DNA of 64,000 nt from Octopus sinensis. Taxonomy: Eukaryota. Shown piece by piece: positions 1 to 64,000 of this stretch. How positions within the stretch are numbered: the stretch's first letter is position 1; each line of letters begins with the position of its first letter. The notes under the pieces are model-generated. The model did no database searches. It was not told the origin of the DNA and saw only the letters and a list, made by a program, of their open reading frames with translations. The stretch covers positions 57,350,001-57,414,000 of the forward strand of contig NC_042999.1 of assembly GCF_006345805.1 (NCBI RefSeq), read 5' to 3'. The position numbers and the translations under genes are program-made.

Positions 1-1201
1 CCGGCGACATAACACGTGTTGTTTACAAATATTGACAACACGTGTTATTTTCAGGATGTTGACAACAAAATGTGCAGTCAGCAAAAATGACAACTTCCAA
101 ATCCTGTTTCCTGACTGGGTGAAAATAATCAAACTTTAAACCTCCATAACTTTTTTAAAACGTTTTTCTGGAAAAATGAAATAACTCCAGCAATTCAGTT
201 TTGGCAAGTGTTGTGCCAAATTTTGAAATTTTCGGTAAACTTTAATTTTTGGAGCTGCTGGCAACCAAAACGAAAAGATCCCATTTTCGGTTGCATCTTG
301 GCACTCCAAGAGTTTCACTGTCTTTTTTGTTTACTCGGTATACCGTAGCAATCTCCTGTTCTTGGAGTGCAAATGTATAGTCCTTGAAGTGTCATGTAGT
401 GGTCACGAAACCAAAAGAAGCTGTACTTCCTGACGCTATTATTTTTTTCAAATCTATGCAGTGTCTTCTTTTTTTGTTTTTGTTTTTTTTTTCTTTTTCC
501 AGGTCTTCTTTAAGGCATATTACTTCTGCTGTTTCGGGGCTGTACGATAGGTCATCAGGAAGAGAGTACTTCCTGAAGAGCTCACTGTCGACACAGGATG
601 TTGTTCTCTTCATTTTTCAGCACTAAGTTTATGTGTTTATTTTTGCTGCTATTGTTTAGCAGGTGCTGTCTGAGAGAGACTATACGACATCCGAAGACTG
701 ATCCCAAGTCTCCACCTCCTGCATCTTTTGTTTGGTAGAGCCTATCTTTATCGCTGTTTCTGTGGGAGCTTCCAGTTGATGCCAGGGTCTTACAGGTTTT
801 AATATCTATAAAGTGGATTTCTTCTACAGATCAGTCAAGTACCCTAAGTGTTGGAATCAGCAGTGGTACCGCAAATACATTGTGGGATGTTGTCTTGTTG
901 TAAGAGGAGAGATCCGTCTGCCATATTTTTCTAAGTCTGGTAAAATATTCTCAGGTCACTCTATCTTCATTCATGGCACTTTCTTAAATGTTTTCATCCG
1001 TGTCTAGGTATGTAAATATGTATGTGAATATTTGTGTCAACTCAGGAGTGCTACTGAAGACAGATAAGTAGTCCAGTACATGTCGCATGGACAGGTAGTT
1101 GGTAACTAAATCGGTTTGCGTGGAGAGGAGTTGCTAGGAACCCATAACAAAAACAAAACAAAACCACCGAAAGGATGGATGAACCCAACGACTATCTAGA
1201 C

Positions 1202-2047
1202 CAGTGGCTTTCAACAATTTTTTATCTATGGACCATTTTGGTTCCTGTTTTACTCGAATGGACCTTCATAGTCACCCGATGTTTGAAAAATCCTATTATA
1301 TTTTCATAATTAAATATTATTAGGAAGTGTATAAAGATTTGTTAAAATACTTTGTGCATTGTAGAAGCATAACTAACTTACTGCACATAAATTGTTGTTG
1401 GCATACTTTTGTCTCGGGAGACAATGGAGTTGCGCATAAAATAATCCAGCCTGGTTTTTAAATTTTATGTCCTTTACATTTGCTGTGGCTGTGTAGTCCT
1501 ATCCTGGACAAACACTCCCTCTGGTAGGTGACGCAGATGTAGCAAAGACTTTGCCTGGCTGGTTGTAATGTCATAGTTTCTTGTTGACGTCATTTCTTGT
1601 CATTCCATTTCTCCTCTCTCCCTCTGTCACTCCTCTGTGTTCCCTCTTCTATGGTACGTCGCCAATCTCCACGGTTGCTGGCAACTGCTTCCCAGTTGCT
1701 AATATAGATGTCGTAGGCCTTCATGTCCCTTTTGCAGACATCCTTGTACCGTAAGAACGGTCTTCCCACAGACCTAGTGCCCCTAGCAAGCTCTCCTTGA
1801 GAATTCTGCCATCTTCCATACGACTAACATGTCCAAACCATCTCATACGTCTTTGTGTGAGGAGTGCAAACATGTTTGGTATTCCTGCTTGCTTGAGGAC
1901 ATCTTTGTTGGGGACACGATCCTGACATTTGATGCGAAGGATTTTCCGGAGGCAGCGCAGGTGAAAGATATTTAGGCGACATAAATTGTAATAACAAGAT
2001 ATTATATGGAACCCTATGACCATATAGAACCCAGTTTAAAAACACTG
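1202..2047. mobile_element. hAT-like MITE, split by an RTE insertion
   Basis: Ends CAGTGGCTTTCAAC...GTTTAAAAACACTG. The internal sequence resembles the copies at 16600, 28062 and 45476. Confidence 0.6.
1396..1978 (-). mobile_element. 5'-truncated RTE-clade LINE 3' fragment
   Basis: Peptide LNIFHLRCLRKILRIKCQDRVPNKDVL...RRMRWFGHVSRMEDGR matches the RTE ORF C-terminus. Short (CAA) tail. 11-bp TSD ACATAAATTGT at 1385-1395 and 1979-1989. Confidence 0.85.
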
Positions 2048-2699
2048 ATATAGTGCTATTAGTTGTGCATCATTAGTGAGTTACATAGATATACGTGATG
2101 TGCGTGCTAAACCCCTACTTTTTGCTTTAATATCGTCCTAGAAGAAAAATACTGTTACAAAACTTGAACTTTCATCGTCTGGTTATCCCAGCCAATGCTG
2201 GGCTATTGGAAGGAAAGCTTTTTTTAATCAGAAAAGCGAGTGCAGCTCTGAGCAGTTCTGTGCATGTCTCTCTCAGTTTCATGGACAGGAACTTCTTGGA
2301 GAAGACATTATGGATAAAAGTCCTGCGGCAACGGAGAGTAGTGGTAAATATAGGCTTGACCAGCAGGAAGTATTTCATTACAAACCTATACATAGATAGT
2401 TTGGGGATATTGGTAACTTATTTCCAAGATATGTCAATGGACGAATACGTCCGCACCTCGAGTAACTGAAAATCCCTTCTGGAGAGCTCACCAGTTAGTC
2501 AGAAAGGTCACAGAAAAGATAATCGAAATAAAGCTTCCCTAATTTTGGAAGAGACAAACAACCTCAGAGCACTCACAACATGCCCACACATACACACACA
2601 TATCTCCTTCTCTTACACTCTCCTGTCTTAGAAAGAACTTTTTCTTCGCCCATTCCCTTCCGGTCATTTCAAAATATAACATGTGAATCGTTAGCGATT

Positions 2700-2850
2700 T
2701 TCTTCCTCCGTCTTCGTTTCTACCGGACTTTCCTCTGTTTCTGAAGAGTGTTGCTCGAAACTTTAAACCGTCTGCTAATATTTTACATGTACCACGTCCT
2801 CGCTTTGTTGTTTCTTTTTGTATTTGTTCTTCTTTTTTGGATTTACTATG
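2700..2850 (+). mobile_element. Putative Penelope-like element 3' tail with decayed hammerhead motif
   Basis: GTTT-CTGAAGA-gtgttgctc-GAAAC at 2737-2761. The tail 2785-2850 resembles the reverse complement of 6151-6213. Confidence 0.4.
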
Positions 2851-4092
2851 TATGTATGTATGTTTGAAAAAAGAAAGTACACAAATGGGTTGAGATTTTC
2901 TACAGCTGTTTCAGACGCGTTTTTTATTGATGAATAAACTGATTCATCATGAAAAATAAGCGTTTTCTTCAGATGAATTAAAAACTTAGAATTCAAAATT
3001 TAAAATTTGGTTTAGAAAAAATATCAACATGTATGTATGTATGTATGTATGTATGTATGTATGTATGTATGTATGTATGTATGTATGTATATATTATGTA
3101 CTTGTGAGTGTATATGTATGTTCTGGGCAAGACTCTAAACTGCGTCCAGGCCTAGAGTCCCTGATTCGGGAGTGCTAGGCTTCTGAGAAATGTACAACTA
3201 CCTCTTAACCAACATTGTTCTCAAGGTCCCGGTTATGAGTTAATTGGCATGTAAACATAAAGCACCGTGAGTGAGGGACACCATGCTGTTATCACAGCAT
3301 CCTTCTAGGAGAGGAACTCTGATGTAAAACTTGCGGTTTCGCGAGATTGCCGGTCATCTCGCTCTAGCTTGTCATTAGGTACTAATCACGGAGATTCAGA
3401 GTGGTGCTCGTGTTGTACACGTGTTTATCACTCTTATCCATTGATGTACAGATGTCTCTTTATGGTGAACCTATTTGTCATTCCATCTTGTTTAAAGTTT
3501 TATGGCGATGGGAAAGCGGTGGCGTGTACAGACCTAAGCAGTTAGAAGTGCACAGTTACAAAGGAGCGAGACTTAATAGTCATCTTGGAGGTCAGGGATA
3601 GAAAGTAAAAAGATGCTAATTTTACTCAGCTAGCAAAAATGAGATGTACCTCTGGTTCAATAGGCCAGCCTTGTCCACATACGAAGTATCAAGTTAAATC
3701 TCCCTGAAAACTATATTAAGGGGAGGCGTGTTTACGGAGTGCTCAACCACTTGTACGTTAATTTCACGGGTAGGCCGTTCTCTTGATCGGATCAACTGGA
3801 CCAAAGGACGTCGCAACCGACGGAGTGCCCCATCCATGTATGTATACATCTTTGTATGTATGCATGTATTCTTTTATTTTTTTAGTTGTTTCTGTCATTT
3901 GGCCTCGGCCATGCTGGAGTGCCGCCTTGAAAGGTTTCAGTCAAACAAATTGACTCAAGGACTTATTTTTTAGGCCTAGTACTTATTCTGGCGGTCTCTA
4001 TAAGTGGTGATGGGGAACAAAAACAGACACGCACACACATAAATACATACATATACACACATATATACATAGATACATACATACATATATAT

Positions 4093-4131
<39 letters not shown>

Positions 4132-4167
4132 GCCTTCGTCTTTTGTTTATTTTCATAAAGCTTCCCG

Positions 4168-4227
<60 letters not shown>

Positions 4228-4267
4228 GTATGCGTATATATATGTATATATATATATGTATATTACC

Positions 4268-4912
<645 letters not shown>

Positions 4913-5151
4913 CAGTGAAAATTTCCAGAAAGGAAACATTATTATCAGCATTAATTGACGTAATTAGATTTGGTCTAAGCAGATGTTTTCTGCTAGCAAT
5001 ATAGATAACATGATGACGTTGTTAAGTTCGTGAAACCCGATCCAACGTCTTTTGCAGCCTTCAGAATATTTTCCATTCACAGAACGCCTCGTTGTTGCTT
5101 CCGTAAAATACGCACACACGCACAGAAGATACTGCATGCGTGTGTGTGAGC

Positions 5152-5185
<34 letters not shown>

Positions 5186-5233
5186 GTGTGCGTGTATGGT
5201 GCATGTATGTATGTGTGACGGTATATATATATA

Positions 5234-5274
<41 letters not shown>

Positions 5275-5407
5275 GATATATATGTATATGCATCTATATG
5301 TGTGTGTCTCTATATATACATATACAATCACATACACACTTATACAATCACGCATTCATATGTATATATCTATCTATATCTATCTATCTACCTACTTACC
5401 TACCTAC

Positions 5408-5488
<81 letters not shown>

Positions 5489-5505
5489 GTCTATCTATCT
5501 ATCTC

Positions 5506-5537
<32 letters not shown>

Positions 5538-5553
5538 CCTATCTATCTATCTA

Positions 5554-6148
<595 letters not shown>

Positions 6149-6835
6149 TAGTTAATCCAAACATGAAAACACAAAGAGAAAACACAACAACGCGAGGACG
6201 TGGAACAAGTATATAATTTCACCTAATCGAAGCTTTACCACTCTCTACATTACATATATTTTTGTATGCAAAACGGCTGCTCCACACTCTCTATCACACT
6301 CACACCCAGTTTACGCATGACTGATAGCAGATTGTTGGAGTGAAAACTTCCTTGGCGGTACGGTTGGGTGTAGCCTGATATGAAGCAATTAATTCGGAAT
6401 ATGTGATCGCACAGCGACATTGGACATTAATAAAAACAAATGCCTGTGATCACAGAGCCGTGATTTTTAGCGGTTCTTATTACTGTTATTGTGGTAATAG
6501 TGTGGGCATGATGATGTCATGGTGGGTGAGAGGGCTAGTTGTTGGGCATCTGTCGTCAGAGCATTCAAGACGTCTAACGATAAAATTTTCCTCTCAATTT
6601 CGTCATACGATTTGTTCTAAGAATAGAGGAAATCCGAAGTGGAGGTAAGAGGTTCATCTGAGAGCATGAATGTGATAGCGTTTTATTGAGTTTCATGAGA
6701 GTATTGCGGAGGAAATTAATCTTTTGGTGGAAATCTATTTTTCGGTTTTGTACTGTTGGTTTGCTTTTGTTGTGGTGGGCGTTAATGCTTCTGTTGTAGT
6801 AAAAAAATATTCATAAAGGATTTGTTAACACATCT

Positions 6836-7013
6836 GGCGTAGGAGTGGCTTTGTGGTAAGTAGCTTGCTTACCAACCACATGGTTGCAGGTTCAGTCCCA
6901 TTGCGTGGCACCTTGGGCAAGTGTCTTCTACTATGTGTGTGTATGCGTTTGTGTGTTTGTGTTTGTCCCACCAGTATCGCTTGACAACAGATGCTGGTGT
7001 GTTTACGTCCCCG
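6836..7013 (+). mobile_element. SINE family A, partial
   Basis: GGCGTAGGAGTGGCTTTGTGGTAAGTAGCTTG head; internally deleted relative to 4268-4672. Confidence 0.75.
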
Positions 7014-7599
7014 TGTATATATATATATATATATATATCAATAATAATAGTGATTGCTTCTTATTAGGAACAATAGGGTTAATAGGAATGCTATAGAAGT
7101 GATCAAGTAAATGAGACGAGTATAACAAATTTATGGTCACCCACTTAACATATCACATCTCGAACATTTAATCGCATATAAAGAAACAATGCTTTTCTTA
7201 AACATAGAATATGGATGCAAAAAATCACAGAAGATGAAACAATATTTCATTTTGACAAGCACATAAAAAAGAATGTGAGTACTGTGCATTGCAATATAAA
7301 AAATAAAAAATTAATACTTCAGCGTCTAAAACCTTTTTTTAACAGTATAACACATAGAATAATAAATATATTAAAATATTAAAAATACGTATATATAAGA
7401 AACATATAAATATATAAGGTATAGATAAAGTTCATCGATTAAGAATTTTTTACGATTAAAAGTTACTTCTTAAGATAAAAGGAAACCTATTAAGAAAAGC
7501 CGGTGTCCAAGCAAAAAAAAACATATTTACAGTCCCTATGGTCATTTCAGGGGTTCATGGGTGCAAATATATATATATATATATCTGCGTATATATTTA

Positions 7600-7817
7600 C
7601 GAGGGGTTGCTGAGAAGTTCCTGGCTTTAAGGGTATTGCAAAAGGCCTGATTGGAGGCCTAACCTTCTATGTTCTATTACAGGGCTGAGAAAAATCGAAG
7701 GACCGTGGCCATAATTATGTGAATCTGAGAGGGGAATATGTTGAATAAAATCCATAATTGACTGATCCTCCTGTATTTTCTTTTACCCAAAGCCAGGTAC
7801 ATTTCATCACCGCCTCG
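7600..7817. mobile_element. mariner-derived MITE
   Basis: TA-CGAGGGGTTGCTGAGAAGTTCCTGGCTTT ... AAAGCCAGGTACATTTCATCACCGCCTCG-TA; imperfect TIRs and TA target duplication. Confidence 0.75.
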
Positions 7818-7899
7818 TATATATACATGTATCTAATACCTATAAATTTATATATTTATACCCACACATCTATCTATCTATCTATTTCTCTCGCTCTCC

Positions 7900-7946
<47 letters not shown>

Positions 7947-10065
7947 CATATATATACATACATATACACACACACATATATATACATATGTATATATACA
8001 TATATACATATAAAATGTATGTACGCATGTATTATATACATATATATATATAACTTGGAACATTGTATTTATGAAGCACACCTCTTAATTCTTTGATCCC
8101 ATTGTGAATATTATATTGTATCAAGTATACCATGTTTCACGTCCAATATTGGCTAGTGCCTGTTCAGTCCATTTTTCAGAGAACACAGAAAAGGTTCCTC
8201 CTGTTTTCTTAAGGCATAAATATGTAAACTTTCTATATCCAGCCCTTGAAAAAAATCTTGGAACAAAGAGAGAGGTTTTCGTAATACAGTTCAGCTAAGT
8301 TTGAGACGCTAAGAGAAACTTACACAAGATAAGAACCTCTCTGGAAGGCCGTTTGCGAATGAATGTGCGGAAAATCGCGAGTTGCGATCATTGCATTTGT
8401 TATGGTTATTGTCGCGCAAGTTTTCAAATCAAGTCTTGTGTCAGAAGCACTAAAGACATTGCTATTATTTTAGTTGGCCACGCAACTTTAATGGTACTTT
8501 ATTTATCGATCTCAGAAGGAGGAAAAGTAAAGTTGACCTTGGCGTGATTTGGACTCAGAAAAGTGAAGAGCTGGAACAAACATTGCAAAGTATTTTTCCA
8601 ACACTTTAAATGTTCTCTTCGTCCACCACCATAATAAAAATATCAACTGTTTCTAATGTAGGTGCAAGGCCAGAAACCTGAGAGAAGGAACTGTCGTTTA
8701 TATTGATCAGAGCACTTGACCGATTGTTTTATTGACCGCAGAAGGCAGTTCTGACCACAGTGGCATTCTATATTTTTAGAATTCCTATCATCACGCAAAC
8801 TTCTAATCATAGTTGCATAAATTAAATATTTGTGAGAAAATCTGGAAGCGGTTTCATTCATTTACATCAAAATTATAATTGGAGACAAACACGACGACAT
8901 ACATGTACGTATGCACACGGACATAAATCATTATTTGTTTATCATTTTTAGTATGATAGATTGGTAACAAAATTTATGAGTTCGAATGCCAGTGCGCTGA
9001 GTCACATTCTCATCTCTCCAGAATCTATAAAATAGACTTCAGTTATGTACTGTCACTGCTTCAATCTACAGTTGATAACCGTTTATCCACAATTGTTTAA
9101 GACCGGATGTGTTTCCAATTTCGCTTTTTTCGAATAGCGGAATTATTGCATATTTGCATTACAAAAGGGAGTAGATTAAACACGGGTCAAAAGTTTAGGT
9201 ACGTTATCTATTTACATTTCATCGCAGAGCTCAAAACATAAACCCTAAGAGTAGCTTTATATAAATCAAGCTTAGTCCAGTTTTGCGTGACGCAACTGTT
9301 TCAAAGTGGGGAACATTTACTTTACTTTTCACCAAAAGAAGCCTGCAACTTGTCTAAGCCATAATAGAGCTGTATGACATTTTCACTTTTAACACTGGTT
9401 TTATGCATTTATGCTCACCAATAATATCCAGTATTTTTCTATTTATGGCGCTTCTGTCACTCGAAAACAAGGCGTTCTTCCATTACGCTTCGATGGGCTA
9501 CGGTTTCGTTCCGTAGTGAATTTGTCTTTTACTATCCCGTCTTCTTCCCCACCCACGCTCGATTTTGTAATATCACGAGATCTGGAGAACGTGCTTTTTT
9601 TTGTTTGAAGCTCAACTTATCTTGTCAGCTTTCGCTCAAAGAGGCAAGAACCCGACAATATCACTTGGATGATATTAATAAGAAATGCTTGTTTGATCGC
9701 TTATTGTTATAGGGACCGGTATGCTCGTAGTTGTTTGCTCATTGGTCGTTTTCGTAAGTGCCAGCGAACCAGATGTGGATGTAATGCAGAAACTGATGTT
9801 GAATGATATTACCTCAAAAGTCGAAAGATTTTTACTTCTTGCTGAAGTAAATATGATCTCGGGATGATGTCTCTGTCATCCTCAGTTTTTCTGAATTTAG
9901 GGACAATTGACAATAAGGAACCTAGCGAGAAAATATTCTCCTTACCTTGGATTTTTGGTCAAAGATGATATAAAACATCATCATTGTCGATACGCTTACC
10001 AAATCAAATGTCGATAATGCCATCTTTGCCACATCAGCAAAAATAGATAGATAGATAGATAGATG

Positions 10066-10135
<70 letters not shown>

Positions 10136-10528
10136 AAAACAACCGACAGTTGTTGGGTTTTTCGATCCAAATCAATCATGAGTGAGCAGACCTAAAATCA
10201 AAAGTGTTCCGGTAGTGACCATCCTGAGAATGTGTATATTTATGACTATACTATGCTAGTGTCTGTTTATTTAAGACACTATGGGTGTGATTTCCGGGAG
10301 ATTTGGCTTCTGTTTCTAGCAGGTTCAGCACGCACGCTGAGGCTATCCCGTTGACTCGTAGACAGACAGACAGACAGAAAGAAAGAAAAAAGAAAGAAAG
10401 AAACAAACAAAGAAAACCATGAAGGAAGGATGAAAGAAAAAATCCCGCCAGCAGTGAAAAAATAAAGTTTCTGCCGAAAGCAGTTTATGTGAAGGTCAGA
10501 CAAAATTGTCGTTAAAAAAATATTTTTC

Positions 10529-10961
10529 GGATCTTTTCGGTTTGAACGGCAGTTTTTTCTAGCGGTGTCATATGAAATTGTCACCCATAATTATGACCCT
10601 AGAATCGATCTATTGCATTTCAATCTCTTTTAGGATTAGGGTTAGTTAGGGTTAGGATTAGAGCTGGGGGAAGGGTATCTTTTTTTCTTCACAAATGTAA
10701 ATAAACCCGATCTGTTTATTAAACGAGGGACATATTCATACGGCACAGAATGCTTTTTAACTCAATAGACGTCACTTATTGGTTGAAATTGCAGAAATTG
10801 AAGAAAAAAAAACAACAAATATCTTACAAATTATAGAATTTTCTCAATAAAGCCAAGAGAAAAAGATGTTTTATAAACACATTCTACCAGTATACGAAGT
10901 TTAAAATGTTTTAGTTACCTAGAAATTATGTTAAAAACTGCCGTTCAAACCGAAAAGATCC
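10529..10961. mobile_element. MITE with GG termini and 8-bp TSD (Merlin-like)
   Basis: Perfect TIR GGATCTTTTCGGTTTGAACGGCAGTTTTT and exact 8-bp TSD TATTTTTC (10521-10528, 10962-10969). A partial older copy lies at about 39130-39306. Confidence 0.85.
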
Positions 10962-12128
10962 TATTTTTCTTCTTTACTGCTATTTCTGGTAATTTCGATG
11001 AAATATATAATGGAGAGCTAATTAAGTAATTAAGAATCTTTTTCTCGACTCTTTTCTTCTTCGTTGTTTTAGTTAGTTTCTTTAATATTTTTTCTTCTAT
11101 GTCTATATATCCTGTCCTCTTCTGTGTTCTACGTCCCTCTTCAGCCTTTCGTATTGTTTTCCTTTTTTCTTCTATCTTCTTCCATCCCATTTTCTTTTGT
11201 CAACTTCTGTTTCGTCTTCGTTTGATTTCTTTTTTCTTCATCTCTCTACTGAAAACTACTTACTAATTTTTTCTCTTCTTTTTATTTTCCTTCCGCTTTT
11301 CGTGCATAATCTCGTCAATTAATATTCATCATTTCTTTCATAGACATAAGATCAGCAATTTGGTAGGAAGGAAAAGTCGATTAAATTATCCGAGAACTTG
11401 ACTTGTTCTTCATTTTATCGACTCCAGAAGAACGAAAGGTAAAGTAGATTCCTGCAAGATTTCAACAGCAATAACATAGATGTCAGTCTTTTCTTTATTA
11501 TTTACAAGAAATAAAAGAAATCATGGATTGTGAAAGACAAGTTTATAACTATGAAGGTTAGGGTGAGATATGTTATACAATATACTAAAGGACGTATTAA
11601 GATTCAAAGAAGCACTCACGTACGCGCACGCGCACATAAAATATAACATTTGGTGTTGAAAAACGAGCATTTTAGAATAATCTGTTTTAAGTTCGGTGTC
11701 TCTTCCATGTTTATATACTGAATCTTAACTGCTTTTGTGTTCATAACTTCTTCGCAAAGCCCGAAGTGTTACAGCTGCATAATGCTTGGTTTTCGAAGAA
11801 CGGTGTTTCTTAGTTCATCGTGATTCACATTGTTTTGGGGTTTGTTTGATTTGGGTTTTTTTCATTAGTTTTTTGGTGGAGAAATTATTCCTCCTCACTT
11901 GTTTTTGTTATTTTATATCGAACCTTCTTATACTGTATTTTTTTTTCGATTTTCTCTTCGCATTTTTACCGACTGTTTGTAAATTTTCATCTATAATTAT
12001 TCTTGTTCCCTCACAGCACGATAAATGTGTGGAATTATTTACTCGTCTATTTCCAATATTGGGTATAAAGATATTTCCTTTGTCAATCCCAGAGCTTTGG
12101 CTGATAGCTCTCTACACTAGGGTTTGTT

Positions 12129-12551
12129 ATTCTTTTTATTTCTTTATTGCCCACAAGGGGCTAAACATAGAGAGGACAAACAGGGACAGACAAGGGTGTT
12201 AAGTCGATTACATCGACCCAGTGCGTAAGTGGTACTTATTTAATCGACCCCGAAAGGATAAAAGGCAAAGTCGACCTCGGCGGAATTTGAACTCAGAACG
12301 CAACGGCAGACGAAATACCTATTTCTTTACCACCCACAAGGGGCTAAAAACAGAGGGGACAAACAAGGACAGACAAACGGATTAAGTCGATTACATCGAC
12401 CTCAGTGCGCAACTGGTATTTAATTTATCGACCTCGAAAAGATAAAAGGCGAAGTCGACCTCGGCGGAATTTTTTACTCAGAACGTAACGGCAGACGGAA
12501 TACGACTAAGCATTTCGCCCGGCGTGCTAACGATTCTGCCAATTCGCCGCC
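12129..12551 (-). mobile_element. tRNA-derived SINE family B with duplicated 3' half
   Basis: Head GGCGGCGAATTGGCAGAATCGTTAGCACGCC on the minus strand; the body GTCGACTTTGCC...AAGTACCA is present twice. Other copies at about 8450-8790, 11335-11460, 13190-13370, 19300-19470 and 20880-21040. Confidence 0.8.
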
Positions 12552-13369
12552 TTCAGGTTTGGTTATTCTTTTTCCTTTGCTGTCAATCTTCATTGTTTTC
12601 GTTCTCACTCTCTCCCTTTCTCTCTCCCTTTCTCCTTTTCTCTTTTGCTTAATTTTTCCAGTTCTTCAGTGCATTCAGTTCTGAAGTGTGTTTTACATCG
12701 ACAAATGTAATATCCAGGCTTTCTGTCTTGTATCATTGATTTTATGCTCTTTGTCTCAGTACCTTCTACAGGGTACAATTCCAGTATGGTTTTGTGGCCT
12801 TCAGGTGTAAATCCTTTTTGATTCCTCCCTGATTACATACCAAATACTCTGCTTTGGCCACTCCCCCATACTGTGATACAAAAGTAGCTAATTGCCATGG
12901 ACCCACGTCGCTTTTAGTGTTTCTTTTAGTCACTCTTGGATCCTGTACTGGAAAACAGATATATAGTCAAAATGATATCTGATCATTTTCGTCTGTGCTT
13001 TGGTTGAGTCTCCAGTTTTAAAAGCACAACAGATAGTGCCATACCTTCTATCTTTAACAGTTGAAAGCACTTATCTCTATTTGCTGTGGAGGACCTATTG
13101 TACAGCTTGACGTGTCCGTTATTTTTTCACCCATGTCCAATATTTTTCAATCTTCATCCAGCGCGCCAGCGATTCTGCGAAATCATAATCTTTTCTACTA
13201 TAGGCACAAGGCGTGAATTTTGATGGGATGGGCTAATTGATTACATCGACCCTAGTACCCGACTGTTATTTATTTTTCCACCCCGAAAGGATCAAAAGCA
13301 AAGCTGACCTCGGTGGGATTTGGACTTAGAAAGTAAAGACGGATGAAATGTCGCTAAGTATTTTGTCGG

Positions 13370-13945
13370 GCCCAGTCCTGGCCAAAAAGGAATACATACA
13401 CCGACATGCTAGAATTGGGACTTATGTACACCGGAAGCTGTGACAGCAGTACGGAATGACAAAAGGAAAAAGCTGGTATAGGCATACCCCAGTAAAGGTC
13501 TCCGAAAGTAACCAAGCCACAATACACTGGGATACACTAATATTCACAACTAGAGAGATCAAAGCTAATATGCCAGGTATTGTTGTCAGAGAGAAATAAA
13601 AATGGCTTATAATCGACATATCAGTCCAAGATCACAAAATGTCTCTAAGAGAAGTGGGAAAAGTCTGGCAGTACAAAGATCTGGACATAGAGATAACTCG
13701 AGCGTGAGGCCTGAAGGTGAACATAATCCCTATAATGATAGGTGCACTGGTTAAAAAACATACAGATAAATATGTAACAAAACACCAGGTTTTAACATAC
13801 AAAAAATATGTAACAAAACACCAGGTTATAACATACAGAAAATAGTACGGCTAGACACCTCACATATCCTATGTAAAAATAACAAGCCTGTGGTAAAAAT
13901 AAACCACAGGACAGTAAAAGCACGTAATAAAAATAAAACAACTGA
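13370..13945 (+). mobile_element. Degraded R4/Dong-type LINE 3' fragment
   Basis: Homologous to 46550-47115 (RLE region: ACAATACACTGGGAT, AAAGATCTGGACATAGAGATAACTCG), ending in AATAAT. Confidence 0.7.
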
Positions 13946-14119
13946 ATAATAATATATTTTGTTTACTAACAGAGTGATAGAGGAGAATGACACGAAGATG
14001 GACATACAGTGTGGGAATTTATATAGAATAGAATGAAAAAAATTACATGGTACACATCATTGACAAAAATAATGGATGATGATGATGATGCCATCCTCTT
14101 GCTACAGGAGGACCTCTAG

Positions 14120-14894
14120 GGCAAATCGCTACAATGTTTGGGTACCACATAAGTTGAGTGAGAAGAACATTTTGGATCGCATTTCCATCTCTGATTCGCT
14201 TTATAAACGGAATGAATACGCGCCTTTTTTAAAGCAAATTGTGACAGGTGATGAGAAATGGATTATCTACCGAAATGTTCAGAGAAAGCGATCCTGGAGT
14301 AAGTGACATGAGCCACCCTTAGCCACTCCAAAAGCGGTTCTTCACCCTAAAAAGTCTTGCTTTGTGTCTGGTGGGATTGGAAAGGAATTCTGTACTATGA
14401 GCTTCTCCCAAGTAACCAGACAATCAATTCTGAGAAATACTGCACGCAACTGGACGAGTTAAAAACAGCAATTCAAGAGAAACATCCAGAATTGGCCAAC
14501 AGGAAGGGTGTTATTTTCCAACATGATAATGCAAGACCGCACGTTTCTTTGAGAACCAGACAAAAGTTGCTGCAGCTCGGCTGGGATGTGTTACCCCAAC
14601 CTCCATTTTCACCAGATATTGCTGCTTCGGATTTCCACTTATTCAGGTCTCTGCAGAATAGTCTTAATGGTAAAAATTTCAATTCCTTGGATGACATAAA
14701 AAGATACCTTGATGAATTCTTTGCCGTGAAATCACCTCAATTCTGGGAAAATGGTATTTTCAAGTTAAAGGAAAGATGGAGACACATTGTGCAACAAAAT
14801 GGTTCATATTTGGTTGATTAAAAATGTAATGGCAAGTATTTATTGACCTTTTTCTTTCCTTTAAAAATCGGCACAAACTTTCCAGACAACCCAA
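14120..14894 (+). mobile_element. 5'-truncated mariner transposon (transposase pseudogene)
   Basis: Motifs WVPHKL, IVTGDEKW, HDNARPH, FSPDIAASDFHLF (DD34D); 3' TIR GGCACAAACTTTCCAGACAACCCAA; a stop and a frameshift near 14305-14355. Confidence 0.92.
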
Positions 14895-16599
14895 TGATTG
14901 TTTAACCATCACAACTACGTTTCTGTGGTAAAGTGCTTGTATAATTTTTTTTTATTCTTATAATTTTATTTTCTCTGTCATTATATCTAAGTGTGTGTGT
15001 CTATATATCTTTGCATGTCTGTATACGGCCGTATATGTCTATATCTCGGTGTATTTGTATACAGCAGTGTGTATGTGTTCATGTGTGATAATACCTGCGT
15101 AGGCTCAGATGTGAATACACATATGTATGTATATAAACTTTTTTAACTCCGGCTTCCTTTCACTTATTAACATTTTATCAACGTCCTCAAGCTCTAAACC
15201 AGCAAAATTAGATACAGCACATATGAACCTACACATATATGTATACAAATTTTGACAGTGTATTTTAAATTTTACCTTCCTTTATAATTTACATGCGCAT
15301 ATGGTATAATTCAATTTTGTTTATTTGCTTATTCACATTTCGAAGTCTGATATTATTGTTAGTCCTGTCGTAGTCGTCGTCGTCGTAGTCTACGTTTCTG
15401 CTGCTGTTGTTGTTGTTCTGATTGTTTCTTGCAAGCAGTGTATCAGATTACACTTAATTTCTTTTTTATTAATATTTAAATATGAAGCAAGGACTAAAGA
15501 AAAATGAGCATATATATCTGTCGTCTTCTAATGTCCCCTATGTTTCCTGTGTCCGCATAAATTTTCTTTTGCTCTTCAGAGAGAGCATTGAGATATGTCA
15601 TTGATGATCATGATATTCATATTTGTGCGTGTGATTAAATGTCTTCTTTGGATGAACCAAAATTGTACTGCAACGTGGTCTATCTTCTGTATATCTCTAG
15701 GCATGTATTTAAGAATCTCAACTTATATTCCTTTCATGCTAGAGTTTTTACTGCATTTCGAGAACAGTCACTATTTTTTGTTGATATATAAAGTGACTGC
15801 CTCGTTTATTTTATTTATTTATTTATTTATTTGTCTGTTTCTGGTCGATTTATATATTAACCACTCATGGTATAAACAACTGATATATTATACTGATATA
15901 TTATCGTGTGGTTAATCATGTAACTGTCTTTCGTTCAGTGGCGGATGGCGAAGTAAACAGTGACCGAAACGGCTAGATGTCCCGTTAGTTGTATCATTAG
16001 ATGTATCGTTAGATGCCATTCCTGTTGTCCTTTCTTGTTTTTGTGTGAACCTGCATCAGTGCATAATCTCTGGTAGAAATTGTAAACGTGCGACAGATGA
16101 TTGGATAAGATAGATGATCAGATAAACTACCGATTCTGTGAGTCAAAAGTTCAAATTCTCTGTTCCATTGGCTTCCATTGTTTCTGGTCAGGAATAGTGA
16201 CAGGTATTCTCGTTTCTTTCAATGTTCTTGTCATTTTAGTTGTTTATATTCTGGTCTGTCCTGGTAGAGCATACCTATCTATAGTAAAACTTTTCCCAGC
16301 ATGACCAATCCCACTTTTCTCCAGACGTAGTGTACTCAGAATCACACTAATCAATCTGTCTTTCCGCTTTTAAGACAGCTGTATGTCAACTGAGAGAGGT
16401 GATTTTGCTGCTAAATCTTGCAGGTCATGTAACCACATAGAGACTCCGTACTTTGCTCGTCAATGGTTTCTTGTTTTATGTAGATAGAGAGTTATTGCCA
16501 TAAGAAGACAGCTAAACATGGTCCCTCAGAAGCATGAGACCAAATCTAAGCTCTAAACTCTAAAACCTCTAGATTTATAATGTAGTCGTTACTTTAAGC

Positions 16600-16967
16600 C
16601 AAGGGTTCTCAACCATTTTTTTTTTCATCTCTGGAGCCCTCTGATTACTATTTTATTCTCGTTGACCGCCATATCTATACGTTTAAAAACTAGCTTTATA
16701 GAAACGTATTTCAAAGTTCCTATAAAACTACTTTTATAGAAACTTTTTTCAAGGCTCCTATTTAGTTTTTTAAACATTAACTTGTGTAGTTTAAATTATG
16801 TAAAATACTAGGGAAAGAAACTTAGCTGTTTCTTGCAAATCATACCCATACATACATCTAAAGCAAAATTCTTTCAGAGGCCCTTAAAATACTGTTGTGG
16901 ATCCCCAATTAACTATTTTGCTATGTGGAACCCCCAAAACATTATATGGACTGGTTGAGAATCACTA
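16600..16967. mobile_element. hAT-like MITE
   Basis: CAAGGGTTCTCAACC...GGTTGAGAATCACTA with degenerate 8-bp TSD CTTTAAGC/CTTTAAAA. Confidence 0.7.
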
Positions 16968-17350
16968 CTTTAAAAAAACAAAGAAGCACTGAGGGAAGCA
17001 CCACAGCTTATCATATGGATAATTACACGAAAAACCAGTTGTTAAAATTGTCCCCGAACTAAATGTTTTGCTTTCTACAAGTCTATCTCCCTGCCTGTTA
17101 TATTTTCAGTAATATTACAAGCATTGAGTCTGCTCCCAAGGATAATATTCATGAAGAGTTACAGTTGATGGGTTTCTTAAAAGTATCCTACGTTTCAGAT
17201 ATTATAGCCCATTACTAGTGCCGTGGTACTTACTCTCTCTCTCTGGTTGGAAAGGTATCGTCAGGACATTTTCACCCAGAATATAATATCCATAAATTTT
17301 CTTTTTTATTTCACTTCACATAACTCTCTTTCCCCCAATCTCTCTCTCTC

Positions 17351-17430
17351 TGTTGGTTTTGCTGGCATGTAGATTAGTAGTCGTTTTCTTCCTTTGAAAG
17401 GAACCATACTTTCATCCTCTGAAAGTTCTC
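17351..17430 (-). pseudogene. piggyBac transposase relic
   Basis: ELSEDESMVPFKGRKRLLIYMPAKP matches the piggyBac first catalytic-Asp motif (DExMvpFkGr...YmpxKP). Confidence 0.7.
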
Positions 17431-17468
17431 TGTCTGTCTGTCTGTCTGTCTCTGTCTCTCTCTCTCTG

Positions 17469-17524
<56 letters not shown>

Positions 17525-19573
17525 CATACACACAACACACACACACGCACTCATGCACTCACGCGCACACACACGTACACGCGCGCGCGCCCACACACGC
17601 ATACGCGCGCGCGCACACACATACAAATTTAGTCACTCAGAGCTTGTTTACCACACAAAAGTTTAATATTTAGGGTACATGTGTTTACAAGCAATGGACC
17701 ATATCTTCTTTGTTATCACTGTCCTTCTTTCACACCTATATATATTTATGGTAGTTATATAATTTCCCCTTAGAAATTTCTAAAATCATTTGAGCCAAAT
17801 GTTTTTTTTTTCTTTCTTCTTTTTCAATACTCTACCGTTCTTTGAATATCCTCCCATCAACAAATAATAAGATTGATTTGAAGGACAAAAAATGTACTCT
17901 GTAACTTTTCCTTCTTTAGAGAAGATAACGAATTACTCCCTAATCATAAACTTCCATAAATCACTCTGAACATCAGATATCTGAATCTCACGAACCTAAG
18001 AAAAATGAGTTCTTTATTCCGAATGTCATCTGTACTGTCACTCCCGTTCTAATTAATTTTGAAATAGTTTGGCAGGCATTTTCACAGCTAGCCATTTCAG
18101 CTGTTCTGAATTTCAGGTATTCTCGATTCCTTCGGTAGTCTAATTATTCTAGTTGCTTATATCCTAGTCTGCTCTGAACTATACTAAGAGGTCTTGTGTA
18201 TATTTGCTTAAATTAACATTCATTTTAAATCATCGACATTGCCGTCTCCATTTGCAAAGCAAAAATGATATTGTATAATTTACAAGCCTCCTTCATGGCA
18301 CAATAATCTCACCAGCCTTGAAAAGAGTTATGGGCGCTACCCTTACCTCCTCAGGTTCAGCTATATAAAAAATATTGGTCCTATTGTTCTTGTTTGGCGC
18401 CAGCTGAAAAGATTATATTTACTTTGATATTATCAGTATTTCTTATTTCTTTACTGCCTACAAGGGGCTACACAGATTTTCTTAGATGCACTTTGCGTAT
18501 ATTTACAAATAACTGCAATATTAAGCGAATATATTGTTATAAATTAATTACAATGCGCCTTTAAATTTTTGTTTGGTTTTACTATTCCTTTCTCTTTTTT
18601 TTTTGTTGTTTTACTGTTGTGAGTCAATGAAAAGGGTCATGCTGGTGCATTGTCTTGAAAAATTTAATTAGTCGTATTAACCCCAGTACCTATAAAAATT
18701 TAGTAGTCATTGTACCGATCTCTATTTGTCGAACTGCTACGTTACAGAACATAAAGAAACACGACTTTAATACCAGTTTTAACTGCTGCAAACATAAGCA
18801 AAATCCCGCACGCACACGCGCGCACACACATACGCACGCACACACACACACACAACATTTTTAATGGATGGATCGATGGATGAATGAATGGATAGATGGA
18901 CAGATATGTGTATGAGTGCATGCATGTATTTATGCATGTATGTATTTCTGTAAGGAAACCTGTTTCTGCAACTGTTAGCTGAAAAAGTATCTGGAACAGT
19001 CATAGACAAAGTGCGGCCTTCGGAACTTCCTGAATGGTATGCCTAATGAAAATTTACTTGGATTTTTTTAGTAATACAGTCCACCTGATGATAAGCCATG
19101 TCGCATGCGTCAAGCTTCTCTTTAAAAAAAAGGTAGCTCATGCCTGATCTAGATGTCTATTGTGGTTTAACGTAGTGTAAATCTACACACTGACCATTTA
19201 TTTCATACAGAAATGGGACATACCTACGGACTAATCTCTAATTAGTTGTAGACCATTCTCAGTGAATAATTATCACGAGTAGACGAATGTTCTGTAATAT
19301 TGGTCTCAAATTTTGGCATAAGGCCAGCAATTTCGGGGTAGATGTTTAGTCGATTGCATTGACCCAGTGCTTGACTGGTACTTATTTTATCAACCCCGAA
19401 AGACCTCGACAGAATTTGAACTCAGAACATAAAGATGGCCGAAAAGTTGCTAAGCATTTTGCCAGCACACCACATTCAAGTGCCTCGTATTATTTATGTA
19501 TGATTTTCATAGTTACTCACAAACACATTTCTCGTTTATTGTAATTTATGCAATTATGCATTGGTTTCTCGTA

Positions 19574-20841
19574 TCAGGTTGAGTAAAAAGTAAGCAACGT
19601 TTTGAACTATGAGGAATTTGTACCGGATTTTTGCAGAGATTTAAATTTTTTAAAACATTTTTGCAGTTGTCTGATAATACAGACATAGACTTGCCCAAAT
19701 GCATCAATAAATTAACATTGATATTTTTTCACCGTTGTTACAATCATCTGAAATGGAACTGACAAAGCGTGATATTCGAACAATTTTGCTATTCAACTTC
19801 AAAAAAGGACGTAAAGCAACTGAAACTGCTCGCGATATCAACGAAACGTTTGGTGAGGAAATGACCAGTGAGTGACCAGTTCGAAAATGGTTTAAACGAT
19901 TTCACAGTGGGGACTTGGGCCTTGAAGATCGTGAGCGTAGCGGACGCCCATCTGTCACCGATAACGATCGATTAAAGACTGTCATTGAGAAAGATCCCCG
20001 TAAAACCACTCGAGAACTGGCAAAAGAACTTCAAGTTAGCCAGGGAACTGACTGCAACCATTTGCAGGCGATCGGAAAATCAAAAAAGCGTGACAAATTG
20101 GTACCACACGATTTGAATAAAAAGCAGAAAATGTGCAGATATAAAATTTGCACGTTGCTTCTTTTCCGTAACCAGACCGATCCATTTCTCGACCATACTG
20201 TGACTTGCAATGAAAACTGGATTCTGTTCAATAGTAAAAACCGTTCTTCGTAGTGGCTGGACGAAAATGAAGCACCGAAAAACTTCCCTAAACCCGTGCT
20301 CTTCAAAAAGAAGGTTATGGTGACTGTTTGGTGATGTACTAATGGACTCATCCACTAGAACTTCTTTAAACCCGGAAAAGCCATTATTGCAAAAACATAT
20401 TGCCATGAAATTGCCAAAATGAATGAGGAATTGCTACTCCTCCGTCCCAGACTGGTCAACCGAAGGAGCCAATCGTTCTTCATGACAATGCTCGACCACA
20501 CGTTTCACTAATGACGCTCCAGAGGTTGAGGGAACTTGGCTACAAAGTTCTTCCCCATCCAGCTTATTCCCCAGACCTTTCTCCGACCGACTACCACGTT
20601 TTCAAGCACGTTGATGGTTTCCTGCGAGAGAAGGGGTTCAAAAATCAAACCGATGCTGAAAGTGCGTTCATCAGCTCCAGAACTCCAGATTTTTATGCTA
20701 CCGGAATAAATAAACTTGTAACTCGTTCGCAAAAATGTGTTGATTATAATGGTACTTTGATGAATAAAATTTCCGCATTGTTGAAATACATTATGATGAA
20801 TTTCGTGCTTCAAAACGTTGCTTACTTCTCACTCAACCTGA
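19574..20841 (+). mobile_element. Full-length inactive mariner (about 1.27 kb)
   Basis: TIRs TCAGGTTGAGTAAAAAGTAAGCAACGTTTTG / CAAAACGTTGCTTACTTCTCACTCAACCTGA with TA TSD. ATG at 19753; RSGRP, LVPHDL, HDNARPH and YSPDLSPTDYHVF motifs; several stops and frameshifts. Confidence 0.95.
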
Positions 20842-21065
20842 TACAAATGCAAGACAATAAACCTTTATAGTTATAGTCGAAGACATCGACGCATAAATTC
20901 ACAGTTACTTTATTTTATTGACTACGAATAAACGAAATGTAGGTGAACCCCAGTGGGATTTAAACTCAAAACCTAAACAAACGTAACTTAATACTGCATA
21001 GCATGTAATCCACTATTGCACATATTTTACAATTCCATCGCTTTTTATTATTCATTTAGCTTAAA

Positions 21066-21508
21066 GGCAGCGAGCTGGCAGAATAGTTACTGCGCCAAGC
21101 AAAATGCTTAGCGGCGTTTCGTCCGTCATTACGTTCTGAGTTCAAATTCCGCCGAGGTCAATTTTGCCTTTTATTTTTTCGAGATCGATAAAATAAGTAC
21201 CAGTTGAGCACTGGGGTTGATGTAATCCACTTACCCTTCACCCGAAATTGCTGGCCTTGTGTCAAAATTTGAAATCACTACTCATTTAACTTAAGGTAGG
21301 TACCTGGCAGACTCATTAACACGTCGGATAAAAATGCCTTCAGGCATTTCTTCTGACTCATTACATTCTGAGTTCAAATACCGCCGACGTTGACTTTGCC
21401 TTTCAGCTTTTAGAGATCGATGAAATAAATGCCAATTGAGCAGTAAGGTCGAGATACTCGATTAATCCCCTCCCTTTAACATTGCTTGCCTCGTTCCAAA
21501 ATTAGAAA
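21066..21508 (+). mobile_element. Two tandem SINE family B copies
   Basis: Heads at 21066 and about 21295, each with a GAGTTCAAAT(T/A)CCGCCGA B-box region. Confidence 0.75.
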
Positions 21509-21905
21509 GAATTATTCAAATAGATATAACAAAACGCCCATCTATCAAAATTTAGATTTCCTGTCACTCGCTGAAAGAAGCAACAATCTGTCACCCTACA
21601 AAACGTAAAACATTATTTACATTCAGATCAAGATCTTCAAGTTCTTAAAAAATATCGAATGAAGGAAAGAAAATGCTGTTGAAAGAAGGAAAAAAGCTAT
21701 CCAATAATAATGGTGATTGAATTACAACAGGAAGTTCCGATTTCTACAGAGAATTCTTTTTCGATTTTCTTGCAAACGAAAGAAAATGTTTGCAAGTAAT
21801 CCATCGTTAATTCACCTGATTTGCATACATTCATACATACATATATACATGCATGTATATTTTCAACATATATGTATCATTGTGTACACACACACACGCA
21901 CACAT

Positions 21906-22013
<108 letters not shown>

Positions 22014-22306
22014 GATATATATATAATGTATGTATGTGTATATATGTGTGTGTTCGTGTGTGTGTATGTGTGTAAATATATATATATATGTAATAGTTGA
22101 AACCTGGCAAGCATACTGTTCAAATAATTAAAGGATGATTAGTTATACTTCAGTCGATTATCAAAAGTGCACTTCGTACGGTTCGGCGAACGAATGCCAT
22201 TTATTTCATATTACAAATAAAGTAAAGCAATCCATGGAATAATATTTGCGTTCACTCATATTTTCAGGCATTTTAATTTAAATCACAATCAGCTAAAATT
22301 GATATG

Positions 22307-22338
<32 letters not shown>

Positions 22339-22380
22339 TGTATGTATGTATGTATGTATGTATGTATGTATGTATGTATG

Positions 22381-22432
<52 letters not shown>

Positions 22433-22434
22433 AT

Positions 22435-22909
22435 TTACAGGGAAAAAATCAGATTTAGGATTAAATCCAATTTTATAGTAAAATATTATATAATATTAAT
22501 TCGAGACAAAACCACTATTTTGCAAAACAAACAAGGAAAGACTTAATCAATACATAAACATTTTTAATATAAAGAAATAAACCGCCACTACAATCGTTTC
22601 ATGTCTTCAATGACATTCGTCAGGTGGATTTTCGATCTAAAATATCAATATATTAAAATATAAGTTTAAAATAATAAAATTATCAATGAAAAATATAAAT
22701 ATATATAATCTATATATAATCTATATATAATCTATATATAATCAATATATAATCTAAAATAAACCCTATAAACAATTGAATATAAAGAAACCTATTATTA
22801 AAGTTCTCATATTTAAAGATGTACAAAAAACAAAAAACAAAAAACAAAAAACAAAAAACAAAAACAAAAAACAAAAAACAAAAAACAAAACATATATATA
22901 TGTGTGTGT

Positions 22910-22942
<33 letters not shown>

Positions 22943-23990
22943 ATAGGTGAGAGAGTCGGTATGTGAAAGCACATGATTGGATGTATAAAAGACAAAATAG
23001 AGTGAAAAAAACTGCAGAAGCCTTGTGTTATATGGCTAAAGAATATATTTAAATCGTTATGTTAGGAAAATGTTATGAAATTTTGCGTAATGTAATATTG
23101 TTTTTGGAGAAATAACCGGTTTCGTGCTTTCTTTTCAAATTTCTCAAATTTCTTTACCGATATTCTGTCAACTCTTTGCTATGAAGTAAAGTATGAGAGT
23201 TCTAGACTGGGGAAGGTAATCAAGGATTTTTTCGGTATAAAGGAGTTAATAAAAAATGTTGGGAATGACTAGGTTTTATTAATTTAATATGATTTGGTTT
23301 ATAAAGAATAGAATGTTAGAAGTGGTTAAGTTTTGCTTTACATTTTTTCAATGAGGTAAGTTTCCTTATTTAAAATTGCTAGAAATGGTTAAGTTTTGGC
23401 TTATATTTTTCAATGAAGTAGGTTTACTTATTTAATCTAACTTGTGTTAGTGTTCCAATGGCACATTGATAAAATGGAAAGATTTCAAATCGTGGTAGCA
23501 GTTGCTTTGCGCATTTCTCAATGTGTTCACTAAAGGGTATCATTCTGTATTCTGGGAATGCAATCTGCTGTCGGTGCAGAATGCATCTGCGTCTGAGGGA
23601 TAATCCCGTAGACCCTATGTAGTTTTGGTGGCAGCCCAAGCATCTTATAACATAAACCAGGTTTTCTGAGGCACAAGTAAAGTCAGATTTGATTTTTGGA
23701 AATTACAAAGAGGGATAAAAATTCAAAATCAAATCTGACTTTACTCTCATACAAGCAACATGTACTTAAAACGCCTTAAGAAAATACGAAAATGCAATAT
23801 TTTCAACAATTTTAATATCATGATTAGCGAAACGCAAGGTCCGTAGATTATCATAATATTCTGTCCTTTAAAATATATTAAATATATATAAACTGTGTGC
23901 ATTTTCTTTCTCTTGAAATATATATAATATATATTTTTTTCACTAGAACTCACCAAGTAGGGGAAAATCTCTTCAACGAAATTATTTTTA
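22435..23990 (-). mobile_element. 5'-truncated Penelope-like element (Neptune-like GIY-YIG, 3' UTR, pLTR)
   Basis: Minus strand 23330-23700 encodes CASENLVYVIRCLGCHQNYIGSTGLSLRRRCILH (GIY-YIG with CxxC). A hammerhead lies downstream and the element ends in (TA)n. The outer bounds are approximate. Confidence 0.8.
22585..22627 (-). ncRNA. Type I hammerhead ribozyme
   Basis: CCAC-CTGACGA-ATGTC-attgaa-GACAT-GAAA-CGATTG-TA-GTGG: intact core, 4-bp stem I, 5-bp stem II, minimal near-palindromic stem III, GUA cleavage site. Confidence 0.88.
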
Positions 23991-24017
23991 CTCTCTCTCT
24001 TTCTCTCTCTCCCCCCC

Positions 24018-24088
<71 letters not shown>

Positions 24089-24094
24089 TGTGTG

Positions 24095-24389
24095 TGGAGG
24101 CGCAATGGCCCAGTGGTTAGGATCGCGGTTTCGATTCCCAGACCGGGCGTTGTGAGTGTTTATTGAGCGAAAACACCTAAAAAGCTCCACAAGGCTCCGG
24201 CAGGGTATGGTGATCACTGCTGTACTCTTTCACCACTCTTTCTCCCCCTCTTTCTTCTGTTGGCCTGCTCGCTTAGCCAGCGGGGTGGCGTCATTAGAAG
24301 GCTTAAACAATGCGAACGCATTATGACCAGCGATGTACATACATACATCACGTGATCACGTGACCACGTGACCGACCAGACCATCAGAT

Positions 24390-24392
<3 letters not shown>
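24095..24392 (+). mobile_element. tRNA-derived SINE, family C-like
   Basis: TGGAGGCGCAATGGCCCAGTGGTTAGG...GGTTTCGATTCCC (A and B boxes). Confidence 0.7.
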
Positions 24393-24451
<59 letters not shown>

Positions 24452-24455
<4 letters not shown>

Positions 24456-25145
24456 TAACAACATCGCCTCGTCTGACGTGCATATCACCAAGATGGTAGC
24501 GATGTGCAGGCGAATGGTCGGATGGATTCTGAGGACCTCCAGAATAAGGTACTGGAAAACTATGCTGGTTCTATATATCAGTACTGCTCTCAACTGTGGT
24601 CACTCCACAGTGTCAAATTAATAGCGGAACTTGAGACAATTCAGCAGTACTACACCATGAAGATTGCATCAATGGAACATCTGAGCTACTGAGAGAGAGA
24701 CTTAAAGAGTTACGACTCTCCTCTCCTTGAGCGAAGACGGGAGAAAAATGCAGTGATATACGTATGGAAGATCCTGAAGGGATTGAGACCTGCACGATGT
24801 CACTGCACGGTTCCAAAGGTCCTACCCATCCTATTTAATGTGAGGCCCAGATACTACAATAGCTTGAGATACACGGGCCCATGGCTACTTAATACCTTGA
24901 AAAAATATCCCAAGGAACTGCATGGAGTGGTGGAGTATGTTTTCAAGAAACAACTTGACCTCTGTTGTCCAAGGTACCAGATGAGCCTACATCACGGCAA
25001 GAACTCGAAAGAGGGCTGTAGTATCGAACTCCCTTCTTCACCAAAAGCCAGTCACATAAGAATGACCACTGTAAAGGTGCTACTACAGACGGTGCCTCGG
25101 CATGACCACAACCTTTGGGCTGAAATGCATAAAAGAATAAAAGAA
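24452..25145 (+). mobile_element. Degraded CR1-type LINE 3' fragment
   Basis: QYCSQLWS, LETIQQYYT, a degenerate LxSLERRRE, IYVWKILKG and FKKQLD motifs. Confidence 0.75.
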
Positions 25146-26406
25146 TATATGTATGTATATATGTATGAATGCATGTATAAATGCATGTATGTGTGTGTAC
25201 GTATGTATCATCTATCTTTTACTTGCTTCAGTCATTGGAATGCGGCGATGCTGGATTGCTGCCTTATAGGGCTTTAGTTTACCAAATTTACTCCAATACT
25301 CCTGACACATTCCATCGGTTTTTTGGGGCCGAACCTGTAAATTACGGGATTCAGCAAACAAACCAGCAGCGGTTGTCAAGCATTGGTGGGGATGTGTGAA
25401 AAAGACATACACAAAGACACACACGCATATGCATACATGTGTGTGTGTGCGCGCGCTCGCGCGCACGTGCGTGTGTCTGGTTTGTATGTATGTGTGTATT
25501 CATTACTGGCTTGCATGTGCGCATAATTGCATGCACAAATACACATACACATACTATGCATATTGATATGTGTGTGTGTGTGCGTGTGTGCGTGTGTATG
25601 TGTATACATGCATGTATGTAAGTATGTATGGTATATAAGCACATATCTGCCTGTTGGTAAGCATTATGTATGTATGTATGTATGTATGTATGTATAAATG
25701 CATGTATGAATGTATGTATGTATGCATGTATGTATGCATGTATGTATGCATGTATGTATGCATGCATGTATTGTATGTATGAATGTATGTATGTATACAT
25801 GCATGGATGAATGTATGAATGTATGTATGAATGTATGTATGTATGTATGTATGAATGCATGTATGTATGCATGCATGCATGTATGTATGTATGTATGTTT
25901 GCACGCATGCATGAATCTATATACTATGTGGAAGTAGATAGGAGACTAGTATCTATGAAGTCGACCCATCTCCGAAACAGAAATCAATCCTTCGCTGAAT
26001 GAAATCATTCGCTGCCATTGAATTTGTACTTAAGATCTTTATGATATTGCTTTGAAGGAATTTTCATTATTTCTTTTGCAGCATCCTTGTGAAAAGGATG
26101 GGAATTATAATTAGAAAGAAGATATTGAAATATTTCCGGCTAAATCTTTCTTAGGGGTATAATGACCGAAGGAAATTACTCAGAGTAGCTATCTGCACTA
26201 AAATTAACAGTCAAGTTATGATCGTATTTTATGTTGTAACGTGCAGGGTGGGGTGGGTAGCTGGAATCTAATTAATTACATACTCGGCTGAGAAGGGAAA
26301 ATTATTCATTGATTAGATAATAAATAATAATGTTAAATTAATTTTTTTTTCGTGGTATGAAGTATGATGGTACTAACATCACTCTGTGTTATAGATTGAA
26401 ATTATA

Positions 26407-26972
26407 TTGGGTTGTCCGGAAAGTTTGTGCCAATTTTTAAAGGAAAGAAAAAGGTCAATAAATACTTGCCATTATATTTTTAATCAACCAAATATGAACC
26501 ATTTTGTTTCACAATGCGTCTCCATCTTTCCTTTAACTTGAAAATACCCTCTTCCCAAAATTGAGGTGGTTTCATGGCAAAGAATTCGTCAAGGTATCTT
26601 TTTATGTCATCCAAGGAATTGAAATTTTTACCATTAAGACTATTCTGCAGAGACCTGAATAAGTGGAAATCCGAAGGAGTAATATCTGGTGAAAATGGAG
26701 AGTGGGGTAACACAACCCAGCCGAGCTGCAGCAATTTTTGTCTGGTTCCCAAAGCATCGAGTGCCGAAAATGAACTTTCTTATCTTCCATTTTAAAGGGT
26801 TACAGAATTAACACAGGTTATAGGAACATAAATCTTCTTCCATGAAAAGATAGCTTAAATTGTGCTCTAAATGGAGGTGTAGTCAAATCCTATTTTATGG
26901 ACTCAACAATGTTCTAAAATAAGTCGAAAGGTAAGCTACTATAAATCGGCACGAACTTTCCGGACAACCCAA
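26407..26972 (-). mobile_element. Internally deleted mariner (same family as 14120-14894)
   Basis: Both TIRs TTGGGTTGTCCGGAAAGTT with TA TSD. Retains only the transposase start and C-terminus (FSPDITPSDFHLF). Confidence 0.93.
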
Positions 26973-27794
26973 TAATTTCATTTGAGTTTTGAAGTTAATC
27001 TGTCGGCCTCTATATGCGTGCGTGTGTGTATGTGTGTATACATACATACATACATACATACATACATACATACATACATACATCATTTAACGTCCGTTGT
27101 TCATGTTAGCATGGGTTAGACAGTTTGACCAGAGCTGGCAAGCTGGAGAGCTGCATCATACTCAAATCTGATTTAGCACGGAGTTTTGAAGTTTTGATAT
27201 ATACATATATTAATATTATTATCAAAAACAGTTCAGGCCCAGATTTCTGAATCGGTAATCTGTACCTGAGCGAGGTAGATTTCCGTTAGAAACTTGCAAA
27301 TCTTTAAGTCGCATGGAGCCGAATCAAACTGTTTTAAACAATGATATAACTCCTACTAAATGCATTGAGTGGCATTTTCTTTTGTTTGTTCACTCGTTCA
27401 TTTATTTGTTAATACACATACATACACGCACGCACACACACATACACACACATACACACACACACACCACACACCACACACACACACACACATACACAGA
27501 TACACGGACGCAGATACCCACACATTCACACAGAGACAATCACATATATGTATGTATATATCACTTTAATTTTTTATTAATGTGGTGAAGTGAGAGAAGT
27601 GGCACATGGTCAACCAAAATGATTTACGGTAGAGTAATGGCTCTCAGTTTTCGAGTTCAACGAGGTTGACTATACTCTCCATCGTTTTGTATTTATTTAT
27701 TTTATAGTTATATCTAGCATCACCAGCATCAACAGTGGCTGCATTTACACCCGCACAAACACCAATAACAATACATAACCTATATAATCAGCTA

Positions 27795-28044
27795 GGTGGA
27801 GGCGCGTGGCTTTGTGGTTAGGGTGTCAGCATCATGATCGTAAAATTGTGGTTTCGATTCCTGGACCGGGCGCCGCGTTGTGTTCTTGAGCAAAACACTT
27901 CATTTCACGTTGCTCCAGTCCACTCAGCTGGCAAAAATGAGTAACTCTGCGATGCTCTGGCATCCCGTCCAGTTGGGGAACACATACGCCATAGAAACCG
28001 GGAAACCGGGCCCATGAGCCTGGCTAGGCTTTAAAAGGACGCAT
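27795..28044 (+). mobile_element. tRNA-derived SINE family C with TSD
   Basis: A and B boxes; exact 14-bp TSD TATATAATCAGCTA at 27781-27794 and 28045-28058. Confidence 0.85.
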
Positions 28045-28061
28045 TATATAATCAGCTACAC

Positions 28062-28650
28062 CTGTGGTTCTCAACCAGGTTTTGTCTATGGGCCCCTTTG
28101 ATTCCTGTTTTACTTGTTTGGACCCTCATAGCCATCCAATGAATATATAAAAAATCCTGCTGTATTTTTATAAAAGAATGAACATATTTTGTGTATTGCT
28201 GAAGTATAAACAATTTGTTGCACATGAATTTTAACAATATCTTGTATAGGCGCAGGAGTGGTTGTGTGGTAAGTAGCTTGCTTACCAACCACCGTGGCTC
28301 CGAGTTCAGTCCCACTGCATGGCACCTTGGGCAAGTATCTTCTACTATAGCCTCGGGCCGACCAAGGTCTTGTGGGTGGATTTGGTAGATGGAAACTGAA
28401 AGAAGCCTGTCATATATATGTGTGTCTGTATGTCTGTGTTGCCCCCCCCCATCACTTCACAACCAATATTGGCGTATTCAGGTCCCTGTAACTTAGCGGT
28501 TCGGCAAAACAGACTGATGGAATAAGTCCTGGGGTTGATTTGTTCGACTAAAGGCGGTGCTCCGGCATGGCCGCAGTCAAATGACTGAAACAAATAAAAG
28601 AATAAAAGAACCCCCCAAGGGCCATATGGACCCCGGTGGAGAACCGCTGA
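28062..28650. mobile_element. hAT-like MITE containing a SINE A insertion (28249-28610, +)
   Basis: CTGTGGTTCTCAACC...GGTGGAGAACCGCTG ends, with a complete SINE A inside. Confidence 0.75.
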
Positions 28651-29210
28651 TTTACTCCAACACCTATACTGGCTCTATGTGGTCACACGACCTGCTAGTA
28701 ATAGCAGTGAAATTCCTTTACATCATGCTTTACCATCTTCAAAAAAAAAAAAAAAAGAAGGAAAAGAAGGATTAGATATTATAATCATTAATACAAAAGA
28801 AAATAAAAAGACAGGTTAATTGCGAGTGGAATGTCTTTCATCATAGATCTATTAAATCAATGTTGATCTGGCACTAAACGTATTTTACCAGCAGTTTTTT
28901 TTTTTTGTTCCACTTTTGTTCTTTGTTTTTTCTTTTTCCTATTTACTTTGTCTTGTTTAAGCTACTTTCACTTAGGTAGTCACTTATTTACTAAACATGG
29001 AGTGGCGGCTGAAAGAATTCGGAATATATGGGTATTGTGATGTTCATGTCTTTCCCAAGTGCATAATCAGTGATAAGTGAATTCTTCTGCCAAAACTGTG
29101 ATGGAAACCCATTTTCTTTCCCTTCTTATACTGTTTGTTCCCTGACAGCTGTCTTGTTCAGTGCATTTACAGTATATTGCATTAATATATATTGAGACGA
29201 AGACAAACAT

Positions 29211-29278
<68 letters not shown>

Positions 29279-30293
29279 CACACACACACACACACACACA
29301 CACATATGTTCATACACACGCTGACAGTAATCAAAGCAGATATGTTGAACTGGTGATTTTAAAATTGCTTGACTTGACAGACACTGTGCAGCGAAATGCT
29401 TGTTGTAGTAGTTTATTATTTAGCTAGAGCTGTGGAATTCGCATTAATATCGTAGTGGCTGGCAATTTGTGTGGATTTTGTTTCAGTCAGAGAGCCGAAA
29501 GAAAATCGATCGATAGAAACTTCTTAACTGACTGATCAGGCCCTAAACATCCGCAGCTGATATTATCTGTAAAATCAGAATGTGTAAATAAAACCTGTCA
29601 TTTCCCCCCCCCCCACCATCTGCAAATACAAATCTGTTGCCCTGTTCTCTGCTTTGCATTGTTTTGTTTTCACTCCATTTTTCTAATGATTCCTTCTTTT
29701 GTTAATAGTGTTTACTATTCAGCAAACTTTTCGTTATTCTTTCGATGTATAACAAATATTTCGCCAGATAATTCATCTGAAATCGCATGTTAACTTAGGC
29801 AGGGACAAGGTATGTTAGCCTCTGTATTTGCCAATTTTATGAAACGTACACTCCAGCTGGATGTTTTTATTATTGCATTTTAAGTCATTAGGTAAGTAGA
29901 TATATCTTTATGAGGTGCTAAGCTTATAATTTCTGCCCCCTCTTCCTCCCCCCCCCTTCTCCCTCTCTCCCTCCCTCTCTCATCGCCATCAGGATTTCTG
30001 CTTGCTTAAATTTGTTATATAAACTATGCCGAATATTTGTGAGTGTATTAGTGTTTGCGCGCGCCGCGCGTTTGTCTGTGAATCTGCGTCTGTGTGTGTG
30101 TTTGTGTGTAAGTGTATGACTGCATATGTTCGTGAAGTAGATAAAACAGGGGACAACTGACGAAGGGAATGTTCTTTATGTTGCCTGTCTCGTTTCTCAT
30201 TTTGTTCACATTTTTGGGACGTCCTGTATCCATATATATGCATGTATATGTACATATATATATGTAGGCATGTACATGTATGTGTATATATGC

Positions 30294-30328
<35 letters not shown>

Positions 30329-30438
30329 ATAGATATATATATATATATAGGCATACATGTATGTGTATATGCATATATATATTATTTATATTTTATATAT
30401 AGGCATGTACATGTATGCGTATATATATTATTTATATA

Positions 30439-30471
<33 letters not shown>

Positions 30472-30626
30472 GGCATATACATGTATGTGTATATATGCAT
30501 ATATATATTATTTATATTATATATATATATGTGTGTGTGGGGGTGTGGGGGTGTGGGGGTGTATGTATATATATATATACATATAGATAGATAGACAGGC
30601 AGGCAGACAGACAGACAGACAGATAA

Positions 30627-30659
<33 letters not shown>

Positions 30660-31364
30660 CTTTATATACATACATACATAAATATACATACATACATACA
30701 TGCATACATAAATACATACATACATACATACATACATACATACATACATACATACATACATACATACACACACACACTCCCACACATATACAGATACAAT
30801 GGGAAATGAGTTTCCTGTGTTCTCTGCATGCAGTAAAAAAGACGGGTGATCACGGTGAGAATGCTTTTAGTCAGAGTTTTATTTGATCAGGTCTAACCGA
30901 GAATTAGACAACTCTAGATGAGATGAGGAAAAGATAAGTGCAATAACAAGATCAACAAGACAGTCCAAATTTTTTACACAAGGAAGTGGCAATTAGATTT
31001 CAGCTAAAAATAAATTTCTCAGTATAAACAAATATAGCAATGATTCATATTGCTTTTCCAAAAAGCACAAGAAACAAGTCCGTATATGTTTCGATCCTAT
31101 TCTGATCTTTTCAGAGAAGCAGTTCTGCAAAATAAGAGATGAGGGTATTATATAAACCATGAGTAATGTTGTTATCTCAGCAAGAATTTATCTCTAATTA
31201 ACTTTTGATGTACCTTGTATGAAATATTACCACTAACTTAAATATTGGTTTTCATGGCGTCTCTGAATTATTTCATCTCATCACAACTCTACTTTCCTAC
31301 TTCAATAATTATACGTTGCTATATTTCAAACTATCTTGGAAAAATTGTTAATATAATAATACCT

Positions 31365-31396
<32 letters not shown>

Positions 31397-31829
31397 GTAA
31401 CATCACCTTAACAATTGAGATATTTTTACATTTCTATACCTGCAGTATCTTTTTTTTTTTTTTCCCATTACCATTAGATGGTTATTCCTTTATATATACA
31501 TAGTACCCGTCTGAACAGAACTATAAACCTGTATTTGTAAGCTAAGAAGAATAACAGTCTTAATCACTTGACCACTGGTTCGTGAGTGCATTTAATATTA
31601 CTTTTTTTCTTCCTTCATCTACAATTTTTTATTACCAATTTAAACACCAATTGATAACATGGTGATGATATTTAGTAGCTTCCACACCGAAAAGGAATAT
31701 TGCCAACATTTGGGGGGGATTCACTATATTTACTATTATGATCAGTTATAACTGACAGCTACAATAAATTTTCTTTTATTTATTTATTTATTTATTTTTT
31801 GCATTCTTAGCTCTAGAAAATACAACAGT

Positions 31830-32095
31830 GAAACAACTTGCTTGATTAAGACACACAGACGACACCTTGATATCTTGGCAAGATCAAATAGACATTCAAG
31901 TTCTTGTAGACCACAAGAACTACGTACTTAAGTCTAGTTTATCCTAGATAAAGAAAGTAACAACCAACGACCGTTCTTTGATGTGCTAATATAAAGAACA
32001 GAAGCAAGTACACAACAACGAACAATTACCGAATTCTTTTTAAACTATGAGTCTCATAATCCATGTAATATTTAAACATAAATTATCAGATCCCC
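31830..32095 (+). pseudogene. Penelope/Poseidon-like RT relic
   Basis: Degenerate RHTDDTLISW (RYVDDTF) and KESNNQRPFFDVLI (KExNNxLPFLDVLI). Confidence 0.6.
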
Positions 32096-32099
32096 ACAT

Positions 32100-32880
32100 T
32101 AACAGGGCTGAAATGTTCATAGGCTGACTATGAAGGAATGATACTTGAGCTGTGAAATTATGCGAGCATTCATTTCATCTCTTCTTAATAATAATTGCGG
32201 TGTTTTTTTTTTTGGGGGGGGGGGGTAAATTGACAGCTTGTTCAAAGAAGACTTACTTCAAAAGTAATTAGTTGCATCTTCACTTGGAAATGGACTGGCA
32301 TTGTAGTGTTATCAAGTACCTGTTGGGAAAAGGCTTAGCTCCCAAGTTATTCATGCTGAGATGGTTGCTACATTAGGGGATGACGTTGAAGCTTTATCAA
32401 CAATGCAAAAGTGGGCAGCTGAAGTTAGGAAGGGAACGGAGAGTCTTGAAAATGACCCAACGTCTGGACGTTCTGCAACTGCCACCACCGGGGAAAACAT
32501 TGATCGTGTTCACCACCACACGGTAATGGATGACAAGCAGTTGACTATAAATCGATGCTATTAGAGTTGAGAATACTTTGTGCAATGACTTGGCATGCAG
32601 AAGGCTTCCGTTCGGTGGGTATCACCTCTTCTGACACCTGATCAAAAGCGAACCAGGCTAATCACATCACATGAAAATTTGGTATTGTTCTAAGTAGATC
32701 CAGCTGGTTTCCTTGAATGTTTTACGAACCCAGGATGAGTGTTGGTTTCATTACTTTGAGCCAGAGATAAAGAGACACTCCGTGCAATGAAAACACCCCT
32801 TCTCACCTGCTCTAAAGAAGGCCGAGATTGTTTCATCTGCTGGGGAGGTGATGGCTCAGTTCTGGGGATGCATAAGGTAT
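32100..32880 (+). mobile_element. Degraded mariner, 5' two-thirds
   Basis: QKWAAEVRKGTESLENDPTSGRSATATT, a degenerate RWV.PLLTPDQKRTR and TQDECWFHYFEPE; multiple disruptions. Confidence 0.8.
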
Positions 32881-34268
32881 CGTTTCTTTGGATGTACTAG
32901 AAACAACAGCCAAATCGCCCTTAAATCACTTTTCCCTTTGAAAATATTAACAATTTTTTGCACTATTATACAAAGAAATAATTAGACGTAAAATATAAAA
33001 ATTATTAGAAACTGGAATCAAATGTGAAATTATTATCAAGGGGCTAGCAGAAAATCGCCCAGAGGGCGGTCTTTCTGCTAGTATATTCTATATAGTTTGT
33101 ACAATGCCACATTAAAAACTCTTTTTTATGAGTACTACCGGATTACTAGAATCGATATTTTGTGACTTAAATATGTGTGTGTGTGTGTATATATACACGC
33201 TGCTCACAAGGCTCTGGTCGATCCGAGGCTATAGTAGAAGACACTTGGCCAAGGTGTCATGCAAGTGGGATTGAATCCGGAACCATGCGTTTGGGAAGCA
33301 CACTCCTTACCACACAGCCACGTCTCCAGCATTTTTACAACCCAGTGAGTGAAATCTGTAATTTATTTTTTGTTTTAAATCTTTTCTTAATTTATTCATC
33401 TTGCCTATAGAATGTATGAACACATCAAATACAACGCTAAGAAAGTCATCAGTTATTTTAAAGTATTACAAAAAATTTACTCAAAAAATTAAATGCCTGC
33501 AATACAACAAATAAAACTTCAGATAACAAAGTTATAAACTTCAGTCACTCTTTCATTAGACGAGTTACTATTCTTTCCCGCTAGCTGACCAGATATTTAT
33601 AAGCATTTACAAAACATTTACCTAGTCAATACAAAATAAAATAAGACAAGGAACAAATGAAGGAGTCTTTATCATGTCACTTTATCTGCTTGAAATAGCT
33701 ACCAAATCTTCGTTAAATAACACACTACTGTTTTAAAAAGTTAGATCACGTAGAATAATATAGAACCAGATAAACTACAAATAAAAGATACAGGATGATC
33801 ACGAAAGGGTCTAAAATAAACATGACTCCTGGGTTACTAAATCACAACTTCTATCTGGAAGTCAGTGACTGCTAATACAGCATCTCTTAATGCTTTTCTG
33901 ACAGCTCCAAGCTCCTAGCTCCCGGCAAATCGAGCAACGAGTTTTCGACGACGACGAAGCTCTATTATCTGTATCCTTTAGCAGGCAAGAGCCTGAATCT
34001 CCTATCATTTCAGCTACTTGGTTAGAATAATTACAAATATTGTAATCGCTTCCGAAAATGGTTATTCTAGAAATGCATATTTTGAAGTTGCATGCAGACT
34101 AAAACTTAATTGATACTGATCGATTTGAAAGACATCTGCTCTAACAAGATTTCTCATATTAAACGTAAACTCTTGCCTGGCATTAGTAACGATTTGTAAA
34201 GCTTAACTTAAGATTATCCACTTCTACGCATACAAACCAAAAATTTTATGGGGAAGTAGTCAATTGTT

Positions 34269-34321
<53 letters not shown>

Positions 34322-34386
34322 TGTGTGCGTGCGTGCGTGCGTGCGTGCATGCGTGCGTGCGTGCGTGCGTGCAAGTGTGTGTGTGT

Positions 34387-34427
<41 letters not shown>

Positions 34428-35377
34428 TTAATTCGTCTTTCATTTCTGTCACAGAATTCATACGAAATTTCCCACTCAATCAGGATTTGTAACATCAAAA
34501 CTAGCATTTGATTTTCGTATGACTTCCTCTCCTCATCACCAGTAATGATATAACTCTTAATTTACTGTATATTTAATCGATAATGCAGTTAATTTTGATT
34601 TAGTTTGAGTAGATTCAAGGCTACAGAGTAAAACTGAGTGCTCCGATAATATATATGATTAATATTAATATTATTAATTGCGAAAGACGAAGCTAACATT
34701 ACCGGACCTCTTATCTAGCTTCCAGAAATCCGGGATTTCCAGAAAGCCTAGGATACTAGTATTTAAAACCGAGAAAATAGAACGCCCAAAAGGGCTCCCA
34801 ATCCTCTATGTCAGAAGAGGTTATGTTCGGATCACAGCTAAGCCTTAACCTAAGCCTAAGCTAACCTAGCCTCTGAAAGGCAATGACTAATCTCGATCTA
34901 GACCTAACCACTCCTAGGGGTACTATCGGGCAAGGCTGCATCGAAGATATGCATTGGAGAAGGTTTCCTCGGAGATCTGCATCGAAGATCTGCATTGGAG
35001 AAAGTTGCATCGAAGGTTTGCACACTATTATATATATATATATATATATATATTTATTTAATAACAAACCATGTAATTCATACTCTGGAAAATTTATTTC
35101 AGTAAAATGTTGGGAGTGGGTAAAATTTCCGAGGCTTCTACCTCATCCCACCCCGTTTTTCGGACCCCAAAAAGAGTTTTGTAGCATATTAGGAGGTCAC
35201 AAGAATTCATTCAACAAAAAAGAAAAAAAAATTCCCAATGATTCCAGGATTCCCACTCCTTTTTTCCGAACGAAAATAAGGGATGTGCAGCATATTAGGC
35301 GGTCAAGGTACTTGATTTCACGCCCAAAAAAAACGATTTTTATTTTTTCCTTAGTGAAAATCGTATGGGTGAAAAGA

Positions 35378-35452
35378 TATATGACACTCGAACCTGCGTC
35401 CATTACAACCTTCGAACAGGGTTGTAATGGACGCAGGTTCGTGTGTCATATA
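35378..35452. repeat. 75-bp inverted repeat (33-bp arms)
   Basis: TATATGACACTCGAACCTGCGTCCATTACAACC / GGTTGTAATGGACGCAGGTTCGTGTGTCATATA, with one T:T mismatch. Confidence 0.9.
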
Positions 35453-35625
35453 GCTAGCTAGAGGCGGTGGCCTCTTGGAGCTAATCATCGACAGCTTTAG
35501 TCTTATTTATAGACTGCCATATTAGTATGGCGATAACTATTAATATTCAGTAACGCTGCCGTAATCTCCTTTAGAGAGACTTAGTAATTGTTGTTGTTTT
35601 TTGTTGCATGTTCATGTATGGATTG

Positions 35626-35740
<115 letters not shown>

Positions 35741-35889
35741 TGTATGTATGTATGTATGTATGTATGTACATCAAAGCCTCATTGTTTCGACCAAACTAAT
35801 GTATGATTTTCGCTGGTCACAAACTTCTTGGTATTGTTTCAGCTTTCAAATGATGCCATCACACTGGATAGGCGAGCAGGATGTGTGTG

Positions 35890-35957
<68 letters not shown>

Positions 35958-35963
35958 TGTTTA

Positions 35964-36091
35964 GGCGTAGTTGTGTGGTAAGAAGCTTGCCTCCCAACTA
36001 CATATCTCCTGGTCAGCCGTACTGCGTGGCATCTTGAGTAGGTATTTTCTTGTGAATGGATTTGGTAGACGGAAATTAAAAGAAGCCTGTC

Positions 36092-36132
<41 letters not shown>

Positions 36133-36330
36133 TGAGTGTCGTGTCTTTGTGTCCACTTGACAACCGGTGTGTTTACGTCCTCATTACCTAGCTGTTCGGC
36201 AATAGAGAACGATATAATAAGTACTGGGCTTAAAAACAAAAGTCCTGGGGTCGATTTGTTCGACTAAAATCCTTATCGGTGGTGCCACAGCATGGCCGCA
36301 GAAAAAAAGATTGAAATAAGTAAAACAAAA
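35964..36330 (+). mobile_element. SINE family A
   Basis: Homologous to 4268-4672. Further partial copies at about 3860-4030, 25215-25400, 33190-33325 and 40596-40770. Confidence 0.75.
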
Positions 36331-36361
<31 letters not shown>

Positions 36362-38299
36362 TGTATCAGTTAACCTTATTACAAACAAGACGAGGTGAAA
36401 TCACGTCAGTGGCCAGGCAGTTGGAGAGACCAAAATTGTGACACCAACTGATAAGAGTTTATGTGGAATCAACGGTTTTTATGTGTTTTTGAATGACATA
36501 TATGTGTCTTCCACGCTGCAATCGTTTTAGTTTCAACGCATGTTCTCAGACCAAGAACATTTCCGAAATTACATTCAGTTTATTGGCGACGATATGTACT
36601 TTTCGGTACTCACGGTAATTAATCAACAATATATTGGTTCCCATGGAAAAGGATAATTTCTTGTGAAAAGGTATAAAAGTGTTGAATTGGAAAAAACTGT
36701 AAAGCAGCAAGCAAAATGTATAAAAGTTGTAGTGCGTTAAGTTACATGCAGAAGAAGTAAATGATAAACATGTGAAATGTAAAGAAACTGTAGAATACTA
36801 GATAAAATATGGAGAAACTTTAGGAGACATGATAAAATGTCGAGAAATTGTAGAGCACAAGACAATGTAGAATAACTATATAGGACAAGCAGACGATATA
36901 CAGTAATTGCAGAGTATCAGACAAATTGTAAAGAAAATGTAGAATAATAGACAAATGAGAGAAAATAAAGGGCTTTAGACAATATGTAGATAAATTGAGC
37001 ATCTGGCAAAATGTTGACAAACTGTTTGGCGCTAGAAAAATGACTAGCGGTATTTAGTTTAGTTCTTTTACGCTGTCTAGTTTGACCTATTCAAATGACT
37101 GAAAGAAGTAAAAGAGTAAAAGAGACTCGGAACATGTAAATTTTGCATCACGTCCGCCCAGCTCCAACCGACACACCCACCTTCCTGCTCAAAGTCTTTC
37201 TTCTTTTGTCTCACCCTCCAAATAGCACACCTTCTGTTTGTCTCTTCCTAAACAGAAGTGCAACTCTCTAAAACTCTCTATTTGTTTTTATTGCTTTTGT
37301 TTTGTTGCTTTGTTATATAGTCCCAGGTTTGTCTTAATTAAGCTCTTTCATGATCAAAAGTATTGTATCCGTGTCTGTCTCATAGTTTTATATATCTGGA
37401 ACTACTCTTCCATTTTTTCCCCTGTAAGATGTGGTATGTGGATGAAATGAGAGTTATTTCTAGCAAGTCAAGCGACCACATAGAAACCCTTTCATTGGCT
37501 TGTTTTACTTACAGGCGCCAATGTGCAGAAGTCCAAACTGAATATCAAGTACCTCAATATCATCGGTTTGGAAGGGCCTGCAAACATTTTGACGAGCGCC
37601 ACCTATCTTTCACTGACTAAATAATTAAAGAATAAAACTGTTATTCATGCAGAAAACTGCGGACATTTTCACAAAACGAATTATATGTCTAGCATAGATA
37701 CTGTGATCGCCGAAATCTGAAAACAAAGCTGAATCGTTATATATTCTAAAAACGTGTAAGATATCTAGAGGGGATAATTATCCATTAGAGAAACAGTAAA
37801 ACGAATATGATTTGCTTTTTGTCTAGCGAGTGTTATTATATTCCATTTACCATTATTATCAAGTGTTGGCGACTTGCACTCTAATACTAAGCCGAAACGC
37901 TTTTATGACTTCGCATGTCATTTATAATTGGCTATGTCACTAGTTCAAGAATGTCCTTAGGCACTGTACTACAAATACTAATAATACAAATGCTTAGTAG
38001 CGTGCTTTGCTGAAGTGGAACTTTATTTTTGGTTATTAAAAGACAGGAAGTCTTTGTCAGCTATAGCTTGCGGGGGTGGGATTTTACGCCAACTCATAAG
38101 TTGTTCTATTATTTCGTTTGTGTCAGCCAGTACAGTTCTCTCTTTCTATGTATGCGCGCGTGTGTGTGTATGTCCATGTATGTATGTGTGTGTGTGTGTG
38201 TATTTAGAGAGAGAGGTATATAAATAGATACAGACACACACACACACACCACACATACATATATATATATATATACACATATATATATATATATATAAT

Positions 38300-38363
<64 letters not shown>

Positions 38364-38371
38364 CATACATA

Positions 38372-38830
38372 TGAGTGTGTAGTTCAAATGTACCAAAGAC
38401 GAAAGACAAGGACAGATGAGGAAACAACAAACTAGTGTATTAGTTTGACGCCCAGGAAAAATGGAATTTATAAATGCAGCGTGGCAAATGACAAACATCA
38501 AATAAGAGTATACATAAGAAGCACTATAAGTTTTAAGAGACGATATAGAACCCATTTAAATTCCTTCAGTAAGCTAAAATATAAAAACTCAACAGCACTA
38601 GCTAGATACATAAATGATATAAAGTTACAGAACATCAATTACACATTATCTTAGTCTATTATAGATGAGCCCCACCCCGCCCCATACAACACGATTATGG
38701 GCAGATGTAGGATGTGCGTAAAAGAATCATACACTACCCTCCGCCTGTATAATTCTACCACATGAAATAAGTTTTCCGATGCTATTCATTCATGTAACCA
38801 CAGATATTACCTTTCATGAGGCTTTTTTTT
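38372..38830 (+). mobile_element. Naiad-like Penelope GIY-YIG fragment next to (TA)n
   Basis: IYKCSV...VYIRSTISFKRRYRTHLNSF..LKYKNSTALARYI...CRMCVKE aligns by eye with the C-terminus of the 709-aa ORF. Confidence 0.75.
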
Positions 38831-39473
38831 AATCCGAATGTACTCAACAACAGCCTTACTAAGTTACACCACACAACTTAACATCATATTGCATATAGCA
38901 CGATATTGCCAATACAAATATAAATTTTAATAAAGACACTATGTAATGTAACTCTTACTCCCATCAGTCCTCATATAGACTTCCACCATTTGCATAAATA
39001 TATCTGTTCTTCCATAAAAGCTTCCAGTTACCGCATACTTTGGCAACGAGCTGAATGCATTTCTACTGTCAGTGACAGGATGTTGTCTCAGTTTTAGACG
39101 CAGCAAATGATTTTAGCTAAATAGAGGCCATCGATTGGTTAAAATTCGAAAAATTAAACTACGTTAAACTTACAAATTACAATTTTCTCAAGAAAGCCAA
39201 GAGAAAAAATGTTTTATTTTGACACATTCTGCCAGTATACGAAGTTTAAAAGTGTTTAGTTAACTAGAAATTGTGTTGAAAACTGCCGTTCAAAAGGAAA
39301 AGATCCCAGATAAATAGTTCGAAAGAATGGCTACAAGAATAAGCTTTGTGTCGAAACCCTTCGAAGTTGGTACCTCAACAATAACAGAAACCAATAAAAA
39401 AAAAGTAGCAGGACATACGTATACATACACAAATATATTCATACGTAAATATATTCAAATATACGCATGTATG

Positions 39474-39516
<43 letters not shown>

Positions 39517-41656
39517 GCATTTAAGTACATAGATATACATACACGTGATCATACCTAAACATACTCGAATACATACAAATAAAACATGCGTATTCGCTCA
39601 GTACATACATATAGTCAATCATTGACACACATATAATACAATTTTCTTCTCTGATTATCTACAGAACGTTTTTCAGCCGTGTTCTTTTTCCTTTGTTCGC
39701 CATTATTGGATTTCTGCGCAGCGTTTTACGGTGTAGCCTTATCATCTCTTAGCTGAATCTAAATCTTGCAGAACAAATTAGAAGAAACCAAGGCAAATAA
39801 TTATACCAATTTGAGCCGTCGTTATAACAGAGCGGACTTCTTTCACTGACATTGCTCACTGTCGTTGTGTTCGTGTCCCCACCACAACCCCCATCTCTAC
39901 AATGCAGCAGTGGTGTGGAGAAAGTGTATGGACACAAGTCTTGTGGGAATGTTTCTAGCAATGTTTTTCAGACCCTTGGCTACAAAGTAAGTCTCAACTC
40001 AGCCTTTTAAGTAACTGAACAGTCACTGGAATTAATAGAAAAGGTAAGCGCATAACAATATTAATATTTTGTGATATTTACTTACGACGCTCTGTTTTTA
40101 GTTCATATCTGGCCTACGTAATCTATGACTTTCTTACTTCAAGGTCGAAAAAGAAGTACCAGTTAAAACAGCGGCTCCCAAAGTGGACGGTAGTGCCCCC
40201 TTGGGAGCGGTGGAAAAATCCAGGCGGGGAGGCATTAAAGGAAAGCCGAGCGATAATGGGGTGCCAAAGAGGGTGATGAATTTAAAAACCCAAAATAATG
40301 GGTTAATTAGGTTAAGTATTATTTGTGAAATACAGTTGTTTTGAATTTGATACAGAAAGTAGTCTACGTTTGTGGTAGGGAAGGCACTAGGAACGTGACG
40401 TGGATGTCAAGGAAGCAGTAGAACCATTGGGTTAAACAGATGAACCTCGCAGTACGAGTGCGCCATTGTACGAATAATTTGCTGTACGAGTAATTGGCTC
40501 GTGCGAATTTTTGTCTTGTACGAGTGGAAATCTGCAGTACAAGCGATGTGTGTGTGTGTCTGCGTGTGCACGTGTGCACGTATTTATACATATATGGACG
40601 CATGGCCGAACGATTCAAGAGTTCGAATCGCAATCTCCAAGTCCCAGGTTCGATCTCACTGTATAGCATCTTGGTCAAGTGTGGTTTACCATATCCGGCG
40701 GGGGTGCTAGTAGACAATTCAAGCCTTGTGAGCAAAATTAGCTATATAGAAACTGTATGGAAGCTTCTTAGATAGTTTATATTTGTAATTTCAAACTATA
40801 TGTCATACTATCACACTGATTTTGCCTGAAGTTTAAGAGTACAAGTGTCTGTGAATACTCAGCCACTTACGTGCTAATTCAATGGGCAGAGACAACTGTT
40901 GTCCGATCAACTAAATATTTATCGTCGAAACCGACGTGGAACCATTTACTTTACTTTTACTATGCATATATGCACGTCAGTATGTGTACTTTGTATGTAT
41001 GTCTCTCTCTGTTACTGTGTCTGTGTGTCTGTCTATGTTTGACTGGTGGTGCTCCAGCATGGCCGCAGTCTAATGACTAAAACAAGTAAAAGAGTATGCT
41101 TGTGTATATGTGTGTCTATGTAAGTATATATACTGGTCTATGTGTACTTGCGTTTCTCTATGTGTTTCTATGTTATGTATCATTTATTCCACACTGCACT
41201 TCCAGATATTTAGTTGCTTATAATAATTTGATATCAACTTGGCAGGCTTTAGCGCTCATCACCAAGTTATTTTCGATGGTGGTTTTATAAATAAAGGAAT
41301 CTTCCTTGTTTTAGTCTCAAAGTTCCGGGTGATTTTTCGTACTGAACATGTATGATCAAGCCAAAACTCCGTTACACCGTTATCGCAGAGTACATTACGT
41401 CACTGAAAAATGCATGTTTTCAACCCACGTCTTCTAAAGGATGAAGTCGTTCTCCAACGATGAAATAAAACAGCGATTATCATATGCACTTCACTTGTTA
41501 GAAATAGCTATCGAATTCTATCAGATACATCCAACTTGCTTCATAAAAAGATTGCTCTAGAAAATGTAGTGTCTGATAGAGGGCGGCACTGTTATACTGG
41601 AAAAGGTATAGATACATATATATGCATACCTATATACATACATGTGTGTGTATGTT

Positions 41657-41695
<39 letters not shown>

Positions 41696-41896
41696 GCGTG
41701 TGTGTGCGCACGTGTGTAAAGATTGGAGTAGCTGGTATTAAATTTATTCCATGTCTTACAATTGTTTCAACAACTTCTGGGTGACAAATCAGACATCCTG
41801 TTTGTACATGAAAGTACTGTAGCCATATCCATTATGTGATATATATTACAAAACAACCTCCACTACCATTCCTCCATCTAGCAAGTATTATAATAC

Positions 41897-42225
41897 CCCA
41901 GGACTTATTCTTTGTAAGCCTAGTACTTATTCTATCGGTCTCTTTTGCCGAACTGCTAAGTTACGGGGACGTAAACACACCACCATCGGTTGTCATGCGA
42001 TGTTGTGGGGACAAACACAGACACACAAACAATATACACACACATACATATATACATATATACGACGGTCTTCTTTCAGTTTCCGTCTAACAAATCCACT
42101 CACAAGGCTTTGGTCGGCACGAGGTTATAGTAGAAGACACTTGCCCAAGTTGCCACGCAGTGGGAATGAACCCGGAACCATGTGGTTGGTAAGCAAGCTA
42201 CTTACCACACAGCCACTCCTATGCC
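41897..42225 (-). mobile_element. SINE family A
   Basis: Near-identical to 4355-4672. Confidence 0.85.
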
Positions 42226-42245
42226 CCTCTCTAAATATATATATA

Positions 42246-42629
42246 CTAGCAGTATCGCCCGGCGTTGCTCAGGTTTGTAAGGGAAATAACTATAAAGCAT
42301 TTGTAGAGAGTTATAGCCAAAAAATAGCAAAAAAATGGAAAAAAATGATGGTAATTTTTTTTTGAGATTTAAAAAAGGTTGAGTTGCGTCCCCTAGACAG
42401 TTTGTGGTTCGTGTTTCTGATTCTCGACCCCATGTCGAATTTATCGATTTTTTTCAGAACTGGGGGAACTTTTCAAAATTTTTGCTGCGTTAGTTTTGAA
42501 TTATGACATTGGGCTATGTGTGTGTCAAGTTTCATCAGAATCGGTTGAAAGCCGTGGTCAGGGTGAGGGTACAAGCAAACAGACACACAGAAACACGCAC
42601 AGACAAACTGCCGTTTATATAGAGAGAGA
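42246..42629 (-). mobile_element. Non-autonomous Helitron
   Basis: Minus strand 5' TC...; 3' hairpin-like CCTGAGCAACGCCGGG followed by CTAG; inserted between A and T. Confidence 0.8.
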
Positions 42630-42941
42630 TATAGAAATAGATAAACAGACAGACAGACAGACAGACAGACAGACGGACGGACGGACGGACGGACGGACGG
42701 ATGGATGGATGGATGGATGGATGGATGGATGGATGGATGGATGGATGTGTGTGTATGTGTGTGTGTGCCTTTTATTTTTTACTTGTTTCAGTCGTATGGC
42801 CATGCTACAACACCGACTTGAAATGGTTTTAATCAAAGAACTTGACACCAGTGCTTATTTATAACGCCTGGTACTTAAGTATATAGAAATATATAGATGT
42901 ATCGAGAGATAGGGAGGGAGGGAGGGAGGGAGGGAGGAAGA

Positions 42942-42982
<41 letters not shown>

Positions 42983-43896
42983 TTAAAGGGAAAACGAGAA
43001 GGAGAGAGAAAACCTTTGTTGGTCAATATTTACCATGCACCTGAAAAACATTTTTATGCGGAAGACAGGCGTGGAAATAACCTGTTTATGCAAGTCGCTC
43101 ATGCATGCAGGCCTTCTCTCTCAACACAATTGATGTTTATCCAGAAGATGTCTATCCACCAGTGTTGTTGTAGACGTTGCCATCACAACGAAATGAACCG
43201 TCCGATAGTTCCACTGATCAATCACTCTGGATTCATGCTTTTTTATCGACCGTGAAAGTTAACAATGATATAAAAGTAACTATGATACAAAAACATGACA
43301 CGGTGAGGTTATTACAATTTACATAGGAAGCAATAAAAAATTATTATAATGGACTCTCATCAATTTTGACTTATTTCTATGCCAGTTGTTCGATTAAGAA
43401 ATGCATGGCCTCGAGCTTTAAGGTTTGGCCTCGTGGTCATAAGGTTATAGGTTCTATTCCTGAGCTGAGCAGTATGTTGTGCTCTTGAGAATGCCTCTTC
43501 GCCTCATTTCTCCCTCTAGCTGCCACATCTTCGATGTTACGTTGTTACTAGGTTGGAAAGGTCGAGAGTATAGCCATGTCTTCTCGTGATTATCTGGATG
43601 TCTTAACAATTAACGAAAACAGGATACTTTCTACCAAATCATATTCACTTGAGAATCACGGCTATGCTTCTTTTTCGATTGATAGGACTGCCCAACACTA
43701 TAATGTTATGAACTAAATATGTTTTAATGATACTGATTGACTTGATACACATGTAGGAAATACGACCGTATGTGGAGGTTGGTGACATAGGTAAGTTACA
43801 CGGTCGCAACCCTAACGAAATAAGATAAGCCATATATACAATTTATACAATGCAATGCCAACAGAATACAGATGAATTGACGACAAGCCGTTCCAC

Positions 43897-44723
43897 TGTT
43901 TGAGAGAAGATAAGATTTTATTTACAATGGTGTCAAGGTTAGAAGGTTGTGAGTGCTAGCAAGTGTTGTGTATGTGTGCGTGCAACACGTGTTTGTGTCT
44001 GTGTGTTCGTGTGTGTGACAGATACAATAAGGGTGAATGCGTGTGACATAGAAGGTACAGAGCATAGAGTTAATATGATGGAAATTGGTTTACAGTCCAT
44101 GAGGTACACGAAATTTAAGAGTTCAATATCAAGATGTGTCTCGGGCGGAGACCGGTTGGGCGAATTATTGTCGAGCCGCGGTCGTGGTCTCAATCGCTGA
44201 GCTGGTTCTCTTAATATAGAATTCTTCAGATGGACTGTTTCTACTTGGTGAAGGGATTCACTCTAACAGCGTGGATCTGTGAAGTTGGTGTGTACATGTC
44301 TGAAGTGGACGATGGTGATGGCGACAATGGTAGAGACGACTTGAAGTTGGTACAATGATGGTGACGACGGCGGCGGAGATAGAAGGCTTTCTGTTGCGGG
44401 TGTACATTAGCGTCGTCGTAGCTGATCGTCTGTCGCTGTGACTGGAACATGTTGAGTAGCTCTGTGGCCAGAGGTTAGCCCTTAGAAGGACTAGAACCAA
44501 AGACCCAAGTATACTGAGAACACTCTCTTATATACAAGTAAGGTGGCTCAACAGAGCCTAGGAAAAGGGACCTTAACCAAAGGCCGTGATTGGTTGGCTT
44601 TGGCCAGTGGCACGAAATAAGTTGAGACAAATCGCGCCGCATGTCAACCAATCAGGTCAGTAGTTACAACAGGAACAACTAGGCCAAAGATGGCTGTAAA
44701 CTCAAACGAGATCATCTCAAACA
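43897..44723 (-). mobile_element. Candidate solo LTR
   Basis: TGTTTGAGA...TCTCAAACA inverted termini. The minus strand shows CCAAT boxes (about 44590 and 44650), TATATAA (about 44530) and AATAAA about 20 nt before the end. No clear TSD. Confidence 0.5.
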
Positions 44724-45475
44724 GTGAGGATATCAGAGACCGCTACAGAGCCCCACGCCCACAAACATATTCATCTTTAATATGTGTTCTATACAAGCAA
44801 TTCGTAGCATTTGCTTACGTTTGTATTTAGTGTACTTATAACCCATGTAAATAAATCCCTTTTTAATCATGAAACAGTTTATGTATTTATTTACGTACAC
44901 ACACATCCACTACACACACTTTACCCAGCAGTTCATCAATGAGTTTCTTGAATACAAAACGGTGTTTGTGTAATACGCAATAAACAAATTCACATACTGA
45001 AATCCTTCAATATGGCAGAAAATCCCAGGGAGCCGTTGATAGTCTGTGTGCAATAATAATCCAGAGATGAAAATTGCTTTTCTTAAAATAATCCTCCAAG
45101 TCTATAATCATTCTAGTTTCTTTCATTTCTTTAAATGCTAGTAATTTGATCCCATAACCAATCGCATATTGTTGTCCCTTCATAGCTTTATTGAAATGTT
45201 GTATGATACTTTCAGTACTCCATTACCCACAGTTTTTTTTTTCCTTCGGTGCCTTAATAATTATAAAGAGCCTTATTTCTCTAATCTCTTTCAAGGTGAA
45301 GTTTCATCACTGCAGGTTTGTTCTTTTATCGCCGCAGACTTCACGACACCACTACTAAAAAGTAGAGTCACATTGTAGACACAAAAGCGTTGTTTTATTA
45401 GCAAATGAAACTATGAATTCAAATTCCAAACATTCATGTGATTATTGTATGCTATGGGCTCTTTATATAGTAATT

Positions 45476-45759
45476 CGGTGGTTCTCAACCATATTTTATT
45501 TATGGGCCTCTTTGATTGTTATTTCATTCTGGTGGACCCCATAACCATTCAATTTTCAAGAACTAGTTTTATAGACGCTCTTCTAAATTCTTATTTTGTT
45601 GTAAAACGTTAGTGAAAGAAACCCAGCTGTTTTTGCGATAAATACTTCTAAAGCAAAACTTTTTACGTGGGCCGTTGAAATACTACTGTGAATCCCCAGT
45701 TTGCTATTTTGCTTGCGTGGATCCCCAAGGGTCATATGGACCCTGGTTGACAACCATTG
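45476..45759. mobile_element. hAT-like MITE
   Basis: CGGTGGTTCTCAACC...GGTTGACAACCATTG, with degenerate TSD TAGTAATT/TAGTAACA. Confidence 0.7.
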
Positions 45760-45779
45760 TAGTAACAGCATAGCTATAG

Positions 45780-47112
45780 ATTCCCTGACAACGTATAGAA
45801 AGTGGTAGAGGCCTTATACAGCTGGAAAACTATTATAAAATAACCACCGTAGGACTGCAAAAATATCTACTTCAGAAGCAAGGAAAACTGATACAAATAG
45901 CGGCAAATCACGTGCAAAACAAAAAACTGTTCTCAGTATTTAAGGAAGCTGACAAATACAAACAAGAAATCATACTGCCTAACAAATATGAAGAAGAAGA
46001 AGAAGAAGAAGAAGAAGAAGAAGAAGAAGAAGAAGAAGAAGAAGAAGGAGAAGAAGAAGGAGGAGGAGGAGGAGGAGGAGGAGAAGGAGGAGGAGGAGAA
46101 AAAGAAGAAGAAGAAGAAGGAGGAGGAGGAGGAGAAGGAGGAGGAGGAGAAGGAGGAGGAGGAGAAGAAGAAGAAGAAGAGAAGAAGAAGAAGAAGAGAA
46201 GAAGAAGAAGAAGAAGAAGAAGAAGAAGAAGAAACAAAAGCTATAAAACAAATGAAATCCAAACTAAAACTAGAACAGCAACGGACCATGATAAAACGAT
46301 GGCAAGAAAAGCCCCTTCATGGTAAATACTGGACTAAACTAAATGCAAAAGAAATAGACAGAGAAAAATCCCAGCAATGGTTGAGAAGCTCAGGACTCAA
46401 AGTAGAGACGGGGGGATTTTTAATTGCAGCACAAGACCAAAGCCTCCCCACCAGAAATTACCAAAGACATGTAATGAAAAAAAATATAACAAGTAGCTGC
46501 AGAATATGTGGAGATGGACAAGAAACAGTAAATCATATTATCTCTGGCTACCCAGTCCTGGCTAAGAATGAATGTATTCACAGACGCGACAGAGTTGGGA
46601 GCTACATACACTGGAAGCTATGCCAACATTATGGTCACAGAAAACGAGAAAGCAACCATACTTTGGGATATGCCAATACACACAGATAGAGAAATTAAGG
46701 CCAATAGGCCAGATATAGTTGTCAGAGATCATGAAGAAAAAATGTTTTCTAATTGATGTATCAATGCCAGCAAATGACAACGTGTCTCTAAAAGAAATGG
46801 AGAAACTTTCAAAATACAAAGACCTGGAAATAGAGGTAACTCGAATGTGGAATCTAAAATTAGAAACAATTCCTATCATAGTAGGCGCATTAGGTATGAT
46901 AAAAAATATTCAGACAAATACATAACAAAAACACCAGGACTTACAAACACATATAACACAGAAAATTGCAATACTGGGCACTGCACACATCCTACGCAAA
47001 ACACTTTCAATGCAGTAACCATCAGAGCATTACAACAAATCACAGCACATACCCAAGGCACACAGAGCTGCGCTCGGTAGTGAAGTGAAAGCACGCTATA
47101 AAAATAAAACTG

Positions 47113-47115
<3 letters not shown>
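45780..47115 (+). mobile_element. 5'-truncated R4/Dong-type LINE
   Basis: WQEKPLHGKY, AAQDQSLPTRNY, CRICGDGQETVNHIISG zinc knuckle and RPDIVV...LIDVSMP RLE; followed by (TAA)n at 47116-47191. Confidence 0.9.
45990..46232 (+). repeat. (GAA)n/(GGA)n polypurine tract
   Basis: About 240 bp of purine-only triplet repeat inside the LINE ORF. Confidence 0.95.
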
Positions 47116-47194
<79 letters not shown>

Positions 47195-47364
47195 CCTCTT
47201 CACCAATCACTGTCCCAAACAATGGTAGTAGTGGTGGTGATGGTGATAATGATAAAAACAAAAATAACAATAATAAGATACTGCTGTGACTACACAAAAC
47301 AATATCACTGATGATGATGGTGCTGATGGTGATGATGATAATAATGATAGTAATAGTGCTGATA

Positions 47365-50300
47365 ATCTATCTATATAAATCAGTATACCAAATCGCTTGT
47401 CCTATGGTTAATCTGGAAGCGCGTCCCCCAGGGAAGAGCCAGCCTGGGATCGAAAAGTCATCAACTGGCACAAACTCTTCTCCGAATACGGACATGGATG
47501 GTCACTTGAACGGGAAATTCCCCAACTCGAGCCCTCCAAGTTCACCACCACAACCACCACAGAAAGAAAAATGTAAGCGGAACAAATGGACCCGAGAAGA
47601 GTATAAAGAAGTAATATACGCTTATTACTATGCATTAGGTAGGCCATCTCAAGAGAGACACACCGCAAACTCTTACAGTATATGGAGAACACGGAATCAA
47701 GACAGTAAGCCCTATTTGGACGAGAACAAATTGGCAAATGTGAGGAGGGATATCCTTAGAAATAACAGACTCACAGACAGTGAAATAAGCACGATCATGC
47801 ACGCAACGGAAAATGACATAAATATAAGACACAAAGGAAATGAAGAATCAGATGAACAGTATAGCCCGCCACGAGGCTTAATTGACCATCTGACCAAAGT
47901 ACGCAAAGGCCTGAAGATACAAGAAATTCTATTGAACCTGTTAAAGATAGCCAGGAAAATGATAAAACAACATTTGCTGAAGAACACAGAGAGTCTATGG
48001 CAGAAATGAGGCAGAAAATCCTGAATACGCTTGAAGTTGTAAGACATACAAGTATGAATGATAGAGAACCACTTCATAAACTCTCAAATACAAACCAAAA
48101 TAAAAAACAAATCAAAATTGGCAACTATGTAACAAATGAAATAATACAAGAATTAAAACCTGATTTTACTGAGTTAAATGAAATTATTTACGCTTCTGCT
48201 AGGGCAATTGAAACCAGCTGTATGCGCCCGAAAAAACAAAGAAAACCAAACCTGGGAAGAAATCAAACCCGGAGAAGTAAAATTGAAAAAGAGATTGAAT
48301 TTATGAGAGGGGAAATATCAATATTAAATGAACTAATATGTAGAAATGATGTAAGATCCAGAACAGGAAGAAAGATGAAGAGAAAATGTGGATCCTCACC
48401 AAGAGAAGAACTGATATCAATAAAAGAAACGCTGAAACAAAAAGTCCAAGCAAAAGCCCAAAGAATACGAAGATTTGAGAAGAGAAACAAGTTTTACAAG
48501 CAAAATAAGCTGTTCACATCCAATGCCAAAAAATTCTACAGAGAAATAGGGAAGGAGAAAGTAACTGTTAAAGACCCCCCTCCCATGGAAGAAGTTCAAA
48601 ACTTTTGGAAAAGGATTTGGAGTGACAAGAAGACGTACAACATAAATACAGACTGGATTATACAAACAGAAGGATCCTACCAAAATTTACAACAACAAGC
48701 ATGGGAAGACATCACAATAGCAGACCTAAGAAAGGCACTCACGAAGGCCCATAATTGGAAATCCCCCGGTAAAGATAGGGTGCCGAATTTCTGGCTCGCA
48801 TCGCTCCCATGCGCACACGGTAAGCTAGTTCAGCTGCTCAATGGAATTATGAGAGACCCAAAGAAAACACCTGAATGGTTAGCAAGTGATATTACTTACC
48901 TACTCCCAAATAATAACGAAACCAACCTTCCAAAAAACTATCGGCCTATAACCTGTCTATCCACCACGTATAAAATCCTAACATCTATCCTGGCGGAGAA
49001 AACATAAGCATTCATGGAGAAGAACGATATTTTCCCCATTGAACAAAAAGGGTGCCGCCGAGGCTCATACGGATGCAAAGATCAACTGCTAATTAATCGT
49101 ATGATCCTTGAGAACTGTCACAACAAGCGCAGAAATCTCAGCTCCGCATGGATTGACTATAAAAAGGCCTTCGACAGTATACCGCATCCATGGATCTTGG
49201 GATCGCTGGACATCTTCAAAATTTTCCCTGTGATTTCAAGCTTCCTGAAGCACAATATGTCGTTGTGAAATACGAATCTCCAATTATACCACTCTAATGG
49301 AGTACTTGCCTCAGAGAATATAAACATCAACTGTGGAATTTTTCAAGGTGACTCACTTTCACCTTTAATATTCTGCATAGCCCTAATACCCCTTACAAGT
49401 GAATTAAACAGAACAGGGTATGGGTATAAAATTGCCAATAAAAAAATAAGCCATCTATTTTATATGGATGACTTAAAACTCTATGGTAAAGACGATAATG
49501 AACTTGAAGGCCTATTGTGCACTGTGAAAGCATTCAGCGATGACATCGGGATGGAATTTGGGCTTGAGAAATGTGCCAAGGCCACTTTCCAGAAAGGGAA
49601 AGTGAAGACCACAAATTCAGTCGTGTTAGATGGTGACAGTCATTAGAGAGCTTGAGCAAGAACAAACATACAAATATTTAGGGATAAATGAAGGCTCTGG
49701 TATTCAGCATGCAAGCATGAAAGAGAAGATCAGGAAGGAATGTTATAGGAGAGTTCGTGCAGTCCTGAAATCTGAACTAAATGCACGTAACAAGGTGTTA
49801 GCTATAAATTCCTTAGCAGTTCCAGTTGTTACTTATAGCTACAATGTGTTGAATTGGAATATGAGTGAAGTAAAGAAAATAGATAGGAAAATACGCAAGC
49901 TGCTGAGTTGTAATAGGATGCACCACCCAAAGGCAGACGTAGATCGCCTTTACCTCCCCAGAGCCCAAGGAGGTCGAGGCCTGATCCAATTTGAACTAGC
50001 TTAACAATTGGACTGGCCAAATATCTTGAAATAACGAATGACTGGATGTTAAAGCTCGTGGAAAATCACGAGAGACGAAAGAAGCTTCATTCTATCATCA
50101 AGGAAAGCAAAAAATTTGCTATTGATCTCGTGCAGGATACCCAAACTGAACAACCCGAGGGAAGTACGGCAACTATTGTTGCAAAGAAGGTGAAAATAAT
50201 GGCAACGAAAAAAGCGCACGAGCAATTGGCTGATAGGTGGGAGGAGAAACCTCTGCACGGCAAATATGTGGCCCGTAGCAAACAAGCTGATGTTGACCAG

Positions 50301-51130
50301 AAGCAAACCCATCAGTGGCTACGGAGCTCAGGGCTAAAAGCAGAGAGCGAAGGTTTCATCCTGGCTGCTCAAGATCAAAGCCTATTAACCCGGAACTACC
50401 AGGCCAATGTGATGAAAAATGGAGCAGACCCAAAATGCCGATTCTGCAACGACATGATTGAAACAGTGGACCACCTAATCTCTGGATGTAAAGTCTTAGC
50501 ACCAGTGGAGTATAAAATAAGTCGGCATTACAATATCAAAACTGCCGACAAGTGGTATAATCACCACCCTGAAGCTGTAACTGAAGGAGAAAATGTAACG
50601 ATTCTGTGGGACTTTCCAGTACATACAGACCGAACCATCAAAGCCAATAAACCGGATATTGTTGTGAAAGACCAAAACAATAAAGTTTGCTTATTGATCG
50701 ACATGAGCATCTCCTGTGATCATAATATCTCGGCGAAAGAGTTTGACAAGCCCAGAAAATATAAAGACCTGCTCATTGAAATTGAGAAAATGTGGCATCT
50801 CAAGGCGGTTACAATACTAGTGATCGTAGGAGCACTAGGAATGACCAAGAAGGGAACCGAAAATTATATGAAAATGATCCCTGGCTTACCATCCCTGCAA
50901 GAAGTGCAAAAGATTGTCTTAACTGGTACATCACACGTATTGAGAAGAACATTGTCGATGTGAGAACTATTACTACCCATGTATTTGAATTTAACTTTAA
51001 AAAAAATGAACGAACTAGTGAGTTTAGTTTAATGGCGAACCAATGTATACTATGAGTTTCTTTACCCTAGGAGTCGGGAAGGCACTCGGCAAGGAATGGA
51101 AGCAAATTTGAAAGGAGAAGAAAAAAGATA
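47365..51130 (+). mobile_element. Near full-length R4/Dong-type non-LTR retrotransposon (RT plus restriction-like endonuclease), disrupted
   Basis: N-terminal RNKWTREE; RT motifs YRPITCL, QKGCRRGS, WIDYKKAFDSIPH, GIFQGDSLSPL, YMDDLKLY; CRFCNDMIETVDHLISGC; KPDIVV...LIDMSI. The ORF (about 47404-50963) is broken by several stops and frameshifts. Flanked by TAA/TGA arrays. Confidence 0.95.
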
Positions 51131-51201
51131 ACAATAATGATAATGATAATGATGATGATGATGATGATGATGATAATGATAATGATAATGATAATGATAA
51201 T

Positions 51202-51288
<87 letters not shown>

Positions 51289-51289
51289 C

Positions 51290-51371
<82 letters not shown>

Positions 51372-51401
51372 ATGATGATGATGATGATGATGATGGTGAT
51401 T

Positions 51402-51442
<41 letters not shown>

Positions 51443-51453
51443 AATAATAATAA
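51131..51453. repeat. (TAA)n/(TGA)n microsatellite
   Basis: Directly visible; a similar array lies at 52006-52126. Confidence 0.95.
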
Positions 51454-52005
51454 ATGCCCTGATGCAGTACCAGACAATGGTTCTCATGGCTTCTGATCTT
51501 AACTGATTGGAAGTGTTATCATGTACATTGTTTTGTCTTGGTATAAAAGGTGGGCTACAGCAAATATTCTGCTCAATACCACAGATTTTCTTGTCAGTTG
51601 TTTGACCATAACCAGTTGAGCATGTCTCTTAGTGACTGACGATATGTGCATATCTGATCACGAGCAGAAGTAGTGGGGGAGCATCATAGCTGTGTGTTGA
51701 AAGGAATTCTTAGAGGTTTGGATAATTCACCTTTGGAAACATGAGTGGTTCGTTCAACATCCTTAAACAACCCATATTCAGGGACCTTTTGAACGGGATG
51801 GGTTACTCGATGAGAAGGAAATTTTAACTGAGCCCCACCTGCAAGATCATGCGCTGTTTATCTTGAGATCACCATGTCGCGCACATATGGTTGTGATGCA
51901 TGTGCCTGGTATACCCTTATCAGACAGGTAGTCATGATGGGTATACTGGACTTCGTGTATTTTACCCCAGTGTCACTTCGATGGCATGCACTGCTCTCTC
52001 ACTCA
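51454..52005. mobile_element. Non-coding repeat embedded in TAA arrays
   Basis: No substantial ORF; triplet arrays on both sides; 51805-51960 is homologous to the arms of the 54500-54933 palindrome. Confidence 0.55.
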
Positions 52006-52017
52006 GTAGTAGTGGTA

Positions 52018-52114
<97 letters not shown>

Positions 52115-52139
52115 GGATGATGATAACTTGCAGATGAAA

Positions 52140-53293
52140 TAATCATTACAAAAACAGAGACCGAACGTGACAGTGTGAAATGAACCACCGAAAAGGTTGA
52201 TAGAATCCTGGAGTATATTCAAACGAAAGATTCATTGGAAACAATGAACTTGATTACATCTATTTCAATTTTAGTTGACAACCGGTTCGAAAAAAGAGAG
52301 GAAATCAGCCATGGTGGAAATGAAGAATCGAAAGTGATATTAAAACCTTGCGCAGAGATCTGAGTCGCATAGAAGAGTGCTCCAGAGGGCAGTGGAAACG
52401 TACTGAAGAAGATGTAAAGGCATATCTTGAAACAAAATACCATATGGAAAAGAAAGGGTTTAAAACTATTATCGAAACCTAAAGCAACGTATTCAGGCAA
52501 AAACATTGTAGGCGCACCACTACCCTGATCGCATATTGCAGTTCCGTCAAAACACGCTATTCACAATGTTTTTTAAGAGTTTGAGTGGAGATACAAAAGA
52601 TAATATACCTCCTGAAGCAAAGGAAACCCAAGTTTGGAATTTCATTTGGGGGAAAGAGGTTTCCCACAACCATTGTACTGAGTGGATTCATTCCATGAGA
52701 TTCGAAGGGCAGCATTATGTATGCATAACAACAGAAGGTGTAGTTACACAGGTATCAAAACTGCCAGACTGGAGACCGGCAGACCCAGATAGAATCCAAG
52801 ACTACTGGCAAGTGGTTGAGGTCAACACAGAAACGAATTTGTATGATAGCCTACAAAATGGTGCGAAATGAATAGTAGAGAAAAAGACAGCATTGTTGAT
52901 GAAAGATCGATCAAAAGGCAATGTGGGAGGCAATTACAGATCCATTGCTTACCTTAACCTCTTATGGCATCCTCGCAAGGAAAATATATACGCTCCTTGC
53001 AGAAAAATTCTGCTTCATGTAGAACAAAAGGAATGCCGAAAAGGACCCAAGGGCACCAAAAACCACCTTGTGATAGACAAGGCCGAAATGAAGAACTGCA
53101 AACGGTACCAAAAACACTTGTGCATGGCATGGATAAACTTTAGAAAGGCCTATGACAAGTTGCCGCATTCGTGTATTCTGTAACACTCTACACGTGTGGA
53201 GTAGCTGAGAATGTGAGTGCACTAATCAAGAACAGCATGACTAGTTGGAAAACACGTCTTTTCAGTAACAACCGAGGTATTAATCGAAAGAGA
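52140..53293 (+). mobile_element. Old R4/Dong-type LINE fragment (RT N-terminal half)
   Basis: NYRSIAYLNLLW, EQKECRKGPKGTKNHLVID and MAWINFRKAYDKLPHS; ends at a mariner TA site. Confidence 0.85.
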
Positions 53294-53295
53294 TA

Positions 53296-54494
53296 CGAGG
53301 GGCGTTCAATAAGTAATGCCCCTGATCCACTTCCCATAGCAGTAGAGCAACGAAACTTGGCACAGGTATTAGTCTTTTTCTACATAGGAACAACCCAGAG
53401 GTACGCATTTCTCCCATCGTTTGATGCAGTTCTGGAGACCGTTTTCGTAGAAGACCCCAGCTTGGTCCTCCAACCACGACGTGACTTCAGAAATCAAGGC
53501 TGCATCATCTGGGGAACGCTTTCCTTTCAAAAACAACTTCATGGCTGGGAAGAGGTGAAAATTAGAGGGTGCAAGGTCAGGAGAGTAGGGGGGTGGTGGA
53601 AGAGTTCATAGCTGCACGCCTGTGCTTCTGATCTGGCGACACGCGAGTTGTGGACCGGAGCGTTGTCCTGCAGGAGGAGGATGCCTTTGCTGATCTTGCC
53701 CCGCCTCTTGATTTTGATAGCTTCTCTTAATTTCCTCAAAAGTGAAGCATAATAGGCTCCTGCAATTGTGGTACCCTTTGCTAGGAAATCTGTCATCACT
53801 ACTCCGTCCTGGTCCCAGAAGACTGTGAGCATAACCTTGTCAGCGGAGGGCTGCACCCTTGCCTTCTTTGGAGGAGGTGAGTCACGGTGCTTTCACTGCA
53901 TTGACTGGGCTTTGGTCTATGGATCATAGTGATGGACCCAGGTTTTATCCTGTGTGATCAGTCTTTTGAAAAATTTTGACTCATCTTCTTGGCACATCTC
54001 CAAATTCATCCTCGAGCACTCAACGCGTTCTTGCTTCTGGAAAGGTGTGAGCAACTGGAAATCCATCTGGCAGACACCTTTTGCATATGCAAATGGTCAT
54101 GAATGATAGTTTCCACAGACCCGGTACTAATCTTGACCTTATGGGCTATTTGGCGAATAGTTATGCGTTGACCTTCCAAAATGGCAGCCTCAACTTGACG
54201 GACAGACGTCTCATCAACGGCAGAAGGGGGCGACCAGATCTGGGAGCTGTTTCCACAGAGTTCCGACTATGTTTGAATTCACAATGCCAGCGTTTTACAA
54301 GGTCATATGATGGGGCATCATCACCATAAGTTACTTTCATTTCATCAAAAGTCTCTCGTGGTGTGGGTCCTTTCAAATACAAAAATCAGATCACTGCTCG
54401 ACACTCAACAGGCTCCATTTCACACTTGACTCAGTTCAAACACCTATAAATCAGAAACCACAATTAGTCCAGAGCTGTAATTCGCCACTTAATC
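53296..54494 (-). mobile_element. mariner transposon lacking its 5' TIR
   Basis: TIR CGAGGGGCGTTCAATAAGTAATGCCCC after TA; YGDDAPSYDLVKRW, RSGRP, KVMLTVFWD and QDNAPVH motifs; frameshifted. Confidence 0.92.
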
Positions 54495-54499
54495 CATGC

Positions 54500-54933
54500 A
54501 TTTATAAAAGAACACTAACTTTTATAGCCCTATATAAACGAAGCCTAGTATATCTATCATGATTACCCGTCTGATAACGGTACACCAGACACATGCATCA
54601 CAAACATATATGCGTGACATGGTAATCTCATATCAAGATAAACAGCGCATGACCTTGCAGGTGGCGCCCGGCTAGAATTTTCTTCAGGAAACAGCGCATG
54701 ACCTTGCAGGTGGCGCCCGGCTAGAATTTTCTTCAGGTTCTCAACCTGAAGAAAATTCTAGCCGGGCGCCACCTGCAAGGTCATGCGCTGTTTATCTTGA
54801 TATGAGATCACCATGTCACGCATATATGTTTGTGATGCATGTGTCTGGTGTACCGTTATCAGACGGGTAATCATGATAGATATACTAGGCTTCGTTTATA
54901 TAGGGCTATAAAAGTTAGTGTTCTTTTATAAAT
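54500..54933. repeat. Long near-perfect palindrome with a 49-bp tandem duplication in the left arm
   Basis: Arms of about 190 bp with one mismatch seen; 3-nt loop CTC at 54740-54742; 54640-54688 is repeated at 54689-54737. Confidence 0.95.
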
Positions 54934-55824
54934 TGTACATTCTGCATTATTTTTCAGTTCCTCTGGATAAGGTTGTAATTGAAGGAGCATGACTTTCTCA
55001 TTCTCTCAGCAGTTCAGAGGTTCGTTTATAAATCTAAAAGCTTCTCAATGATTACAGAGAATATTCATGTCACCAATGTTGTAACTTTCAACCATATGTT
55101 TACAGTTTTTTGACGTTCTATCTCATTTTCCTTTTATATTCTACATTGAACACGTTCCCCGCTCTGTTGAAAATACTCACTCTATACTCTTTGATTTATA
55201 TTTTCACTTCTGCACTCTATGCTCCCGTTCTAGTGGTTCGACCCTCTGCTTCTCTTTACGTCGTCACCTATACCATCTCGTTCTTTTCCTTGTTAACTTA
55301 CATCGTCTGTCATCCATATTTTAGAAGCGAATATCAATTTTGAAGCGAGAAGACGATAAATAATTGCACTTATGTGCAAGCGTTAAATGAGATGCAACAT
55401 AAAAAATTTAGTTCAATTAAAAAAGACTACACTTTTCACGATCCACCAACCACCGCCAGCTCCACCACCATCTTCATAACCATTATCATCATAATCACCA
55501 CCACCACCACCACCATCGTAATAGTTTCCAGTAACAAGGCTCAGTCTAAACTGTTTGCCAACCAAGATTATTTCTTTTCAGTCAGTTGTTCTACTTCTCT
55601 TACTGTCCATACAAAGTTCAAATAACAAATTTTTAAAACATAACATCCATTGCTATTTTACCTTTCACTGAAAAATCTCTCTCTCTATCTATAAGTTTAT
55701 CATATCTAATGTAAATCTTCCTTCTTCCGTCCAGCAATCGATGTATTTGTCAATGTGGATAGATAGATAAATAGATTGTAAATAGTCCATCCCGCTCAAA
55801 TGGTCCCTGAATAAGGGTTTTTAA

Positions 55825-56089
55825 AAGATGCTTCCCCCATTTCAAAGTGAACACCGCACGTTTTGAGATTCCGAATTCAATTTCTATATCCTTGCTGCAC
55901 ATCTGTACAGTCTCAGCCAGCTTCTTCATTTCAGGTTCTGTTTTTGCGAACCATTTTAAATCATTCATGACGAGAAGGTGGTTGAAACAAATTCATTCTT
56001 ACTCAGCCCATAGACTTAGTGCAGAACTACAGAAAGTGGGATCAAGTCTATAACAAATAACAAAGGTGAACAAGAGTCTTCCTAGGGGA
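55825..56089 (-). mobile_element. Inverted continuation of the R4/Dong RT from 53293
   Basis: Minus strand reads IP*EDSCSPLLFVIDLIPL...HLLVMNDLKWFAK...DIEIEFGISK (degenerate GIFQGDSLSPLLF and HLLFMDDLKLFAK). Confidence 0.85.
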
Positions 56090-56091
56090 TA

Positions 56092-56471
56092 CGAGGGGCG
56101 TTCAATAAGTAATGCCTCTGACCCACTTGCCTTTGTTTGATCTAGCTGAAATTTTGCATGTGCAATTATTGATATCTCTATAGATTAAGTGGCAAATTAC
56201 AGCTCCGAACTAATTGTGGTTTCTGATTTACAGGTGTTTGAAATGAGTCAAGTGGGAAATGGAGCCTGTTGAGTGTCGAGCAGTGATCCGGTTTTTGTAT
56301 TTGAAATGACGCACACCACAGGAGACTTTTAATGAACTGCATAACTCTGCATAATGAACTGCATAACTCTGGGTAGTTCCTATGAAGGAAAAGACTAATA
56401 ACTGTGCCAAGTGTCGTTGCTCTACTGCTATGGGAAGTGGGTCAGGGGAATTACTTATTGAACGCCCCTCG
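56092..56471 (+). mobile_element. Internally deleted mariner (same family as 53296-54494)
   Basis: Both TIRs CGAGGGGCGTTCAATAAGTAAT flanked by TA; a short tandem duplication at the deletion junction (about 56331-56370). Confidence 0.9.
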
Positions 56472-56677
56472 TATATATATATATATATATATATAAATAT
56501 ATATACATATATATACATATATATATATATATATGTAAACAGTAAAAAATAAATACAGACATGGACAAGAACATGAAACACCAAAGAGACGACACAAGAA
56601 CCACAGGACGGGACATTCGAAGCCCTCAGTCATCAGTCAAGAACCAGATCATCTTCGCAATTTCGGCTGATTAATCT

Positions 56678-56712
<35 letters not shown>

Positions 56713-56726
56713 GCATATATATATAC

Positions 56727-56796
<70 letters not shown>

Positions 56797-56863
56797 ATAT
56801 ATATACATATATACATGTATATATACATATATATGTTTATATATATGTATATATATATATATG

Positions 56864-56945
<82 letters not shown>

Positions 56946-56978
56946 ATACAAACGATATATATACATGATATATGTATG

Positions 56979-57566
56979 TATATTCGAACTGATCTACTTT
57001 GGAAGGGAGGACGCTCTGAAACTCCCATACTCTCTTCCAAAGTTGATATGGCCCGCAGAATGTGTTCCTGGATTCTCAGAACCTTCCAGTCGAGAGATTC
57101 CCACACTATTATCCTTCTCTTCTCCTCTTTTGCCCGACCCCACCTTGAATACTGCTGTCCACTGTGGTCTCCCTACACAAAACAAAATATTATGAGAATT
57201 GAAGCTCCCCAAAGGTCAATCACAAAAAAGATAGATGGCATGTCAGACCTTGACTACTGGGGTAGACTAGAGAAGCTGAAATTGTATTCACTCCAACGAC
57301 GCCGTGAACGCTACATTATCTGTATGATGTGGAAATATTCCATCAGCACTGTCCGAATGATGTTGGCATCACCTTCAAAATACATCCAAGGCTTGGACCA
57401 CGTGCCATCCGTCCACAACAAAAATCTAAATCGCATCACATAACGACAATACGGCACAACTATTTCACCTCAATTGGACCCGCTCTCTTCAACATTACAC
57501 CAGAACACGTCAAAAAAGAAACTGACCACACAAAATTCAAGAAGTCTTTGGACAAATTCCTTCAAT
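56979..57566 (+). mobile_element. CR1-type LINE 3' ORF fragment
   Basis: [44 protein letters not shown] and FKKSLDKFL; one frameshift; bounded by (TA)n. Confidence 0.9.
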
Positions 57567-57613
57567 ATATATATAACATATATATGTATGTATGTATATA
57601 TATATTATATATA

Positions 57614-57665
<52 letters not shown>

Positions 57666-57699
57666 ATATATTATATATATATATAATAAATATATATAT

Positions 57700-57757
<58 letters not shown>

Positions 57758-57862
57758 ATATATATATATATGTATGTATATATTATATATGTATGTATAT
57801 ATTTATGTATGTATATATATATATATATACTTTATTTAAAGCAGCAGAAAATTCAACAAAAT

Positions 57863-57899
57863 CTGTTACTCTGAGTTTCTCGTTGCGTTCATCAGACAG
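57863..57899 (-). ncRNA. Minimal type I hammerhead ribozyme motif in the pLTR
   Basis: CTGT-CTGATGA-ACGCAACGA-GAAA-CTCAGAG-TA-ACAG: intact core, 4-bp stem I, near-palindromic helix III; stem II is weak (A:A at its base). Confidence 0.75.
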
Positions 57900-58963
57900 T
57901 TTTTGCTAGAATGGAACCAATATATCAATTCAATCTAGACTCTTACAAACGCTACACCTTTAAAAAGAAATGGACTTGTTTGATTGGCCCTTTAGAAAAA
58001 ACGGTCAATCTTCGAGCGATAAACAAAAAGGTCAAAAATATATGTATATATATATAAAAACTTATAAAAATTATAAAATTCGAGGAAAAAACCTTACATT
58101 GAATAAAATACATAATGACATTAATGAAGAAAGTATAATTAAAGCTTAGAAATTAAACCTATTATAAATATTACACTGCAATACATATTTAAGTTAAAGC
58201 GTACATATATATATCAACATACACAGAAGGATGCGTGCAAACGCCATACATATACAGACGTATAAATATAAATCTGAAATATACACATAAATGCATGCGT
58301 ACATATATGTACACAATCCATCTCGCACGCAATTTAAAATCATCTATGTAGCGATTCTCATATACTGAGTAAGGGGGGGGGACGAAAGAAAGGAAGAGAG
58401 AGAGAAAAAGGAACGAAGAAGGGGGAAGGAAAAAAGAAAAAAGAAAAAGGAGGGGTGGGGAAAAAACGAAATAAGAAAAAATTATGTATACAAGCTATGT
58501 AACGGCATTATTGACGTGTATGGAGACATGTATACAAATACACAAGCTCGAATGGATACATACACATACAGTCGTGTATATGTGTGCTTAAGCACAAATA
58601 TACGTCCACTTACACATACACAGATACGCATGCTTACAAATACATATCCATGGCTATACACATACTTATATAAAAATTCTAATTTTTAAAGAAATGGGGA
58701 CAATAATAAAAAATATATACGAAAGACATATAAAATAAAATATAACACCCTATTTTGGATCATCTATAAAAAATCAAGGTAATCCTATACAATACAATAA
58801 CTTGAAATAAAAAGTCGAAGGTTTTTCCTAATGTATATGTCGAAACATAAGACTTTGCTATACGGATTAAAATCTGTATAACGCGGAACAAAATCCATTG
58901 TAGCGCTCACAGCTCAAGAGTCAAAATCAAAATTTCAAAAATCAAAAATACAAAATATATACT

Positions 58964-61093
58964 CTATCCATATGGTATATTCGACATTTTAAATTTAGCC
59001 GCGTGCCTACATAAGTTCATTAGCTCACTTCTTTGATTCAGAGAATTATTGTCTTTGAATAAAATGTACATTTTTTCTAATAGGCAAAGTTTGCACTTGA
59101 AATTATTTTTGTATGCTCCATGCCTGTATGGTGCCGCCCTGTCCAGAATGCTCCATGTCACTTTGAAAGGTGGAGTTTCCTTTTCTTTTAGTTCCCAGAC
59201 ATATTTTGCTAGGCTGGTCCTCTTCCTATTCTCTGGGTATTTAAATGAATTTTTATGAGAATAAAATCTTGTTTTAAATGAATTCTCTGAAGCCCCTGTG
59301 TATGTCTTGTATTCCGATGAGCCTTCTACTTGCACCTTGGCTCTATAAACTACTCCTTTCACAAGACATTTCCCTTCTAACGGACAGGAGCTTTCGTTTT
59401 TGAAATTGCATTTCTTAATGGGCTCGGCACCATGTCTAATCTCAATTAGCTTCCTATTATGCTGGCTAATGTAAGAGGCGAAATTTCTGCAACAAGAATA
59501 GCTAACCTTCAGGGTTCTTCTATTAAATATCCTATAGAATTTATGACCCTGCTTAAAATGCTTAGAGACTAATCTCAAAAATTCCTTACCTATATTAGTC
59601 TTTACGGCCAAATTGAAAGCCGGGTTGAACCACAAAACTTTCCTGGTCCTAGTTCTTCGTGCAGCATTATTATCAGCATTAAGCTGGTTGTATTGGATCT
59701 TCTCAGAGAATCCACTATTCTTTAATGCGCTATCGTAATAAGGTGCAGCATTATGGAATGCTGCCTCGTCCGAAGAAATTGAAGATATTCTTCTACCTAC
59801 ATTGCTGACTAAGTTCCTAAGGATAACTGGTGGATGGTTCGAATCTTTGCTAATATACGATAGCTTTTCATTGGGCTTACGGAAAGGTTTAAATCTATCC
59901 GACCTTACATTAAAATTTACGTCTAAAAAATCTACACTATTCAGGTTAGCATCTATCGTAACCCGTAAGCCCATCCTTTGAAAGAAAGCAATGAGGTCCT
60001 TCCTAAGTCTATCTGATTCATGGCCGTTTAGATTATGCGTGGCTATAAGGCCGTCATCCCTATATAAACCTGCATCTATAAATGGGAATTCTATTTTTAG
60101 ATTATGGAGAATAAAGGCTCCTATGAGCATACATAACTCAGCCCCGTCGTATGCCCCCATCGGTACATCGAAAAGAGAATCCTCAGTCTTCTTAATCCAG
60201 GTGGAATCCTCGAAAAAAAGAAGCGATTTCCTCGCATGCATAATAATATCAATTTCCGAGCTATCGATGTTGACATACTGCTTGGCGAAGTCCAATGCCC
60301 TTAGGAGCAACGTCCTAGATATTGACGGGTAAAAGTCAATAATGTCGAATTGTGTGAAACTACAATTATTCTTATAGCTAATACCTTTAAACCACTCTAT
60401 GACCGACTTACTATTCTTCCAAATTCTCAAGTCTACTTCACTATCTAACTTAACTAAAATACGGTCCAAAATATTTTTGCTAATAATTCCTATCTCAGTT
60501 TTAGCCGGATTTATCAATCTACATTTGGGGTTTCTACTAAAATTGGCTTTATAGTCTTTCAGAGTAATAAAAGCTGGTCGTGGTGAAAGATATTCAATCC
60601 TATCGCTAATCTTAAGATCGTTAGCTATTCCTCTTGCTTCTAAGTTCACCTCTTTGTATATATTCGTGTTGTCTTTTTTGTATGTGTCTGTGACACTATT
60701 CGAAATCAGGCGTTTATAAACGTCCTTATCAAGTGCATATAAGTTCCTTGTCTTATCAGAATTAACGAAGATCTTATTCGAGTCGTTAATCTCCTTAATT
60801 TTTTCTCTCATGTTTCTCTGTAATTGGTTGGTATATTTGCGGAATTTAATTTTCCTAATAAGCTCGTAAAGGTCCTTCTCGAAGGCTTCTAATTCCGGAA
60901 TAGGTGGCGGGTTTCTGGGAGATTTAAATCCATATTTGTTTCCTTCTACTTTCTGTTTATTATCAAAGAAGAAGGCTTTCCATCTCAATCTTCGAATAAA
61001 CTCTTCCGTTTTCTCTATAAGACCTTTGAGATATTGCTTCCGTGCAGGGATAGGTATATTTTTCTGAGAAAAATCCAGCGGGTAAAGTTCCAT
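58964..61093 (-). CDS. Penelope-like reverse transcriptase with C-terminal GIY-YIG endonuclease (709 aa)
   Basis: Uninterrupted ORF. RT motifs DKT, RLINP, FDIIDFYPSI, MGAYDGAELC, LYRDDGL, DFLDV; GIY-YIG VVYRAKV..YTGASENSFKTRFYSH; terminal CKLC..EK..LNQRSE..CRH. Confidence 0.95.
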   Translation of the reverse strand: MELYPLDFSQKNIPIPARKQYLKGLIEKTEEFIRRLRWKAFFFDNKQKVEGNKYGFKSPRNPPPIPELEAFEKDLYELIRKIKFRKYTNQLQRNMREKIKEINDSNKIFVNSDKTRNLYALDKDVYKRLISNSVTDTYKKDNTNIYKEVNLEARGIANDLKISDRIEYLSPRPAFITLKDYKANFSRNPKCRLINPAKTEIGIISKNILDRILVKLDSEVDLRIWKNSKSVIEWFKGISYKNNCSFTQFDIIDFYPSISRTLLLRALDFAKQYVNIDSSEIDIIMHARKSLLFFEDSTWIKKTEDSLFDVPMGAYDGAELCMLIGAFILHNLKIEFPFIDAGLYRDDGLIATHNLNGHESDRLRKDLIAFFQRMGLRVTIDANLNSVDFLDVNFNVRSDRFKPFRKPNEKLSYISKDSNHPPVILRNLVSNVGRRISSISSDEAAFHNAAPYYDSALKNSGFSEKIQYNQLNADNNAARRTRTRKVLWFNPAFNLAVKTNIGKEFLRLVSKHFKQGHKFYRIFNRRTLKVSYSCCRNFASYISQHNRKLIEIRHGAEPIKKCNFKNESSCPLEGKCLVKGVVYRAKVQVEGSSEYKTYTGASENSFKTRFYSHKNSFKYPENRKRTSLAKYVWELKEKETPPFKVTWSILDRAAPYRHGAYKNNFKCKLCLLEKMYILFKDNNSLNQRSELMNLCRHAAKFKMSNIPYG

Positions 61094-61284
61094 CTTTTTC
61101 AGCTGTTTGTTCTTCCTACTTGTGCAGAGTCGGTCAAACTTTTATAAGGAGCGGGTTACACGAAAAACTCAGAGTAACAGATTTTGTTGAATTTTCTGCT
61201 GCTTTAAATAAAGCATATTACTCTACCACTGGTATTTGAGTACTCTTTTTTCCACCTTGTTTCACATTTATGTGTTTACTCCGG

Positions 61285-61346
<62 letters not shown>

Positions 61347-61376
61347 TATATTCATATACATATATATGTATATATA

Positions 61377-61776
61377 TCTTATATATAAAAGTGACGTTGT
61401 GTGCTGTCTGTCTCCTACGATTTAGATTCCTAACTACTCCCACTTTTTGCGGTGCAGTTTAACCAAAATCCGAGTATCTTATAGTCGTGATTCATATCGA
61501 GCCCTTCTGGGTATTAGTGCACGTCTACGGTGAGTCTACGATTAAAAAAAAAATTACCATCAATTTTTCCCATTTTTAATGCATTTTTGGCATATATAAG
61601 GGAAGTAACTCTCTAAAAAATTATTATTAAATCTCAGAACGTAAAAAGCTACAGTAACACCCCCACCCCCCTTTGTGGTTAGCCATATTGAGATGGCTAT
61701 TATACTTTACATCTCTAAAAATGCTTATATAGTAATTTCCCTTACAAACCCGAGCAACGCCGGGTGATACTGCTAG
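61377..61776 (+). mobile_element. Non-autonomous Helitron
   Basis: A|TC start; subterminal hairpin CCCGAGCAACGCCGGG; CTAG|T end. Its 3' end is shared with 42246-42629. Confidence 0.85.
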
Positions 61777-61855
61777 TTATCTATAAAATTCCCCTTGTTT
61801 GGGTCTTTTTTCAGCAACGTCACTGCACCTTATCCCTCGTGCAGCCCGCCATCGC

Positions 61856-61944
<89 letters not shown>

Positions 61945-64000
61945 TGGTAACATTTCTTTTTGCAATTTCTATATTTTCAACAGCTTTATCATATATCGTT
62001 TAAAGCAAAAAGTTTCCCAGCGTTTCCTCTATGAGAATGGTTTCATTCTCTTTCACCATTATTCTCTATCCACTCCCTTCCTTCATTCTAAATTTCTCTG
62101 TCTCTTCCCCCTCCCCCTCTCTCTCCTTGCCTCTGACCGTCCTCCTGCGTTTAATGCGTTGTTTCTCTTACCTTTCAGCGCCATCTATCTCCCTCCTCTC
62201 TCTCTCTTTCTCTCACTCCCTCTTATTCTCTCTTCTTTGCCGCTTTGCCTCCCACTTCCTCGCCTTAACAAGTTTTATTTCTCTCTTTTTACCTCTTCTT
62301 TCAATTAAGTGTGACACACACTACAGGTACCTAGTATTAATACACCAGCTTGACCCGTGAAAAATTCACGGAAAACAAAAAATTGTGTGCTGGTGCCATG
62401 AGAAATGTTTCTATATTGTGACAGTAACAGAATATAGAAAGAAGTGTAAAACCGATAACTATATAATCCAACTAAAGACCTACGGGTCCGTAGCCAGCTT
62501 TTTTGTTGTTGACATGTATGTAGTTTCAAAGTGCCTTATTTTACAACTAAGAGATGTATTGTTGTTATGATTTTATCTTACTATAATCAACAACAAACAC
62601 ATTTCGTCAATATAAAAATCTTTATTAGATTAAAAATAACATTTTCAAAACATGAAGGTAAAACAAAACTAATATGCTTTGTTTTCTTCAGGGCACCAGT
62701 GTACTGAGGCCGTAGTATTTCACGTTGTTCACCAACCGACCTTTCCTCTGAAAAAATCAGTGGAATCAATCGATCTCCATACACAAATTATTCTCCTCCT
62801 GAAACTTATAAAAAAAAGTACACATATTAGGCGCACCTTTCTATAAATCGCACACTAAATTTTCCAGGTAAAAAGTAGTAGCTTATACACCGGAAATATG
62901 GTAATTGTAGTGGCAGTGGCAAGTTCACTCGCTTGTTGGTAGTCGATAGTGTAGAAGTGGCTGTCTGCCAGTAGAGAGGGAAAGAGTAAGGAATGCACGG
63001 TGCTGACTATAAAGGAAGAAAGGATAACATACGACGAATAGAGTGGTGACATTTAGTAAAGGTGACCCGAAAGTTGTTCCTCTTCGATTACTATTGCAAA
63101 CAGTAGTAGCTTTCTTCAACTGAATACACGTTGTTGATTGGTTAAAATTACCCAAATATGACAACTTTAACTCGAAATAACTTCTAAAATACGAAATTTT
63201 GTCAAAAATGTTCAAAGTAAACCGTGTTCTGCGTGAGAAATTACAATAGTAGACGAAGTTTCAAACTGTTTAGTTTTTAAAAATTAATTAAAAAATCTGA
63301 GCCGGACTGAACAGATCCGCCTCCAGACTGTGAGACCCACAAATGCGACTGTTAGGACCGGATTAACACCCATAGCGACCCTAACGACTAAAAAGATTTT
63401 ACTACCCCTATATAGGATCTTTTTTCCGTTTTCTTCCAGCCATTTGAAGGTTTATCTTGCTCCAGTCCACTCAGCTGGCCAAAATGAGTTGTAGCTGTAA
63501 TCAAAAGGCACCAGCTTTGTCGTATTCTGTATGAGGCTGAATCTCCCTGAGAACTACTTTAATGATAGTGTTGTGGTTCAACTTAAGGACAGAGCTGGCG
63601 ACCTACTTTTGGGAATGAATCCATTGTTCTGCCAGATGCGGGTTGATTAATTAGCTCTGGGGAAACTCCCCGACCTTTTCAGGTGAATTAGGGTTCAGTT
63701 TGTGAGAGGCAGTCGGCATTTGGGATTCAGGGCAAGCAGTTGGCAGTTTGGATATAGCAGTGGCTGTTCTGCTAGTGACAGTGTACTGAGAGATGACAGG
63801 AAGACAGTCATGAGAGAGTGAACAGTTGGGATTGTACAGCGAGTTAGTAATGGTTTGTTCTGCTGTGACAGAGAGAGATATACAGAGGATTAGGCAGCCA
63901 ATAGAGATGGACTACAATGTGAGGCATTGGCTGATGTAACGGTATGTGTTAATTGTATGTTTTGATATGTGAAGAAAAAGAAGGAAAAAGAATCGATGTA

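What the first reader, a model, noticed from the sequence alone, without database searches (positions are those of the whole stretch)
57830..61285. Intact Naiad-type Penelope-like element: a possibly active (TA)n-targeting RT/GIY-YIG retroelement
This is the only undisrupted long ORF in a window of decayed TEs. Catalytic RT aspartates (FDI, YRDD) and GIY-YIG residues are present, both ends abut (TA)n and the terminal inverted repeats are identical, implying recent insertion. One likely linker Cys reads F (CNFK...CPLEGKC), which may be a copy-specific defect (inference).
Basis: partly seen in the sequence, partly recalled or inferred. Interest (0 to 1): 0.75.

Follow-up and report, generated by a model that had tools for sequence, protein, structure and literature searches.

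The report
Retrotransposon with a built-in mutation hotspot
This is a Hydra-type (not Naiad) Penelope-like jumping gene, and about four in five of its genomic copies carry the same one-letter change that removes an otherwise invariant cysteine; the change arose again and again, likely while the element's RNA is copied into DNA, which would leave most new copies unable to jump on their own.

Summary
The ORF, catalytic residues and (TA)n flanks are real, but the element is not a Naiad. It has RT then a C-terminal GIY-YIG, RWK, DKT, a CxCX5C linker, no CCHH and a hammerhead motif, which places it in the Hydra clade. The window copy is probably not an active source (C564F, H181Y, no upstream direct pLTR). 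The Cys-to-Phe change is not copy-specific. At that base 251 of 317 matching genomic units read T, 57 G, 6 A and 3 C, while 119 of 119 homologues have Cys. The state is unlinked to all flanking subfamily markers, even one 5 nt away. It is independent of copy age, present in two independent read sets, and differs between units of one insertion (8 of 35). Copies with the synonymous TGT codon keep G (23 of 23), as does the same 11-mer elsewhere in the ORF (66 of 66). Best reading: Cys-coding sources produce G-to-T daughters at each round, likely because the RT misreads a site-specifically altered G in the RNA; the chemistry is untested. Earlier scan notes describe other Hydra elements, not this hotspot.

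The parts
57565..57829 (.). (TA)n target array at the element's 3' end
   Evidence: sequence
57830..61161 (-). Main unit of a Hydra-clade Penelope-like element (68-nt leader, ORF, about 1.13-kb 3' UTR)
   Evidence: most near-full-length copies align over query 130-3461; unit boundaries in tandem copies
58964..61093 (-). ORF, 709 aa: N-terminal region with RWK (37-39) and DKT (113-115), TERT-like RT, linker, C-terminal GIY-YIG
60053..60346 (-). RT catalytic aspartates D250 (FDI) and D346/D347 (YRDD)
   Evidence: 119 of 119 homologues
60551..60553 (-). H181Y, a rare defect of this copy at an invariant His
   Evidence: His in 119 of 119 homologues and 59 of 60 other copies
59366..59410 (-). Cys linker C562-N-[F564]-X5-C570-X5-C576 (Hydra CxCX5C motif, second Cys lost here)
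59403..59403 (-). Hotspot base, middle of codon 564: T here and in 251 of 317 units, G in 57, A in 6, C in 3
59402..59402 (-). Third base of codon 564: C here; all 23 units with T at this place keep G at the hotspot
59003..59353 (-). GIY-YIG nuclease (VVY...YTG, R609, H613, CxxC 667-670, E673, N686, CxH 695-697; no CCHH)
57863..57899 (-). Minimal type I hammerhead motif (CUGU-CUGAUGA-stem II-GAA-ACUC-A-GAGU-A-ACAG); this copy lacks one G of the stem-II loop
   Evidence: sequence compared by eye with the Hydra motifs in File S2 of PMC8557442; cleavage untested; single-strand folding gave no support (z 0.04)
57830..57878 (-). Left arm of the inverted repeat = 3' terminus of the main unit
61165..61213 (+). 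Right arm = inverted, 5'-truncated second unit
61214..61284 (+). 71-nt tail of the inverted unit; in tandem copies it lies between one unit's 3' end and the next unit's start
61285..61387 (.). (TA)n target array at the other end

Best explanation
This is a Hydra-clade Penelope-like retrotransposon whose cysteine-coding source copies give rise, again and again, to daughters with G-to-T at the middle base of linker codon 564, most likely because the element's reverse transcriptase puts A opposite a site-specifically altered guanosine in the RNA template, and these Phe daughters (the window copy among them) would likely be poor or dead sources. Steps: (1) RT plus C-terminal GIY-YIG, (TA)n insertion, tandem and inverted units, two fixed 3' ends: shown in sequence; nick-and-prime mechanism taken from the related PAc element (PMC11167929). 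(2) G-to-T recurs from G sources and is fixed at or near insertion: strongly inferred from copy genetics (about 0.85). (3) It needs the C after the G plus wider context: shown as a correlation. (4) The cause is a miscoding, non-blocking change of that G in the RNA (8-oxoG-like, read as A or C): inferred, untested (about 0.5). (5) Phe copies are defective, which is why the hotspot persists instead of fixing: inferred.
For: Cys564 in 119 of 119 homologues. Genome-wide T 251, G 57, A 6, C 3 of 317, plus 2 deletions. Same ratio on both alleles of a marker 5 nt upstream: G in 8 of 54 and 49 of 263, Fisher p 0.57. Maximum r2 0.03 with 28 other informative sites and retention index 0.23, against 0.75-1.0 at 23 of the 28 (sample enriched for non-T). 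Units of one insertion differ at the site in 8 of 35 multi-unit insertions, including units that share a rare variant (L106) or a young haplotype (L119 T/G/T, L120 G/deletion). No age effect: p 0.91, and 16 T to 3 G among the youngest copies. Contigs of two independent read sets give 71% and 80% T. TGT-codon units keep G in 23 of 23, a young TGT clade marked by one linked variant gives 10 G and 0 T, and all 6 multi-unit TGT insertions are concordant. The same 11-mer elsewhere in the ORF keeps G in 66 of 66. Other Hydra families in this genome keep G in 93 of the first 100 of 1,336 matches (counted by eye). No mirror C-to-A change at the next base, so the event is strand-specific. RTs insert A or C opposite 8-oxoG, giving G-to-T (PMC13555933, passages).
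Against: No direct RNA evidence: the RNA-like runs were contigs only and uninformative. No pile-up of 5' truncations into (TA)n at the site (0 matches), which argues against blocking marks such as m1G or m2,2G (high arrest rates, PMC7144921 passages). Abasic RNA would give A and G insertion about equally with HIV-1 RT (PMC2175328 abstract), not 96% T. No stable RNA structure or tRNA mimic at the site. I know no process that alters one mRNA guanosine at near-stoichiometric level. Units within an insertion agree more often than independent misreading predicts (7 all-G of 15 insertions with a non-T unit). One young sublineage keeps G more often (9 G to 1 T in a G-enriched sample), so the rate varies or some T copies act as sources in trans. 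No sampled full-length Cys-coding copy has an open frame in this assembly, so the G masters are inferred, not seen. An earlier AI note reports Hydra elements that lack the linker yet sit in (TA)n (untested), which weakens step 5.
Confidence: 0.5

Rival explanations
1. The change is templated: the RT or the second-strand polymerase briefly misaligns and copies a neighbouring or partner base. Candidates are dislocation onto the next U, the quasi-palindrome GAAAT-GYA-ATT[G]C that G-to-T perfects, and the 8-9-nt direct repeat about 300 nt downstream. No base is chemically altered.
For: Outcome is almost purely T (251 of 260 non-G); 2 deletions; no arrest signal. A following C would be needed to re-anneal, which also explains TGT immunity. 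The control 11-mer lacks the palindrome's left arm.
Against: The local stem has only 3 seed pairs, and 14 quasi-palindromes of the same geometry in 1,287 nt show no such hotspot. A second-strand switch would give a mismatch and hardly more than 50%. An 11-nt inverted donor in the 3' UTR is present in only 10 of 93 scored insertions, mostly old, and T is common without it. The direct repeat offers only 3 nt of primer pairing and the marker 5 nt upstream is not co-converted.
Confidence: 0.25
2. T is an inherited allele: a few Phe source copies are mobilised in trans by Cys-coding protein, and mixing between RNAs spreads T across subfamilies.
For: Units of one insertion are often concordant; a 4-insertion sublineage that includes the window copy is all T; the rate differs between sublineages. 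It probably contributes to the 79%.
Against: It needs double crossovers within a few bases in every subfamily, while neighbouring markers are tightly linked. G and T occur at the same ratio on both alleles 5 nt away. T/G/T and G/deletion occur within single insertions of one young haplotype.
Confidence: 0.12
3. The masters code Phe and G arises by recurrent T-to-G misreading.
For: T is the majority; 5 of 18 full-length T units have an open frame and none of the Cys-coding ones sampled does; all-G clades need no special immunity under this reading.
Against: It requires an active protein without a Cys kept in 119 of 119 homologues, and misreading that restores exactly the ancestral base although T-to-G is among the rarest private changes. 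All 4 apparent origins of the C-to-T change at the next base lie on G and none on T (p about 0.001).
Confidence: 0.08
4. A DNA mutation hotspot acting after insertion, or an assembly or polishing artefact.
For: Many copies show single-base indels that look like assembly errors.
Against: Independent read sets give the same mix; no age dependence; the change is one-sided within a palindromic hexamer; the same 11-mer elsewhere is untouched.
Confidence: 0.05

Closest known systems
Hydra clade of C-terminal EN+ Penelope-like elements (Craig et al. 2021, PMC8557442; e.g. Hydra-1_Obim, Hydra-2_Amil)
   Same: Domain order, RWK, DKT, CxCX5C-type linker, CxxC and CxH beside E and N, no CCHH, type I hammerhead (stem I CUGU/ACAG and stem III ACUC/GAGU as in Hydra-2_aMil), (TA)n insertion.
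   Different: Longer unit (3.33 kb against generally under 3 kb); hammerhead differs from Hydra-1_Obim, so it is another family; majority loss of the second linker Cys by a recurrent change is not mentioned in the sections read.
Naiad clade (PMC8557442)
   Same: Penelope-like RT, GIY-YIG nuclease, (TA)n preference, tandem and inverted units with a tail.
   Different: Naiads have the nuclease at the N-terminus, DKA, a CCHH motif and no canonical hammerhead; none of these holds here.
PAc, Poseidon element of Anolis (Frangieh et al. 2024, PMC11167929)
   Same: C-terminal GIY-YIG, AT-rich cleavage, two RT start sites that explain ends with and without a tail, as seen here (80 ends without, 50 with tail before TA).
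   Different: Other clade; tail here 71 nt; no hotspot mentioned in the part read.
RT misincorporation signatures at altered bases (m1G and m2,2G in tRNA, PMC8062790 and PMC7144921; 8-oxoG and abasic RNA, PMC13555933 and PMC2175328; branch G, PMC6298571); adenine mutagenesis of diversity-generating retroelements (PMC7826257, search listing only)
   Same: A template base that an RT reads wrongly at high rate, leaving a site-specific signature in cDNA.
   Different: Here the signature is fixed in germline copies of a eukaryotic retrotransposon, hits one G and appears to destroy function; branch G gives G-to-C with M-MLV RT, not G-to-T.

Membership tests
Naiad | GIY-YIG nuclease N-terminal to RT | tested here: not met
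   RT motifs at 250-347, nuclease at 581-697
Naiad | DKG motif modified to DKA | tested here: not met
   DKT at 113-115
Naiad | CCHH motif with two Cys inside the GIY-YIG core | tested here: not met
   no Cys between VVY (581-583) and YTG (598-600)
Naiad | No canonical hammerhead | tested here: not met
   type I motif at 57863-57899, core found in 133 of 143 ends
Hydra | Single ORF, RT followed by C-terminal GIY-YIG | tested here: met
Hydra | RWK motif and DKT | tested here: met
   R37-W38-K39, D113-K114-T115 (definition)
Hydra | CxCX5C linker | tested here: met
   met by spacing and in the Cys-coding copies of the family; the window copy itself has Phe at the second Cys
Hydra | No CCHH; CxxC and CxH beside the conserved E and N | tested here: met
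   C667-x-x-C670, E673, N686, C695-R-H697
Hydra | Canonical hammerhead near the 3' end | tested here: met
   motif match by eye to File S2; not found by Rfam; cleavage untested
Hydra | Insertion into (TA)n | tested here: met
   130 of 174 scored 3' ends run into TA, 27 into a next unit, 17 unclear or other; window background 3.0% (loci were picked by ORF match, not by flank)
Hydra | RT groups with the published Hydra references in a tree | not tested
   the references were visible only as supplement text, not as stored sequences; compared by eye only
Penelope-like elements | TERT-like RT; tandem and inverted pLTR structures with a tail | tested here: met
   TERT structures rank 1-3; 35 multi-unit insertions; tail

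The most novel reading that the evidence does not exclude
One guanosine in a retrotransposon's coding RNA is site-specifically modified or damaged in the germline, so that most new copies are born without an essential zinc-ligand cysteine. This would be a recoding brake on transposition, by host or element, recorded in hundreds of genomic copies, from which a synonymous TGC-to-TGT mutation escapes.
Probability: 0.35. Interest if true: 0.9.

Novelty: new variant of a known kind. Interest (0 to 1): 0.7.

Why it matters
The element itself is a new family of a described clade and is ordinary. The hotspot is not. A single base changes at a rate hundreds of times the background (about 0.4% non-majority letters per quiet site), always to the loss of an invariant residue, and natural escape variants exist. 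If it comes from an altered RNA base, it points to an unknown site-specific RNA chemistry and a new way of limiting transposon spread, and genomic copies become a fossil record of germline RNA modification. If it comes from the RT, it is an extreme context-dependent error of a telomerase-like enzyme. The two are easy to tell apart in vitro. Practically, a majority consensus of this family would code the probably defective protein.

Tried and rejected
Pfam found no family in the ORF and no useful family in 6 of 7 homologues. The profile found no real PDB match by sequence. Rfam missed the hammerhead and single-strand folding gave z 0.04. No tRNA-like fold by ARAGORN in 3 loci; folding around the site was unstable. 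An 11-nt inverted donor in the 3' UTR was rejected as the cause. A search for truncations at the site found none; it covered only junctions to (TA)n. No RNA holder on record was listed; two runs guessed to be RNA held contigs over the site (one G only; one T and G), which shows nothing about expression. One search, laid on the T-state window, did not list the site, so I repeated the test on a G-state locus. One search used a mistyped control pattern (0 matches), corrected. Private substitutions show no strand bias for G-to-T or A-to-G overall, so there is no sign of general RNA oxidation or editing. A 2',5'-branch G was set aside because it gives G-to-C with M-MLV RT. Rows dropped: L005-L007 as duplicates of L004; P0002 (1,086 aa) left out of the 119-protein count; linkage and tree counts use one unit per insertion. 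Insertion polymorphism and target-site duplication could not be assessed.

Full report
Observation. The window holds one long open frame, 709 aa from ATG 61093 to the stop at 58964 on the minus strand; the other 15 frames of 150 aa or more are repeats or fragments of decayed elements. The element lies between (TA)n arrays at 57565-57829 and 61285-61387. The inverted repeat is 49 nt identical (57830-57878 and 61165-61213), but the right arm is followed by a 71-nt tail before the TA array. In tandem copies the same tail lies between one unit's 3' end and the next unit's start. The arm is therefore an inverted, truncated second unit, an arrangement described for Penelope-like elements.

Identity. 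An AlphaFold model (mean pLDDT 93.7) matches telomerase RT best, and residues 540-709 match GIY-YIG clusters by features. Craig et al. (PMC8557442; abstract, introduction, four further sections, part 2 of the supplement and search hits read) define Naiads by an N-terminal nuclease, DKA, CCHH and no canonical hammerhead, and Hydra by a C-terminal nuclease, RWK, DKT, a CxCX5C linker, no CCHH, a hammerhead and (TA)n targets. This element fails the four Naiad features tested and meets the six Hydra features tested. I did not build a tree with the published references. The host looks like an octopus (recalled impression, also said in unchecked notes); this was not tested.

Family and age. A DNA search scored 32 of 2,065 candidates and returned many near-full-length copies; 317 units match a 31-nt pattern in the nuclease linker. 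ORF distances run from 0.05% to about 3%. Of 174 scored 3' ends, 80 run directly into TA, 50 through the tail into TA and 27 into a next unit, against 3.0% background. Two fixed ends fit the two RT start sites shown for PAc (PMC11167929; abstract and part 1 of 2 of the main text). The window copy is 1.23% from its nearest sampled relative. It has H181Y at an invariant His, lacks one G of the hammerhead loop, lacks 6 nt near the stop and has no upstream direct pLTR. It is an open frame, but probably not an active source.

The Phe. Cys564 is kept in 119 of 119 homologues, yet the middle base of the codon reads T in 251 of 317 units, G in 57, A in 6 and C in 3, and is deleted in 2 more. Contigs from two independent read sets give 71% and 80% T, so this is not an assembly artefact. 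Among 82 insertions the state has r2 of at most 0.03 with 28 other informative sites and needs 13 of at most 16 steps on a tree built without it, while 23 of the 28 have retention indices of 0.75-1.0 (sample enriched for non-T copies). Genome-wide, G makes up 8 of 54 and 49 of 263 on the two alleles of a marker only 5 nt away. G and T copies carry the same load of private changes (p 0.91), so T is set at or near insertion. In 8 of 35 multi-unit insertions the units differ at this base, some while sharing a rare variant or a young haplotype.

Natural controls. Where the next base is T (codon TGT, still Cys), 23 of 23 units keep G. They fall in 17 insertions with 4 apparent origins, and a young clade marked by one linked variant has 10 G and no T members. 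The same 11-mer about 1.4 kb upstream keeps G in 66 of 66. Other Hydra families keep G in 93 of the first 100 of 1,336 matches (by eye). The change is thus specific to this family and site, depends on the following C and on wider context, and is one-sided although the hexamer is palindromic.

Mechanism. The simplest account is that sources code Cys, that G-to-T arises anew when they are copied, and that Phe daughters are dead ends; a hotspot at a dispensable base would have fixed and vanished (inference). The step I commit to is misreading of an altered G in the RNA. An almost pure G-to-T outcome without arrest fits an 8-oxoG-like base, read as A or C (PMC13555933, passages). It fits less well with m1G or m2,2G (PMC8062790 and PMC7144921, passages), abasic RNA (PMC2175328, abstract) or a branch G (PMC6298571, abstract and passages). 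No RNA-level evidence was obtained. Templated misalignment remains a serious rival: G-to-T perfects a 5-bp quasi-palindrome, but 14 such sites in 1,287 nt are quiet, and a 3' UTR donor was rejected. Against a simple constant rate, units of one insertion agree more than chance (7 all-G of 15, 5 of them with near-identical truncation points that suggest DNA-level duplication) and one sublineage keeps G more often. T copies mobilised in trans may add to the 79%. No intact Cys-coding full-length copy was seen among 36 full-length units or the further ones; many breaks are single-base indels that may be assembly errors.

Novelty. Nine literature searches listed nothing that describes such a hotspot in a retrotransposon. 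The library lacks most subscription journals, and I read only parts of the Craig et al. supplement. Part 1 of 5 of a retrozyme preprint (10.64898/2026.07.22.740005) gave background only. The scan's notes hold no look-alike of this protein; two notes on other Hydra elements report lineages without the linker, which I did not test. Verdict: a new Hydra family, mislabelled Naiad, ordinary as an element but carrying a strongly supported and unexplained per-transposition mutation at an invariant cysteine. Interest 0.7.

Noticed in passing
window 59075, 59091 and 59090 (minus strand): A/G sites in the nuclease region that are weakly linked to subfamily markers. G at 59075 is commoner in Phe copies (29 of 64) than in TGC copies (7 of 42) or TGT copies (0 of 17), p 0.003. 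This may be A-to-I editing fixed by reverse transcription, or clade structure.
   Followed up: partly
G000: At least 1,336 linker matches from many other Hydra families, including one abundant, very uniform family (e.g. L136, L137, L140-L142): the clade is far more diverse in this genome than the single cephalopod family listed in PMC8557442.
   Followed up: no
L062, L091, L092, L113, L060, L051: Inverted unit pairs with the same or nearly the same 5' truncation point, suggesting fold-back copying of the first cDNA.
   Followed up: partly
window 59402: C-to-T at the third codon base arose about 4 times, always on G; it may be selected escape or another outcome of the same event.
   Followed up: partly
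window 61138-61145 (minus strand): TATA-like TATAAAAG about 45 nt upstream of the ATG; it is not kept in the young subfamily (TGTAAAAG).
   Followed up: partly
window 45789-50963 (+): Decayed non-LTR retrotransposon pieces (RT and zf-RVT-like); from recall they resemble R2/R4-type elements.
   Followed up: no
window 14351-14821 (+): Mariner-type transposase fragment (PF01359).
   Followed up: no
window 56980-57565 (+): 3' fragment of a LINE (CR1/L2-like, from recall) between TA arrays, directly beside the element.
   Followed up: no
window 54640-54737: Perfect 49-bp tandem duplication.
   Followed up: no
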